Origin: Escherichia phage JLBYU32
Sequence record: OK272490.1
DNA length: 64,000 nucleotides
Strand: one strand, 5' to 3'
Of the stretch, positions 1-64,000 are shown piece by piece. The position numbers were made by a program, and so were the translations under genes. The notes beneath the pieces were generated by a model. It ran no database searches, was not told the origin of the DNA, and saw nothing but the letters and a program-made list of their open reading frames with translations. Position 1 is the first letter of the stretch, and the number at the start of each line of letters is the position of its first letter.

Positions 1-6721: not shown

Positions 6722-6922
6722 ATGAGCGAGACCGTTTATAAAGAACTTTATGAAGCTAACAAGAAGCTAGAATTTATGCAGAATACTATCATGGCAATTG
6801 CAGACAGATTATCTGTAGCAACAGGCATTGATATTAAAGAAGCATCTATGGATGCACTTCTTGATGCTGTTGATGCAAAGTTCGAAGTTAAGAAAGAAGA
6901 GACTGCTACAGACTCTGAATAA
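6722..6922 (+). CDS. small acidic protein upstream of terminase (function unknown; small terminase subunit not supported)
   Basis: 66 aa ORF with ggag SD; position immediately before large terminase. Confidence 0.4.
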   Translation: MSETVYKELYEANKKLEFMQNTIMAIADRLSVATGIDIKEASMDALLDAVDAKFEVKKEETATDSE

Positions 6923-6943
6923 TTCTATTTGCGGAGGTGCTTA

Positions 6944-8545
6944 ATGGACTTAAATGCTGTTAAGCAGAAGCGAGTGGAAGATGTTAGGAAAGTCCTAGCT
7001 GGAGAGTTGGGGCTTTCTGATGAAGTAAAAGAAATTATCAAATCATTCGGTAAAGACCCCTCTAAATTCCTTCCAACTCAAATTCTGACTTTATTAAGAT
7101 ACACACCAGACCAAGTTAGACTTATCTTCAAATTGATGACTGATAAGAACTATGTAGCCCCTCAGCCGGGTTCTCAAGAGGTCTTTTTAAATACTAATGC
7201 TGACTTGGTTCTCTATGGTGGTGCTGCGGGTGCTGGTAAAACTGCTGCATTGTTAATGGACTCTTTAAGGTTTATTGAAGACCCTAACTATAATGCTGTA
7301 TATTTCCGTCGAAATACAACACAGTTACAAGGTGGTTTATGGCCTGCTGCAAAGAAACTATTTGGTAAGTTTGGTGGGGTTCCTCACGAGCAGAAGATGA
7401 CTATCACATTCCCTTCTGGGGCAACTATCAAGTTTACCTATCTAGAACTTGAAAAGCACGCTGAAGGTCATCAGGGTATTGAATACTCAGCTATTTACTT
7501 TGACGAAGGTACACACTTCTCTGCTTCACAGATTTCATACCTACAGACTCGTCTACGTTCTGGGGCTGAAGGTGATTCATACATGAAGATTTCTATGAAC
7601 CCAGACAGAGACCACTTTATTTACGATTGGGTAGAACCATTCTTAGATGAAGAAGGCTACCCAGACCCTGAAAAGTGTGGTCGTATTCGTTGGTATGTAA
7701 TGAATGATGGTGTTATGGTTTCTGATTGGGAGAGAGACAAGATTCTTGAAATGTTTCCTCTTGAGATTCCTCAAACATATACATTCATCTCTGGTACGAT
7801 TGATGATAACCCAATCCTTGACTTCTTAGAGCCTAAGTACCGTGGTAAGTTGGAAAACAACACCCCTGTAAACGTTGCAAGACTTCGTTTCGGTAACTGG
7901 AAGGCTCGTGCAGAAGGTTCAAACTATTGGCAAAGACAATGGTGTGAGATTGTTGATTCACTCCCAGAAGATGTATTCGATGTTAGAGCATGGGACTTAG
8001 CAGCAACTTTACCATCTGAGATTAACCCTAATCCAGACTGGACAGCAGGTGTTAAGATGGGTAAATCTAAAAAAGACGGTTGCTATTATATCATTGATGT
8101 AGTAAGATTTAGAGATAGACCCTCTGGAGTCGAAACACAAATTAATTTGACTGCTGAAAGTGACGGTAAGCGAACTGGTATTTTTATCCCTCAAGACCCA
8201 GGCGCTGCTGGTAAATCCTACGCAACATCCCTCATCAGGAAACTTGCCGAGAAAGGTTATCGAGCAAGAGCTAAACCAACAAATAAAGATAAAGTTACCC
8301 GCTTTGCGGGATTTTCTGCTGCTTCTGAAGCTGGACTTGTAAAAGTCTTGAGAGGTAGTTGGAATGAAGCTTACTTTCAAGAGCTTGAAGGCTTTTGTGG
8401 TGATGGCAAAACTAAAGATGACCAAGTGGATGCTACCAGTGATGCTTTCAACAGTCTTAACGAAGTTAAATTATTCAAGCCACCATCAATGGGTGCTCAC
8501 ACAGATTTAGTGAGAGGAAACCCGTATGAGGGGCTTAGACGTTGA
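6944..8545 (+). CDS. terL: terminase large subunit
   Basis: Walker A-like LYGGAAGAGKTAA near N-terminus, Walker B-like IYFDEGTHF, nuclease-like C-terminal half; start moved to ATG 6944 with ggaggtg SD. Confidence 0.8.
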   Translation: MDLNAVKQKRVEDVRKVLAGELGLSDEVKEIIKSFGKDPSKFLPTQILTLLRYTPDQVRLIFKLMTDKNYVAPQPGSQEVFLNTNADLVLYGGAAGAGKTAALLMDSLRFIEDPNYNAVYFRRNTTQLQGGLWPAAKKLFGKFGGVPHEQKMTITFPSGATIKFTYLELEKHAEGHQGIEYSAIYFDEGTHFSASQISYLQTRLRSGAEGDSYMKISMNPDRDHFIYDWVEPFLDEEGYPDPEKCGRIRWYVMNDGVMVSDWERDKILEMFPLEIPQTYTFISGTIDDNPILDFLEPKYRGKLENNTPVNVARLRFGNWKARAEGSNYWQRQWCEIVDSLPEDVFDVRAWDLAATLPSEINPNPDWTAGVKMGKSKKDGCYYIIDVVRFRDRPSGVETQINLTAESDGKRTGIFIPQDPGAAGKSYATSLIRKLAEKGYRARAKPTNKDKVTRFAGFSAASEAGLVKVLRGSWNEAYFQELEGFCGDGKTKDDQVDATSDAFNSLNEVKLFKPPSMGAHTDLVRGNPYEGLRR

Positions 8546-8561
8546 TAGCTAGGTGAGAAGA

Positions 8562-10028
8562 ATGGCAGATATTACAGAAACACAAGAAAGCTTACCACCA
8601 TTTAGAATGGGTGAAGTAGGTTCTTTGGGTCTGAAGGTTAAGAATGGAAGAATCTATGAAGAACCTCGTCAGGCACTAAGGTTCCCTGAAAGTATTAAAA
8701 CTTTCCAATTAATGATGCGTGACCCTGCTGTAGCAGCATCTGTAAATATTATTAAGATGTTTGTCAGAAAAGTCAACTGGAGATTCGTACCTCCAAAGGG
8801 AAAAGAGCAAGACCCTAAAATGCTTGAAAGAGCAGACTTCTTTAATTCTTTAATGGATGACATGGAGCATGATTGGGCAGATTTTATTAATTCTGTAATG
8901 TCATTCTGCACTTATGGGTTCTGTGTTAACGAAAAGGTTTATAAGAAGCGACAGGGTAAAAAAGGAAAGTACCAGTCAAAATTTGATGATGGTCTAATTG
9001 GATGGGCTAAATTACCAATCAGAAACCAATCAACACTTGATAAGTGGTATTTTGACGAAGACTTTAGAAAAGTTACTGGTGTCAGACAGAATCTGAGAAA
9101 TGTTTCACATATTGCTGGAGCAATTAATCTTGGAGAAAGACCGCTAACAAGAAAACTTCCACGAGCTAAATTCATGCTGTTTAAGTATGATGATGAATAT
9201 GGAAACCCAGAAGGTCGTTCACCATTACTTAATGCCTATGTACCGTGGAAATATAAAGTTCAGATTGAAGAGTACGAAGCTGTTGGTGTTTCAAGAGACT
9301 TGGTTGGTATGCCAAAGATTGGTTTACCACCAGATTATCTGGATGAAAATGCAGAACCTGAAAAGAAAGCTTTCGTACAATACTGCAAAACTGTTGTTAA
9401 CGATATGATTGCTAATGACAGAGCAGGTTTAATCTGGCCTAGATATATCGACCCAGATACTAAAGAGGATATTTTCGAGTTCTCATTAGTTTCTAGACAG
9501 GGTGCTAAAGCATACGATACAGGTTCTATTATTGACAGATATTCCAAGCAGATTATGATGGCATTTATGTCAGATGTTCTTGCTATGGGTCAGTCAAAAT
9601 ATGGTTCATTCTCTCTTGCAGATTCTAAGACAAGCTTACTAGCGATGTCAGTAGATATTCTGCTGAAGCAAATTAAGAACGTAATTAACCGTGATTTAGT
9701 TGCACAGACTTATGCTCTTAATATGTGGGACGATGAAGAACATGTACAAATCACTTATGATGATATCGAAACTCCAGACCTTGAAGCAATTGGTTCTTAT
9801 ATCCAGAAGACTGTTGCAGTAGGTGCTTTGGAAGTTGACAAAGAGCTATCTAACAAACTTAGAGAGCATATTGGTCTTCCTCCTGCTGATGAGTCTCAGC
9901 CAGTATCTGAAAAGCTTTCTCCAAATAGCCAAAGCCGCTCAGGAGATGGTTATAAGACCGCTGGGGAAGGTACTGCAAAGACACCTTCAGCGAAAGACCC
10001 AAGCACAGCAAATAAGGCAAATAAATAA
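8562..10028 (+). CDS. portal protein (by position and size)
   Basis: About 490 aa ORF directly after large terminase; ATG 8562 with ggtgag SD. Confidence 0.55.
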   Translation: MADITETQESLPPFRMGEVGSLGLKVKNGRIYEEPRQALRFPESIKTFQLMMRDPAVAASVNIIKMFVRKVNWRFVPPKGKEQDPKMLERADFFNSLMDDMEHDWADFINSVMSFCTYGFCVNEKVYKKRQGKKGKYQSKFDDGLIGWAKLPIRNQSTLDKWYFDEDFRKVTGVRQNLRNVSHIAGAINLGERPLTRKLPRAKFMLFKYDDEYGNPEGRSPLLNAYVPWKYKVQIEEYEAVGVSRDLVGMPKIGLPPDYLDENAEPEKKAFVQYCKTVVNDMIANDRAGLIWPRYIDPDTKEDIFEFSLVSRQGAKAYDTGSIIDRYSKQIMMAFMSDVLAMGQSKYGSFSLADSKTSLLAMSVDILLKQIKNVINRDLVAQTYALNMWDDEEHVQITYDDIETPDLEAIGSYIQKTVAVGALEVDKELSNKLREHIGLPPADESQPVSEKLSPNSQSRSGDGYKTAGEGTAKTPSAKDPSTANKANK

Positions 10029-10528
10029 TGGCTGAAGTTATCTCTATTTCAAATGCTACACGAGTGCATTCGTATAGGGGTGTCCTTATCATCACTGACA
10101 AGTTATCTGTAGAGGCTGGCTCAAGGGTCAGCCTTTCAGGTTATGTTAGTGATGGTGGAATCTCTGACGTTTTCACTATTTGCAGGTTACTTGATGCACC
10201 AATGAGTGGAAAACCGTTTATTTCAGGAAATTGTAGTGAAATTGTTAAAATTCCATTTGACAGTTCATGCCTTTTGGGTGTAAAGTTATATAACTGCGAG
10301 AATAAACGTATCAATGTTAATAGCATTGAAGCCGCTTTCATTACCCTCGATACTGCATTTCAATCTCCAATGACAGTTAATAAAGAAACAAACAGACTTG
10401 AATACATTTTTTCACAAAATGATTACAAAGTACTTGTCAAAGGTAAAGTATATGATATGATTGTAAATGTGGTAGATGAATCTGGTAACCATTCAACAGT
10501 CCTTAAACAAAAAGTAAGGTTTAATTAA
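10028..10528 (+). CDS. hypothetical head-module protein
   Basis: 166 aa ORF, start overlaps portal stop. Confidence 0.4.
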   Translation: MAEVISISNATRVHSYRGVLIITDKLSVEAGSRVSLSGYVSDGGISDVFTICRLLDAPMSGKPFISGNCSEIVKIPFDSSCLLGVKLYNCENKRINVNSIEAAFITLDTAFQSPMTVNKETNRLEYIFSQNDYKVLVKGKVYDMIVNVVDESGNHSTVLKQKVRFN

Positions 10529-10860
10529 TGGGAACATTAACTATTGATGGTAAGAATAAAATCCTCGCCACGCTAACCCCAACGACTATTATTTTACACA
10601 ATGTAGACCCAACGGCAGACCCTACAGCAAATAAGGTTACTCAGCCAGTGGCTATTTATTTTTCTGAACCGGATAATGGCTTAATTGCCTCAGAAGACAC
10701 AGTTAATATTACTGTTCCAGCTTCTGCAACGGTCTCACACTATAGCTTGTGGGATGCTAACGATAAATGCGTGGCAACTGGTGCTCTTAGCAAACCTCAA
10801 TTCTTTGCTGAAGAAGGTATTTATGTTGTCTCTTCAGTCTCTGTAGATTTAAACAAATAG
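10528..10860 (+). CDS. hypothetical head-module protein
   Basis: 110 aa ORF, translationally coupled. Confidence 0.4.
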   Translation: MGTLTIDGKNKILATLTPTTIILHNVDPTADPTANKVTQPVAIYFSEPDNGLIASEDTVNITVPASATVSHYSLWDANDKCVATGALSKPQFFAEEGIYVVSSVSVDLNK

Positions 10861-10871
10861 GGTGAGTAAAA

Positions 10872-12218
10872 ATGAGTTCGAATATCTTCAGACTTGCTGA
10901 TAGATTATTCAACCAACCTTTACTAGCCACTGAATCATTAGCTCACTCAGCAGCAACTTATGTGAATAACAGATTGCTGGGTGATGTCCAAGCAGCAGTA
11001 AACTTTGATAAACCCAAAGGTGACGCAAGAAGTCTTTTAAAAGTAAAAGATGACATTGCTATTATCCCTATTATGGGTGGTTTAACTCATCGTATGACGT
11101 TCATTGATGCAATGTGTACAGGTGGATTAAGCTCTTATGAGGGTTTACGTAGAGGCTTTGACGAAGCTTTAGCAGATGAGTCAATCAAGACTATTGTTCT
11201 GCATATTGATTCTGGTGGTGGTGAAGCTTCAGGTTGCTTTGAATTAGCACGTCACATTATGGCTTCAAGAGGCCAAAAGAAAATTATTGCTTATGTAGAT
11301 GAGTTCGCTTGTTCCGCTGCATACGCTCTTGCATCTTCTGCTGAAGAAATTATTGCATCACCAGATGCAGATGTTGGTTCTATTGGTGTAATTATGGTTC
11401 ATCAGGAATTAACTAAGGCATTTGAAAAGAATGGCGTAACAATTAACGTCATCAAAGCTGGTGAGTTTAAAGGTATGGGTTCACCATTCCAAGCACTCTC
11501 GGAAGAAAGCAAAGAAAGACTTCAAAAGAGAATTAATGATACCTACGCAACCTTTACAGGTTTTGTAGCTGAATCTCGTAATCTCTCTGAAGAAGCTGTA
11601 AAGAATACTGAGGCGAATGTTTATTCTGCTCAGGAAGCTCTTGAACTTGGTTTAATTAACTCAATCATGTCTCAAGATGATTTCTTAAATTACTTACAAG
11701 GTTCTGAAGAGGCTCCTGTAAGTTTAAACGTTAACAATTCAGGTGAAGAAATGACTGAACAAGAAAAGCAAGAACTAGAAGCTTTGCGTCTTCAGGTTGC
11801 TCAAATGAAAGCCAAAGAACAGGAAGCTGCTTTGTCAGATTTGACTAATAAGATTTCTGCTTCTGCTGAAGCTTTTGGATTTGATGCAAAAGAAGCTGCA
11901 ACGACTATTTTAGGTGCTGGTCTTGATAACCCTCTGAGTGTTCTGTTTATGAATGCTATGGAAGGTGCTAACCAGAAACTTAATGAAACTATCGCGTCCC
12001 ATGCTTCTGCAATGGAAGAAAAAGAATCAGAAATTACCAAGTTGAAAGAAACTGCTGGTGCTGTTCTTGAACATTCCAACGCTATGGAAGAAATGGGTAA
12101 TGACGGCGAAGCTGATTTGGTTGAAGAAGAAAAAGAACCAGCTAAGAATGCTTCCGAAGACACCGCTGAACAACGCAAACTGGCTCTCCAGAATGCTCTA
12201 AAATCTCTTATCAAATAA
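10872..12218 (+). CDS. prohead protease (S49/SppA-ClpP family) fused to scaffold-like coiled-coil region
   Basis: S49-like core (DSGGGEASG, CSAAYALASSAEEI) then Glu/Ala-rich C-terminus. Confidence 0.7.
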   Translation: MSSNIFRLADRLFNQPLLATESLAHSAATYVNNRLLGDVQAAVNFDKPKGDARSLLKVKDDIAIIPIMGGLTHRMTFIDAMCTGGLSSYEGLRRGFDEALADESIKTIVLHIDSGGGEASGCFELARHIMASRGQKKIIAYVDEFACSAAYALASSAEEIIASPDADVGSIGVIMVHQELTKAFEKNGVTINVIKAGEFKGMGSPFQALSEESKERLQKRINDTYATFTGFVAESRNLSEEAVKNTEANVYSAQEALELGLINSIMSQDDFLNYLQGSEEAPVSLNVNNSGEEMTEQEKQELEALRLQVAQMKAKEQEAALSDLTNKISASAEAFGFDAKEAATTILGAGLDNPLSVLFMNAMEGANQKLNETIASHASAMEEKESEITKLKETAGAVLEHSNAMEEMGNDGEADLVEEEKEPAKNASEDTAEQRKLALQNALKSLIK

Positions 12219-12229
12219 GGAACACAATA

Positions 12230-12607
12230 ATGGCATATCAAGGTTTTACTAAGTTAGGTAACAGAGAACCTCTGAATGATATCATTCTTTGGGAACAGAT
12301 TACCCCAACAGGCCACTCTCGTAAAGAGTACACTCCACAGGCATCTACAGAGTATCGTGTAGGTGAAGTTCTGAAAGCAGATGGTACTAAAGTTGCAGCA
12401 GGGGAAGAATCTCAGGCTGATTCTGTATGTATCGTTAACTTTTACGCAGACCTACAACTGTCTTACCACGGTCAGTTGAAAGTTGTTGGTATTTACCGTG
12501 ACGCAGAACTAAAAGACCTGCTTACTCTTGAATCAGGTGTTGATGCTGATGCAGTCAAGACAGCTCTGGCTGCTAAAGGTATTGATTTCGTACCAACTGG
12601 CCTGTAA
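12230..12607 (+). CDS. head decoration-like protein
   Basis: 125 aa ORF between protease/scaffold and major capsid gene; strongly biased codon usage. Confidence 0.4.
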   Translation: MAYQGFTKLGNREPLNDIILWEQITPTGHSRKEYTPQASTEYRVGEVLKADGTKVAAGEESQADSVCIVNFYADLQLSYHGQLKVVGIYRDAELKDLLTLESGVDADAVKTALAAKGIDFVPTGL

Positions 12608-12640
12608 TAACAATAATAAGACATTCTGGAGAATTTTACA

Positions 12641-13753
12641 ATGTTGACTAATTCTGAAAAAAGCAGATTTTTCCTTGCTGACCTGACTGGTGAAGTCCAG
12701 TCTATCCCAAATACTTATGGGTATATTTCCAACTTAGGTCTGTTCCGTTCAGCACCAATCACCCAAACTACTTTCCTTATGGACTTGACTGATTGGGATG
12801 TTAGCTTGCTTGATGCGGTAGACCGTGATAGCCGTAAAGCAGAGACTAGCGCACCTGAGCGTGTTCGTCAAATCAGCTTCCCAATGATGTACTTCAAAGA
12901 AGTTGAAAGCATTACTCCTGATGAGATTCAGGGTGTACGTCAGCCAGGCACTGCAAACGAACTGACCACTGAAGCTGTGGTACGTGCTAAGAAGCTGATG
13001 AAGATTCGTACCAAGTTCGATATTACTCGTGAGTTCTTGTTTATGCAAGCTCTGAAGGGTAAAGTTGTTGATGCTCGTGGTACTCTGTACGCTGACCTGT
13101 ACAAGCAGTTCGACGTTGAGAAGAAGACTATTCACTTCGACCTTGACAATCCTAATGCTGACATTGACGCTGCTATTGAAGAACTGCGTATGCACATGGA
13201 AGACGAAGCTAAGACTGGCACTGTAATCAACGGTGAAGAAATTCACGTAGTCGTTGACCGTGTATTCTTCAGCAAACTGGTTAAGCATCCTAAGATTCGT
13301 GACGCTTATCTTGCACAGCAGACTCCACTGGCTTGGCAGCAGATTACTGGTTCTCTGAGAACTGGTGGTACTGACGGCGTTCAGGCTCATATGAACACCT
13401 TCTACTACGGTGGTGTTAAATTTGTCCAGTACAACGGTAAGTTCAAAGACAAGCGCGGTAAGGTTCACACTCTGGTTAGCATTGATGGTGTTACTCAGGA
13501 TGGAACTGTAGGTGTAGGCCACGCTTTCCCTAACGTTTCTATGCTGGGTGAAGCAAACAACATCTTCGAAGTGGCATATGGTCCATGTCCTAAGATGGGT
13601 TACGCAAATACTCTGGGTCAGGAACTGTACGTATTCGAATACGAAAAAGACCGTGACGAAGGTATTGACTTCGAAGCTCACTCTTACATGCTGCCATACT
13701 GCACTCGTCCTCAGTTGCTGGTAGATGTCCGTTCTGATGCTAAAGGCGAATAA
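12641..13753 (+). CDS. major capsid protein
   Basis: 370 aa ORF after protease/scaffold/decoration genes; highly biased codon usage; strong SD. Confidence 0.65.
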   Translation: MLTNSEKSRFFLADLTGEVQSIPNTYGYISNLGLFRSAPITQTTFLMDLTDWDVSLLDAVDRDSRKAETSAPERVRQISFPMMYFKEVESITPDEIQGVRQPGTANELTTEAVVRAKKLMKIRTKFDITREFLFMQALKGKVVDARGTLYADLYKQFDVEKKTIHFDLDNPNADIDAAIEELRMHMEDEAKTGTVINGEEIHVVVDRVFFSKLVKHPKIRDAYLAQQTPLAWQQITGSLRTGGTDGVQAHMNTFYYGGVKFVQYNGKFKDKRGKVHTLVSIDGVTQDGTVGVGHAFPNVSMLGEANNIFEVAYGPCPKMGYANTLGQELYVFEYEKDRDEGIDFEAHSYMLPYCTRPQLLVDVRSDAKGE

Positions 13754-13774
13754 TATTCTTAAGGAGGGTTATTA

Positions 13775-14224
13775 ATGTGTTATACAGGCGACCCAGCCAA
13801 TAACCCTCTTGATAGAGTAAGAATCCTCTGCACAGACACCAATAATGATGAAATTCTTATTGAGCAGTCTGTGCTAGAGTGGTTCTATCTAGAATCTGGA
13901 AAGGATGAAAAGAAAGCAGCCATCAAAGCTCTTAAATATTTACTCTTTCAAGTAGCCAAGATGGGAGATGAGAAGGTTGGTGGTGTTTATTTACGTAACT
14001 CTTCCAGATTCAAATCTCTGAAAGCTGTTTATGATGACCTTGTTAAAAGCTCTGTTTCAGGACTACCCTATGCAGGTGGTATCAATCAGTGTGATATTGA
14101 CATGCGTCGTCAGAATCCTTGCTCTGTCAAGAAATACACAGAATATGGTGATGCTGCCAGATACGAAGGCAGAGATTACTGCAACCGTGTCAATGGCGTA
14201 TTTATTATCGAGCGAGATGAATAA
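13775..14224 (+). CDS. head-tail connector/completion protein (hypothetical)
   Basis: 149 aa ORF with aaggaggg SD. Confidence 0.4.
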   Translation: MCYTGDPANNPLDRVRILCTDTNNDEILIEQSVLEWFYLESGKDEKKAAIKALKYLLFQVAKMGDEKVGGVYLRNSSRFKSLKAVYDDLVKSSVSGLPYAGGINQCDIDMRRQNPCSVKKYTEYGDAARYEGRDYCNRVNGVFIIERDE

Positions 14225-14706
14225 TGGTTAAAAGGGTTATTCACCCCGCTAGAGCAAAATTAGTCGGGGCTATGAAGAACTTGCAAACGGCTAATGCTCA
14301 AGTTGGGTATTTTCAAGAACAAGGTCAACATAGCTCTGGTTTTTCTTATCCTGCTTTAATGTATTTGCAAGAAGTTATTGGGGTTCCTTCAGCTTCTGGT
14401 AAAGTATATCGTAGGTTGTTTGAAATCACTATGATGCTAAACAAACAGACCTTGTTAGAGCAGACTAAGAAGAATCTATATAAGCAACTTAGCAGTCTCA
14501 ACACAGACCCTTCAAATACCTTAGAAGCATTTGCAAAGAATGCTCAAAAGGCAATTAAAAGGGGTTTTGGTAATTCTGCTATCCTCCCTCCTAACGCACC
14601 TTCCACAGTCAAGAAAAAAGGCTTTAACGCACCTCTTGTTGAGACAGGTGACTTAAGAGATAACCTTGCTTATAAAATTTCTACTAAGAAGGGTATTAAA
14701 AAATGA
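14224..14706 (+). CDS. head-tail joining protein (hypothetical)
   Basis: 160 aa ORF, coupled start. Confidence 0.4.
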   Translation: MVKRVIHPARAKLVGAMKNLQTANAQVGYFQEQGQHSSGFSYPALMYLQEVIGVPSASGKVYRRLFEITMMLNKQTLLEQTKKNLYKQLSSLNTDPSNTLEAFAKNAQKAIKRGFGNSAILPPNAPSTVKKKGFNAPLVETGDLRDNLAYKISTKKGIKK

Positions 14707-15104
14707 GACTCTTAAACAGACACAGCTTTGTAGTAAAGCGCAAAGTCTCTGAAGACGGTTATTATAATGATGATGGTGATTGGGTAGCTTCACAAGATAT
14801 TGTTGAGGTTAACTGCAAAGGTAATATCCAGCCATACATCAAAGGTTCTGTAAAGAATGGTACACAGATTGCTTTACCGGAAGGTATTAGACTCACCGAT
14901 ACAAGAATCCTGTATACTACATATAAACTTAGAACTTCAGATGATGTAGAGTGGAATGAGTCTGATATTGTTATGATTGATGGTCATGAGTATGAAGTAT
15001 TTATGACTATGGATTGGTCACAACAATTAGCCCATACGTCCCATTATGAATATATCATTATTAGAAGGGATAAAATGAATGCAGTTAGAAACAGCAGAAC
15101 TTGA
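14703..15104 (+). CDS. head-tail joining protein (hypothetical)
   Basis: 133 aa ORF, overlapping start/stop. Confidence 0.4.
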   Translation: MRLLNRHSFVVKRKVSEDGYYNDDGDWVASQDIVEVNCKGNIQPYIKGSVKNGTQIALPEGIRLTDTRILYTTYKLRTSDDVEWNESDIVMIDGHEYEVFMTMDWSQQLAHTSHYEYIIIRRDKMNAVRNSRT

Positions 15105-15678
15105 AAAAGGTCTAGTTAGAACCTTAGTGGATGTTATTGGTCACAGACTAGCTCGTGATAAAAATAATAGACCAAACGTAATTAGAGCTTACCCTTCTGA
15201 TAACTCAAATGACAAAGGTTTAAAACCTGACCAACCATTTATCACCGTATATTGTCAAGATGCTGCAACACCTTATGGTTGGGTTCTTGATAAGTTTGTT
15301 GAGGATGATGTAGTTTGTTACAGAATTGCTTTTCAGATTCCAGTATTAATTACGGTGAATGGTAAAGGTGCTCACAGTATTATGCTTGAGCTTAAACAAC
15401 GATTAGAGATGAGTTCAGTCAGAGATTTAATCCTTGAAGAAACAGGAGCTACAGTACTAGACACTGGAGCTATCCCGAATGACTATACTTATCTCAATAC
15501 AGATTTCGAAAATTCTGCACCTCTTGTTGTAACTCTTGTAAAAAACTCAGTCCTGAAAGATGAACGTGGAAGTATTATTGAGCGTGTCATTGTTGATGGT
15601 GAGTTAGTTTATGAAGAAGGACAAGAGCCACCAGAATATACTATCCATCTAGATGTAGACTCCAAAGGGGTAAAATAA
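15079..15678 (+). CDS. tail completion/neck protein (hypothetical)
   Basis: 199 aa ORF with agaaggga SD. Confidence 0.4.
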   Translation: MQLETAELEKGLVRTLVDVIGHRLARDKNNRPNVIRAYPSDNSNDKGLKPDQPFITVYCQDAATPYGWVLDKFVEDDVVCYRIAFQIPVLITVNGKGAHSIMLELKQRLEMSSVRDLILEETGATVLDTGAIPNDYTYLNTDFENSAPLVVTLVKNSVLKDERGSIIERVIVDGELVYEEGQEPPEYTIHLDVDSKGVK

Positions 15679-17031
15679 ATGTGGAATCCAATTGTTAATG
15701 TAGATATTACATTGAACACCGCAGGAACTACAAGAGAAGGTTTTGGTTTGCCACTATTCTTAGCTTCAACAGATAACTTTGAAGAAAGAGTACGTGGTTA
15801 CACTTCCTTAACTGAAGTTGCTGAAGATTTCGATGAGAATACTGCTGCATATAAGGCTGCTAAACAACTTTGGAGTCAGACTCCTAAAGTGACTCAGCTT
15901 TATATTGGTAGACGTGCTATGCAGTACACTGTATCAATTCCTAATGCCGTTACTGAAAGTACAGACTACTCAATCACTGTAGCTGCTGGCGGTGGAATTT
16001 CTCAACCATATCAGTATACAGCGCAAGCTGAAGACACTGCTGAAAACGTGTTGCAACAGTTTAAAACACAGATTGAAGCTGACCCAACAATCAAAGATAA
16101 GGTTTCTGTGAACGTAACTGGTAGCAATGGCTCTGCCACAATGATTATTACCAAAGCTGGTGATAATGACTTTGTGAAAGTAACAACCACAGCACAGACT
16201 GTATATATTGCAAGTACAACTGCCGATACAGCATCAACTGCTCTAGCAGCCATTGAAGCTTACTCTACTGACTGGTATTTCATTGCAGCAGAAGACAGAA
16301 CTCAACAGTTTGTCTTAGCAATGGCTTCTGAGATTCAGGCTCGTAAGAAAATTTTCTTTACAGCTAACTCCGATGTAACAGCCCTACAAGGTACAGAATT
16401 AGCCAGTGCAAATGATGTTCCAGCACAGCTTGCTAAGAATATGTACACTCGTACAGTTTGCTTGTGGCATCACGCAGCATCAGAAGATTATCCAGAGATG
16501 GCATACATTGCTTATGGTGCTCCATATGATGCAGGTTCAATTGCTTGGGGTAATGCTCAGCTAACTGGTGTAGCCGCTTCTCTACAACCATCTAATCAGA
16601 GACCTCTGACAAGTATTCAGAAGTCTGCTTTAGATGTACGTCACTGTAACTTTATTGACCTTGATGGTGGTGTTCCAGTGGTTCGTAGAGGGATTACTTC
16701 TGGTGGGGAATGGATTGATATCGTCCGTGGTGTTGACTGGTTAGAATCAGACCTGAAAACTTCTCTGAGAGACTTGCTAATTAACCAGAAGGGTGGTAAG
16801 ATTACTTATGATGATACTGGTATTACCCGTATTCGTCAAGTCATTGAAACCTCTCTGCAAAGAGCAGTCAACAGAAACTTCCTGTCATCTTACACAGTTA
16901 ATGTTCCTAAAGCCTCTCAAGTTGCTTTAGCAGACAAGAAAGCTCGTATCCTGAAAGACGTTACCTTCGCAGGTATCTTAGCAGGGGCTATCTTGGATGT
17001 TGACTTGAAAGGTACAGTGGCTTACGAATAA
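15679..17031 (+). CDS. contractile tail sheath protein
   Basis: 450 aa ORF immediately followed by a 148 aa tube-sized ORF and a strong terminator. Confidence 0.55.
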   Translation: MWNPIVNVDITLNTAGTTREGFGLPLFLASTDNFEERVRGYTSLTEVAEDFDENTAAYKAAKQLWSQTPKVTQLYIGRRAMQYTVSIPNAVTESTDYSITVAAGGGISQPYQYTAQAEDTAENVLQQFKTQIEADPTIKDKVSVNVTGSNGSATMIITKAGDNDFVKVTTTAQTVYIASTTADTASTALAAIEAYSTDWYFIAAEDRTQQFVLAMASEIQARKKIFFTANSDVTALQGTELASANDVPAQLAKNMYTRTVCLWHHAASEDYPEMAYIAYGAPYDAGSIAWGNAQLTGVAASLQPSNQRPLTSIQKSALDVRHCNFIDLDGGVPVVRRGITSGGEWIDIVRGVDWLESDLKTSLRDLLINQKGGKITYDDTGITRIRQVIETSLQRAVNRNFLSSYTVNVPKASQVALADKKARILKDVTFAGILAGAILDVDLKGTVAYE

Positions 17032-17046
17032 TAGAGGTAAATTGGA

Positions 17047-17493
17047 ATGGCTATGTATCAGCAATATTCCCCTAAAGACGTTGTATGTAGCTGGAACGGC
17101 ATTGCTATTGAAGGCTTTGCTCCAGACTCATTCTTGCGTCTACAGAGAACATCACCACTTGTGACACCAGTTGTTGGTGCAGGTGGTCAGGTTGCTCTGA
17201 CAAGAAATGCAGACAAGACAGGTACTATTGAGATTGAGCTAATGCAGACTTCTCTCTCTAACCAGATGCTTTCTGCAATTCAAGCTAAACAAGACAATAT
17301 GGAACTTGAAGAAGATATCTCTTCTAACTTCGTAATCTACGACCCATCAGGCTCTGTTCTGGCAACTGGTATTAACGCTTGGTTGCAGGAGTTACCACAG
17401 ATTGAACTTGGTCGTGACCAGAACTCTAAAACTTGGATTTTTGGTTGTGAGAAGTTAGACTACACTTCTACAATTCCAGCGTCAAGTGTTTAA
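17047..17493 (+). CDS. tail tube protein
   Basis: 148 aa ORF after sheath, followed by hairpin plus T-tract. Confidence 0.55.
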   Translation: MAMYQQYSPKDVVCSWNGIAIEGFAPDSFLRLQRTSPLVTPVVGAGGQVALTRNADKTGTIEIELMQTSLSNQMLSAIQAKQDNMELEEDISSNFVIYDPSGSVLATGINAWLQELPQIELGRDQNSKTWIFGCEKLDYTSTIPASSV

Positions 17494-17503
17494 TAAATCC
17501 TAT

Positions 17504-17538
17504 AAGGGGGAGACTTTAAAAGGTCTTCCCCTTTTTTG
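17504..17538 (+). terminator. rho-independent terminator after sheath/tube genes
   Basis: GC-rich hairpin gggggagac...ggtcttcccc followed by TTTTTTG. Confidence 0.55.
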
Positions 17539-17566
17539 TTTCTTTTAAAAGTATTAAGGAATCACA

Positions 17567-17965
17567 ATGAAAACAGAATCTAGAGTAATTAATGGTAAGA
17601 AAGTAAATATCGTTCTGCTTGGGGCAAGAGATGGTATTAAGATGTCTATGAAGTTGGGTAAAATTGTTGTTCCAACTTTTGCACAGATGCTGTCAAGTCT
17701 GACTGACAAGGGTAAGAAAGAAGCTCCAATGGTTCCATTTAAAGAACTTGTTGAAGCTTGTTTTGACAGAATTGAAGAAATTAACCTTGAAGAAATGGCT
17801 ACCCTGTTATTTCAAGGGGCAACTGTTGATGACTTCCCACTCAATATTGATACATACTTCCAAGCAAACTACGGTGAGTTCATTGATTACTTAGCATTTG
17901 CGCTGGAGGCAAACTTCGGAAGTTTTTTCGAAGCAAGCATTTTCAAAAGCCTAACTTCTCAGTAA
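17567..17965 (+). CDS. tail assembly chaperone
   Basis: 132 aa acidic ORF directly upstream of tape measure gene. Confidence 0.45.
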   Translation: MKTESRVINGKKVNIVLLGARDGIKMSMKLGKIVVPTFAQMLSSLTDKGKKEAPMVPFKELVEACFDRIEEINLEEMATLLFQGATVDDFPLNIDTYFQANYGEFIDYLAFALEANFGSFFEASIFKSLTSQ

Positions 17966-17967
17966 AC

Positions 17968-18206
17968 ATGGGTAACACTCTACAGACACCACTAACTGAT
18001 GCTGCTGTAGAGGCAACCTATGAAGAAGCAGACGAGATGAAATTTGTGCTTGCTATTTATGGTATGGAAGGGTGTAAAGAAACACTCGACCAACTCTTTG
18101 CTATGACATTCTCTGATTTATTATCATTGAGACAATTTCTTGAAATTCAGAGGTCGTATAAAGAGGAAATTGCTTACAACGAACTTAGAAGAGCAGGAAA
18201 AATGTA

Positions 18207-18207
<1 letters not shown>
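17968..18207 (+). CDS. tail assembly chaperone (second, small)
   Basis: 79 aa ORF between chaperone and tape measure. Confidence 0.4.
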
Positions 18208-26226
<8,019 letters not shown>

Positions 26227-26228
26227 TA

Positions 26229-27377
26229 ATGGCAGTAGGTGAAATTCAAATTAGTGCCTTGCCTCAAGCAGCCTTACCAATCGACCTTAGTGATATCTTC
26301 CATCTTAAACAGGGTATCGAGGATAAGAGATGTACTCTTGAGCAACTACTTGCTCCACATTCAAGCCTAAGAAATAACCCTCATGGTGTTACTAAGACAC
26401 AAATTGGTCTAGACAATGTTATTAATGCTCTTCAGTTAGTTGCTGCAAATAACTTATCAGATATTGTTAATGTAGCTGAGGCAAGAGCAAATCTACAGAT
26501 TATGTCTTCAGAAGAGGTTAATAGCCTTATTCAACAGCATATTAATGACAAGAGCAACCCACACAATACAACTAAGGCACAGGTTGGTTTAAGTAATGTC
26601 CAGAACTGGACAACATCTAACCTTTATAATGAAGATGCAGATAAGTATGCTACAGCAAGAGCAGTAAATAACTTGTACAAGGCTGTTCAGGCTTCTTATC
26701 CAGTAGGTACTATCCATCTCTCTATGAATCCTGCAAACCCCTCTACATATTTAATTTGTGGAGGTACTTGGGAGTTAGTTTCAAAAGGAAGAGCACTTGT
26801 AGGTTATGATAGTGATTCTAGGCCAGTTGGTTCAACGTTTGGTTCACAGACTACTGCACTGACGGTTAATAACATCCCTGCACATACCCACTCAGTGTAT
26901 GTCACTGGTGGTGGTCACACTCATGGTGCAACGGCCTCTATCGGTGCTTTTGATTATGGCACTAAAGGGACTACAACGTTTGACTACGGAACCAAGACCG
27001 TATCTACTTACGACTATGGCAACAGAACAACAAGTGCTGCTGGCTTAACACAAACAACATTCATTAACCGTGGCTATGCTGATGGTGGTTGGAGAGGTTT
27101 ATCGGTTGAGGGGGCAAGCTATGACCCAAGAGCTACGCTGACAACAGCTAACAACCACACTCACTCTGTAGCAATTGGTGCGCATAATCATACGGTTGGT
27201 ATTGGTGCTCACAGCCATACTGTTGCAATTGGTTCCCACAACCACTCAGCAACAGTAACAGTAACCGGAGCAGGTGAGCATTCACACTCTGGCACAACTG
27301 GCACAACTGGTTCTGGTCAAGCATTTAGTGTTGAACAGCCATCCTTCGTATTGTATGTATGGCAGAGAACAGCTTAA
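26229..27377 (+). CDS. tail fibre protein with C-terminal His-x-His repeats
   Basis: 382 aa; repeated HTHSV / [24 protein letters not shown] motifs near C-terminus. Confidence 0.65.
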   Translation: MAVGEIQISALPQAALPIDLSDIFHLKQGIEDKRCTLEQLLAPHSSLRNNPHGVTKTQIGLDNVINALQLVAANNLSDIVNVAEARANLQIMSSEEVNSLIQQHINDKSNPHNTTKAQVGLSNVQNWTTSNLYNEDADKYATARAVNNLYKAVQASYPVGTIHLSMNPANPSTYLICGGTWELVSKGRALVGYDSDSRPVGSTFGSQTTALTVNNIPAHTHSVYVTGGGHTHGATASIGAFDYGTKGTTTFDYGTKTVSTYDYGNRTTSAAGLTQTTFINRGYADGGWRGLSVEGASYDPRATLTTANNHTHSVAIGAHNHTVGIGAHSHTVAIGSHNHSATVTVTGAGEHSHSGTTGTTGSGQAFSVEQPSFVLYVWQRTA

Positions 27378-27385
27378 TTTCTTTA

Positions 27386-27408
27386 CAGGGGCTTTATAGC
27401 CCCTTTTA
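27386..27408 (+). terminator. hairpin plus T-tract between tail fibre genes
   Basis: caggggct-ttat-agcccct followed by TTTTAAG. Confidence 0.4.
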
Positions 27409-27423
27409 AGAGGAAAATTTATA

Positions 27424-29775
27424 ATGGCAGATTACAAGTTGAGTGAATTAAACTCAATTGATACAATTCGTTCAGACGACCTTCTTCATGTCAGGGTTAA
27501 AAAGAGACCTGAAATGCTGGGTGATGAAGACCGTCGAATGACCTATCAAGACTTCTTAGCATCTTTTAAACTAGAAAGATTTGTCCAGATTGCTGGTAGC
27601 ACTATGACGGGTGACTTAGGAATTGTTAAGTTACTTTATGGTGGTAAGGTAGTCTTTGACCCAACAGGCTCTTCTGAGATTAATATTGGGGATGTTTTAA
27701 AGACTTTTAAAATTAACGCAAATGGCCTTAAACTAACTATCGCAGATGCTTCAAGGTCGGCAACTGTTTATCATACTCTTAATAAGCCAAGTCCTAATGA
27801 ACTTGGGATGAGAACTAATGAAGAGAATGATGCAAGATATGCAAGACTTGCTGTAAATAACACCTTTAGGGCCACTCAAAATATTCTATCTGATAATGAA
27901 ACTATTATTGTTAAGAATGTTACACAAGGGATGCCGCTGTATATTCGCGGTCGAGATGCAGATGGTTCTAACAGGTGGTATCTAGGCAATGATAACAAAG
28001 GTACAGACAATCTTGTTTTAAAAAATGTTAAATCTGGTGCATATGTAGCTATTTTGGATAGCTTAATCACTGTGAACAAATCTATCCAGATTACTGGTCA
28101 AGTTCAGCCTTCTGACTTCTCTAACTTAGATGCTAGATACTTTACTCAGACAGCAGCTAATCAGAGATTTGCACAGTTAGTTGCGAATAACACTTTTAGA
28201 GGTATTAACAATTTTGTAGGAGAGTTCAATATCACCAGAGATAACGCTGTGCTAGTCGTTAAGAATGCCACTGCTGCAACTGGACTGTACTTGCTGGGGC
28301 AGAAGGCTGATGGGACAAACAAGTTCTACTTAGGGACTGATGACTCTGATTCTGTAGTCAACCTACATAACTACACCACGAGTACAACTATCTCTTTGTC
28401 AAATGTGATTACCACTACTAAGACTGTGAAAATCACTGGTCAAGTACAACCTTCAGATTGGACTAACATTGACTCTCGTTATGTTCTTATTGGTTCATAC
28501 GCAAATCTTGCTAAGAAGAATGAAGCTAACACATTCACTTTACAGCAGAATATTCAATCTGATGGTGAAGCATTAAGAATCTACAGCAAGGCTCAGAATA
28601 ATTCTTCTTACATTGTTGGTAAGAATACTGATAACACAAATAAGTGGTTTATTGGTTGTGGTACTAATGGTTCTGGTACGGCATCATTCCATAACTACTT
28701 GACTGGTGCAAGACTCGATTTAGCTGACGAAATTCTTCTGTCTAAATCTCTACAGATTACTGGACAGGTAAAACCTTCTGATTGGTCTAACTTAGATGCT
28801 AGATACTTCACTCAGTCAGCAGCTAATCAGAGATTCATGGTTGCAGGTTCTACAGGAGAAGCTACAGAGCATAATGCAGATGGTGTGGCATGGAACGCTA
28901 AAACAGGCTTATATAATGTAACCTCAACAAATGCTGATTACACAGCACTTGTGTTTCAAATGTATCAGGGGGTTAACTCTTCTACTGCCTGTGCGCAATT
29001 AAAGTTCCAGTATAAGAACGGTGGGATGTGGTACAGAACATCTGTAGATAGTAAAGGCTTTGAAGCTAAGTGGTCTAAGATTTACACAGAAGCACAGAAG
29101 CCAACCCCTTCAGAGCTTGGTGCATACACTAAAGCAGAAACTGACCAGAAGATTGCACAGGCAGTAAGTGACTCTACAGACCTTAATAAAATCTATCCAG
29201 TAGGTATTGTGACGTGGTTTAACAGTAATGTTAACCCTAATACAGCACTGCCTGGTCTAACTTGGACGTATCTGAACAATGGTGTTGGTAGAACTATCAG
29301 AATTGCAGCAGCAAACGGTTCAGATGTTGCTACAACTGGTGGTTCAGACTCTGTGACGTTAGCTGTTGGTAACTTACCTTCACACACTCACAGTTTTTCT
29401 GCGACTACCTCATCGTTTGACTACGGAACAAAAAACACTAACACGACTGGTGCTCACACACACTCTGTAAGTGGTTCTACTTCATCTGCTGGTAACCACA
29501 ACCACGCTATCTCGTGGATTGGTCAGAACTCTACACACTATTCTGGTGGTGGTGGTGGTAAAATCGGTACAGGTCCGGGTTACACTGATGCTGCTGGTGC
29601 GCACACCCACACAATCTCTGGTACTGCTGCTTCTGCTGGTAACCATGCTCACAGTGTTGGTATTGGTGCTCACAGTCATACTGTTAGTGGTAACACTGGT
29701 GGTACAGGTTCTGGTTCAGCATTTAGTGTAACTAACCAGTTCTACAAGTTAATGGCTTGGGTGAGAACTGCTTAA
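27424..29775 (+). CDS. long tail fibre protein with three internal repeats and C-terminal His-x-His repeats
   Basis: 783 aa; three about 110 aa repeats containing ITGQVQPSD(W/F)[10 protein letters not shown]; C-terminal [13 protein letters not shown] repeats. Confidence 0.65.
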
Positions 29776-29782
29776 TCCCTTG

Positions 29783-29811
29783 TTGACTGATTGTTAAGAT
29801 GGTGTTAATAT
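29783..29811 (+). promoter_or_regulatory. sigma70-like promoter upstream of holin-like genes (TTGACT-17-TAATAT)
   Basis: TTGACT 29783-29788, 17-nt spacer, TAATAT 29806-29811; overlaps inverted repeat aagatggtg/caccatctt. Confidence 0.4.
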
Positions 29812-29854
29812 TCTTTATGGGTATTCTCACCATCTTGGCTGATGAGGTGATTAA

Positions 29855-30049
29855 ATGCCTACAATCCTAGCAATTCTTCTAAAAAATCTAGGTAGTTTCT
29901 TCTGGAAACTCATTTTATCCCTTCTAAGTGAATACATGATTGAGAAAGTGTTCTTTAGGCTTGCAAGATACCTTGCGAGTAAGACAGACACACCTATTGA
30001 TGATGAGTTCGTAGATAACTTAGAAAAAGCTTTTAAGGGGGAGAAATAA
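29855..30049 (+). CDS. holin-like small membrane protein
   Basis: 64 aa, hydrophobic N-terminal half with charged C-terminus, after tail fibres. Confidence 0.4.
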   Translation: MPTILAILLKNLGSFFWKLILSLLSEYMIEKVFFRLARYLASKTDTPIDDEFVDNLEKAFKGEK

Positions 30050-30421
30050 ATGAAGTGGCTGGAGGAAGCTTTTAAAAATAATATTGGTGCAATTGTAGTT
30101 GGTATTTTTAGTGTTATTGGGATGTATACCACCATGCAAGTTTCGGATGGTAAACAAGAAGTGTCTATCACAACAAAGTTACAGCAGCTAGATAATTATT
30201 CCAAAAGTAATTATTCAGCTATTCGTGATTTACAGTCTGATATGAGGCTGCTTCAGCTAGGGATGGAGAACCAGAAAGTCCAGTTAGAGAATGTTAAGGG
30301 AGAGAACGCAAAACTTACTAAGACTCTTGATAAATTTTCTGATAGTGTGAACAATCTGGCTCAATCAGTATCAGCCCTCCAAGCTATTACTGAAAAGAAC
30401 ACAAAGAATACTGAAAAATAA
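30050..30421 (+). CDS. membrane-anchored coiled-coil protein (spanin/lysis-associated candidate)
   Basis: 123 aa; N-terminal TM segment then coiled coil; coupled to holin-like ORF. Confidence 0.35.
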   Translation: MKWLEEAFKNNIGAIVVGIFSVIGMYTTMQVSDGKQEVSITTKLQQLDNYSKSNYSAIRDLQSDMRLLQLGMENQKVQLENVKGENAKLTKTLDKFSDSVNNLAQSVSALQAITEKNTKNTEK

Positions 30422-30427
30422 AATTTT

Positions 30428-30456
30428 AAGGCTCCTTTTTACGGGAGCCTTTTTTG
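30428..30456. terminator. bidirectional rho-independent terminator between convergent gene blocks
   Basis: aaggctcc-loop-ggagcctt hairpin flanked by A-tract upstream and T-tract downstream. Confidence 0.55.
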
Positions 30457-30459
30457 TTT

Positions 30460-31359
30460 CTACTTACCTACTGACAAAGGTGCTTCAATCTTTCCTGCAT
30501 GTTGGTAGTTACTAATTCCACCAATAAAGTCACTTGCAGTAAGATGTTTCAGGTCACTTAAAGTATTAAGTTGTAGACCAATCTCAAAAGTTGGTGCATG
30601 GAACTCTTCATTGTTCATCAGTTCATAAACCTGCTTCATATGATTCTGATAAATCTGAGTATCTCCAAAGACACCTATCAAGTACCGTGGAGTGTATCCA
30701 GTCATCTTACAAAGAACTTCCAGAATAAAACCATAAGATGCAATATTAAACGGAAGTCCTAAAAAGGTGTCTACTGAACGCTGATACCACTGTAAGTCAA
30801 CTTCACCCTCGTTAGTAATATAAATCTGAAACAGAACATGGCAAGGTGCTAGAGCCATTGAGTTTGCTGCAATATCTGCTGCATTCCAAGCATTCACAAG
30901 CATGTAACGGTCTGTGATATCACCCTTCATCTTCGTTACTAAGGTCTCTAGCTGGTCTACAACACAACCGTTATGACCTTCAAAGTTTCTCCACTGAACT
31001 CCGTAGATTCTTCCACCTGCATCTTCTAACCAATCTTGTTCAGAAGAATAGTTAGAGCTTAACCATCGTTTAAAATCATCTGACCAGATAGTCCAACGTT
31101 CTCCGTCATTTTCACCCCAAGTACGGTAACGGAGTTCACCCAGTTTATTCTCACCATTCAGGAACCATAAAGCTTCCCCAATAACTTGCCGCGTAAACAC
31201 CTGTTTAGAGGTTAAGAGTGGGAAACCAGTTCTCATATCAAAACGAAACTGTGGTGGAGCAAATGCAGAGATAACATCTCCAGTTCGTGTAGTACGCAGT
31301 TCGCCAACAGATAAAACATGGTTCAGGATATTTTTGTAACTTGTATCTGCTTGTGACAT
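30460..31359 (-). CDS. thyA: thymidylate synthase family enzyme (ThyA-type; dUMP/dCMP hydroxymethylase not excluded)
   Basis: 299 aa; active-site MALAPCH, RTGDV, YGVQWR, DQL...NAWN motifs typical of the family. Confidence 0.7.
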   Translation of the reverse strand: MSQADTSYKNILNHVLSVGELRTTRTGDVISAFAPPQFRFDMRTGFPLLTSKQVFTRQVIGEALWFLNGENKLGELRYRTWGENDGERWTIWSDDFKRWLSSNYSSEQDWLEDAGGRIYGVQWRNFEGHNGCVVDQLETLVTKMKGDITDRYMLVNAWNAADIAANSMALAPCHVLFQIYITNEGEVDLQWYQRSVDTFLGLPFNIASYGFILEVLCKMTGYTPRYLIGVFGDTQIYQNHMKQVYELMNNEEFHAPTFEIGLQLNTLSDLKHLTASDFIGGISNYQHAGKIEAPLSVGK

Positions 31360-31360
31360 A

Positions 31361-31906
31361 TCAAAAGTGTCCTTTTACTTGTGGAACATAAATTTCAAAA
31401 GTTGCTTTACCATCCTCTGATGGTTTTGACTGTACCTTTGTAAACACACGGTTATCATACAGCTTCTCAAAGAAGTTTTCAAAAGGTAAATGCACAGTGG
31501 CCTCTTCAGTGACTTTATGGAAAACTGTATGGAAAACTACACCAGCATACGGTAAAGCATTGACAAGGACACCTGCACCACCAATTACAAAGACATCTTC
31601 ATCAATAGAGCTATCAAGATACTTCAAAAATGCTCCAAAGGATTCTTTGCTGGCCTTAGCATACATTACATCATCTTTGCCAAAATCTATGCCTAAGTAT
31701 GGTACAGAATTTGTTAAGATGAGGTTTGCACGTTCTGGTAAAGGTTTACTACCCAGAGTCTTAAAAGTCTCATTACCCATGACTACTAAGTTATTTTTAG
31801 TGAGTCTCTTAAACTCTTGCATGTCCTGTTTATGTCGAGGCCACGGCATACCAGTCGGTGTACCAAATTCACCGTTTTCACCACTTGCAAATATTAGTTT
31901 AATCAT
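31361..31906 (-). CDS. folA: dihydrofolate reductase
   Basis: 181 aa; GTPTGMPW, LVVMGNETF and VFVIGGAGV motifs. Confidence 0.7.
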   Translation of the reverse strand: MIKLIFASGENGEFGTPTGMPWPRHKQDMQEFKRLTKNNLVVMGNETFKTLGSKPLPERANLILTNSVPYLGIDFGKDDVMYAKASKESFGAFLKYLDSSIDEDVFVIGGAGVLVNALPYAGVVFHTVFHKVTEEATVHLPFENFFEKLYDNRVFTKVQSKPSEDGKATFEIYVPQVKGHF

Positions 31907-32163
31907 TTTGTAAACCCTTTCTTAATGAACCAGTTGATGACACTCTTCACAACTTTACTACGATGGTAGATAAAATGTGGAGATGGTTGGTATGAACCAT
32001 AAGCCCAGAAAGCGATAATTTCATTACACCCTGTGCATCGGGTACTTTCTTCAGCAATATGACCGTTGACTATTTCACTTACCTCACCTTGTAAGTCTGT
32101 ACACCCACAATGTGGACAACGGATAGGTGTTCCATCAGACTCATAGCAGTGTTCAATTTTCAT
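31903..32163 (-). CDS. zinc-ribbon protein (hypothetical)
   Basis: 86 aa with CPHCGC and CTGC cysteine pairs. Confidence 0.4.
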   Translation of the reverse strand: MKIEHCYESDGTPIRCPHCGCTDLQGEVSEIVNGHIAEESTRCTGCNEIIAFWAYGSYQPSPHFIYHRSKVVKSVINWFIKKGFTK

Positions 32164-32679
32164 TTATTTAACCTCAAAAACTGGCTCAAGAACCAATATA
32201 AAGTCTACACAGTCATCTTCTTCATCCAGAATACCATCAAAGTTCTTAGGAACGAAGTCGAAGAGGCTCATAACAAAACAGTCAGAAGTGACCTTGATAG
32301 TTCCTCCCATGTTCTCTACAGTCAACACTGTACGACTTTCTTTTACCTCCCTCAGAAGATTACCCACAAAGTCATCTAAGAAGTACTTCATCAGTGACTT
32401 AAACCCTTTAGGGTAGTCTGTACCAGAGTATGTTTCAATCTGTGGTACAAGCTTAACATTTATACTAGTCTTTGTTAAGAACGTGTTAGAGAACATACTA
32501 TCAGGTAGCTTACAAACAGTCTTTCCAGTACCTTCATGTTCAATCTCAACAAAACCAGCTTCATCGCCACATGTAACTATTTTAAAAGATGCTTCATTCT
32601 CATACTGTGAAGCCATAAACTTTTTAAGCATCACTTTAAGGAAGTCTGCATGAGTATCTTGTAAGAAGATATCAATCAT
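32164..32679 (-). CDS. hypothetical protein
   Basis: 171 aa ORF in co-oriented minus-strand block. Confidence 0.4.
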   Translation of the reverse strand: MIDIFLQDTHADFLKVMLKKFMASQYENEASFKIVTCGDEAGFVEIEHEGTGKTVCKLPDSMFSNTFLTKTSINVKLVPQIETYSGTDYPKGFKSLMKYFLDDFVGNLLREVKESRTVLTVENMGGTIKVTSDCFVMSLFDFVPKNFDGILDEEDDCVDFILVLEPVFEVK

Positions 32680-32692
32680 AGTTAATCACCTA

Positions 32693-33052
32693 TTATGGGA
32701 ACAAGCACTTAATGTCATCGTTTTTGAAAACAAAACTTGTGTAGTTATGACCGTCAACATCCAGCCAAACAGCCTGAACATCTACACCATCAAGATTCTG
32801 GTAAAGCTCCTTGATGAAGTGGTCTTTCACAATCTGGCTACTGGTTGTTTCCAGCTTGATGTTTGAGATTGCTGAACCTACAGCCATATAACCAATGACA
32901 CGTTTCTTCTCAGTATGCTTAATCTTACCATCTTTGTAAGCCATAATGAGATTGGAAAGAATCTTTACACCATAATACTTTTCAAGGTGAGTAGGTGCAC
33001 CATAAAAGCCTAATGCGAAGTTTTCAGAGTGGATAATGTTTTCACGTTTCAT
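32693..33052 (-). CDS. hypothetical protein
   Basis: 119 aa ORF. Confidence 0.4.
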   Translation of the reverse strand: MKRENIIHSENFALGFYGAPTHLEKYYGVKILSNLIMAYKDGKIKHTEKKRVIGYMAVGSAISNIKLETTSSQIVKDHFIKELYQNLDGVDVQAVWLDVDGHNYTSFVFKNDDIKCLFP

Positions 33053-33053
33053 A

Positions 33054-33383
33054 TTAATCTGCCAACCTTAAATTGAAATTAACACCAAATTTTTCACATA
33101 CTTCCAACATATACTCAAGGGAGACGTTACCAGTGAGATGGATTATGTTGGATACACGAGCCTGAGAGATACCACAAATTTTAGCAACTTGCTCTTGAGA
33201 AAGACCTCTTGATTTAATCTCTCTCTTAAAACGATGTGCAACAAAGTCTCTCATTTCGTCTACATCCATTGGACAAATATAACTCTCCATTTCAGCCTCT
33301 CTATCAGCCTCCCAATCATCTTGTGGGGCATAAGGGTCAAAAGCTTCATTCATCTTTCTTCTTCCGTTTGCGTGAAGTGTCAA
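33054..33383 (-). CDS. HTH (XRE-like) DNA-binding protein
   Basis: 109 aa; C-terminal LSQEQVAKICGISQARVSNI helix-turn-helix pattern. Confidence 0.5.
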   Translation of the reverse strand: MTLHANGRRKMNEAFDPYAPQDDWEADREAEMESYICPMDVDEMRDFVAHRFKREIKSRGLSQEQVAKICGISQARVSNIIHLTGNVSLEYMLEVCEKFGVNFNLRLAD

Positions 33384-33558
33384 TCAATGAATCTATGTTT
33401 GTAGCTCTAACCTTTTCACGTTCATCGTTAAGATAATCATCAAGAGCCTTTTCAATCTGTGAATCATCTTGACAGATAACTGTAAAGACTGTAAAGCCGT
33501 CTGTATCGTCAATTATCTTACCATAACCGCTTCTGGGATGTAACTTTTTAAGAGCCAT
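33346..33558 (-). CDS. hypothetical small protein
   Basis: 70 aa ORF. Confidence 0.3.
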   Translation of the reverse strand: MALKKLHPRSGYGKIIDDTDGFTVFTVICQDDSQIEKALDDYLNDEREKVRATNIDSLIDTSRKRKKKDE

Positions 33559-33559
33559 A

Positions 33560-33943
33560 TCAAATACCTGTGCAGCTTCTGTTTTCTAAGAAATACTCAA
33601 CACCATACATAGCTTTTTGCATCAAATCTTCTTTAAACTGAATACGATGATTGAGCATAGCCTGTACATCAATATCATCATGGTGTTTCTCTTTAATATT
33701 TGCAGATTGCAGGAAATACTCTGCAAGAACGCGATACTGATAGTCAGTTACCTTATCAGTCATCTCTGTTAAAGATTCTTCAGAGATTGGTTTAAGTAGC
33801 TCACCTTTGGATAAAGCAATACCTTTTACAATCTGGCAAGTGTCTTCTGGAACACCTGACAAGTCCACATTTGGGAGTTCTGTTGCATTGACTGGTAAAT
33901 TCATTGCCATAACCATTGCAGCAGCTAATAAAATCTTTTTCAT
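33560..33943 (-). CDS. secreted/periplasmic protein with signal peptide
   Basis: 127 aa; N-terminal MKKILLAAAMVMAMNLPVNA signal-peptide-like segment. Confidence 0.45.
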   Translation of the reverse strand: MKKILLAAAMVMAMNLPVNATELPNVDLSGVPEDTCQIVKGIALSKGELLKPISEESLTEMTDKVTDYQYRVLAEYFLQSANIKEKHHDDIDVQAMLNHRIQFKEDLMQKAMYGVEYFLENRSCTGI

Positions 33944-33987
33944 AATGACCTCAAAGTTATATTAAATTTTGTATTACATTGAGTATA

Positions 33988-34016
33988 AAAATAAGCTATA
34001 ACACCTGACTTGTCAA
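33988..34016 (-). promoter_or_regulatory. candidate minus-strand promoter with operator-like 10-bp inverted repeat
   Basis: On minus strand TTGACA (plus 34011-34016) then 17 nt then TATTTT; perfect inverted repeat ATAAGCTATA (33991-34000) / TATAGCTTAT (34024-34033) brackets the -35. Confidence 0.35.
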
Positions 34017-34053
34017 CAGACTTTATAGCTTATTTGGCAGATTTTTTATAAGG

Positions 34054-34320
34054 CTACTGCCATCCTTCCATACCCTACCTTACCACACCTAACCATACCT
34101 AACCAAACTACACCATACAATACCTTGTTAAAAGACCCTATTTAAAGACCTTTTAAAAAGGTAAGTCTCATTTTAATGTAGCTGAGACTAACTACCCATA
34201 CCGAACAACACCGCGCTATACCTTAGCCCACCTCACCGAGCCTCGCCCCACATCACTTAAAAACCCTCTTAGAAGACTCTTAAGTGATGTAATCGGATTT
34301 TTATGTAGCTCCGATTAACT
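34054..34320. repeat. Repeat cassette copy 1: CA-rich (GGT-rich on minus strand) degenerate tandem repeats plus conserved box and hairpins
   Basis: ccatacc/cctaacc/ccaaacc units; conserved aaaagaccctNtttaaagaccttttaaaaagg; hairpins agtctca-ttttaatgtagc-tgagact and aatcgga-tttttatgtagc-tccgatt. Confidence 0.6.
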
Positions 34321-34445
34321 ACCCATACCAAGCCTAACCTGACCGCACCAAACCTTACAACACCACACCATACCTGACCATACCAAACCTCATTAAAAGA
34401 CCCTGTTTAAAGACCTTTTAAAAAGGAGCCTCCGAAGAGGCTACC
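34321..34445. repeat. Repeat cassette partial copy with alternative GC hairpin
   Basis: CA-rich units then same conserved box then hairpin gagcctc-cgaa-gaggctc; as minus-strand hairpin plus T-tract it sits just downstream of the stop of gene 34454-34894. Confidence 0.55.
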
Positions 34446-34453
34446 TAGTCAAC

Positions 34454-34894
34454 TTAGAAAGGTTTTCTACGTTGCTTGTTAATGTTAGCTTTCATAGCAG
34501 CTAAATGGTTTTGCTGTTCAATCAGTCGTGAACGTTCTTGATGGCTAAGTGCCATAGTGTTCACATTCTCAATCGCTTGAGTGGCTTGCTTTAAAGCCCG
34601 ACCAATCTTACCAGACATTTTACGTTTTGCAATAGTTGCTTGATGTTTAGGTTCAACCACACGATAACCAACACCCATTGAAGCAACCAGATAAATCTTC
34701 TCTTCTTTAAGAAGCTTTTCAATAAACTTCTCAAGTCGGTTTAGACGTGTAAGTGCATAAGCCTTCATTTCATCTTCGTACTTAACAATGTCGCCTTGAT
34801 AAGTTGGCTTCACAATACCTAAGAAGGTATCCATCTCAGAATGTGATACAGTGTCACCGTAACTAAACTTTGCTGCTAATGCTTTTGTATTCAT
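34454..34894 (-). CDS. hypothetical protein (flanked by repeat cassettes)
   Basis: 146 aa ORF. Confidence 0.4.
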   Translation of the reverse strand: MNTKALAAKFSYGDTVSHSEMDTFLGIVKPTYQGDIVKYEDEMKAYALTRLNRLEKFIEKLLKEEKIYLVASMGVGYRVVEPKHQATIAKRKMSGKIGRALKQATQAIENVNTMALSHQERSRLIEQQNHLAAMKANINKQRRKPF

Positions 34895-34896
34895 AA

Positions 34897-35502
<606 letters not shown>

Positions 35503-35574
35503 TTAGTTTATTGTTAAGTTGTTTGTAAAGAACCCTCAACAGAAGACTCTTTAGAAACTTGGTAGATTTTTAAC

Positions 35575-35840
35575 GTGGCTACTACCATCCACCCATACCA
35601 GACCTAACCACACCTCACCCCACCTGACCCATACCTCACATTACCATACCAAACCAGACCCCACCTCATTAAAAGACCCTCTTAAAGACCTTTTAAAAAG
35701 GTAAGTCTCATTTTAATGTAGCTGAGACTAACTACCCGCACCTTACCAAACCACACCATACACCACCGAACCGAACCAAACACTACCTTACCGGACATCA
35801 CTTAAAACCCTTTTAAAAGACTCTTAAGTGATGCTGGTGA
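35575..35840. repeat. Repeat cassette copy 2, near-identical core to copy 1
   Basis: Same CA-rich units, identical box and gtaagtctcattttaatgtagctgagactaactaccc hairpin, and tcacttaa...ttaagtga inverted repeat. Confidence 0.6.
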
Positions 35841-35887
35841 GTACCCGTTGGTTTATGATGCTCAGTATACTCACCAAATTTTCTATG

Positions 35888-36076
35888 TCAACAACTTTCT
35901 AATAAAGTTTTATGAAGATTTTGCTTAACAACCCGCCTCACATGCCTATGTTCTTTCTTAATAAAGAGTGACCTCTTCTTGATAGAGCGCCTATTCTTGT
36001 AAGTATTACTAGGATACTTATCATGAACCGGACAACAACTCCCCGGATTTGTAAACTTGATAATCTCTCTTTTCAC
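35888..36076 (-). CDS. small basic protein (hypothetical)
   Basis: 62 aa, Lys/Arg-rich. Confidence 0.3.
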   Translation of the reverse strand: MKREIIKFTNPGSCCPVHDKYPSNTYKNRRSIKKRSLFIKKEHRHVRRVVKQNLHKTLLESC

Positions 36077-37176
36077 TATTCATAATCCCTAATAACTAGC
36101 CCGACAGGGAACTGTAAAGAACCCTTACGAGTCATCTTCTGGAACTGTACCGTTAAAGGTTTCCCGATAAACTCTTCAGGATGCTCAGCAAGATACTGTT
36201 TCTTCTCATGAGTAGTCTTCCATGAGACATCTACAAAGACGTTAGGAAGAGTCTCTACAACGAACTTACCGTGGCCACGTTTATCAGTCTTGACACCAGT
36301 CACTTTAAACTCTTCAGTGTGCATCTTCTTGTGCTTAATCAAGAAGTATGAACGGTGACAACACTCATAGAAGGAGTCTTCAGAGATTGAACGGTACATT
36401 GCACCTTCAAACTTAGCTTCAACCCACTTATCATGAGCTTCATCGAACTCTTCCCAAGAATTTACACGACGAGACTTAACAGGGACAACTTTACAGCCGT
36501 CTCTAAAGTCATTCAATGGTGAAGTCTCAATAATATCTCTACGCTCAGGCCACGTCTTAGTACTGTCACAGATATCGTACCAGTAAAACTTGAGTAAGTG
36601 TCTGTCAGGATTGTCTTCATTTTTAATCATGGAGACAATATCTTCTAAGTCCCACCCATGAGCATAAATCTCTCCATCAAATTCATCAACATCTTTGTGG
36701 AGCCTTAACATTGCCATAATGTCAGGTATTAGTTCAGTAGGGATTTTGTAAACAGTATTCTCACGAGAATATGCCGTGAAACTAACTGAATCATCACCTC
36801 TTGAAATTCTACAACGTACACCATCAAGTTTTGGTTGAGCATCAGCAGGGAACTTCAGATACTTTGCATGACTAACCTTTGCAGCATCATGAGCAAGCTG
36901 TACACCTACCTTCTCAGTATTCTGTGCAGATTCTTTTGTGTAAGCATACCCTTTACGGTCAACCTGCTTTTTATACTTAGCAGCAACTTCAAAGAGAGCT
37001 TGCTGTTCAGCGTTACGCTCATTCTTTTTACCAATGTTCTTAGGTTCTGCTGTATACTCTTCAAACATCATCTTGCCATTTTCTTTACCGTAGGTTGTAA
37101 TAACTTTGTCGCCTACAGCAACACATGACCAGACATTGAAAGAGCCATCTTTATTTTGTTTGTATAGAATTGTCAT
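36076..37176 (-). CDS. ATP-dependent DNA ligase
   Basis: Adenylation motif I PKLDGVRCRI; start set at internal ATG (MTILYKQ) with aggaataaa SD rather than track start 37212. Confidence 0.65.
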   Translation of the reverse strand: MTILYKQNKDGSFNVWSCVAVGDKVITTYGKENGKMMFEEYTAEPKNIGKKNERNAEQQALFEVAAKYKKQVDRKGYAYTKESAQNTEKVGVQLAHDAAKVSHAKYLKFPADAQPKLDGVRCRISRGDDSVSFTAYSRENTVYKIPTELIPDIMAMLRLHKDVDEFDGEIYAHGWDLEDIVSMIKNEDNPDRHLLKFYWYDICDSTKTWPERRDIIETSPLNDFRDGCKVVPVKSRRVNSWEEFDEAHDKWVEAKFEGAMYRSISEDSFYECCHRSYFLIKHKKMHTEEFKVTGVKTDKRGHGKFVVETLPNVFVDVSWKTTHEKKQYLAEHPEEFIGKPLTVQFQKMTRKGSLQFPVGLVIRDYE

Positions 37177-37177
37177 T

Positions 37178-37369
37178 TTATTCCTCTGAGTGATACCAAG
37201 TATTGCAAGCATTACATGCGTAAAGCTCTAAGTCATTTTTATCAGGTTTATGAAAGCAGTTTGCTCCGCAGTGGCAACGAAACGGCTTTCCACCAACTGT
37301 CAGGGTGAAGGATTGAACCTTTCCATTAGGAGTTCGTACAGCATTTTTATGCTTATCTTCTTTGTTCAT
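37178..37369 (-). CDS. zinc-finger small protein
   Basis: 63 aa with CHCGANC and CNACN cysteine pairs. Confidence 0.35.
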   Translation of the reverse strand: MNKEDKHKNAVRTPNGKVQSFTLTVGGKPFRCHCGANCFHKPDKNDLELYACNACNTWYHSEE

Positions 37370-37572
37370 TTTCTCTTACCACCAATCTCTACGTCAACCA
37401 CTTGAACATCACCAGCAACATCAAACTTATGAATGATGCTTTCCACAGTGTAAGTCCAACCATCAATGCGAACTAACTCACCCTCTCGTGGGACGATTGG
37501 ATTACGTTGAGCTACAGTTGTAGTGGAGTGAACAACATCATAACAATAGATATAGTTTACTAATACTTCCAT
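37366..37572 (-). CDS. hypothetical small protein
   Basis: Track ORF 37366-37671 trimmed to ATG 37572 (SD gagtgagg) to avoid overlap with lipoprotein gene. Confidence 0.3.
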   Translation of the reverse strand: MEVLVNYIYCYDVVHSTTTVAQRNPIVPREGELVRIDGWTYTVESIIHKFDVAGDVQVVDVEIGGKRK

Positions 37573-37582
37573 CGTGAAAACC

Positions 37583-37840
37583 TCACTCAATAACCGTGGT
37601 ATGTGATTGACCATTTTTGCCATAGCTATAAGATGTTGTTGTTTGAGAGTTTGGACATCTGACAACAACAATATCCCTGCTTATAGCGTCACCATTGAGT
37701 TTGTAGATTTTGCAGTCTTGCATCTCTGGAGGTAGGCTGTAAGAAGCATCTTTGTTTTCATAAGAAGGGTTGCAGCCAGCCAGAAAAATTACTCCAAGTG
37801 CAACCATTACTTTCACACAACTCTTAATCTTATTGTTCAC
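37583..37840 (-). CDS. lipoprotein
   Basis: 85 aa; signal peptide with lipobox LAGC. Confidence 0.5.
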   Translation of the reverse strand: MNNKIKSCVKVMVALGVIFLAGCNPSYENKDASYSLPPEMQDCKIYKLNGDAISRDIVVVRCPNSQTTTSYSYGKNGQSHTTVIE

Positions 37841-37972
37841 GATAGTCTACCTCTCTGTATGTTTTTAAATAGTGGGTGATGAGTTCTGGTAATTCACTAC
37901 GTTTAACGTTTGAACGAAGAAGTGTCCAGTCAAAACCTTTACCAACCCTTCCCCAGAGACTGTACAGTTTCT

Positions 37973-38206
37973 TCATATCAACTCCAGAATATCAATACGT
38001 TCACCCTTAAGAACTCCAGTACGGTCTCTTGCAATCTTGCCGTCAACAATAAGGATATGTGCAGCCCTTAAAGAGTCACCATTAAAACCTTTTACGAACT
38101 TGCTAGGCATCACTACAATGGACATCTCCTGAATCAACTCTGGAGTATAGCAATTATCGTGAAGTTGCTGAATAACGTCTGCAAGTGTCATTTTTGATGT
38201 CTCCAA
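37973..38206 (-). CDS. hypothetical protein
   Basis: 77 aa ORF. Confidence 0.35.
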   Translation of the reverse strand: METSKMTLADVIQQLHDNCYTPELIQEMSIVVMPSKFVKGFNGDSLRAAHILIVDGKIARDRTGVLKGERIDILELI

Positions 38207-38397
38207 TACTCAATGTCAATAAGTTCTTGTGCAATGCTTTTCAGATTACCTTTCAAGAAAACCTTCTCAGAACCTGAAAGAGATGAATTGTCAATTAACC
38301 TGTTCATTCTCTCAAACAACTTCTGCTTACGGTTCTTAATAGTTTCCTTTGAAGCACCTTTCATCATCGCTGCATGGGTTCTTCCACGGTGACTCAT
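38188..38397 (-). CDS. hypothetical basic protein
   Basis: 69 aa ORF. Confidence 0.3.
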   Translation of the reverse strand: MSHRGRTHAAMMKGASKETIKNRKQKLFERMNRLIDNSSLSGSEKVFLKGNLKSIAQELIDIEYWRHQK

Positions 38398-38458
38398 AAG
38401 CCCTCCTATACAAGATGTAGTATAAGGTACTCTTCCCTGAGCACCTTGTCAATACTAA

Positions 38459-39010
38459 TTAGTGTACCTCATACCAGCTTTTACCAACCTTACCAGTACC
38501 TGTAACAAGTGTTTCTTTCTTAAGACCTAAGTTCTTAGAAGCTTGTCCATAATACCAGTCAGTAACTGCTTTCACTTCTGCCGTCATACTTTCTGGACAT
38601 TCCCAACTCGTCTCGTCGTGATAGGAGCACAATAAACGAGCACCTATAGCTGGCTTGCGACCGTTCAACTTCATCAAACCTTCGTCAATCATACGACGGC
38701 AAGCAAGGTTAATTGCTTCATTCTGAACCTGCGCCTCACTACCCATAAGTGTGTAATTCAATAACTTATGTGGAGATTTACACCATAACCACGCTCCAGC
38801 GACCTGAATGTACCCACCCTTAGCGATTGCAGCACTCTTGCCGAAAACCTCTTCTAATGCCTTCTTAGTGGCCTTAAAATCGGCTTCTAAGTTATCAAGT
38901 AGCTTCTTAATCTTTGGTAGACGCATATAGTAGGTCTGCTTAGTCAATGCACCTTCTTCTGTAGAAGCTGCCTTAATGGTTTTGGCAAACTTCTCATCAC
39001 CTGCACCGAA
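38459..39010 (-). CDS. DNA polymerase family A, C-terminal segment (motif B remainder and motif C)
   Basis: FGAGDEKFAK matches second half of Pol A motif B (T7 gp5 YGAGDEK); SYHDE resembles motif C; track ORF begins at TTG. Confidence 0.7.
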   Translation of the reverse strand, partial: FGAGDEKFAKTIKAASTEEGALTKQTYYMRLPKIKKLLDNLEADFKATKKALEEVFGKSAAIAKGGYIQVAGAWLWCKSPHKLLNYTLMGSEAQVQNEAINLACRRMIDEGLMKLNGRKPAIGARLLCSYHDETSWECPESMTAEVKAVTDWYYGQASKNLGLKKETLVTGTGKVGKSWYEVH

Positions 39011-39824
39011 CAATACATCTGGTCAATACACTCGCAAGGTGTACCAGTTCTCTTATGAACTTCTCCGCATTTCTACGGAGTGTCGGACTATATCACGTAG
39101 TAGTAATACTACCGTTGCACTTGGGAATGGTCATTAGCTTACCACCCTACTCTACTCAGTTCATACATTAAGTATGCTTTTCGATAGTCTCTGAACGTTT
39201 CTCTGTTAGGAACTCTAAAATACTATTGTTTACTAAGGTATGCAATTGCTCTCTGCATATTATCTACACTGTCTGAGAACAAGCCAAGACCTCTGTTACA
39301 GTTGTGGCACAACATCCCTCTCACCTTACCTGTTTTGTGGTCATGGTCAACAACAAGTTTAGCTTTATGTCTTGAGCCATTCATGATGAAACCTTCACCG
39401 CCACAGATTTGGCACTTATGGCCACATTTACTTAACAACTCTTCAACCTCTTCTCTTTCTAGGCCGTAAGTCCTTAAGTAGTAGTTCTTTACCCTTCCCT
39501 TTTCTCCACATGCAGAACTGCAATATGTCTGTCTTGCTGTTCTAGGTGTGAATTGGTTATTGCAGCTTGGACATATCTTTTCTATGACACGGTTTGCTGC
39601 TCTCCTGTCTACTTCAAGAACGCAGTTTCTGCAACGTTTTTGATTGTACTGGTATGGCTTAAACTCTTCGCCACATCTGGAACAAACTCTCTCTTTATAA
39701 CCTACCATTGTCTCTCTCCCATTTCTACTATAGGAGTCCTAACAGAGACTTCGCTGCTGATTACCATATCTTTTAAGACTTAGGCTTCCAGCAATTCACA
39801 ACGTTTTACATGCGCCACTGACGC
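39011..39824 (-). mobile_element. Intervening sequence in DNA polymerase gene carrying HNH endonuclease ORF (group I intron candidate or free-standing insertion)
   Basis: Pol A motif B is split: upstream segment ends ...RKKAKNGIY, downstream starts FGAGDEK; about 0.8 kb between contains HNH ORF; exact splice sites not determinable by eye. Confidence 0.5.
39223..39708 (-). CDS. HNH homing endonuclease
   Basis: 161 aa; multiple CxxC pairs and VDHDHKTGKVRGMLCHNCNRGLG HNH core. Confidence 0.7.
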   Translation of the reverse strand: MVGYKERVCSRCGEEFKPYQYNQKRCRNCVLEVDRRAANRVIEKICPSCNNQFTPRTARQTYCSSACGEKGRVKNYYLRTYGLEREEVEELLSKCGHKCQICGGEGFIMNGSRHKAKLVVDHDHKTGKVRGMLCHNCNRGLGLFSDSVDNMQRAIAYLSKQ

Positions 39825-41963
39825 ATAGATACCATTCTTAGCCTTCTTACGGCCTTTAGTTATCTCGTGAAGAAGTTCCTCATCCTGTGTCTCTCTACAA
39901 CGGATAATATCTTCTTCTTTGTTCAATGCAAAATAGATACTGTTAAGTGTATGCGCATCAGTACCTGTGTAGACTTCATACAAATCATTATCAGCATCGT
40001 AACGACAATATTTATCAGCCTCTGGATTTAGGTACTTATCAAGATGCTTGCAGTAGTATCGTCCATCATCCTGTTTAGTGAACTCTACAAACTCTTTACC
40101 TTCAGTTACCGCTTTGGTGAAGTCTTTATCACCCATAAAGTTACACAGTAAAACAAGCTGTGCAGAGTTCTGGTCAACTGAAACGATATTAGTCCCTTCC
40201 TCGCAAATCCACACCTCCCTCATAGGCGCTCCATAGACAGCAGCACCAGACGGCACGTTTACAATACCATATTGTGTCATACGCCCAGTTGAAGTACCAA
40301 ACACCATTGCACCAGCACTAAGGCGACCATCTGGACGAATCTGGTTCAGCCAACCTTTCTCGTCATCCTTTGAGTTCTCAATAGTTCTGCGTCGGTGCAT
40401 CAAAGTATAGTACTTAGCAATCTTCTGTCCAAGTTCACCTTCAATCGTATCATAAGATGATTCAGTAAGTTTTGGTGAAGTACGGATTAAGCAAGGCTCA
40501 AGCAAATCTGTGTACTTCTTCACAGACCAGTTATGCTCAATGTACTGGACACCTTCATGCTCAACATAGCTCAAACCACACCGCTCAACCATTTCCTGCC
40601 ATTTAGGATGCTTGGTAATCATCTTTTTGTTGTCTTTGAAACGACAAACCTTAACAGGACGACCATCTGAGTCTTTCTTGTAGTTCCAGTCATCTGGAAT
40701 CCAACCAACTGATTTCAAGTAGTCTTTAACAACTGCTACCTGAGTCATACGAGAAACTTCAAACTCAATTGGTGTATATGGTGCATCAATCAATCCTGTG
40801 TAGCGACTTGACTCAAGTTCAAAGTGGTTAACAACGTGGCTGTTATAGTACTTCACAGTTTTGACTGTTTTTACTGGCTTCCAGTCTTTGCATTTCTTAC
40901 CAATCTTTGCATTCAACTCATTGCAAATTGCACGAGCATCCTTCATTGCTACAAAGCCTTCCTTGTACTCTTCACCAGTTACAGAGTTGGTTGGTGTATA
41001 GCAATTTCTCTTTTCAATGTTAAAAATCTTTGTAGTTGGCTTACCAAATGGTTTGATTTCATAAGTCTGCATCTCACCATTACGCACCTGCTGACGATAC
41101 TTCGTCTTAGGGTACTTGGTAATTCTTTTCAGTCCATCTGCATGACCAAATGCTTCAACATACTCATTCCAAGCTTTTGCAAACTCTTCTCCAGTGACTT
41201 TACCTTTGGTCTTAATAGTTGGAGGTAGATGTGGTTCAACCTCTGAAGCAAGCTCATTAGTCAACTTGTCAAGTTCCTTTACATGGAACTCCATAAGCTC
41301 TTTATCAGCTTTCCAGCCATTAATAGCTTGTTGACTCATCCAGAAAGACGTCTCTTTAGCTCGCATGTAGGTTTCATAAGTGTCTATGCCACACTTCTTA
41401 AGCTTGAGATACTCGTTATCAAGTGCCCGTTTAGTTTTGGCGTTAATACGGATATCTTCTACAACACGAGTGAAGATTTCTGCATTCCACACACCCCAAT
41501 GTTCAATCTCTGGTTTACGAACACCAACACGAGCACCCCATGCAGCCAAACCATGAGCACCTTTATAACCCTTTGGAGTTGGTCTATCCATCCACTGAAC
41601 ACGAGACTGGATAAGAGAATCCTGAAAGAAATTACTCCACGGTTTACACTTTGGATTATCAAAGTTCCATAAATCAGGTGCAATGTGATTGAAAACCCAC
41701 CAGTCATAACCGAGACCATTATGGATGCAAAGACGTTTTGCCTTTAACGCAAACTCAATGCCTTCACGTAAGCCACCCTTAATGTACTTGGTATACTTGT
41801 GACCGAGGATAGGCTCATCTGTAAAGACCCATACAGGCGGCTCTTCATCGTCAGATTTATAGTCTGCGAAAGCCATTACGTGCACTTTAGTGAACTCAAG
41901 GAGTAAACCATCAGTTTCTGTATCACCAACTAAATGTAAGTTTTTAAAATCTACGTTTTCCAT
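39825..41963 (-). CDS. DNA polymerase family A, N-terminal segment (3'-5' exonuclease plus motif A)
   Basis: Exo I motif DTETDGL; motif A-like VSVDQNSAQLVLL; ends within motif B; start set at ATG 41963 (MENVDF) with agagggag SD. Confidence 0.75.
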
Positions 41964-42136
41964 TTTTACTCCCTCTAAAATCATTAACCTCATACATTAC
42001 TGCAAAAAATTATAAAAAGCAAGTTGACAATGCACTTGACAAGGTGTTAATCTTTGTGAAGTGGGTTTTTACTTAAAAGGTTACTTAACAGTTTAACTAT
42101 ACAGATACTTTAAAATTCTTAAAAGATTATTTAATA

Positions 42137-42178
42137 GCTTTTAAAAAGCTTTAAAGTATAACGTATAGAATACGTTAA
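42137..42178. promoter_or_regulatory. palindromes in divergent intergenic region (operator or origin-like)
   Basis: Near-palindrome agcttttaaaaagct and inverted repeat aacgtat-aga-atacgtt in AT-rich 260-bp region between divergent gene blocks. Confidence 0.3.
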
Positions 42179-42220
42179 GATAAAAGATTAAAACTTAATA
42201 GTTACTTAAAAGAGGCTTAC

Positions 42221-42643
42221 ATGCAGAAAATGTTTGTTCACCCAGACATAGCTGACTTTGTTAGAGCTTTGCAGAAGTTGGAAGAACTTGACATTGCTGC
42301 TCAACGGGAATATGCTCACCATCACAGGAGAATGGTTGATATACAACATGAAATAGAGTTGTCTGAAAACTATGAAGATGACTTAAAATGCTCTGTATTT
42401 GAGCATATGAAAGATGTTGCTACAGCGAGACGTAAAGCTAAAGACACAGTTGCTTTACTAGATTCTCTTAAAAAGAGGTTGCAAAGTGGTACAGACCTGT
42501 GTAATCTAGCATCACTGATTAACGATGTTGAAACTTCTTGGGATAGGCACTATTATCCACGTTCTGAAAAGACACTTGACTTTTCTTCATCCGAAAACTT
42601 AAAATGTTCTAGAAAGAAACTTAACCAACTGAGAGAGAAATAA
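42221..42643 (+). CDS. hypothetical protein
   Basis: 140 aa ORF with aaaagagg SD. Confidence 0.45.
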   Translation: MQKMFVHPDIADFVRALQKLEELDIAAQREYAHHHRRMVDIQHEIELSENYEDDLKCSVFEHMKDVATARRKAKDTVALLDSLKKRLQSGTDLCNLASLINDVETSWDRHYYPRSEKTLDFSSSENLKCSRKKLNQLREK

Positions 42644-42644
42644 T

Positions 42645-43445
42645 ATGAATATCGATGTAGAAAAGATGCTTGAAGAGAAAGGTGTTGATGAAGCATTCTT
42701 AATCAATGCCGTAGAAAGCATGGCTATGATTCTTCGTGGTAATAACTACACAGAACAGTTTATGCCTGCAAGCTATAACTTGCCTGAAGACAAGTCTGAT
42801 AACGGTGCTTTTGCAGAACAGGTTAATATGATGTTGACAGACACTACACTTGCTCTGGCATCTATTGCGGTTGGTGTTGATGCACTTGCTGAGTTCATTT
42901 TTTATGAAATGCAAAAGAATGACTATATCAGAATGTCAGATGAAGATAAGGAACTGTTGCTGACTAAGGACACTGATTTCATTATTGATACGCTTATCTC
43001 ATCAACGAGTGCTGTTATGGCTGTTCTTGAGAAGCGCATGGAAGAGAAACTTTCACGATATGAAAAACTTGATTGGGGTGTAGAAGAACTAAACCCACGA
43101 ATCAAGGAGATTATCCAGCAAACTAAAGAGTCTTTGGTAGAAGCGGTTGAAAATGACTCTGTAGCTGACATCGAACCACTTCAGGTGAAAGTTGCACTGA
43201 TGATTCCAGCTATCTCTACGATGATGAATATCGTTGCGCTAATCCAACTGTCACAGATGATGGGTGTGAGTATTGAGTTCATTGAAGAGATGACTGGTGG
43301 TGTCAGTATGCAAGCAATCAATGATGTTTTGGTGAACATTGGTGCTTCCATCATTGAAGAGAAACTACGCATTAACTTCGGTGATGATTTTGTGAAGCAA
43401 CTTTCAGCTATGGCTGAAAAAGAGTCTGCTGAGCAACTGAACTAA
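42645..43445 (+). CDS. hypothetical acidic protein
   Basis: 266 aa ORF with gagagag SD. Confidence 0.45.
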   Translation: MNIDVEKMLEEKGVDEAFLINAVESMAMILRGNNYTEQFMPASYNLPEDKSDNGAFAEQVNMMLTDTTLALASIAVGVDALAEFIFYEMQKNDYIRMSDEDKELLLTKDTDFIIDTLISSTSAVMAVLEKRMEEKLSRYEKLDWGVEELNPRIKEIIQQTKESLVEAVENDSVADIEPLQVKVALMIPAISTMMNIVALIQLSQMMGVSIEFIEEMTGGVSMQAINDVLVNIGASIIEEKLRINFGDDFVKQLSAMAEKESAEQLN

Positions 43446-43462
43446 GTCTTTATAAATCTTAC

Positions 43463-43487
43463 AAGCCTCCTTAGTTGGGGGCTTTTT
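43463..43487 (+). terminator. hairpin plus T-tract
   Basis: aagcctcc-ttagttg-ggggct followed by TTTTT. Confidence 0.35.
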
Positions 43488-43506
43488 AGTAATTAAGGGA
43501 GATAAA

Positions 43507-44250
43507 ATGAGTAATATTATTGCATTTACTGGAAAGGCACGTTCTGGAAAAGATACCTCATGTTCTATTGTGAAGAACATCTTAGAGGATGAGTACGGCT
43601 ACAATGTTGCTGTAATGGCCTTTGCAGACAACCTTAAACTATCTGCATCAAAGATATTTGACTTGACTTGGAATGACCTGTACGGTGAAACTAAAGAGAC
43701 TCCACAGGTATTTGACTTATCATATCCTGAACTGATGTTTAAAGTTACGGAAGCTATGGAGTTCACCTTCAGAGATGAACGTTACCATATGGACTTCAAG
43801 CTTATGTCAGAGTTAACCGGACGATTAATCATGGAGCTTAAGAAGGTTGCTAAACCTACCATACTAACACGTCTGGGATTTAGTAAAAAGTATAAATTCT
43901 CATCAAGACAAATTCAACAAATTTGGGGTACTGAAGTTGTCCGTAAGGTAATGGGCGACAAGTTCTGGTCTAAAGACCTTGAAAAAAGAATGGTTAGATT
44001 CCATGAAATGTGCTCACTTAGAAATCAATATGGTTTTGTTTTAATCAGTGATTTAAGATTTGACTCTGAAGCTGAATGGCTGAGTAGATTTGCACACCAA
44101 ACTATTGAAGTAAAAAGAGACAATGTGGACAAAGTTTCATCACATGTTTCAGAAAATGGGATTTCTACAAAATATGAGCGTGACATTATTCATAATAATG
44201 GTACTCTTGCAGACCTTGAGAACAAGCTAAGAGCCATCATTAAAGTTTAA
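43507..44250 (+). CDS. deoxynucleoside monophosphate kinase
   Basis: N-terminal P-loop FTGKARSGKDT resembling T4 gp1-type dNMP kinase. Confidence 0.55.
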   Translation: MSNIIAFTGKARSGKDTSCSIVKNILEDEYGYNVAVMAFADNLKLSASKIFDLTWNDLYGETKETPQVFDLSYPELMFKVTEAMEFTFRDERYHMDFKLMSELTGRLIMELKKVAKPTILTRLGFSKKYKFSSRQIQQIWGTEVVRKVMGDKFWSKDLEKRMVRFHEMCSLRNQYGFVLISDLRFDSEAEWLSRFAHQTIEVKRDNVDKVSSHVSENGISTKYERDIIHNNGTLADLENKLRAIIKV

Positions 44251-44258
44251 AAGAGAGA

Positions 44259-44459
44259 ATGAAGATGAGAGTAAAAGACAATTTTAAAGTTATTGACCAC
44301 CGTTTAGTGGAACTCTCATCTCTTTCCAATGAGGTAATGATTGAACGTCTTAAGAGAGTTGAATCACGAAGGAAAGAGATTGCAGATGAAATTCATGAAC
44401 TGGACAAGATTGAAAACGGATTGAAGGCAGAACTACAACGAAGAGGTGCTAATGTCTAA
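44259..44459 (+). CDS. hypothetical small coiled-coil protein
   Basis: 66 aa ORF. Confidence 0.35.
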   Translation: MKMRVKDNFKVIDHRLVELSSLSNEVMIERLKRVESRRKEIADEIHELDKIENGLKAELQRRGANV

Positions 44460-46437
44460 AGGTCGTAAATTGAAAGAGGCCGGTCAGTTTATTGGTCATT
44501 GTGCATGTCCACGTTGTGGTTCATCAGATGCTGGTTCAATCTATCATCATGACGATGATTCTTATTCGATGACTTGCTTTAGTTGTAACAAAGGTTTCCC
44601 AGAGTGGGATTTTGATAAAGGACAAATCGTGAGCACTTATTCTACTGGTTCAGACAATAAAAACCGTACTTTCCGTGGAATGGATTTAGACGATGTAAAA
44701 GAAAACCTTGAAGCAATGGACTTAAAAGACAGGAAGATTCCTGCAAAAGTTCTTGAGCGTTTGGGTATCAAGGTTGACATTGACAGTGACGGTGAAATTG
44801 ACGCACATTTCTACCCAACTTACAAACGTAATGAAGATGGTAAGTTAGAGCACGTTGGTTACCGTGTACGTCACCGTTACCCAGAAGACCATCAAAAAGA
44901 GCACCTACGTGGTAAGCTAAAAGACTTTTCAGGTGGTGTTGGAGACATTAAAGGTGAACTGGCAATGTTCGGTTCATGGATTGCTCCAGAAGGTGGTAAC
45001 CGTCTATTCATCTGGGAAGGTGAGATGGAATGTGCGACAGCAATCTATATGACTTCTCTTGCGATTAAGGACAAATCTCGTCGTAAGAATTACTGTCACG
45101 TATCTGTTCCATCAGGTGCAAACATCAAGTCTATCAAAGATAACTATCAGTACATTACATCATTTGATGAGATTTACTTGTGCTTTGATAACGATGAAGC
45201 AGGTGCTAAAGCCACTAAAGAGGCTGCTGGTATCCTACCTATTGAGAAGGTTCGTTTATTCCAGTATCCAGAAGGCGTAAAAGACCTTAACGAGTGGTGG
45301 ACAAAGTTCTATAAAGAGAAAGATACAGTTCTGGAAGGATTTAAGCAGCGTATCTACAATGCACCTCGTTACTGTCCTGCTGGTATCAAGAACTTTGCAG
45401 ATGGTTTTGAGGCAATGAAGAATCGTGGTCAGATTCCTTTGATTCCTTTCCCAGAATCTTTCGGGGATTTGAACAGACTGACTTATGGTGGTTACGGTTT
45501 AGGTGAGATTACAACTCTGGCAGCACCATCTTCAGTAGGTAAGTCAGCTTACACTCGTGAGATGATTTATTCAGCTTGGAAGGAAACCGATTATAATATT
45601 GGTGTAATTCCTGTAGAAGATACCTACGAAGAGTTGATGGAGATGCTCTGTGCAATCCACCTGAGCAAGCAGATTTCCGAGATTCCTTATGATGAACGTG
45701 ATTGGGATGAATTAAAGGAAGCACACGCAGAACTATCTAAAGGTCGTCGTATCCACATCGTAGACCATCAAGGGGCAATTGACCAAGATAACCTGCTGGA
45801 ATTTGTTGACTATCTTGTTAACAGTTTAGACTGTAAGATTATCATTCTTGACCCTATCACGTTAGCCCTGTCACGTTCTGATACGGATGAAGAGGAAGTT
45901 TTATCTGAGCTATTGCGTCGTTGCAAACGCTACCAGTATGCGCAGGTAAACGTATGTCACGTTCGTAAGAGTGCAGGTGGTCAGAAAGCTAACTCTGAAG
46001 GTGGAGATATCTCTGAAGAGGATATCAAAGGTTCTGGTGCGTATTTTCAGATTTCTATGAATAACATTCTGTTAATGCGTAACAAGGTTGACCCAGACCC
46101 TGTTAAGAAAAACTTGACAAAAATCAAGCTAACTAAATGTCGTCGTCATGGTAAGTCAACGGGTATTGCTGGTCATACTTGGTACAATCCAGATACAGGA
46201 CGCCTCATCAAAGCATCTGGTTGCGGAGTTGACATTGATGGTGCAGCAGAAAATATTCGCCAACAGTTTGGTATTGGCGAAGCTGAAGACCATTACGATG
46301 ACTCTTTGCCACATTATGAGGATGAAGTGTTTGACCGTGAGACTGGTGAAGTCTATACTGAAGAGCAGCGTCAAAGCTCAACGATTCCACCTGTATTAAG
46401 TGAGGATGCAGATGACTGTCCATTCGAAACTGAGTGA
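44452..46437 (+). CDS. DNA primase-helicase (T7 gp4-like, zinc ribbon, TOPRIM, DnaB-family helicase)
   Basis: CPRCGSSDAGS...CFSCN zinc ribbon, TOPRIM acidic motifs (EGEMEC, CFDNDEAG), Walker A APSSVGKSAYT, Walker B IIILD; start at first ATG with gaagagg SD. Confidence 0.8.
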   Translation: MSKGRKLKEAGQFIGHCACPRCGSSDAGSIYHHDDDSYSMTCFSCNKGFPEWDFDKGQIVSTYSTGSDNKNRTFRGMDLDDVKENLEAMDLKDRKIPAKVLERLGIKVDIDSDGEIDAHFYPTYKRNEDGKLEHVGYRVRHRYPEDHQKEHLRGKLKDFSGGVGDIKGELAMFGSWIAPEGGNRLFIWEGEMECATAIYMTSLAIKDKSRRKNYCHVSVPSGANIKSIKDNYQYITSFDEIYLCFDNDEAGAKATKEAAGILPIEKVRLFQYPEGVKDLNEWWTKFYKEKDTVLEGFKQRIYNAPRYCPAGIKNFADGFEAMKNRGQIPLIPFPESFGDLNRLTYGGYGLGEITTLAAPSSVGKSAYTREMIYSAWKETDYNIGVIPVEDTYEELMEMLCAIHLSKQISEIPYDERDWDELKEAHAELSKGRRIHIVDHQGAIDQDNLLEFVDYLVNSLDCKIIILDPITLALSRSDTDEEEVLSELLRRCKRYQYAQVNVCHVRKSAGGQKANSEGGDISEEDIKGSGAYFQISMNNILLMRNKVDPDPVKKNLTKIKLTKCRRHGKSTGIAGHTWYNPDTGRLIKASGCGVDIDGAAENIRQQFGIGEAEDHYDDSLPHYEDEVFDRETGEVYTEEQRQSSTIPPVLSEDADDCPFETE

Positions 46438-46507
46438 TAGTTACAAAAGAGAGGGGTTCACACCCTTCTTTGAAGAAAAAAGTTTAAATGAATTTCAGGA
46501 AGAGTGT

Positions 46508-46536
46508 TTGACAAAGGTTGATAGGTTCTATAGAAT
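46508..46536 (+). promoter_or_regulatory. sigma70-like promoter (TTGACA-17-TAGAAT)
   Basis: TTGACA 46508-46513, 17-nt spacer, TAGAAT 46531-46536. Confidence 0.45.
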
Positions 46537-46689
46537 GCTCTACATGAAATGTGATGGAGGTGTTGAGGTAGAAGAAAAGTTCCATCACAGCATAATCACA
46601 GTCACTATTACTATACCTAAACATAATATTGGTTGGCTGTTTGTAATAAAAGAAAATGTGTTTGAATATCAAGTATATCGGAGAATATC

Positions 46690-46839
46690 ATGAAACACTC
46701 TAAAGCATTTGAAAAAGTTTTTGGGGATTCCTTAAAAGCCACTGCTGGAAAACCAGCAAAATACTATGAAGAGAAGCGTGTAAGAACTGGAAAAACTGCA
46801 CGTAAAGCAGCTTCTAAAGATAAGCACAACTTCCAGTAA
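46690..46839 (+). CDS. small basic protein (49 aa, speculative)
   Basis: ATG with ggag SD between two promoters; below ORF-track size cutoff. Confidence 0.25.
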   Translation: MKHSKAFEKVFGDSLKATAGKPAKYYEEKRVRTGKTARKAASKDKHNFQ

Positions 46840-46846
46840 TTAATGT

Positions 46847-46875
46847 TTGACAATAGAGTATCAACAAATTAGAAT
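46847..46875 (+). promoter_or_regulatory. sigma70-like promoter (TTGACA-17-TAGAAT) upstream of SSB-like gene
   Basis: TTGACA 46847-46852, 17-nt spacer, TAGAAT 46870-46875. Confidence 0.45.
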
Positions 46876-46911
46876 TGGTACTCTTCATAAATTGAGATAG
46901 AGGTTTAAATA

Positions 46912-47769
46912 ATGTCTAAAGTTGTTAAAATGAAAGCTCCGGTAGAGAAGTACAATGGTACTGAACGTCAAACTCTGCGTTACCTTCTGAAAGATGTCTG
47001 GTTTTATTACCTGAACACTTCACCACGTCCGGGAAAAGGCAAGTCCATTGATAAGAAATTCCCAGGCAAAGACTGTAACTACAGCGTATCAATTCTGGCA
47101 GAAGACGGTAACAAACTGTTTAAAGAGTTTACTAAGTCTAAGAAAAACCCAGAAGGTTGGGATAAAGTTACTACTGAAGCAGTTGATGCAGATGACTTTG
47201 AAGAGAAGTTTGGTTGTAAACCACCTTTTGAAGCAGACACTTACTACATCTTGAAAGTAAGTCGTGCAGCAGCTTATAAAGATGGTGCTGTATGGACAGC
47301 TAAACAGTCATTCCCTGTAATGCTGATTGAAGAAGTAAACGGTAAGCGTGTAGCTGTTAAGCAGCCGATGAAGAAAATCAAAGCTCAAGCATCTGATAAA
47401 CATGAAGATGACAAGAACTATGACGTAATTCATCCAGATATTGCAGTTGGTAACGGTTCTTTTGGTAGTGTGATTCTTTCTACTCACTTCTACACTTTTG
47501 AGAACAATGTCTTGACAAAGCCTATTCAGGAACAGTTTATCATTGATACTCTTGTACCTTACACTGGTGGTAACGGTGCTAACGGTGAACCTGAACTGGA
47601 TGAAGATGAACTGGCTATGCTTGGTCTTGATGGTGTCGAAGATAACGGTGAAATCACTGAAGAAGACGCAAAAGACCACAAACCTTCGAATGATTCTGAT
47701 GATGGTGACGATGAAGATTTGCCAGACCCAGATGACGAAGAAGATGAAGACTTCGATACAGAAGACTAA
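46912..47769 (+). CDS. single-stranded DNA-binding protein-like, acidic C-terminal tail
   Basis: 285 aa; C-terminus DDGDDEDLPDPDDEEDEDFDTED typical of phage SSB tails; biased codon usage; next to primase-helicase. Confidence 0.45.
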   Translation: MSKVVKMKAPVEKYNGTERQTLRYLLKDVWFYYLNTSPRPGKGKSIDKKFPGKDCNYSVSILAEDGNKLFKEFTKSKKNPEGWDKVTTEAVDADDFEEKFGCKPPFEADTYYILKVSRAAAYKDGAVWTAKQSFPVMLIEEVNGKRVAVKQPMKKIKAQASDKHEDDKNYDVIHPDIAVGNGSFGSVILSTHFYTFENNVLTKPIQEQFIIDTLVPYTGGNGANGEPELDEDELAMLGLDGVEDNGEITEEDAKDHKPSNDSDDGDDEDLPDPDDEEDEDFDTED

Positions 47770-47786
47770 TCTCTAAAAGTTACTTT

Positions 47787-47816
47787 AAAGCCCTGTACTT
47801 AGTATGGGGCTTTTTC
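47787..47816 (+). terminator. rho-independent terminator
   Basis: aaagccc...ggggct hairpin followed by TTTTT. Confidence 0.45.
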
Positions 47817-47831
47817 ATATGGAGAGCCATA

Positions 47832-48872
47832 ATGGAGAAGTACACATTAACAAAACTTCCCGATTCAGTTACACATGTTTTTATTGACTCTGACAGTATT
47901 GCCTATAAAGGTGCTTGTGTAGTTGAGAAAGCAAAATATAAATACGTCAATAAACTTACAGCAGAAGAATCTGAACCATTTGATAATGCGAAAGATGCTG
48001 CAAGATGGTTAGCAGACCAGAGAATCCTTGTGGAAGAGCTTGGCCTGACATTTGATGAAGATGAATGGGAAAGGCAGACTTGGAAAGAAGCTAAGAGTGA
48101 AAAAGAAGCTATCATGGCTACTCAGCAGGTTCTTCAGGAATGGCTTAAGATTGTTGGTAAAGAAAGAACTTGGGTAGGCTATTTAACAGAGAAAGGTGTG
48201 CATAAACATAAAGACATTAAAGGTCTTGAGCACCAATATCAAGGTAACCGTAAAGATGCTGTCACACCAACACACTTAGTCGCTTGTCGTGAATATCTTC
48301 TGTCAAGACCAGAGTTCAAATTGATTCTTGATGGATTTGAAGCTGACTCTATCGTTATTGCTAAAGCTGAAAAGATGGGTAAAAAGGCTGCCTTAATGAG
48401 CATTGATAAAGACCTTCGCCAAGCTGAAGGCACTTACTGCATTGATATGACCTATGAAAAATCACCTTTAATTTTTATTGCTGATAACAATGTTGGTGAA
48501 ATTTGGGATTGCCCAATAAAATCGACACCAAAAGCCAAGAAGACAGTTGGGGTAGGTTTTAAATTTCTTTGTTACCAAGCTGTGGCTGGTGATAATGCGG
48601 ATAACTATTTTGGTTTAAAGGGCGTTGGTAAGGTTGCTGTAATGAAAGCCCTTGAAGGTAAAACCACCTACAAAGAGTGTCTTGATGCAATTTATGAGCT
48701 TTATGCTAAGAAAGAGTCATACACTTATGTCTCGTGGGATGGTCAAACAATTACCAGAACACCTTTAGAGTTAATGCAGCAACACTTTTTCTTAGCTTAT
48801 CAGGAAAGAAATAAGAAAGACGATTTCACTTTTAAGAAATATAATTGGGAGCCTTGTATGAATGAAGATTAA
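47832..48872 (+). CDS. RNase H / flap endonuclease-like 5'-3' exonuclease
   Basis: 346 aa; N-terminal VFIDSDSIAY resembles T4 RNase H LIDFSQIA metal-site motif; low certainty. Confidence 0.35.
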   Translation: MEKYTLTKLPDSVTHVFIDSDSIAYKGACVVEKAKYKYVNKLTAEESEPFDNAKDAARWLADQRILVEELGLTFDEDEWERQTWKEAKSEKEAIMATQQVLQEWLKIVGKERTWVGYLTEKGVHKHKDIKGLEHQYQGNRKDAVTPTHLVACREYLLSRPEFKLILDGFEADSIVIAKAEKMGKKAALMSIDKDLRQAEGTYCIDMTYEKSPLIFIADNNVGEIWDCPIKSTPKAKKTVGVGFKFLCYQAVAGDNADNYFGLKGVGKVAVMKALEGKTTYKECLDAIYELYAKKESYTYVSWDGQTITRTPLELMQQHFFLAYQERNKKDDFTFKKYNWEPCMNED

Positions 48873-49359
48873 AGGTTTTGGTAATTGCCCCACCTATGGT
48901 CATTGGGTATCTTTATGTGGGGAAGTTGACCCCACTAAACATTTTGGTTTTGTCTATTTAGTACACTGTAAGAAAACCGGACAATATTATATAGGAAAGA
49001 AACAGCTTAACAGTGTGACCAAAAGAAAAGTTGCTGGGAAGACTCGGAAGAAGATAGTCACTAAGGAAAGTGATTGGATGACTTACGAGACTTCTTCTGA
49101 GTATATTAAAAAAGATATTGAGAGCTTTGGAAAAGAATTTTTTGACTTTTACATTATTCAGACCTACTACACAAAAGGTGGTCTAGTTTATGGTGAAGCA
49201 AACCTTCAACATAAATTCGATGTAATGACAAAAAGGATTGACTCTAAGCTCAGACTCTTCTACAATGCCAATATTGCAGCAATTAAGTTTATTACTAAAG
49301 AAACTTATGAAGATGCTGAAAAAAGAATCCATAAGGTAATGAAAGCAAATTGTGCTTGA
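48862..49359 (+). CDS. GIY-YIG domain nuclease-like protein
   Basis: 165 aa; FVYLVHCKKTGQYYIGKK matches GIY-(10-11)-YIG spacing. Confidence 0.45.
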   Translation: MKIKGFGNCPTYGHWVSLCGEVDPTKHFGFVYLVHCKKTGQYYIGKKQLNSVTKRKVAGKTRKKIVTKESDWMTYETSSEYIKKDIESFGKEFFDFYIIQTYYTKGGLVYGEANLQHKFDVMTKRIDSKLRLFYNANIAAIKFITKETYEDAEKRIHKVMKANCA

Positions 49360-49380
49360 TAACTATTGAGAGAGAATAAA

Positions 49381-49629
49381 ATGTTTAACAAAAGCAAAGC
49401 TGTGAGTCATGTAGCAAAAGTTGACAGTAAGATTGAAGAACTTGAGCGCATTCTTGCAAATGCTAGAGAATCAATAATTAAAGAAGTTGAAGCTGTTGAA
49501 TCACAAATGCAGCACCTAATGCTTAAACGTCAAGAGCTACGTGAGCATCTAGAATATATTGAAACACGAGAGCTAAAAGTTAACAGATATTTTAAGGAGT
49601 CCGAATGTTTAACTCAAGAGAATCAGTAA
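49381..49629 (+). CDS. hypothetical coiled-coil protein
   Basis: Track ORF starts at TTG 49366; first ATG 49381 with gagagag SD. Confidence 0.35.
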   Translation: MFNKSKAVSHVAKVDSKIEELERILANARESIIKEVEAVESQMQHLMLKRQELREHLEYIETRELKVNRYFKESECLTQENQ

Positions 49630-50360
49630 AAAACTGGAACCTTCGTTGTGGAAACACTCAAAAGCAACCTTACAGTAATGAGTATTGGGAATCTTTAAAA
49701 TCTCAATCTCTGTGTATGCTTGAAGAAGCAAAAGAACTTGTAAAAGCAATTGAAGAGAAAGACCCCATTGAGACACTGGATGCTCAGGCAGATTTACAAT
49801 ATGTTCTTGACGGTTTGATTTACCTGTCACAACATGACCATAATGGTGCTATGGAAGCTGTTTGCCATAATAATGACCTGAAGTACACAGATGACTATGA
49901 AGAAGCTTTAAAACGTCTTGCAGATATTGAGAAGCGTACTGGTCAAGAGTGTATCATCAGAATGTCAGTAGTTGATGGTAAAGAGTGGTATGCGATTGTT
50001 CGTGCAGCCGATGGTAAGATTATGAAGCAGTCTAATCTTCCTAAAGTGCAGCTTGGTGAATACATTGTAGAACTTGAAAGCCAAGAACTTTTTGTGGTAG
50101 TATCTGAGACATGCGTTATCTGCAAAGGTATTGTAGGTAGCTTAAAGGATTTGGGTGTAGATGGTTTTGTAGAAGTTAATCCAATTACCTCTAAAGCAGA
50201 TAAAGATTTCTGTAAAGAGAACGGACTATGGATTGCAGATATTGTCTACTATGATGGTGAGCAGTTCCATGTAACCTCATACCCGAAACTGAATTATGAT
50301 GCTAATAACCTGAAGTGCTGGTTAAAAGGGGTTGGTTATAATGGATTCACAGAACATTAA
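49605..50360 (+). CDS. MazG-like NTP pyrophosphohydrolase domain protein (tentative)
   Basis: 251 aa; EEAKELVKAIEEKDPIETLDAQADLQYVLDGL helical acidic pattern; aaggag SD. Confidence 0.3.
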   Translation: MFNSRESVKNWNLRCGNTQKQPYSNEYWESLKSQSLCMLEEAKELVKAIEEKDPIETLDAQADLQYVLDGLIYLSQHDHNGAMEAVCHNNDLKYTDDYEEALKRLADIEKRTGQECIIRMSVVDGKEWYAIVRAADGKIMKQSNLPKVQLGEYIVELESQELFVVVSETCVICKGIVGSLKDLGVDGFVEVNPITSKADKDFCKENGLWIADIVYYDGEQFHVTSYPKLNYDANNLKCWLKGVGYNGFTEH

Positions 50361-50664
50361 TAAAGAGGGTGTGGCTCAGAAGAGCCACTTCTCAAACTAC
50401 AATATTTCTATGACGGTGTTTATGAATGACCCGTTACTAGAAAAATATGGTGAGACTCCAGATACACTTCTGGACAATGAACAAGTTTTAAAAGCAGTCC
50501 TGTACAAATACGGGATTGATATTGAGAAAGAGTATTCCTTTGAAATCTGCCAACACAGGAATACTTTCGGTAAAGTTGTGATGGCTCCACTCTTTATGGG
50601 TGTAGAAAGGACTGACTATGGTTGGTTGTATCTAAAAAGAAACTTGGAGAAATACCGTGTCTAA
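50341..50664 (+). CDS. hypothetical protein
   Basis: Start set at second ATG (aagggg SD). Confidence 0.35.
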   Translation: MDSQNINKEGVAQKSHFSNYNISMTVFMNDPLLEKYGETPDTLLDNEQVLKAVLYKYGIDIEKEYSFEICQHRNTFGKVVMAPLFMGVERTDYGWLYLKRNLEKYRV

Positions 50665-50992
50665 AGCAAAAAAGCTATCTTATGATGACATTATCTCAGG
50701 TGTTAAGCTAGGTGTTGACAGCATCGGACAAGACGTTAAGCACGGAGACACAGTTATGTACTGTGATGACCGAAGAGGTAGAAGTGCAATCTTGTTTGGA
50801 AGAATTGTTTGCAAGATGCGAGGTAACTACGTTGTTGCAGACATGGATGTGAACGTTACACAAAAACTTGAAACACTTATGGATAACCACACGCCATCAT
50901 GGTTCCTGAATTGTATGCACACTTCTTCAGTCACAAAGGTAAGTGATAAGTTTTACGATATGTGGCAGAATGAGCAAATTTTCAAGATTTAA
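50657..50992 (+). CDS. hypothetical protein
   Basis: 111 aa ORF. Confidence 0.35.
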   Translation: MSKAKKLSYDDIISGVKLGVDSIGQDVKHGDTVMYCDDRRGRSAILFGRIVCKMRGNYVVADMDVNVTQKLETLMDNHTPSWFLNCMHTSSVTKVSDKFYDMWQNEQIFKI

Positions 50993-50996
50993 ACTA

Positions 50997-51020
50997 GGGA
51001 GCCTCTTCGGAGGCTCTTTT
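50997..51020 (+). terminator. rho-independent terminator
   Basis: gggagcctc-ttcg-gaggctc followed by TTTT. Confidence 0.55.
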
Positions 51021-51038
51021 CATCTGTAGGATTCGAAA

Positions 51039-53273
51039 ATGATTAAGACAATTAAAAAATCAAACGGTACAGTAGTAAACTTTGACCCAGAAAGACTGAA
51101 TAAGTGGGCATCATGGGCAGATAAGCGTGGAATTATCTGGTCAGAAGTCACTATGGAAGCTATGAAACGTGTCTATGAAGGTTGCACTACAAAAGAGATG
51201 CACCAAGCCATGATTGATGTTTGTGTTGATAAACAAACTCAAGAATACTCAGATATGGCTGGACGGCTACTTCTGGGTATTATCTACAAAGAAGCCTTTG
51301 GAGGCTTTACTAAGGTTCCTACGCTGATTACCTTCGTTAAAAATATGGAGAGAGCAGGACTTTGGGAGAAGATGGATTATTCACAGGAAGAGCTTGAATA
51401 TCTGCAAGGTTACATCGTACACTCAAAAGATATCTCTTACGGCTATGCAGTATTGAAACAGTTCAGAGACAAGTATGGTATCCGTGATATTAAAACTGGA
51501 AGACTTTTTGAGTCACCACAATTTATGTTTATGGGCATGGCTATGAAAGCCTTTGAGAAGCAACCAAAGCACCGTAGACTACAAGATGTTATCAAGCTGT
51601 ACACTTACCTATCTGACCTGAAGATTAACGCTCCTACGCCTTATTTAAACGGTTTAAGAGCAACTAAATCAGGCTATGCGTCATGCTGTTTGATTAAGGC
51701 AAATGATACTGCTGAATCACTTGGTATTGCTGCAAAGGTTGCTTATGACATGACTACAAAGCAAGCTGGTATTGGTATGCTGATGGAGACTCGCACTATT
51801 GGTGATGGTATCCGTCAAAATACTATTGAGCACATGGGTAAGCTACCTTATTACAAGCTTGTACGTTCATCTGTAGAGGCAAACAAACAGAAGAGTCGTG
51901 GTGGTTCAGCTAATAACTTCTACACTGCTCTAGACCCGCAGATTGAAGATTTACTGCGTTTGAAGCACCCTACAACGGTTCCTTCTAAACGTATTAATGA
52001 GATGGACTACTCATTCGGCACAAACGATTATTTCTGGCAGTGTGTTCAGTATGATACGGATTGGTTGCTATTCTCTTACAAAGATGCACCAAAACTCTAT
52101 GACATGTTCTACACAGCATCTGCTGATGAGTTTGCTATGGCAGTTGGTCACGCAGTACATTCAGGAGTTAAGCACAGACGAGTCAAGGCTCGTGAAATTG
52201 CTAAGCTGTTTATTCAACAGCGTTATGCTACAGGTCGTGTGTATCCATTCTTCACTAACAATGCAAACACGCATACACCATTTAAAGAACCATTGAAGAT
52301 GTCAAATCTTTGCATGGAAATTGTGTTACCAGTGTATGGTTTTGAGAAAGAGACAGACCTTTACAGAGACGATGCTGTGAAAGAGGATGGTGAGGTGGCT
52401 CTTTGCTTCCTAGCTAGTTTGGTTGCAGGGAGAATTTCAGAAGATGAATACGCTGACGTTGCTTATTATGCTCTTGCAATGGTTGACTCCGTTATTGACC
52501 TTATGGATTATCCGTATCCGTCGATGCGTAACCATGTTCAGAAGCGTCGTTCTGTTGGGATTGGCCTTACAAATGTGGCTCATTACCTTGCGAAGAACTA
52601 CGTGAACTACTCTTCACGAGCAGGTAAGACAAAGCTTCATGAACTTGCAGAGATGCACTCTTACTACTTACACGAAGCCTCTCTGAGACTTGCTAAAGAA
52701 CGTGGTGTACCTGAGTATATGCAGTTCACTAAGTATCCTGAAGGCTGGGTTCCTCCAAAGACAGCTAACAAGAAGATTGATGAAAAGCATGATGCAAAAC
52801 TACGATATGATTGGGATGACTTAGCACAACGTATCAAAGAAAATGGTGGAATCCGAAACTCTGTATTAGAAGCTTACATGCCTAATGAGAGTTCTTCACT
52901 AGCAACTAATACGACAAATGGCTTGTACCCAATTCGTGACTTTATTTTAACTAAAAAGTCTGCAACTGGTAACGTACTGTTTATTGTTCCAGATTATGAA
53001 GAACTGAAGTATGTCTATGAAATTGCTTGGGATATTGACACCTTTGATATGATTGATTGTTATGCAATTGTTCAAAAGTTCACTGGTCAGGCTATCTCTT
53101 CAGACTTCTATGTTGACTATGCAAAGTCTAAGAAGGTATCATTGGCTCAAGCTTTGAAGTACATGATTTATGCCAACTCGGTAGGTATGAAAACCATGTA
53201 CTACCTTAACAGTCGCATTGGTGTAGGTAAATCTGCACTGCAAGATGCTTATTGCGAGGGTTGTGGTGTTTAG
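51039..53273 (+). CDS. nrdA: ribonucleotide reductase class I large subunit
   Basis: 744 aa; N-terminal ATP-cone-like segment, catalytic SNLCMEI motif, C-terminal CEGCG cysteines. Confidence 0.8.
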   Translation: MIKTIKKSNGTVVNFDPERLNKWASWADKRGIIWSEVTMEAMKRVYEGCTTKEMHQAMIDVCVDKQTQEYSDMAGRLLLGIIYKEAFGGFTKVPTLITFVKNMERAGLWEKMDYSQEELEYLQGYIVHSKDISYGYAVLKQFRDKYGIRDIKTGRLFESPQFMFMGMAMKAFEKQPKHRRLQDVIKLYTYLSDLKINAPTPYLNGLRATKSGYASCCLIKANDTAESLGIAAKVAYDMTTKQAGIGMLMETRTIGDGIRQNTIEHMGKLPYYKLVRSSVEANKQKSRGGSANNFYTALDPQIEDLLRLKHPTTVPSKRINEMDYSFGTNDYFWQCVQYDTDWLLFSYKDAPKLYDMFYTASADEFAMAVGHAVHSGVKHRRVKAREIAKLFIQQRYATGRVYPFFTNNANTHTPFKEPLKMSNLCMEIVLPVYGFEKETDLYRDDAVKEDGEVALCFLASLVAGRISEDEYADVAYYALAMVDSVIDLMDYPYPSMRNHVQKRRSVGIGLTNVAHYLAKNYVNYSSRAGKTKLHELAEMHSYYLHEASLRLAKERGVPEYMQFTKYPEGWVPPKTANKKIDEKHDAKLRYDWDDLAQRIKENGGIRNSVLEAYMPNESSSLATNTTNGLYPIRDFILTKKSATGNVLFIVPDYEELKYVYEIAWDIDTFDMIDCYAIVQKFTGQAISSDFYVDYAKSKKVSLAQALKYMIYANSVGMKTMYYLNSRIGVGKSALQDAYCEGCGV

Positions 53274-53328
53274 TTTTAACAACTATGAGGGTCGTAAAAG
53301 ACCCTCTAAAAATAACTTTGGAGAGAGT

Positions 53329-53586
53329 ATGAAGGACTTAATAGCAAATCATGAGTGGCCAATTTATCTGCTCTACAAACCTCGGAAAACGTTGTACTAT
53401 GTAAGTAGTACAGATATGATGATAAAACAAAATGATGACTCATGGGTCGATGGTGTGTCATACATCTCTACAGCAGATGGTAAAATCTATGCAAGACCAT
53501 ATGAGATGTTCAATGAAGAAAATTGGGAAGTTCTAGACCGAAAACAAGCCTTAGAAATGATAAAGAAAGGAGAAATCACGCTATGA
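53329..53586 (+). CDS. hypothetical small protein between nrdA and nrdB
   Basis: Track ORF 53245-53586 trimmed to ATG 53329 (ggagag SD) to avoid overlap with nrdA. Confidence 0.35.
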   Translation: MKDLIANHEWPIYLLYKPRKTLYYVSSTDMMIKQNDDSWVDGVSYISTADGKIYARPYEMFNEENWEVLDRKQALEMIKKGEITL

Positions 53587-54656
53587 TTAACCAGCACCCA
53601 ATCTTTTTAGGTGGTGAGAGAAAAACTTTTGACTCACTTAATAAACACTACCCAAAAATCTTTGAACTTTATAAACAACAAAAAGCACAAGACTGGTCAG
53701 AAGATGAGTTCCCTTTTGAACAATCACGTCTTGATTTTGAGAGTGTCCCAGCATCAATGTCAGGTGTAATGCTTGAGATTCTTAAGTGGCAATGGGAAGC
53801 GGATACTCAAGTTGCTAAGAGTTTGGCATTTGCCTTTGCACCCTTTATCTCTGACGACATCTATGCAACTGCAATTATGAAGCAGTCTGAGATTGAAAAC
53901 CTACATGCTCTTACTTACTCAGAGATTGTAAGACAATGTATTAAAAACCCTGAAACAATCTTAGATGAAATTAACCAGAATGTCGCTGTGCAAGACCGGT
54001 TAAAAACTGTGAATCGTGTTCTTGAAGAATTGCTGGATGAAGGTATAAACTATCGACTGAGTTATGTCCGTGACTCACTTCTGGACAAAGACCCTTTACA
54101 CTTCCATAAAGTGATTCTAAAAGGTCTATTTGCAGTGACTGCACTTGAAGGTATATCTTTTATGGCATCATTTGCATGTACTTTTGCACTTGATGCTCAA
54201 GATAAATTTCAGGGTATTGCTCAAGCTGTCCAGAAAATTATGCTTGATGAAATCCTTCACACTAAAATTGATATTGAAGTTTTAAAAGAAACTTTAAGAG
54301 ATGATGAGTGGCAGAAAGCTTTTCAACAAATTCTTCCAGAGATTAAAGTAATCTTAGATGAAGTAGTTGAAAGTGAAGAGAAATGGTCGTATTATATCTT
54401 CTCCGAAGGACGTGCTGTAGTTGGCCTAAATACAAAGCTTCTTCATGAGTGGGTTTACTATAATGCTGCCCCATTGTATGATATGTTTGGCATTCCCAGA
54501 GATTTTGTAGCTCCTAAAGAACCACCTTTGAAGTACATGATTAAGAAGATGGAAATTGATAAAGAGCAGAATGCTAATCAGGAGCAACAGAACGGTGCGT
54601 ACCTATTGAATACTGTTGTAGATGATTTGAATAGTGGATTTTTAGAGGTTCCTTAA
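53583..54656 (+). CDS. nrdB: ribonucleotide reductase class I small subunit
   Basis: 358 aa helical protein adjacent to nrdA; start at ATG 53583 with aaggag SD. Confidence 0.65.
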   Translation: MINQHPIFLGGERKTFDSLNKHYPKIFELYKQQKAQDWSEDEFPFEQSRLDFESVPASMSGVMLEILKWQWEADTQVAKSLAFAFAPFISDDIYATAIMKQSEIENLHALTYSEIVRQCIKNPETILDEINQNVAVQDRLKTVNRVLEELLDEGINYRLSYVRDSLLDKDPLHFHKVILKGLFAVTALEGISFMASFACTFALDAQDKFQGIAQAVQKIMLDEILHTKIDIEVLKETLRDDEWQKAFQQILPEIKVILDEVVESEEKWSYYIFSEGRAVVGLNTKLLHEWVYYNAAPLYDMFGIPRDFVAPKEPPLKYMIKKMEIDKEQNANQEQQNGAYLLNTVVDDLNSGFLEVP

Positions 54657-54898
54657 TGACTTATGTAATTTACTCCAAAACTGGATGCCCTCAGTGTGAT
54701 ACTGCAAAGAATTTTGCAAAAGCTCGTGGTATTGACCATGTTGTGAGAATGTTAGGGCAGGATTATGAACTGTCAGACCTGATGGATATTGCACAGATGC
54801 CAGTTCGTCAGATGCCATTCATCATGAAAACTGATGGTCAAAATCTAAAACCTGTTGGAACGCTACAGAATTTTATGGCAGAGGTGAATAATGCTTAA
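54656..54898 (+). CDS. nrdH: glutaredoxin-like protein NrdH
   Basis: 80 aa with CPQC redox motif near N-terminus. Confidence 0.65.
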   Translation: MTYVIYSKTGCPQCDTAKNFAKARGIDHVVRMLGQDYELSDLMDIAQMPVRQMPFIMKTDGQNLKPVGTLQNFMAEVNNA

Positions 54899-55097
54899 AC
54901 GCCTTTGGGAAGGCTTGGTTGTTGATGCACCAGCCATTGTGATTGGTATGCTTATTGTTAACCTATTTACTGATTTTGAACAAGGTTCATTGTTTGGAGC
55001 CATGTTACTATGGGTTATCTTTGAAATATTAGAGATACAGCTAGGCATCACTGAAAAACTAAGAGAACTCTTTTCGAAGTTTTCTAAAAAGATTTAA
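54891..55097 (+). CDS. small membrane protein
   Basis: 68 aa hydrophobic ORF. Confidence 0.3.
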   Translation: MLKRLWEGLVVDAPAIVIGMLIVNLFTDFEQGSLFGAMLLWVIFEILEIQLGITEKLRELFSKFSKKI

Positions 55098-55103
55098 AAT
55101 GAA

Positions 55104-55127
55104 AGGGTCTCTTCGGAGACCTTTTTA
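55104..55127 (+). terminator. rho-independent terminator
   Basis: agggtctc-ttcg-gagacct followed by TTTT. Confidence 0.55.
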
Positions 55128-55145
55128 GCATGTAAAGGGGCAATA

Positions 55146-57290
55146 ATGAACAAAGTACAGATTATTAAAAAGAATGGCTCACTTGAAGAACCTGATATCA
55201 AAAAAGTTTTAGCAGCAGTAACTAAGTCAGCTAACAGGGTTGGGTATAAAGAACTCCCACCAGATGTTACCCAAGCTCTTGAGTCAGCATTTATGAGGAT
55301 TCTGGTAAAGTCAACTAAGCAGAATAATTTACTCATCTCAGTCAATGATATTCACAGCATTGTTGAGGGTGCTTTGGCAGAAGTCAATCACGAGATTTAT
55401 GAGTCTTACTCAACATACAGAAATTACCGTAAAGAGGTTGCTCAAAATTGGGATGAACTCTACCAGAAGACTAAAGATACACTCTTCTTAGGTGACCGTG
55501 AAAATGCTAACTTTGACAGCAGTTTAATTTCTACGAAAGGTTCAATTATCCGTGGTTACCTGACTAAAGAAATCTTTAAACAGTATCATCTAACACCAGA
55601 GGAACTTGAAGCCATTGAAAAAGGGTTTATCTATATCCATGATTTAAGAGACCTGATTTTTGGTGGTATTAACTGTTGCCTGTTTGACATTGGTAAAGTA
55701 CTAAAAGGTGGCTTTGAAATGTCCGGCATTGAGTACTGTGAACCTAAATCTGTACTGTCAGCGTTGCAGGTTATTGGTGACGTAGTTCTTTCAGCAACTG
55801 CACAGCAATTTGGTGGCTTTACTTTAGCAGAGATTGATAAGGTACTTGTGCCGTATGCTAAGAAGTCTCTACGCTACCATGCTGAGAAAGCAGCATCTTA
55901 TGGTATTCCTAAAGAACATTACCACAATTATGTCATGGAGCAGCTACAAATTGAACTGACTCAAGGTTTCCAGTCACTTGAAATGAAACTAAACACTGTA
56001 CCTTGTAGCCGTGGGGATTTTGCATTCACAACTTTGACATTCGGGTTACTTGACTCAGATATGTCCAATGAAGATAACCGACTGCAATATATGATTGCAA
56101 GTACTCTCCTAGATGTTCGTATGAATGGACAAGGTAAGAGCAAGAAACCTGTTGTATTCCCTAAACTTGTTTATATTTATGACCAGAAGAGACATAATGA
56201 GAATATCTGTCAAGGCCACCTGTACAGTAAAGCTATAGAGTGTTGCTCTAAAGCAATGTATCCAGATTTCTTAAGTGTATCTGGTCATGGTGCTGTAGCA
56301 GAAGCTTTTGAGCGTTCTGGCAAGGTAATTTCGCCGATGGGTTGTAGAGCCTTCTTATCTCCATATCTTAATGAGGATGGGGAAGAGTTCTACGTTGGTC
56401 GTGCTAACATTGGTGCTGTATCTTTGAACTTACCAATGATTTACCAGTATTCTAAAGAGAATGGTTTAGATTTCTGGAAAGAGCTTGATAAGTACCTAGA
56501 GATGATTCGCAGCTTCCACAAGAAACGTTACGAAATGATTGCTAATATGCCAGCAAGTTCTAACCCTCTTGCATTCACACAAGGTGGTCTGTACAAAGGG
56601 ACTAAGAAACCTACTGACAGGGTTGGTTGGGATATTGTGAAATCCTTCACAGCTTCTTTTGGGGTTACTGCGCTTGATGAGCTATCTGTTCTTGCTGAAG
56701 GTAAACGACTTCATGAAGTTGGAAGCTGTAGTTTTGCATATGATGTTCTGGAATATATCAACATGAAGACTGAAGAGTTTAAAAATGAAGATGGCTTCTT
56801 ATATGCAGTCTATGGCACTCCAGCAGAATCACTTTGTGGAACTCAGCTAAAACAGTTCAGAGAAATGTTTGGTGTTATCAAAGGTGTCTCTGACAAGGAA
56901 TACTTTACAAATAGCTTCCATATGAATGTTGCAGCAGATATCTCACCATTTGAGAAGCAGGACTTAGAAGAACCCTTCTTCCATATCTGTAGAGGTGGCA
57001 GAATCCAGTATGTAAGGGTAGCTAACCCAGAAAACTTAACAGCACTTAAAAGTTGTATTACAAGAGGGATGTTGAAAGGTTTCTATCAGGGACTTAACTT
57101 TGACTTAGCAATCTGTGAACATTGTGGTAACAGACCAAAGGCTGATGTTGAAGAATGTGAGGTTTGTCATTCACATGATATCTCTGTGATTAACAGGGTT
57201 TGCGGGTACTTGTCATTCACAAAAATTAAAGGCCAGTCTCGAATGAATGACGCTAAGATGGCAGAAATTAAGGATAGGGTTTCTATGTAA
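55146..57290 (+). CDS. nrdD: anaerobic ribonucleotide reductase (class III)
   Basis: 714 aa; N-terminal ATP-cone, C-terminal CxxC cluster and glycyl-radical motif NRVCGYLS. Confidence 0.8.
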   Translation: MNKVQIIKKNGSLEEPDIKKVLAAVTKSANRVGYKELPPDVTQALESAFMRILVKSTKQNNLLISVNDIHSIVEGALAEVNHEIYESYSTYRNYRKEVAQNWDELYQKTKDTLFLGDRENANFDSSLISTKGSIIRGYLTKEIFKQYHLTPEELEAIEKGFIYIHDLRDLIFGGINCCLFDIGKVLKGGFEMSGIEYCEPKSVLSALQVIGDVVLSATAQQFGGFTLAEIDKVLVPYAKKSLRYHAEKAASYGIPKEHYHNYVMEQLQIELTQGFQSLEMKLNTVPCSRGDFAFTTLTFGLLDSDMSNEDNRLQYMIASTLLDVRMNGQGKSKKPVVFPKLVYIYDQKRHNENICQGHLYSKAIECCSKAMYPDFLSVSGHGAVAEAFERSGKVISPMGCRAFLSPYLNEDGEEFYVGRANIGAVSLNLPMIYQYSKENGLDFWKELDKYLEMIRSFHKKRYEMIANMPASSNPLAFTQGGLYKGTKKPTDRVGWDIVKSFTASFGVTALDELSVLAEGKRLHEVGSCSFAYDVLEYINMKTEEFKNEDGFLYAVYGTPAESLCGTQLKQFREMFGVIKGVSDKEYFTNSFHMNVAADISPFEKQDLEEPFFHICRGGRIQYVRVANPENLTALKSCITRGMLKGFYQGLNFDLAICEHCGNRPKADVEECEVCHSHDISVINRVCGYLSFTKIKGQSRMNDAKMAEIKDRVSM

Positions 57291-57444
57291 AACTTGACAT
57301 GGTGGTGTGAGTCTTGATAGGCTTACATCACCTTTTTTATTGGATGTTAGATATGGCAGAGAGTATTATTGGGTTGTTCATAGGTTCTGTCTTACTAGGG
57401 TTCTTTTTAGGACTCTCTTATTGTGAATTAAGAGGCAAGTTAAA

Positions 57445-57645
57445 ATGTTTAAAATATCAAAAGCGTTGATATACATTCTCCACATTCTAATCTTCTTCTT
57501 TGGGGTTAGTGTTATGGTATGGGGTTTTTCAGACCCACAATGGAGTTTCGCATATCAGGGTCAGATGGATTTATGGTCATGCTTCAAACCATTTTTAGGG
57601 TTAGTCATAGCATTCAGTGCATTGCCAACTAAGGTGAAATTATGA
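57445..57645 (+). CDS. small membrane protein
   Basis: 66 aa with hydrophobic helices. Confidence 0.35.
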   Translation: MFKISKALIYILHILIFFFGVSVMVWGFSDPQWSFAYQGQMDLWSCFKPFLGLVIAFSALPTKVKL

Positions 57646-58037
57646 TTAAGTTGAACAAAAAACAGTTAGAGTGGATTAAAGATTATGCCTCAGAGTGTGG
57701 CTCTTGCGAAAAGAATCACGTAAAATACTCAACATTCCATACGACCTTCACATTGTATATCAACGACAACGTTCTAAGCGATTCTGTAGAAGATGGTGTA
57801 GCATTGCCTAATGAATTGCTTGACAAATTAGCTGTAGTCACTGGAACTTGGTCTGAAGAAGATGGTCATGAACTATCTAATGATGTTGTCTTCTACAGTC
57901 TTGAAAACATTATGAACCCAGAGTACATTATGCTAATGACTTGTGCACAAGACTGTGTGCCATTACAAAACTTCATTAAAGAGCACTGTGAAGAGTTTAT
58001 TACTAAACAGGTTCCTTGTCAGGTGGTGTTTGAATGA
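57642..58037 (+). CDS. hypothetical protein
   Basis: 131 aa ORF. Confidence 0.35.
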   Translation: MIKLNKKQLEWIKDYASECGSCEKNHVKYSTFHTTFTLYINDNVLSDSVEDGVALPNELLDKLAVVTGTWSEEDGHELSNDVVFYSLENIMNPEYIMLMTCAQDCVPLQNFIKEHCEEFITKQVPCQVVFE

Positions 58038-58333
58038 GTAAAACAATTCGAAGAAAAGGTTTAAAGAACGTTCATGGACTTTATGAGTGGAGAAATGAGG
58101 TACGTAACAGAGAAAATGCTTCAGAGGTCTACTACCACTCTGATATGATGTCCAGAAAAGGTGGCTCTTATGACTTTACAAGTCAGCCTTGTAGAGAGAT
58201 TAAGAAGGCTACTAAACGTCTTACAAGAACACAAATCAGGCAGCTTTCTAAGACATCCTTCTTAGATGAAGACTTTGACATTGATAGCAAGTCTCCAAAG
58301 AAAGCCGCTAAGAACACTTATATGTATTGGTGA
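58034..58333 (+). CDS. hypothetical basic protein
   Basis: 99 aa ORF. Confidence 0.35.
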   Translation: MSKTIRRKGLKNVHGLYEWRNEVRNRENASEVYYHSDMMSRKGGSYDFTSQPCREIKKATKRLTRTQIRQLSKTSFLDEDFDIDSKSPKKAAKNTYMYW

Positions 58334-58342
58334 GGTAACTAG

Positions 58343-58828
58343 ATGAATTACATGGAGATTCGACCATTTGACACAGCTAATGGTGAAGGGGTTCGTGTAA
58401 GCCTCTTCGTAGCTGGTTGTAAGCATCACTGTGAAGGTTGCTTTAATAAGGAATCTTGGAAGTTTAATGCTGGTAAAGAGTTCACTTATGCAAACCTTTA
58501 TGGCATCATTAAGTTAATGGATGATAATGCCATCAGTGGGCTGTCAATACTTGGTGGAGAACCTCTGGATGATAGAAATATTCAAGAGGTTACCAACATA
58601 TGCAAACGTATTAAAACCGTTTACCCAGAAAAATCTATCTGGCTCTGGACAGGTTTTCAGTTACACGAAAAAATTCACCTAGATGTGATGAAATATGTTG
58701 ACGTGGTGATTGATGGTAAGTATGATTCATCTAAACCAACAGTTAAACCATATCGTGGTTCTGATAACCAAAACCTCTGGAGAAAAGAGTATGGGTGGCA
58801 AGGTGATTGTCAGTGGAGAGCAGAGTGA
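58343..58828 (+). CDS. nrdG: anaerobic ribonucleotide reductase activating protein (radical SAM)
   Basis: 161 aa; GCKHHCEGCFN cysteine cluster. Confidence 0.7.
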   Translation: MNYMEIRPFDTANGEGVRVSLFVAGCKHHCEGCFNKESWKFNAGKEFTYANLYGIIKLMDDNAISGLSILGGEPLDDRNIQEVTNICKRIKTVYPEKSIWLWTGFQLHEKIHLDVMKYVDVVIDGKYDSSKPTVKPYRGSDNQNLWRKEYGWQGDCQWRAE

Positions 58829-58928
58829 TTATTCTGGCAAATGGACTAAGGTATAACTCCAATTGGTATCACTGAAGAAGAACTACATAAGTTCTGTATT
58901 AAACTTTAATGAGAGAGAGAGACTAAAA

Positions 58929-59195
58929 ATGGGAATTTTAGGTAATATGAAAGCTGGATTCTTGAAGGCACTGGCAAAAGCAGCAGCAATCATTTCTATG
59001 ACTGGAAAGCAGGTTGGTGTAGATGCTTCAGCAGTTGCACAAGTTCTTACAAGCCAAATTGAACAGCAACCTTACATCTATGTAGGCCGTGGCAAAGGTG
59101 GTAAGAAACAAGCCCACCGTCCGTCTGGTGCAGCAGCTATTAAACGAGCAGCCAAGAAAGCTCGTAACCGTAAACGTAATAAGAAGGCTAAATAA
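58929..59195 (+). CDS. small highly basic protein
   Basis: Track ORF trimmed to ATG 58929 (gagagagaga SD); C-terminus KRAAKKARNRKRNKKAK. Confidence 0.35.
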   Translation: MGILGNMKAGFLKALAKAAAIISMTGKQVGVDASAVAQVLTSQIEQQPYIYVGRGKGGKKQAHRPSGAAAIKRAAKKARNRKRNKKAK

Positions 59196-59197
59196 TC

Positions 59198-59518
59198 ATG
59201 AGCAAAGTTTATAACACTCGCAAATTACAGATTTTCGTACTGTGCCAGTTTATGGCTAAAGAATACAACTTCTACTATTGCGGCACAGGTTTTATTAGTG
59301 ATGATGATGGCTCATACCTTCCATTCAAAGAAGCTGTAAAGCTCTTTAATGAAGAGAAAAACTCTAAGAAAGATATCGAAAAGGTCAAGCTAACCTATAG
59401 CAAGAAAGATAAGAAGATTATCTGCCTAGATAACTTTGTAAAAGTTACTGGAGAAGCAAAAGAGTTTATGGATGAGAGTGAGATTTCATTCACAAGCATC
59501 TTGAAAGTAGCTCAGTAA
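59198..59518 (+). CDS. hypothetical protein
   Basis: 106 aa ORF. Confidence 0.35.
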   Translation: MSKVYNTRKLQIFVLCQFMAKEYNFYYCGTGFISDDDGSYLPFKEAVKLFNEEKNSKKDIEKVKLTYSKKDKKIICLDNFVKVTGEAKEFMDESEISFTSILKVAQ

Positions 59519-59529
59519 ACAGATACTAT

Positions 59530-59560
59530 AAGGGAACTGTAAAGGTTCCCTTTTTATTTT
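59530..59560 (+). terminator. rho-independent terminator
   Basis: aagggaac-loop-gttccctt followed by TTTTATTTT. Confidence 0.5.
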
Positions 59561-59569
59561 GGAGATAAA

Positions 59570-60085
59570 ATGTATCTGTCAAACCTAAAACGTTCGGCTG
59601 CAATGTCAGTTCTAAGACTCAGCTTTGAGGAACGTCAAGAGTTCATTGACTCCCACCAATACGACCCTTCTAACTCAAATCACATGATTCTCTGGAATCG
59701 TGACAGTACTCGTGAAAGAGCACTATTCCGTTACTACCCACATTACACCATAGACAACCTGTATGAATGTTTTGTTGTGAAGAACACCATTACAGTACTC
59801 AATAAACTTTGCAGATACACAGGTAGTCAATCCTTCACATTAGGCCACCACAAACCTGTTACAAAGGGTGGTGAGCATCACTGTGCAAACTGGTTTATCC
59901 AGACTAAACTTGATAACCAGAAGCAAGGAGATAACCTTCTAAGCACACCTAAGATGACCTATGAAGAGCAAGAGAAATATATCAAAAATAATATGCCAGA
60001 TGTGCTTGACAACAACTATACAGATTTGGCAATATCTCTCCTGTTGAAGTTCGAGACAGTTTATAGGGCAACTTACAATGGCTAA
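59570..60085 (+). CDS. HNH endonuclease
   Basis: 171 aa; GHHKPVTKGGEHHCANW...N pattern. Confidence 0.45.
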   Translation: MYLSNLKRSAAMSVLRLSFEERQEFIDSHQYDPSNSNHMILWNRDSTRERALFRYYPHYTIDNLYECFVVKNTITVLNKLCRYTGSQSFTLGHHKPVTKGGEHHCANWFIQTKLDNQKQGDNLLSTPKMTYEEQEKYIKNNMPDVLDNNYTDLAISLLLKFETVYRATYNG

Positions 60086-60356
60086 AGAGAAGTGGGAGAT
60101 TTTACCATTAGTCAGTGAAGGCGGTAATGGTTGTGAAATGTACATGATACGTGGTCATATTCCAGAACCAATTGCACTTGAGATGGTAAACAACTTTACA
60201 GATGGCTCTTACAAAGACTTAGGAGAACCAACTGTCAAGCAACAATGGGTTAAACCTGTACCAGACAGCACAGGCAACTGTAGTGTACTTTACCACGTTG
60301 TAGACCCTGTAAAATGCAAATCTGCAATGGCAGTAACAAACGTAACTTTTGATTGA
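60078..60356 (+). CDS. hypothetical protein
   Basis: 92 aa ORF. Confidence 0.3.
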   Translation: MAKEKWEILPLVSEGGNGCEMYMIRGHIPEPIALEMVNNFTDGSYKDLGEPTVKQQWVKPVPDSTGNCSVLYHVVDPVKCKSAMAVTNVTFD

Positions 60357-60367
60357 GAGAGAAAACT

Positions 60368-61249
60368 ATGAAAACATCTATCCGTGTTACAATCCATTCA
60401 CCGACTAAAGGGACTCATGAAGAAGAGTTTAACATTATCCAATTTCCTTCTGGTGAGATTGGTGGACACTTTTCACAAGAGCTTGTTGATTTTACTGCTT
60501 ATGCAGCATCATCTATTAACAATGTGGTTATGATTGTAAAGGGTTATGACAAAGACACATTGTTTGCTGTGGCACTTGCTAAAGAAGCAATTGATGATTT
60601 AGTTCCTCATGATTATGCCCTGAAGACTGTCATTTTTTACTACTTACCAAATGCACGATATGACCGTCACATGTTTAAAGGTGATGCAGCAGCTTTAAAG
60701 GTTTTTGCTAAACAGGTGAATGCAATGGGATTTGGTGCAGTCTGTGCAGTTGACCCTCACAGTTACGTTCCAGATAACCTTTTCAATTGCTTCCAGAGTA
60801 TTCCTCAAAAGGAAATTGCAGTCCACTATGCAAATGACCCACTGATTGATTACTTAGTAGCCCCAGATGCAGGTGCTGCTAAGAAGATTGCAGAGACTGC
60901 TAAAGAGGTGGATAAACCATATATCACAATGTCTAAAGTACGCAACCTTAAGACTGGTGAAATTACTGGTATGCGAATCCTTGATGATGTTGATTTGACA
61001 GATAAAACCGTCATGATTCTGGATGATATCTGTGATGGTGGTCGAACCTTCATAGAAGCAGCTAAACATCTTCGTGAAGCAGGTGCAAAACGTGTGGAAC
61101 TCTATGTAACACACGGTATCTTCTCTAAAGATGTTGAAAACCTTCTTGACAATGGCATTGACCACATCTACACTACAAACTCTTTAGGGGAAGCTAAAGA
61201 CCGTGGCTTAACACATTATGGTCAAGTTACTGTAGCAAACCTTGATTGA
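60368..61249 (+). CDS. ribose-phosphate pyrophosphokinase family protein (Prs-like; PRPP synthetase or ADP-ribose pyrophosphokinase-type)
   Basis: FPSGEIGG N-terminal motif, AVDPHS and PRTase-type loop VMILDDICDGGRT; start at ATG 60368 with gagagag SD. Confidence 0.65.
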   Translation: MKTSIRVTIHSPTKGTHEEEFNIIQFPSGEIGGHFSQELVDFTAYAASSINNVVMIVKGYDKDTLFAVALAKEAIDDLVPHDYALKTVIFYYLPNARYDRHMFKGDAAALKVFAKQVNAMGFGAVCAVDPHSYVPDNLFNCFQSIPQKEIAVHYANDPLIDYLVAPDAGAAKKIAETAKEVDKPYITMSKVRNLKTGEITGMRILDDVDLTDKTVMILDDICDGGRTFIEAAKHLREAGAKRVELYVTHGIFSKDVENLLDNGIDHIYTTNSLGEAKDRGLTHYGQVTVANLD

Positions 61250-61258
61250 AACTTTATA

Positions 61259-61280
61259 GGGGCTTAAAAGCCCCATTTTG
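61259..61280 (+). terminator. short hairpin plus T-tract between Prs-like and Nampt-like genes
   Basis: ggggctt-aaa-aagcccc followed by ATTTT. Confidence 0.35.
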
Positions 61281-61294
61281 AGAGAGATTAAAAG

Positions 61295-63076
61295 ATGACT
61301 AAATCACTTTATGCAGTACCAGCAGGTTTAAACGCAGATGCTTACAAATCTGGTCATGTTTACCAGTACCCTAGTGCAACAGAGTACTTGATGTTCAACC
61401 TGACACCACGTAGTGACAAATGGTTTAACAGCCCCTTAGCAATTGATGGTGTAGTAGCTTTTGGTATTCAACGTTTCGTTAAAGATTACTTGATAGACCA
61501 CTGGAACGCCACTTTCTTTGAACGTGATAAAAAAGAAGCCATTGATGAAATCTTAGAAGTCATGAATGGTGTTCTGGGTAAAGATGCTATCGGTCGAGAG
61601 CATTGGGAAGCACTTCACGACTTAGGTTATCTACCAGTTGAAGTATACGCTGTAGAAGAAGGTACAGTTGTTCCTATGCGTGTACCAATGATTGTCTTCC
61701 AGAACACTGTTTCAGGTTTCCATTGGGTAGCGGGATATCTGGAAGATGCTTTCTCTGCTGAGATTTGGAAGGCTTGTACCATTGCAACTATTGCATTGCA
61801 TTATAAACGAATCTGTAAGAAGTGGGCTGACCTTACTTGCGACAATGACTTACATTTACCTTATCAGTGCCATGACTTTGCTATGCGTGGTATGTCCGGC
61901 TTTACTGATGACGCATTTAACGCTGTAGGCCACTTAACCAGCTTTAAAGGGACTGATAGCTTCCCTGCTGTATATACAGCTAAACGCATCTACGGACAGT
62001 CTTACCCAGTCTCTGATATTGGTGGTTCTGTACCAGCCACTGAACACTCTGTAATGTGTGCAAACATTGCTTGGGAAGGTGGTAATGAGTTGGTTGAAGA
62101 AGAAAGACGCTTTAAAGGTGAGTTGCAAACCTTCCGTCGCTTCTTAACAGAAACTTATCCAACTGGTATTGCAAGTGTTGTTTCAGACACTTATAACTTC
62201 TGGAGAACTGTGTCAGAAATCTTACCAGCACTCCGTAAAGAAATTATGGAACGTGATGGCAAACTGGTAATTCGTCCTGACTCTGGAGACCCTGTACACA
62301 TTGTCACAGGTTATAAAGCAATCCACTTAGAGTGTGCTAAAAAGGCTTATTATGAGCACCTAAGCAATCTGGAAGCCAGTGACACAATGCTGAATGCTGT
62401 TCTGAACATGAAGCTTGAAAACATCAGCTATGGTATTGCTGGATGGCTACTGTCAGAAGGCTACGAAATGGTTGTTGACAGAGAAGACTTTGAAGTTGCT
62501 GATACAGTGATGTTGAAGAACGCTTATATGGTTGGTTCTGCAAACGTTGTAACACGCCCTGTAGCAGAGATTGATGGAGCTATTAAGACCTTGTATAACA
62601 TCTTTGGAGGAACTATTAACTCTAAAGGTTTTAAGGTACTGGATGAGCACATTGGCCTTATCTATGGCGACTCTATCACGTTGGAACGTGCAAACGAAAT
62701 CCTGAAGCGTCTGTATGAAATGGGGTTTGCAAGCTCTAACGTGGTGTTTGGTGTAGGCTCTTACACTTACCAGTACATGACTCGTGACACCTTTGCATTT
62801 GCTGTCAAAGCAACTCTTGCAAGCATTGGTGGCAAAGAGATTATGCTTGCAAAAGACCCTAAAACAGATAGTGGTGTTAAGAAATCTGCCTTTGGTGGTG
62901 TAGCACCTATGTGGGATGGTGAGAATTTGAAAGCTGTAGATGGCTATGGATTCCAGAGCTTTGCAGATGCACTTGAACATCCAGCTTGTGCTTTACGTTT
63001 AGTCTTTAGCGACTCTGAGCAGTACGGTTACACAACTCTTGGTGATATTCGAAATAATATTGACAAGCAGCTTTAA
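61295..63076 (+). CDS. nicotinamide phosphoribosyltransferase family protein (Nampt/NadV-like)
   Basis: 593 aa; family call from overall similarity to NadV/Nampt-type phosphoribosyltransferases by recall, not a search; SD gagagag. Confidence 0.55.
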   Translation: MTKSLYAVPAGLNADAYKSGHVYQYPSATEYLMFNLTPRSDKWFNSPLAIDGVVAFGIQRFVKDYLIDHWNATFFERDKKEAIDEILEVMNGVLGKDAIGREHWEALHDLGYLPVEVYAVEEGTVVPMRVPMIVFQNTVSGFHWVAGYLEDAFSAEIWKACTIATIALHYKRICKKWADLTCDNDLHLPYQCHDFAMRGMSGFTDDAFNAVGHLTSFKGTDSFPAVYTAKRIYGQSYPVSDIGGSVPATEHSVMCANIAWEGGNELVEEERRFKGELQTFRRFLTETYPTGIASVVSDTYNFWRTVSEILPALRKEIMERDGKLVIRPDSGDPVHIVTGYKAIHLECAKKAYYEHLSNLEASDTMLNAVLNMKLENISYGIAGWLLSEGYEMVVDREDFEVADTVMLKNAYMVGSANVVTRPVAEIDGAIKTLYNIFGGTINSKGFKVLDEHIGLIYGDSITLERANEILKRLYEMGFASSNVVFGVGSYTYQYMTRDTFAFAVKATLASIGGKEIMLAKDPKTDSGVKKSAFGGVAPMWDGENLKAVDGYGFQSFADALEHPACALRLVFSDSEQYGYTTLGDIRNNIDKQL

Positions 63077-63089
63077 AAGTATATGATAA

Positions 63090-63113
63090 GAGGCTCCTAC
63101 GGGAGCCTTTTTA
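63090..63113 (+). terminator. rho-independent terminator
   Basis: aggctcc-tacg-ggagcct followed by TTTT. Confidence 0.55.
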
Positions 63114-63129
63114 ATTTCTGGAGAATGCT

Positions 63130-63474
63130 ATGGACAACCTTTCCATATGGTTTAACGATAAACCTGTACAACCGAAATACTTACAAGTTGCCTATACAGA
63201 CATCCTTAAAGTTCTCGGTAAAGAAAAGTTTGAAAAGTTTTGTGAAGGTATCTACAATCACCACTGCCAATTTGCTACAAAAGAAGGTATGTTTATCATA
63301 GAACAGTTCTTTGGCAGAGACCCAGATGACTACGAAGAGATTAGCTTTGTAATGAAATACATGATAGAGTATATTGAAAATCGTGGATTCGAAGTTAATC
63401 CTGAATTTTATGAACATGAGGGTGTACCTTTAGCAAAAGGTTTTGATGGCATACTCATTAACTGGACTTGGTGA
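63130..63474 (+). CDS. hypothetical protein
   Basis: 114 aa ORF. Confidence 0.4.
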   Translation: MDNLSIWFNDKPVQPKYLQVAYTDILKVLGKEKFEKFCEGIYNHHCQFATKEGMFIIEQFFGRDPDDYEEISFVMKYMIEYIENRGFEVNPEFYEHEGVPLAKGFDGILINWTW

Positions 63475-63815
63475 AAACTATGAAAATCAAAGAGATGAAC
63501 ATCAACATTATCTTAGAAGAACGTTGGGAGAACATTAAGAAACCTGAAGATGGTAAAAAGTTCCTTAACAAAATTTTAGTAGCAGCTAAAGAAGAACTGA
63601 CTGGCAAGATTGCAGCAGCAATCACAATAAAAATCTGTGTAAAAGGTCTTCCACAACATCACCAATTTGCACTTGACGAGTTTAAAGAAAGCTTCTACAA
63701 TCCAAACAAACAGATGCTTGAAAGTAACTTTGCAGTGTCTACAAGTATCGTCCATGACAGAAGTTTTATCCTTTACAAAAATATGAGAGGTGAGTCATGC
63801 AAGCATATTGGATAG
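63468..63815 (+). CDS. hypothetical protein
   Basis: 115 aa ORF. Confidence 0.4.
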   Translation: MVKTMKIKEMNINIILEERWENIKKPEDGKKFLNKILVAAKEELTGKIAAAITIKICVKGLPQHHQFALDEFKESFYNPNKQMLESNFAVSTSIVHDRSFILYKNMRGESCKHIG

Positions 63816-63973
63816 AAATTTTACTGTCACTTGGCAGTGTAGCAGTCTTTGTTTACCTTCTTTGTAAGTACTTTGCAGAGCACAAGAAGTGTGACTACTG
63901 TAACGGAGAAGGGTATACAAGAGCAGGTTGTTGCCCTATGTGTGGTGGTTCTGGTAAAATGTTTAATAAGTAA
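63797..63973 (+). CDS. small membrane protein with DnaJ-type zinc finger (CxxCxGxG x2)
   Basis: 58 aa; N-terminal hydrophobic helix then CDYCNGEGY...CPMCGGSGK; below track size cutoff. Confidence 0.4.
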   Translation: MQAYWIEILLSLGSVAVFVYLLCKYFAEHKKCDYCNGEGYTRAGCCPMCGGSGKMFNK

Positions 63974-64000
63974 TTTAACAGTAAACTAAGAGGAAAGTAT

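Follow-up and report, generated by a model that had tools for sequence, protein, structure and literature searches.

The genome of Escherichia phage JLBYU32 (OK272490.1) carries, on its minus strand, a family A DNA polymerase gene that is broken within motif B, with a nuclease ORF between the two halves. Is the polymerase made from one spliced mRNA, or as two polypeptides? [quoted passage not shown] We addressed the question in the window, i.e., the whole stretch of 64,000 nucleotides that was analyzed, which belongs to a Felixounavirus (Felix O1-like) genome with ~97% identity to Salmonella phage FSL SP-107. The data argue strongly for an 805-nt group I intron with a homing nuclease gene, inserted in the codons for motif B (O-helix) of the polymerase; this reading is very probably correct, and from it we infer splicing, nuclease activity, and homing.

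A polymerase gene broken in its motif B codons

The polymerase gene was matched by 259 phage records, the best at 97%. The landmarks from which the break had been recognized, i.e., the motifs of the upstream ORF, its ...RKKAKNGIY end, and the FGAGDEKFAK start of the downstream ORF, are all present on the minus strand (Table 1). Exon 1 was defined from the ORF list, a partial DNA_pol_A match, alignment to the intron-less gene of phage FO1a, and a frame check; in the annotation of relatives, the polymerase starts at the ATG at 41963. The junction was placed by the same alignment and frame check. The intervening sequence so delimited is exactly 805 nt long, in agreement with the roughly 0.8 kb proposed at the outset, the ends of which (39011 and 39824) had been set 4 to 5 nt off.

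Joining the exons at 39821|39015 gives 2730 nt in frame, encoding 909 aa with a single terminal stop and reading AKNGIYALLFGAGDEK at the junction, the same as in intron-less relatives. The suspected split in motif B is thus borne out, the two halves rejoining to the exact intron-less motif. The predicted DNA junction of the joined exons is TATGCGT|TATTGTTC and the predicted junction peptide NGIYALLFGAGDEK; the FO1a-type intron-less gene reads TACGCCC|TGTTATTT at the site. The insertion point falls after base 1 of the codon corresponding to Leu764 of E. coli Pol I. The junction protein is the same in all ten alleles compared, including those of the intron-less homologues FO1a, Sf14, Moogle, and radambza. 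The codons at the junction, in contrast, differ synonymously by allele class, with TATGCGT|TATTG in 6/6 intron-bearing alleles and TA[CT]GC[CA]C|TGTT[AG] in 4/4 intron-less ones, so that only alleles with the intron have the P1- and P10-forming exon bases fixed. Chance is excluded because the junction restores both the frame and the exact motif B of the intron-less relatives, and because the same insert occupies the same site in ~96 phage records.

The unjoined halves match the Pfam DNA_pol_A profile weakly, at profile positions 93-185 (first) and 218-380 (second), with 17.6 and 27.2 bits, versus 55.2 bits for the spliced protein over a stretch that spans the junction. Only the spliced product, and neither half, clears the 34.3-bit cut-off. 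Family A membership can also be read directly in the product from DTETDGL, VDQNSAQL, and RKKAKNGIYALLFGAG. A scan for promoters and terminators between 38300 and 42300 was uninformative (4 promoter-like sites versus 7.7 expected and 1 terminator-like site versus 2.2 expected).

Table 1. Features of the interrupted polymerase locus in the window
Feature	Position	Strand	Content or basis
Upstream polymerase ORF	41993..39780	minus	DTETDGL and SVDQNSAQL; ...RKKAKNGIY followed by 14 out-of-context codons (ASVAHVKRCELLEA) up to a stop
Polymerase exon 1	39821..41993	minus	3'-5' exonuclease motif DTETDGL, motif A, first half of motif B (...RKKAKNGIYA plus base 1 of Leu764)
P1 exon side, AUGCGU	39821..39826	minus	5' splice-site U·G wobble made by U39821
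Group I intron, 805 nt (predicted)	39016..39820	minus	Two RF00028 half matches; ORF-less orthologous alleles above cut-off
5' ribozyme segment	39733..39820	minus	P10 5' strand (39820-39816), guide GCGCAU (39815-39810), P3 5' strand, P4, P5, extended P6 5' arm
P6 terminal-loop insertion, 515 nt	39218..39732	minus	Nuclease gene and its leader
Putative homing endonuclease gene, 161 aa	39223..39708	minus	Pfam PF02945, PDB, and PHROG matches
3' ribozyme segment	39016..39217	minus	P6 3' arm, J6/7, P7, P7.1, P7.2, P3 3' strand, P8, P9 (GAAA loop), P9.1, P9.2, terminal G (39016)
P7 strands	5' GACUAU 39189-39184; 3' AUAGUC 39091-39086	minus	
P10 exon partner, UAUUG	39015-39011	minus	First five exon 2 bases, pairing with intron bases 1-5
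Polymerase exon 2	38459..39015	minus	Last two bases of Leu764, LFGAGDEKFAK..., motif C, stop
Downstream polymerase ORF	39013..38459	minus	Begins (TTG)FGAGDEKFAK

Intron structure and predicted splicing

A search of the whole window at the Rfam gathering threshold returned tRNAs only, the JLBYU32 intron as it stands falling below the 50-bit gathering score of the group I model (RF00028). The model nevertheless matches the window in two collinear pieces on either side of the ORF, with 24.3 bits (39832-39677) and 15.4 bits (39271-39063); the gathering score is missed because the 515-nt insertion in the P6 loop splits the match. The covariance-model search suggested as a check for the intron thus fell short in the window alone and succeeded in ORF-less alleles at the same site, with 62.2 bits in HMD-P8 (E=1.9e-15, model positions 1-253) and 60.3 bits in NJ12. 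The ribozyme core is ~97% identical between the window and these ORF-less alleles, with a handful of differences from NJ12.

In the model alignment the canonical core order is present, i.e., the P3/P7 pseudoknot, P4-P6, and P8-P9. P1 (AUGCGU|CAGUG-GCGCAU) consists of 6 bp with U·G last and is invariant in six alleles. The 3' end, ...GAUG|UAUUG, has the terminal G, and P10 comprises 5 bp (CAGUG/UAUUG). The scores of the ORF-less alleles, these splice-site features, and the exact rejoining of the exons all uphold the group I reading put forward originally.

An explicit P1-P10 structure of 90 pairs is 99.8% paired over the six alleles, versus 29-47% with the partners slid. U-A to C-G changes in P6 and P8 are compensatory, and G·U is replaced by G-C in P3 and P5. 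Covariation is limited, the six cores being 97% identical with most pairs invariant; double changes occur in 2 pairs, a number reached by 42/500 shuffles. For P8, a register with an AUU loop was considered and discarded, since three alleles have U-to-C and A-to-G changes that compensate each other only as GUAGU/ACUAC. There is no P2 in the intron. A 63-nt insertion between the P7 5' strand and P3' in the model alignment folds as two hairpins and is invariant among the alleles; on the basis of these modeled P7.1/P7.2 elements, the intron appears IA-like. The P5 loop is UAAA in the window and its closest relative, FSL SP-107, and GNRA (GUAA, GGAA) in the other alleles.

From this structure, the following course of splicing can be proposed. 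Minus-strand transcription of the polymerase gene would yield one pre-mRNA, in which the exon bases AUGCGU would pair with the intron guide GCGCAU as P1, with U·G as the wobble pair where cleavage takes place. P7 would bind a free guanosine, which would then attack after U39821, and the 3'-OH so freed would attack after the terminal G39016, exon 2 having been aligned by P10 (CAGUG/UAUUG). The ligated mRNA would be translated into a single 909-aa polymerase reading ...AKNGIYALLFGAGDEK..., while the P6 loop would supply the 161-aa nuclease, which is of the endonuclease VII type (DHHRN family) and has two zinc-ribbon modules at its N-terminus. In mixed infections, the target of this nuclease is presumably the polymerase gene of related phages that lack the intron, which would be cut close to the insertion site, and repair after the cut would copy the intron and flanking exon DNA into the intron-less allele (homing).

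The nuclease and the allelic forms of the element

The nuclease ORF is where it had been predicted and encodes 161 aa, but the HNH label it was given does not hold. Its sole Pfam family at E<=0.01 is Endonuclease_7 (PF02945; 70.9 bits against a cut-off of 23.6, E=8e-20, residues 79-159/161), the canonical HNH profile (PF01844) giving no match. Further matches are to PHROG 307, "endonuclease VII" (E=4.9e-43), and, in the PDB, to Hpy99I (E=2e-7) and T4 endonuclease VII (E=0.012). The N-terminal part contains two CxxC...CxxC zinc-ribbon-like modules (C9/C12/C26/C29 and C46/C49/C63/C67), and the C-terminal endonuclease VII/DHHRN catalytic domain contains C99, C102, D121-H122-D123-H124, R130, C134, C137, and N138. 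C23/C26, D40-H43, R54, and C58/C61-N62 of T4 endonuclease VII align with this motif, as does Hpy99I, and all zinc-binding and catalytic residues of both enzymes are kept in the ORF. The arrangement CX2-4C...DHDH...R...CX2C-N defines the DHHRN homing motif, and the Asn at the center of HNH is missing from the endonuclease VII motif (Fang et al. 2018, PMC6083498). Judged from these matches and residues, the putative enzyme is of the endonuclease VII type (DHHRN), in the His-Me finger/ββα-metal superfamily and outside the HNH family proper. A Shine-Dalgarno (SD)-like GGGAGAG lies 6 nt upstream of the ATG. A candidate hairpin that would mask this ribosome-binding site (CUCCUAU/AUGGGAG) was rejected, as it does not stand out from shuffled sequence (z = -0.86).

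Among relatives, three allelic states occur, i.e., intron-less, intron without ORF, and intron with ORF, which also supports the intron reading. The majority of records are intron-less, and ~40 carry the intron with an intact ORF. In VpaE1 the ORF is degraded by a 21-nt deletion and a frameshift, and in NJ12, NS7, HMD-P8, and Meda it has been deleted, the P6-loop insertion being missing altogether in HMD-P8 and reduced to 20 nt in NJ12 and NS7. The ORF-less, 268-nt version of the intron is found in ~56 records. The homing cycle can be followed as a clean natural series in a single genus, the site being empty in some phages and, in others, occupied by an intron that has its nuclease, one whose nuclease is decaying, or one that has none.

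Between the window and LNA6/Si3, pS is saturated in the flanking exons and nuclease ORF (0.72-0.81). In the nuclease, compared with the 82%-identical LNA6/Si3 lineage, pN is 0.11 versus a pS of 0.72-0.75, which shows strong purifying selection on the ORF, as judged from substitution patterns. The 3' ribozyme segment (207 nt) is 100% identical to that of LNA6 and 94% to that of Si3, whereas next to it the flanking ORF and exon 2 of LNA6 are only 77% and 78% identical to those of the window. LNA6 resembles a recombinant of two intron lineages, and the identity of the ribozyme could stem partly from recent recombination instead of constraint. Sharp breaks in identity flank the intron in the polymerase gene (mosaic breakpoints), as would be expected of nuclease-driven exchange.

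The allelic series also bears on whether the intron is functional while its nuclease is decaying or inactive, not promoting homing, or serves mainly as a splicing helper. The decay of the ORF in VpaE1 and its clean deletion in NJ12, NS7, and HMD-P8 would fit this, as decay and loss are what the homing cycle should lead to when an allele has become common. The ORF of the window, however, is intact, has an SD-like leader, retains every zinc-binding and catalytic residue of endonuclease VII and Hpy99I, and combines the low pN given above with the sharp identity breaks around the intron. On balance, an inactive nuclease seems improbable in JLBYU32. To our knowledge, no endonuclease VII/DHHRN-type intron nuclease from this group has been biochemically characterized, which makes the present one a candidate for such work.

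The two-polypeptide alternative supposes that the intron has lost its splicing or never had it and that an N-terminal exonuclease/partial polymerase assembles noncovalently with a C-terminal fragment. Each half is indeed an open reading frame, many GenBank records annotate two "DNA polymerase" CDSs, and our literature search turned up no experiment demonstrating splicing in Felix O1-like phages (Felixounavirus). The break, however, falls inside the O-helix; the start region of exon 2 has neither an ATG nor an SD sequence, and the TTG "start" of the second half is the motif B codon Leu765. Independent translation of exon 2 was rejected on these grounds, the terminal AUG of the intron being out of frame. 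In addition, the ribozyme core, which scores above the group I cut-off in alleles that lack the ORF, is conserved, together with the exon bases that pair with it, at a neutral divergence that is saturated, which would be senseless for a dead intron. Nor would the 268-nt ORF-less version have had any reason to last in so many records. We therefore consider a split polymerase very unlikely. An intein, or a free-standing nuclease gene inserted without an RNA element ("fractured gene"), would likewise place a nuclease ORF between the halves of a conserved enzyme, but both are refuted by an insert that is out of the polymerase frame and reaches a stop after 14 codons, a nuclease ORF with its own start, the lack of any intein family among the Pfam matches, and a nuclease-free 268-nt version that still breaks the gene and is itself a group I intron.

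Relation to known introns and nucleases

The spliced group I intron favored here is an element that is already known, a real but ordinary selfish element noted in print in close relatives. The proteins of JH2, EC6, and FSL SP-010 are listed as intron-encoded DHHRN endonucleases (Fang et al. 2018, PMC6083498), and the announcement of phage Meda reports an ORF-less polymerase intron (PMC6486253). FSL SP-010 and EC6 have the same element at the same site, with 96% identity over gene, intron, and ORF. Compared with the Meda, FSL SP-010, EC6, and JH2 copies nothing substantive differs, the window having the intact-ORF form. The GenBank record of Meda (MH586731) has a two-piece joined CDS, the span of which fits a 268-nt intron with the same splice sites as in the window. 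No introns are reported in the original paper on Felix O1, in keeping with the intron-less state of FO1a. A free-standing HNH gene lies just downstream of the polymerase in Meda, FO1a, and HMD-P8; a search for this HNH-AP2 nuclease found none in the window.

The JLBYU32 intron opens no new question; its practical bearing is on annotation. In most of the GenBank records for these phages, many of which are candidates for therapy or biocontrol, the locus appears as two polymerase genes plus an "endonuclease." The polymerase should be annotated as a joined CDS, with splice sites 39821|39015 in the window.

That phage polymerase genes can harbor group I introns with homing nucleases has been known since the work on SPO1. 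The T4 td, nrdB, and nrdD introns are group IA introns in essential genes of nucleotide and DNA metabolism; their peripheral loops may hold a nuclease ORF, and relatives are polymorphic for the presence of the intron. They differ from the JLBYU32 intron in their host genes, in having a P2 helix, and in their nucleases, I-TevI and I-TevII (GIY-YIG) and I-TevIII (HNH). The introns of SPO1, SP82, Bastille, Pf-WMP3, ΦI, and W31, like that of the window, interrupt conserved catalytic sites in phage family A polymerase genes and have the nuclease ORF looped out of P6/P6a (PMC3428280). These are self-splicing group IA (IA2) introns, with the nucleases I-HmuI, I-HmuII, I-BasI, and I-PfoP3I in SPO1, SP82, Bastille, and Pf-WMP3 and I-TslI in ΦI and W31; they are inserted outside motif B, at 674 or 881 in E. 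coli numbering (PMC3428280). The SPO1-type nucleases are canonical HNH nicking enzymes, in contrast to the DHHRN/endonuclease VII type of the window, and splicing and cleavage have been shown experimentally for the SPO1-type introns, in contrast to the predicted splicing and cleavage of the JLBYU32 element.

Motif B itself is interrupted by a group I intron in T7-like Yersinia phages (examined here in AKS2022HT54S_phi; Berlin and YpP-G are the examples in Fang et al. 2018, PMC6083498), again in a family A polymerase gene and with an endonuclease VII-type nuclease, 49% identical to that of the window over residues 43-159. As in the window, the intron ends in G, has a U·G pair in P1, and matches RF00028 weakly, in parts that the ORF separates. 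It differs in its site, which is 11 nt farther upstream and interrupts the Phe codon of AKTF|IYG (E. coli ~760 versus 764), in having an ORF that extends to a P7 strand instead of being confined to P6, and in residing in a podovirus, Felixounavirus being a myovirus. The possibility that both are the same ribozyme was rejected, the cores being ~49% alike after ORF removal, and the two are treated as different introns. Because a 49%-identical nuclease thus occurs in a distantly related intron 11 nt away, the nuclease gene and ribozyme may perhaps have separate histories, an O-helix-specialized nuclease lineage having moved between unrelated ribozymes of myoviruses and podoviruses; we put this forward tentatively, as a doubtful but plausible scenario. 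If true, the intron region would be a hotspot of recombination and would account for the mosaic make-up of the 3' third of the polymerase gene in Felixounavirus.

The motif CX2C...DHDH...R...CX2C-N is shared by the window nuclease with F-CphI of cyanophage S-PM2, T4 endonuclease VII, and Hpy99I, and it is C-terminal in the homing clade, as in the window. F-CphI, the founding DHHRN-family homing endonuclease, is 43% identical to the window protein over residues 72-160 and is free-standing, adjoining an intron, whereas the window ORF is intron-internal. Endonuclease VII is a Holliday-junction resolvase and Hpy99I a restriction enzyme. Compared with all three proteins, the two extra N-terminal zinc-ribbon modules belong to the window nuclease.

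Exon junction and reading frame of the polymerase gene

Alignment of the window to HMD-P8, an allele with an ORF-less insert, and to the intron-less FO1a was used to place the junction in the interrupted DNA polymerase gene. FO1a reads AAG AAT GGC ATC TAC GCC CTG TTA TTT GGA GCC GGA GAC GAG at this point (KNGIYALLFGAGDE), and a single junction in the window recreates that reading, with exon 1 ending in ...TAT GCG T (39821) and exon 2 starting with TA TTG TTC GGT (39015). Because only junction 39821/39015 matches FO1a, the intron was delimited as 39820..39016 (805 nt). Joined in silico, the exons form a 2730-nt sequence that is in frame and encodes 909 aa, with one stop (terminal). The joined protein scored 55.2 bits with the Pfam profile DNA_pol_A (cut-off, 34.3), the aligned stretch (709-906) spanning the junction at codon 725, versus 17.6 and 27.2 bits for the unjoined halves, both under the family cut-off, with ORF 1 matching profile positions 93-185 and ORF 2 positions 218-380. 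The ORF list, these half matches, and the identity of the junction protein to that of FO1a all bear out the original prediction of a polymerase gene interrupted within motif B, and the comparison with intron-less homologues that it proposed recovered both the exact junction and the frame. The main practical outcome is a set of exact splice coordinates with which the widespread two-gene annotation of this polymerase can be corrected.

Coordinates of the polymerase and nuclease reading frames and of the downstream gene in comparison records (L handles)
Feature	Coordinates	Strand	Observations
Polymerase ORF 1, 737 aa	41993..39780	-	DTETDGL and SVDQNSAQL; ...RKKAKNGIY, then 14 unrelated codons and stop (ORF list)
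Nuclease ORF, 161 aa	39708..39223	-	Pfam Endonuclease_7, E = 8e-20
Polymerase ORF 2, 184 aa	39013..38459	-	FGAGDEKFAK start after TTG (ORF list)
Free-standing HNH(-AP2-like) gene, comparison	L014 886-1389; L015 816-1328; L016 3332-3844; L013 102-455		Versus window 38398-38458

Group I ribozyme and endonuclease VII-type ORF

The covariance-model search was positive in the window only as two collinear, sub-threshold matches to RF00028 (the Rfam group I intron model) on either side of the ORF, of 24.3 bits (P1-P6) and 15.4 bits (P7-P9). Orthologous ORF-less alleles, with ribozyme cores ~97% identical to that of the window, did exceed the curated threshold (HMD-P8, 62.2 bits, E = 1.9e-15, full model; NJ12, 60.3 bits). 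P1 is formed by AUGCGU/GCGCAU with a U·G at the predicted cleavage site, the last base of the intron is G, and a P10 is possible between the first five bases of the intron (CAGUG) and of exon 2 (UAUUG). P2 was absent from the alignment to the group I model, in which the P7 5' strand is separated from the P3 3' strand by 63 inserted nt. These fold as two hairpins, putative P7.1 and P7.2 helices of the kind that marks subgroup IA. The P9 loop is GAAA. A complete secondary structure, with the P3/P7 pseudoknot and P10, was written out and scored on the ORF-excised sequences of six alleles: its 90 pairs were 99.8% paired, versus 29-47% when the partners were slid by 1-3 columns. Two compensatory U-A to C-G changes (P6 base and P8) and two G·U to G-C changes (P3 and P5) were found among the six alleles, most pairs being invariant because the cores are so similar; the pairing is accordingly a matter of consistency, not of strong covariation. 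The P8 region of FSL SP-107 has a 6-nt TACTAC expansion.

The nuclease ORF is present where originally predicted, but its assignment to the HNH class did not hold, the product being of the endonuclease VII type with no match to an HNH profile. PHROGs classes the protein as "endonuclease VII," and its C-terminal half aligns to Hpy99I (E = 2e-7) and T4 endonuclease VII (E = 0.012) with a complete set of zinc ligands and catalytic residues (C99/C102, DHDH 121-124, R130, C134/C137, and N138), while the N-terminal half contains two CxxC...CxxC modules. The ORF, with an SD-like GGGAGAG 6 nt upstream of its ATG, lies in the loop that caps an extended P6 (UCUCUGUUAGGA-CUC ... GAG-UUCCUAACAGAGA), the usual site of phage intron ORFs, as in ΦI, W31, and Pf-WMP3 (PMC3428280). 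The above-threshold ORF-less alleles, the P1 U·G, the terminal G, P10, and the restored frame together support the predicted group I intron with a homing endonuclease, and the element would be an ordinary group IA intron encoding a nuclease of the DHHRN/Endo VII type, for which splicing is predicted.

The protein sequence at the junction is the same in 10/10 alleles compared. The DNA reads TATGCGT/TATTG (slash, junction) in 6/6 intron-bearing alleles and TA[CT]GC[CA]C/TGTT[AG] in 4/4 intron-less alleles; the two groups differ at precisely the synonymous positions from which P1 (with the U of its U·G) and P10 are built. When the window is compared with the LNA6/Si3 lineage, synonymous sites prove saturated in the exons on either side (pS, 0.75-0.81) as well as in the nuclease ORF (pS, 0.72-0.75); despite this, a 207-nt 3' ribozyme segment of the window is 100% identical to that of LNA6 and 94% identical to that of Si3, and the pN of the nuclease is just 0.11 (dN/dS, ~0.03-0.05, with a saturated dS). 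Both the ribozyme RNA and the nuclease protein look constrained in these comparisons, with recombination among intron lineages contributing to the pattern of identity. The LNA6 intron itself looks recombinant: the body of its ORF is Si3-type, but the 3' end of the ORF is window-type, and the 3' ribozyme segment shows no difference from that of the window.

The intron could splice while the nuclease of the window phage is inactive; the intact motifs of the latter and the purifying selection on its ORF speak against this. A split polymerase made as two separate polypeptides, the alternative in the original prediction, is disfavored: exon 2 has neither an ATG nor a ribosome-binding site, the break falls within the O-helix, and the core and its exon pairing partners have been kept, which would be unexpected of a dead intron. 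An intein is ruled out by the reading frame.

Intron states and mosaicism among relatives

The polymerase region matched 259 phage records, nearly all of Felix O1-like myoviruses (Felixounavirus and Mooglevirus), the closest being Salmonella phage FSL SP-107 (97.3% across the full 3.5 kb). Three classes of relatives were distinguished, with the whole insert (~40 records), with ~905-911 bp of the 1451-bp query (ORF-less insert), or with ~640 bp (no insert, and one single polymerase CDS). Rough counts, RefSeq/GenBank duplicates included, are 259 records for the gene and ~96 for the intron, ~40 of the latter with the ORF. The ORF is intact in the window, FSL SP-107, EC6, LNA6, and Si3; broken in two by a 21-nt deletion and a frameshift in VpaE1; cleanly gone from NJ12 and NS7, where 20 nt remain spanning its former leader and stop; and traceless in HMD-P8 and Meda, where P6 is shortened. 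The site is empty in FO1a, Sf14, Moogle, and radambza. Every stage of the putative homing cycle of the group I intron is represented among the relatives.

The polymerase gene of the window is 96-99% identical to that of Si3 up to ~CDS nt 1800 and 70-80% from there through the end, and at least 97% identical to that of HMD-P8 up to the junction (nt 2173) and 66-88% beyond. This mosaicism around the intron would fit nuclease-stimulated exchange with coconversion of the exons. Window 38459-41993 was also set against comparison records L013, L014, and L015, giving 96-99% identity to Si3 and FO1a over the initial ~1800 nt of the CDS, with an abrupt fall to 70-87% from there across the intron site as far as the stop.

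In FO1a, HMD-P8, Meda, NJ12, and Si3, the polymerase is followed directly by a free-standing HNH(-AP2-like) homing endonuclease gene; none is found there in the window or FSL SP-107, nor any homologue across the 64-kb window. This gene is a second mobile nuclease polymorphism adjoining the polymerase gene, and a candidate role for its product could be to drive movement of the ORF-less intron ("collaborative homing"). The polymerase of Salmonella phage ST11 (MF370225) is annotated as a pair of overlapping CDSs, and just 257 bp match near the junction; this split looks like a deletion or an assembly/frameshift problem, not an intron.

Known phage introns and genomic surroundings

The polymerase intron element is already known and not new, because it was listed by Fang et al. 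in 2018, who counted the Endo VII-motif proteins of JH2, EC6, FSL SP-010, and 2 JES-2013 as intron-encoded DHHRN members (PMC6083498), and was reported and annotated in Meda, whose genome announcement describes a nuclease-free intron within the DNA polymerase gene (PMC6486253). The window shares 96% identity with FSL SP-010 and EC6, and the Meda GenBank CDS is a two-piece join with a span consistent with a 268-nt intron. No introns were found in the original study of Felix O1, which agrees with the site being empty in FO1a. Our literature search turned up no experiment that shows splicing or cleavage by the Felixounavirus element.

The window intron site (~764 in E. coli numbering, motif B) differs from those of the characterized polymerase introns, at 674 (SPO1, SP82, Bastille, and Pf-WMP3), 676 (phiL7), and 881 (ΦI and W31) (PMC3428280). 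In the unannotated record of the T7-like Yersinia phage AKS2022HT54S_phi (L008, 1020-1699), polymerase motif B (AKTF/IYGFLYGAG) is likewise interrupted by a group I intron, here of 680 nt and with an Endo VII-type ORF of 144 aa. Its insertion point (~codon 760) lies 11 nt upstream of that in the Felixounavirus gene, and its nuclease, 49% identical to that of the window, is carried by a different ribozyme. Another unannotated group I intron (RF00028, 91.8 bits) was seen in Escherichia phage vB_EcoP-ZQ2 (Gamaleyavirus, N4-like; L009, 460-703) between two CDSs annotated "RNA polymerase"; its ribozyme is the closest outside the Felix O1-like phages, 71% identical across 75% of the core. Erwinia phage MIF8 has a similar partial ribozyme match adjoining an RNAP2-like gene.

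Directly upstream of the minus-strand polymerase gene is a strand switch with an AT-rich gap (~41.9-42.3 kb). The gap (41850-42300; GC, 0.29-0.30) shows a sign change in GC skew and separates the polymerase gene from plus-strand genes that begin at 42221. It is probably a divergent promoter region, although promoter-like sites in a scan that covered it were not above expectation. Elsewhere in the window, 23 tRNA genes are densely arrayed at 1577-6494 (+) (Rfam, gathering threshold); an array of this kind is typical of Felix O1-like phages, and Felix O1 itself has 22 tRNA genes.

Follow-up and report, generated by a model that had tools for sequence, protein, structure and literature searches.

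The locus studied here raises the question of whether a Prs-like gene followed by a Nampt-like gene on a phage genome is a plain nucleotide salvage pair or a pathway that rebuilds NAD+ and thereby counters host defence. The window, by which we mean the whole 64,000-nucleotide stretch that was analysed, comes from Escherichia phage JLBYU32 (OK272490.1), a Felix O1-like E. coli phage of the genus Felixounavirus. The open reading frame list places the two genes, named here after their predicted products, as follows:

60368 to 61249, + strand: adps, predicted ADPR-pyrophosphate synthetase of the Prs family, 293 aa (homology, clade, HMM, catalytic Lys)
61295 to 63076, + strand: namat, predicted nicotinamide ADPR-transferase of the Nampt family, 593 aa (homology, structure match, core residues)

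The genes are co-oriented and adjacent with 45 nt between them, as the sequence-only reading had described, and the Prs-like protein does carry the PRTase loop (...TVMILDDICDGGRTF...) and the FPSGE motif (...IIQFPSGEIGG...) that it had pointed out. Starts of the adps reading frame are possible at 60353 and 60368. The ATG at 60368, with GAGAGAG ahead of it, yields the 293-aa protein beginning MKTSIRV and is the annotated start in Bas63, wV8, and other relatives. In 233 phage records at least 80% of the length of the adps-namat pair is conserved, which is far beyond chance.

The best explanation, and one we hold with high confidence, is that these genes form the two-gene NARP1 operon of a Felixounavirus. 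NAD+-cleaving effectors (SIR2-HerA/Nezha, type I Thoeris, DSR1/2, SIR2-pAgo, and others) leave ADP-ribose (ADPR) and nicotinamide. In the proposed mechanism Adps, a diverged relative of PRPP synthetase, would use ATP to place a pyrophosphate onto the free ribose of ADPR, yielding ADPR-PP. Namat, a diverged Nampt, would then swap this pyrophosphate for nicotinamide and form NAD+ directly. Since ADPR and nicotinamide are exactly what the effectors leave behind, the phage could rebuild NAD+ from this debris and escape abortive infection. NARP1 (Adps and Namat) came to light when genes 79-80 were deleted from the Felixounavirus Bas63 (Osterman et al. 2024, 10.1101/2024.02.11.579819). The deletion mutant formed approximately 20-fold fewer plaques on SIR2-HerA and NAD+ depletion was deeper; ADPR-PP was present in Bas63-infected cells only when the operon was intact. 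Bas63 Adps itself was not purifiable, and the chemistry of the pathway was demonstrated with enzymes from SPbetaL1; phenotype and in vivo ADPR-PP were both shown in Bas63. Both steps, ADPR + ATP to ADPR-PP and ADPR-PP + nicotinamide to NAD+, have been reported for enzymes of SPbetaL1, P. foliorum, and DyoEdafos.

Bas63 (Escherichia phage JohannRWettstein, MZ501086.1) and the window agree in genus, gene order, protein lengths (293 and 593 aa), the 45-nt spacer, and the hairpin within it. The synteny runs from nrdD (55146 to 57290 in the window) and nrdG (58343 to 58828) through genes 77 and 78 to 79 and 80, with matching gene lengths, and it places the pair at the end of a nucleotide-metabolism block that in Bas63 also includes nrdA/nrdB upstream. 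The Bas63 nrdD differs in carrying a homing-endonuclease insertion that is absent from the window. The window Namat is identical to Bas63 gp80 at 580/593 positions (98%), with identical clamp loop and clamp helix, and the window Adps is 78% identical to gp79, the C-terminal half being nearly identical. The view preferred by the sequence-only reading, an ADP-ribose pyrophosphokinase plus Namat for NAD+ reconstitution as counter-defence, thus corresponds to published NARP1. Judged by its sequence the pair is this already published pathway, genuine but not new, since NARP1 was discovered in the phage genus to which the window belongs. Our analysis established orthology to the SPbetaL1 and Bas63 proteins, clade membership, and conservation of functional residues. 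From these we infer the same activity for this particular allele pair and, by orthology to Bas63, that it would protect the phage from NAD+-depleting defence.

The divergence between the two Adps proteins is concentrated in one segment:

60368 to 60817, + strand: aa 1-150 of adps (N-terminal half), an allele deeply diverged from that of Bas63 (nucleotide and dS comparison)

Here the nucleotide identity to Bas63 is 0.68 with a dS of 2.1, compared to approximately 0.95 and a dS of 0.2 for the flanking gene and namat, so that the first ~150 residues represent another, anciently diverged allele. The Felix O1 Adps joins a Bas63-type N-terminus to a window-type middle section. Given this deeply diverged N-terminal half, the locus is a recombination mosaic, and purifying selection acts on the segment (dN/dS 0.12). 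The whole window Adps is identical to that of SP22 at 288/293 positions and to that of wV8 at 284/293 (5 and 9 substitutions). In the portion of the NARP1 paper's table used here, the SP22 and wV8 proteins are listed with "Namat within 10 genes = Yes" (Osterman et al., 10.1101/2024.02.11.579819), and their Namat homologues as "Adps-associated".

The sequence-only reading had held that sequence alone cannot tell an NAD+ reconstitution pathway from a plain PRPP synthetase plus NadV pair. This no longer applies: the Adps clade parts from Prs, and a clamp motif parts Namat from Nampt and NadV, a discrimination that relies on literature from 2024-2026. At the level of general families the Prs-like protein matches Pribosyltran (1.2e-11) and Pribosyl_synth (4.7e-10) in Pfam and phrog_619 (7e-97) in PHROGs. 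The available part of the published table supplied 15 Namat-associated and 7 bacterial Prs sequences for a neighbour-joining tree, a small Prs sample without archaeal class III Prs; the Adps clade, including the window protein, separated from Prs in 200/200 bootstraps. An Adps-HMM made without any Felixounavirus sequence scored the window protein at 239.9 bits, compared to 71.2 bits for the Prs-HMM; the E. coli Prs control gave 144 and 495 bits, respectively. None of the NCBIfam Prs equivalog cut-offs was reached by the window Adps (104 vs. 296 bits for NF002095, 90 vs. 297 for NF002320, and 42-63 bits against cut-offs of 438-536 for the remaining models), and only the broad TIGR01251 subfamily model was narrowly passed (121.7 vs. 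113). The E. coli Prs control scored 533 bits on NCBIfam.

The window Adps shares 30% identity with SPbetaL1 Adps and 25% with canonical E. coli Prs (b1207), the latter having the superfamily, the fold, the PRTase loop, and the DxHS motif in common with it. The differences from E. coli Prs include the flexible catalytic loop (RNLKTGEI vs. RRPRANVS in Prs) and the stretches APDAGAAKK vs. SPDIGGVVR and DDICDGGRT vs. DDMIDTGGT. The catalytic-loop Lys190 (ITMSKVRNLKT), encoded at 60935-60937, aligns with K162 of SPbetaL1 Adps (LVGHKQRNFHT), and the K162A mutant of the latter is inactive. A PDB search found no Adps structure.

The Nampt-like protein matches NAPRTase (5.3e-35) and NAMPT_N (2.3e-5) in Pfam and phrog_448 (9e-203) in PHROGs. 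Among solved structures it matches the SPbetaL1 Namat crystals 9W5W/9W5X best (429 bits), ahead of HdNadV (350 bits) and human NAMPT (141 bits). An AF2 model reached a pLDDT of 93.9, and its top Foldseek match was Namat (TM 0.95, target-normalised). The catalytic core is kept (D15, Y17, F195, R198, D221, A248, H251, R327, D329, G458, and D459). The part of it shared with Nampt, namely F189, R192, D215, R306, D308, and the catalytic His of SPbetaL1, corresponds to F195, R198, D221, R327, D329, and H251 in the window, and the residues contacting nicotinamide, ribose, and AMP are all conserved. Substrate selectivity is read from two further elements:

61418 to 61423, + strand: selectivity-clamp loop (SCL) residues K42-W43 of Namat, K42 aligned with SPbetaL1 R40
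62756 to 62788, + strand: selectivity-clamp helix (SCH) motif of Namat, G488-D498, GSYTYQYMTRD (alignment)

The SCH sequence is the published ADPR-PP clamp motif. Its equivalents are GSFTYQYNTRD in SPbetaL1 Namat, GAQTYQRNTRD in HdNadV, and GGALLQKVDRD in the Nampt-type chain 7yqo, and the clamp aromatics are missing in the latter two. The clamp loop has been described as Arg, or as Lys/Tyr followed by a stacking residue, and K42-W43 is of the second form. Residues 1-60 are identical between the window and Bas63 Namat, for which the published AlphaFold3 model has the residue following Lys stacked on adenine; W43 is accordingly predicted to be the adenine-stacking residue. A Nampt-type pocket entrance, with neither an adenine clamp nor SCH aromatics, was not found, and the window protein has the Namat-type clamp. 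In the profile and structure comparison that the sequence-only reading had proposed, the two proteins hence did not fall cleanly within housekeeping clades, the placement it had named as speaking against its view.

These results bear directly on the salvage explanation, in which a true PRPP synthetase would turn ribose-5-phosphate into PRPP, a NadV/Nampt enzyme would make NMN from it, and host NadR and PncC would complete NAD+. Every public annotation says so, and Pfam and NCBIfam would assign the same, the second protein passing the broad NF006629 "nicotinate phosphoribosyltransferase" equivalog (469 vs. 405 bits), a model that does not separate Namat from NadV. Namat also retains PRPP-to-NMN activity in vitro, and some NMN formation may therefore occur. 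The first protein, however, lies under all Prs equivalog cut-offs and within the Adps clade, and for SPbetaL1 Adps no product could be measured from the canonical Prs substrate, whereas ADPR and ATP were converted to ADPR-PP. The second protein has an ADPR-PP clamp that is missing in true NadV (HdNadV) and Nampt, and Namat offered both substrates yields NAD+ as its sole product. We consider this salvage explanation highly improbable.

A different account keeps the chemistry and shifts the purpose: the main role would be recycling of ADPR from routine NAD+ use for phage nucleotide and DNA metabolism, with counter-defence as a by-product. It is compatible with the NARP1 explanation and agrees with the position of the genes, which close a nucleotide-metabolism block (nrdD and nrdG, with nrdA/nrdB upstream in Bas63), as well as with bacterial Adps-Namat pairs that lie housekeeping-like among core genes under the ADPR-responsive NrtR. 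On the other hand, the phenotype of the Bas63 deletion is reported solely from hosts that carry a defence system. Several NAD+-depleting systems are cancelled when NARP1 is co-expressed, though type II Thoeris is not, and phage NARP1 operons recruit the anti-defence accessories Adpp phosphatase and RyDEP. Recycling as the main role is thus unlikely in our judgement, and counter-defence by NARP1 is preferred.

Several features distinguish the window operon from other systems. Bacillus phage SPbetaL1 (Adps WIT26982.1; Namat 9W5W/9W5X; Lan et al. NAR 2026, PMC12774641) likewise has a two-gene Adps-Namat operon and shares the catalytic Lys (K162/K190), the Namat core, the clamp motif, and the fold with the window. 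The Namat proteins are 48% identical over the aligned part, and they differ in the clamp loop (K42-W43 in the window, R40 in SPbetaL1) and in two inserts found in the window protein, one of 11 aa at residues 268-278 and one that forms a folded subdomain:

62312 to 62575, + strand: lineage-specific insertion subdomain of Namat, aa 340-427 (88 aa; alignment, predicted fold)

This 88-aa insertion is absent from SPbetaL1 Namat, Nampt, and bacterial homologues, and 253 Ounavirinae-type phage records contain it, always inside a Namat gene. The site is hypervariable, with 16 to 94 residues and 29% identity compared to 63% in the core. Its fold is confidently predicted (pLDDT 94-97 in the full-length model; pLDDT 91 and pTM 0.80 when modelled alone), and no fold relative of it was found.

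NARP1-AP of Vibrio phage Gary and NARP1 of mycobacteriophage DyoEdafos share the core Adps and Namat with the window. The former adds the Macro-domain phosphatase Adpp and the latter the RyR-domain glycosidase RyDEP, whereas no Pfam Macro or RyR domain was found in the open reading frames flanking the pair in the window; these belong to PHROG families of unknown function. NARP2, the NadV-NatV system of Vibrio phage KVP40, resembles the window pair in using a Nampt-family enzyme and countering NAD+ depletion. It works, however, through PRPP and an NMN intermediate with an Nmnat partner; in the window the partner is Adps and the Nampt homologue has an ADPR-PP clamp. No Nmnat/NadM/NatV partner domain was found in the four genes upstream and two downstream of the pair, and the Bas63 annotation has none from 30 to 70 kb. 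Human NAMPT and H. ducreyi NadV (9KE8) have the superfamily, the fold, and the Nampt catalytic residues in common with the window Namat, which differs from HdNadV and 7yqo in possessing the clamp aromatics.

The surroundings of the pair contain three further features:

59570 to 60356, + strand: two small genes upstream of adps, 171 aa and 92 aa (open reading frame list; context)
61259 to 61274, + strand: intergenic hairpin GGGGCU-UAAA-AGCCCC in the adps-namat spacer (fold, conservation)
63088 to 63111, + strand: intrinsic-terminator-like hairpin just 3' of namat, a 10-bp stem followed by a T-run

The small hairpin that had been noticed between the genes (GGGGCT-TAAA-AGCCCC in the DNA) is indeed present. 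It is followed by AUUUU and then by the namat ribosome-binding site GAGAGAG, and its T-run is too short for it to be called a terminator. The 56-nt spacer fold has a free energy of -12.6 kcal/mol (z = -2.6), equalled by 3/200 shuffles. The hairpin is conserved: its stem GGGGC/GCCCC is invariant in seven sequences across Felixounavirus, Suspvirus, and Mooglevirus, with changes confined to the loop and flanks. The structure is a predicted one and, as the stem never varies, covariation support for it is absent. An Rfam scan of the hairpin returned sub-threshold chance matches only (E-values 0.38-0.55). VpaE1 and Felix O1-type relatives have an HNH endonuclease gene in its place. For the pair, a terminator-like site is found only after namat. 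The region there folds at -16.9 kcal/mol, and the hairpin is probably where the transcription unit ends. The two small upstream genes overlap by 8 nt, the second stops 11 nt before adps, and both are probably co-transcribed with it. With a further terminator-like site at 59530-59552, four genes are bracketed by terminators. A promoter scan was uninformative (16 sites vs. 12.9 ± 3.6 expected from shuffles) and no promoter is claimed. The small genes belong to phrog_3500 (weak HNH similarity) and phrog_4726, both families of unassigned function. We considered them as NARP1 accessories and dropped this, as an ADPR-related domain is missing from both and, in Bas63, loss of genes 79-80 sufficed for the phenotype.

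In bacteria, a "prs-nadV" operon was described as repressed by NrtR and derepressed by ADP-ribose, with gel-shift assays on the S. oneidensis operon and the dedicated second prs paralog left unexplained (Rodionov et al. 2008, PMC2330246). Bacterial NARP1 has since been reported from Paenibacillus foliorum (PMC12774641), and a housekeeping or regulatory role is no more than hinted at by the NARP1 authors. Like the window, the NrtR-regulated "prs-nadV" loci have adjacent Adps-type and clamp-motif Namat-type genes. Unlike the phage copy, which lacks a regulator, they adjoin the ADPR-sensing NrtR repressor with its GT-N7-AC operators, and their Namat is without the insertion subdomain present in the window. 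The nearest insertion-free homologues of the window Namat are bacterial chromosomal genes (46-49% identity). A survey of 78 bacterial loci, given below, suggests that the classic "prs-nadV" operon runs the same chemistry. That the phage pair has its ancestry and chemistry in common with nrtR-adps-namat, an operon widespread on bacterial chromosomes, that "prs-nadV" is an ADPR-inducible route from ADPR and nicotinamide to NAD+, and that the phage holds a copy without the regulator is a proposal we regard as evenly balanced. If it holds, the two alternatives of the sequence-only reading, NAD+ reconstitution and Prs plus NadV, would be one pathway. No mention of NrtR was found in the searchable literature on NARP1, Namat, or ADPR-PP. 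The portion of the NARP1 table used here is without Shewanella oneidensis, ADP1, Chromobacterium, and Cytophaga, and A. baylyi was taken instead of S. oneidensis. In support of the proposal, all 78 of the 78 analysable bacterial loci, A. baylyi among them, have an Adps-type (not Prs-type) gene, a clamp-motif Namat, and an NrtR gene within 5 kb. The Klebsiella spacer contains tandem GT-N7-AC operators.

If confirmed, the bacterial relationship would answer the 2008 puzzle of why nadV and a dedicated "prs" paralog share an ADPR-sensing repressor, and bacteria would gain a direct ADPR-to-NAD+ recycling route. For the window itself the result is mainly a correction of annotation. Every public record names the two genes as ribose-phosphate pyrophosphokinase and nicotin(am)ide phosphoribosyltransferase, if not as nadR, hpt, or pncB, and since NCBIfam has no Adps or Namat model, automated pipelines keep mislabelling a proven anti-defence operon. 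Felix O1-like phages are in use for typing and therapy. Lacking an Adpp phosphatase, this phage is predicted to stay sensitive to aRES-type defence, whose product is ADPR-1''-phosphate, and by published logic a phage without a RyR-domain enzyme would leave cyclic ADPR signals unconverted. Carriage of NARP1, in turn, predicts resistance to NAD+-depleting defences, among them SIR2-HerA, type I Thoeris, and DSR.

Open reading frames, motifs (VMILDDICDGGRT and FPSGE, both found in the first protein) and Pfam domains (Pribosyltran and Pribosyl_synth in the first protein, NAPRTase and NAMPT_N in the second) agreed with the Prs-like and Nampt-like gene pair of the sequence-only reading, and the small hairpin that it had placed between the two genes was found as well. 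The locus is laid out as follows:

59530-59552, terminator-like site 5' of the four-gene unit
59570-60356, two small genes (171 aa and 92 aa) directly 5' of adps, inside the same terminator-bracketed unit
60368..61249, + strand, adps, 293 aa counted from ATG
61250-61294, adps-namat spacer, 45 nt
61259-61274, hairpin GGGGCT-TAAA-AGCCCC, then ATTTT, then the ribosome-binding site GAGAGAG
61295..63076, + strand, namat, 593 aa
63088-63111, strong terminator-like hairpin 3' of namat

A TTG start at 60353, giving a longer adps, was rejected; it overlaps the stop of the preceding gene and is used in none of the annotated relatives. By megablast the region matched Felix O1-like myoviruses of E. coli and Salmonella (Felixounavirus), with SP22 (98.3%) and then wV8 (97.4%) closest, and most of the adps-namat pair was present in 233 phage records. 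Two records carrying this Felixounavirus locus at 92-93% identity have implausible host labels ('Campylobacter phage A132', MG065664.1, and 'Staphylococcus phage SA1', GU169904.1) and are probably contaminated or mislabelled.

The pair is already known: it is NARP1, in the genus of its discovery, and near-identical proteins stand in the tables of the original paper. NARP1 was found because four BASEL phages carry a Prs-like gene paired with a Nampt-like gene (Osterman et al., bioRxiv 10.1101/2024.02.11.579819). In that study, deletion of genes 79-80 of phage Bas63 cut plaque numbers on SIR2-HerA ~20-fold and deepened NAD+ depletion, rescue was independent of host pncC or nadR, and ADPR-PP was seen only with the operon present. 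Purified SpbetaL1 Adps converted ADPR and ATP to ADPR-PP, purified SpbetaL1 Namat converted ADPR-PP and nicotinamide to NAD+, and the mutants Adps K162A and Namat R306G were inactive. Bas63 (MZ501086.1) is also a Felixounavirus, and its genes 79 and 80 encode 293 and 593 aa across a 45-nt gap, as in the window, within the same synteny (nrdD, nrdG, several small genes, 77, 78, 79, 80, 81). The window Namat is identical to Bas63 gp80 at 580/593 positions and the window Adps to gp79 at 229/293; the latter differs from the SP22 and wV8 proteins by 5 and 9 substitutions, respectively. Supplementary Table 1 of the same paper lists the SP22 and wV8 Adps as 'Namat within 10 genes = Yes', and its tables class the Namat homologues of both phages as 'Adps-associated'. 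Judged by this orthology to Bas63 79-80, the reading of the pair as an NAD+ reconstitution module is right.

Whether the first protein is an ordinary PRPP synthetase was decided by clade comparison. It passes a single NCBIfam Prs model, the broad TIGR01251 (121.7 vs 113 bits). Its other scores, 90-104 bits, fall below the Prs equivalog or subfamily thresholds of ~296, which the E. coli Prs control exceeds at 533 bits. A tree and competing HMMs drew on E. coli Prs and, from the published table, on 15 Namat-associated sequences and 7 bacterial Prs. The window and Namat-associated proteins split from Prs in 200/200 NJ bootstraps, and an Adps-HMM from which Felixounavirus sequences had been left out scored the window protein at 239.9 bits vs 71.2 for the Prs-HMM, the reverse of E. 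coli Prs (144 vs 495 bits); the 293-aa protein thus belongs to the Adps clade. In the alignment, K190 matches SpbetaL1 Adps K162, an essential residue. No Adps structure was found in the PDB, where the closest matches were archaeal Prs (~1e-17).

The second protein likewise lies closest to Namat, not Nampt, by sequence, clamp helix and predicted fold. Crystal structures of SpbetaL1 Namat (9W5X and 9W5W) defined a two-part selectivity clamp, with a variable loop (SCL) and a helix (SCH) (Lan et al., NAR 2026, PMC12774641).

Window Namat against solved structures, with clamp helices
Window Namat: clamp helix GSYTYQYMTRD
SpbetaL1 Namat (9W5W/9W5X): 429 bits, clamp helix GSFTYQYNTRD
H. ducreyi NadV (9KE8): 350 bits, clamp helix GAQTYQRNTRD
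7yqo (Nampt-type chain): 180 bits, clamp helix GGALLQKVDRD
Human NAMPT: 141 bits

All nicotinamide, ribose and AMP contacts are kept (D15, Y17, F195, R198, D221, A248, H251, R327, D329, G458, D459). The clamp loop is K42-W43, as in Bas63, and the published model places the adenine-stacking residue one after the clamp-loop Lys. The AlphaFold2 model (pLDDT 93.9, pTM 0.91) was closest to the Namat crystals (TM 0.95 normalised to target).

Relative to SpbetaL1 Namat, the window protein carries an 88-aa insertion (aa 340-427), limited to Ounavirinae-type phages and predicted with a confident fold both in the full-length model and alone. The site is hypervariable (16-94 residues), and no discussion of the insertion was found in the cited NARP1 papers. 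An unrelated insertion occupies the same hotspot in Shigella phage Ag3 (FJ373894_00125, Osterman Table S1), where an annotated ORF joins ~230 aa of Adps to the C-terminal region of Namat, through a genuine fusion or deletion or else through an error of assembly or annotation. The family phrog_12872 (547 positions) matches Adps in its first half and Namat in its second.

Divergence from Bas63 is concentrated in Adps aa 1-150 (window 60368-60817; nucleotide identity 68%, dS ~2.1, dN/dS 0.12), the remaining locus and both flanks being ~95% identical (dS ~0.2). Felix O1 Adps has yet another allele combination. Adps is a recombinational mosaic of old alleles, exchanged within the genus, of which we found no discussion in the cited NARP1 papers.

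The core stem of the spacer hairpin (GGGGC/GCCCC) is invariant in Felixounavirus, Suspvirus and Mooglevirus, variation falls in the flanks and at two loop positions, and its conservation is therefore without covariation. Neither a proper T-run after it nor an Rfam match was found; it may act as a weak attenuator or stabilise the RNA, or it may be what is left of a homing site. In VpaE1, Felix O1, pinkbiff, Moogle and many other relatives the spacer is occupied by a free-standing gene for an HNH homing endonuclease (492 nt, 2391-2882 of the VpaE1 locus L004), with the hairpin lost and the namat ribosome-binding site kept; the spacer is a polymorphic insertion site. A mobile endonuclease is likewise variably present elsewhere in this gene block: nrdD is an uninterrupted 714-aa ORF in the window (55146-57290), and in Bas63 (L002 16631-19517) its annotation consists of two joined segments that enclose a homing-endonuclease gene.

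The 171-aa gene (phrog_3500, weak HNH-endonuclease similarity) and the 92-aa gene (phrog_4726) share an 8-nt overlap and lie 11 nt 5' of adps, and they are therefore probably co-transcribed with it. The four close-packed genes between 59530-59552 and 63088-63111 would form one transcript. No NAD+ link was found for the two upstream genes. A metagenomic relative (L087 1097-2047; Namat 100% and Adps 98% identical to the window) carries a tandem pair of paralogues (154 and 150 aa; phrog_29478, function unknown) inserted between adps and the 92-aa gene; the window lacks them. Since neither the Macro-domain phosphatase Adpp nor the RyR-domain glycosidase RyDEP was found in the flanking genes, the window holds the core two-gene NARP1, which on published logic would not counter aRES-type defence.

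By orthology to enzymes characterised elsewhere, Adps would pyrophosphorylate ADPR at the expense of ATP, Namat would swap the pyrophosphate for nicotinamide to give NAD+, and NAD+ depletion by SIR2, TIR and similar effectors would be reversed for the phage. We infer that an Adps of the wV8 allele type and a Namat with the 88-aa insertion act like the tested enzymes.

All annotated megablast relatives name the genes ribose-phosphate pyrophosphokinase and nicotin(am)ide phosphoribosyltransferase; prs, nadR, hpt, pncB, nadV and 'hypothetical' are also in public use. NCBIfam release 20 was found to hold no Adps or Namat model, and the window Namat scores above the cut-off of its 'nicotinate phosphoribosyltransferase' equivalog, so pipelines will go on mis-naming this anti-defence operon.

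Among homologues that lack the insertion, those nearest to the window Namat lie on the chromosomes of Klebsiella, Cronobacter, Kosakonia and Erwinia, and all of them have the Namat clamp motif. In K. michiganensis the namat-type gene lies 3' of a 289-aa Adps-type gene (Adps-HMM 235 vs Prs-HMM 106 bits); the pair, with core genes around, adjoins a divergent NUDIX + NrtR_WHD regulator, and two GT-N7-AC palindromes, predicted NrtR-type operators, stand in tandem in the spacer. At least 584 relatives came out of a scan of named bacterial genomes; the best 80 loci were taken, and 78 were analysable. All 78, which are nearest relatives of one query and not random bacterial NadV genes, carried a clamp-motif Namat-type gene and, within 5 kb, both an NrtR gene and an Adps-type (not Prs-type) one (L005 4211-7491; L007-L086). 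Adps was immediately upstream of Namat in 76/78, and NrtR calls were confirmed in a Pfam spot-check (8/8). In A. baylyi (L069 4016-7375) adps-namat-nrtR is the operon written '#prs-nadV-nrtR' by Rodionov et al. 2008 (PMC2330246), who showed that NrtR binds prs-nadV operators with ADPR as the best anti-repressor and left the dedicated prs paralog unexplained. No mention of NrtR was found in the searchable literature on NARP1, Namat or ADPR-PP, and the NARP1 authors raised housekeeping or regulatory use only as a possibility. The only leads worth following are the Namat insertion domain and this bacterial NrtR link. With the caveat that Namat retains PRPP activity in vitro, this gene co-occurrence and the Klebsiella operators suggest that the classic ADPR-derepressed 'prs-nadV' operon may be an Adps-Namat operon recycling ADPR to NAD+.
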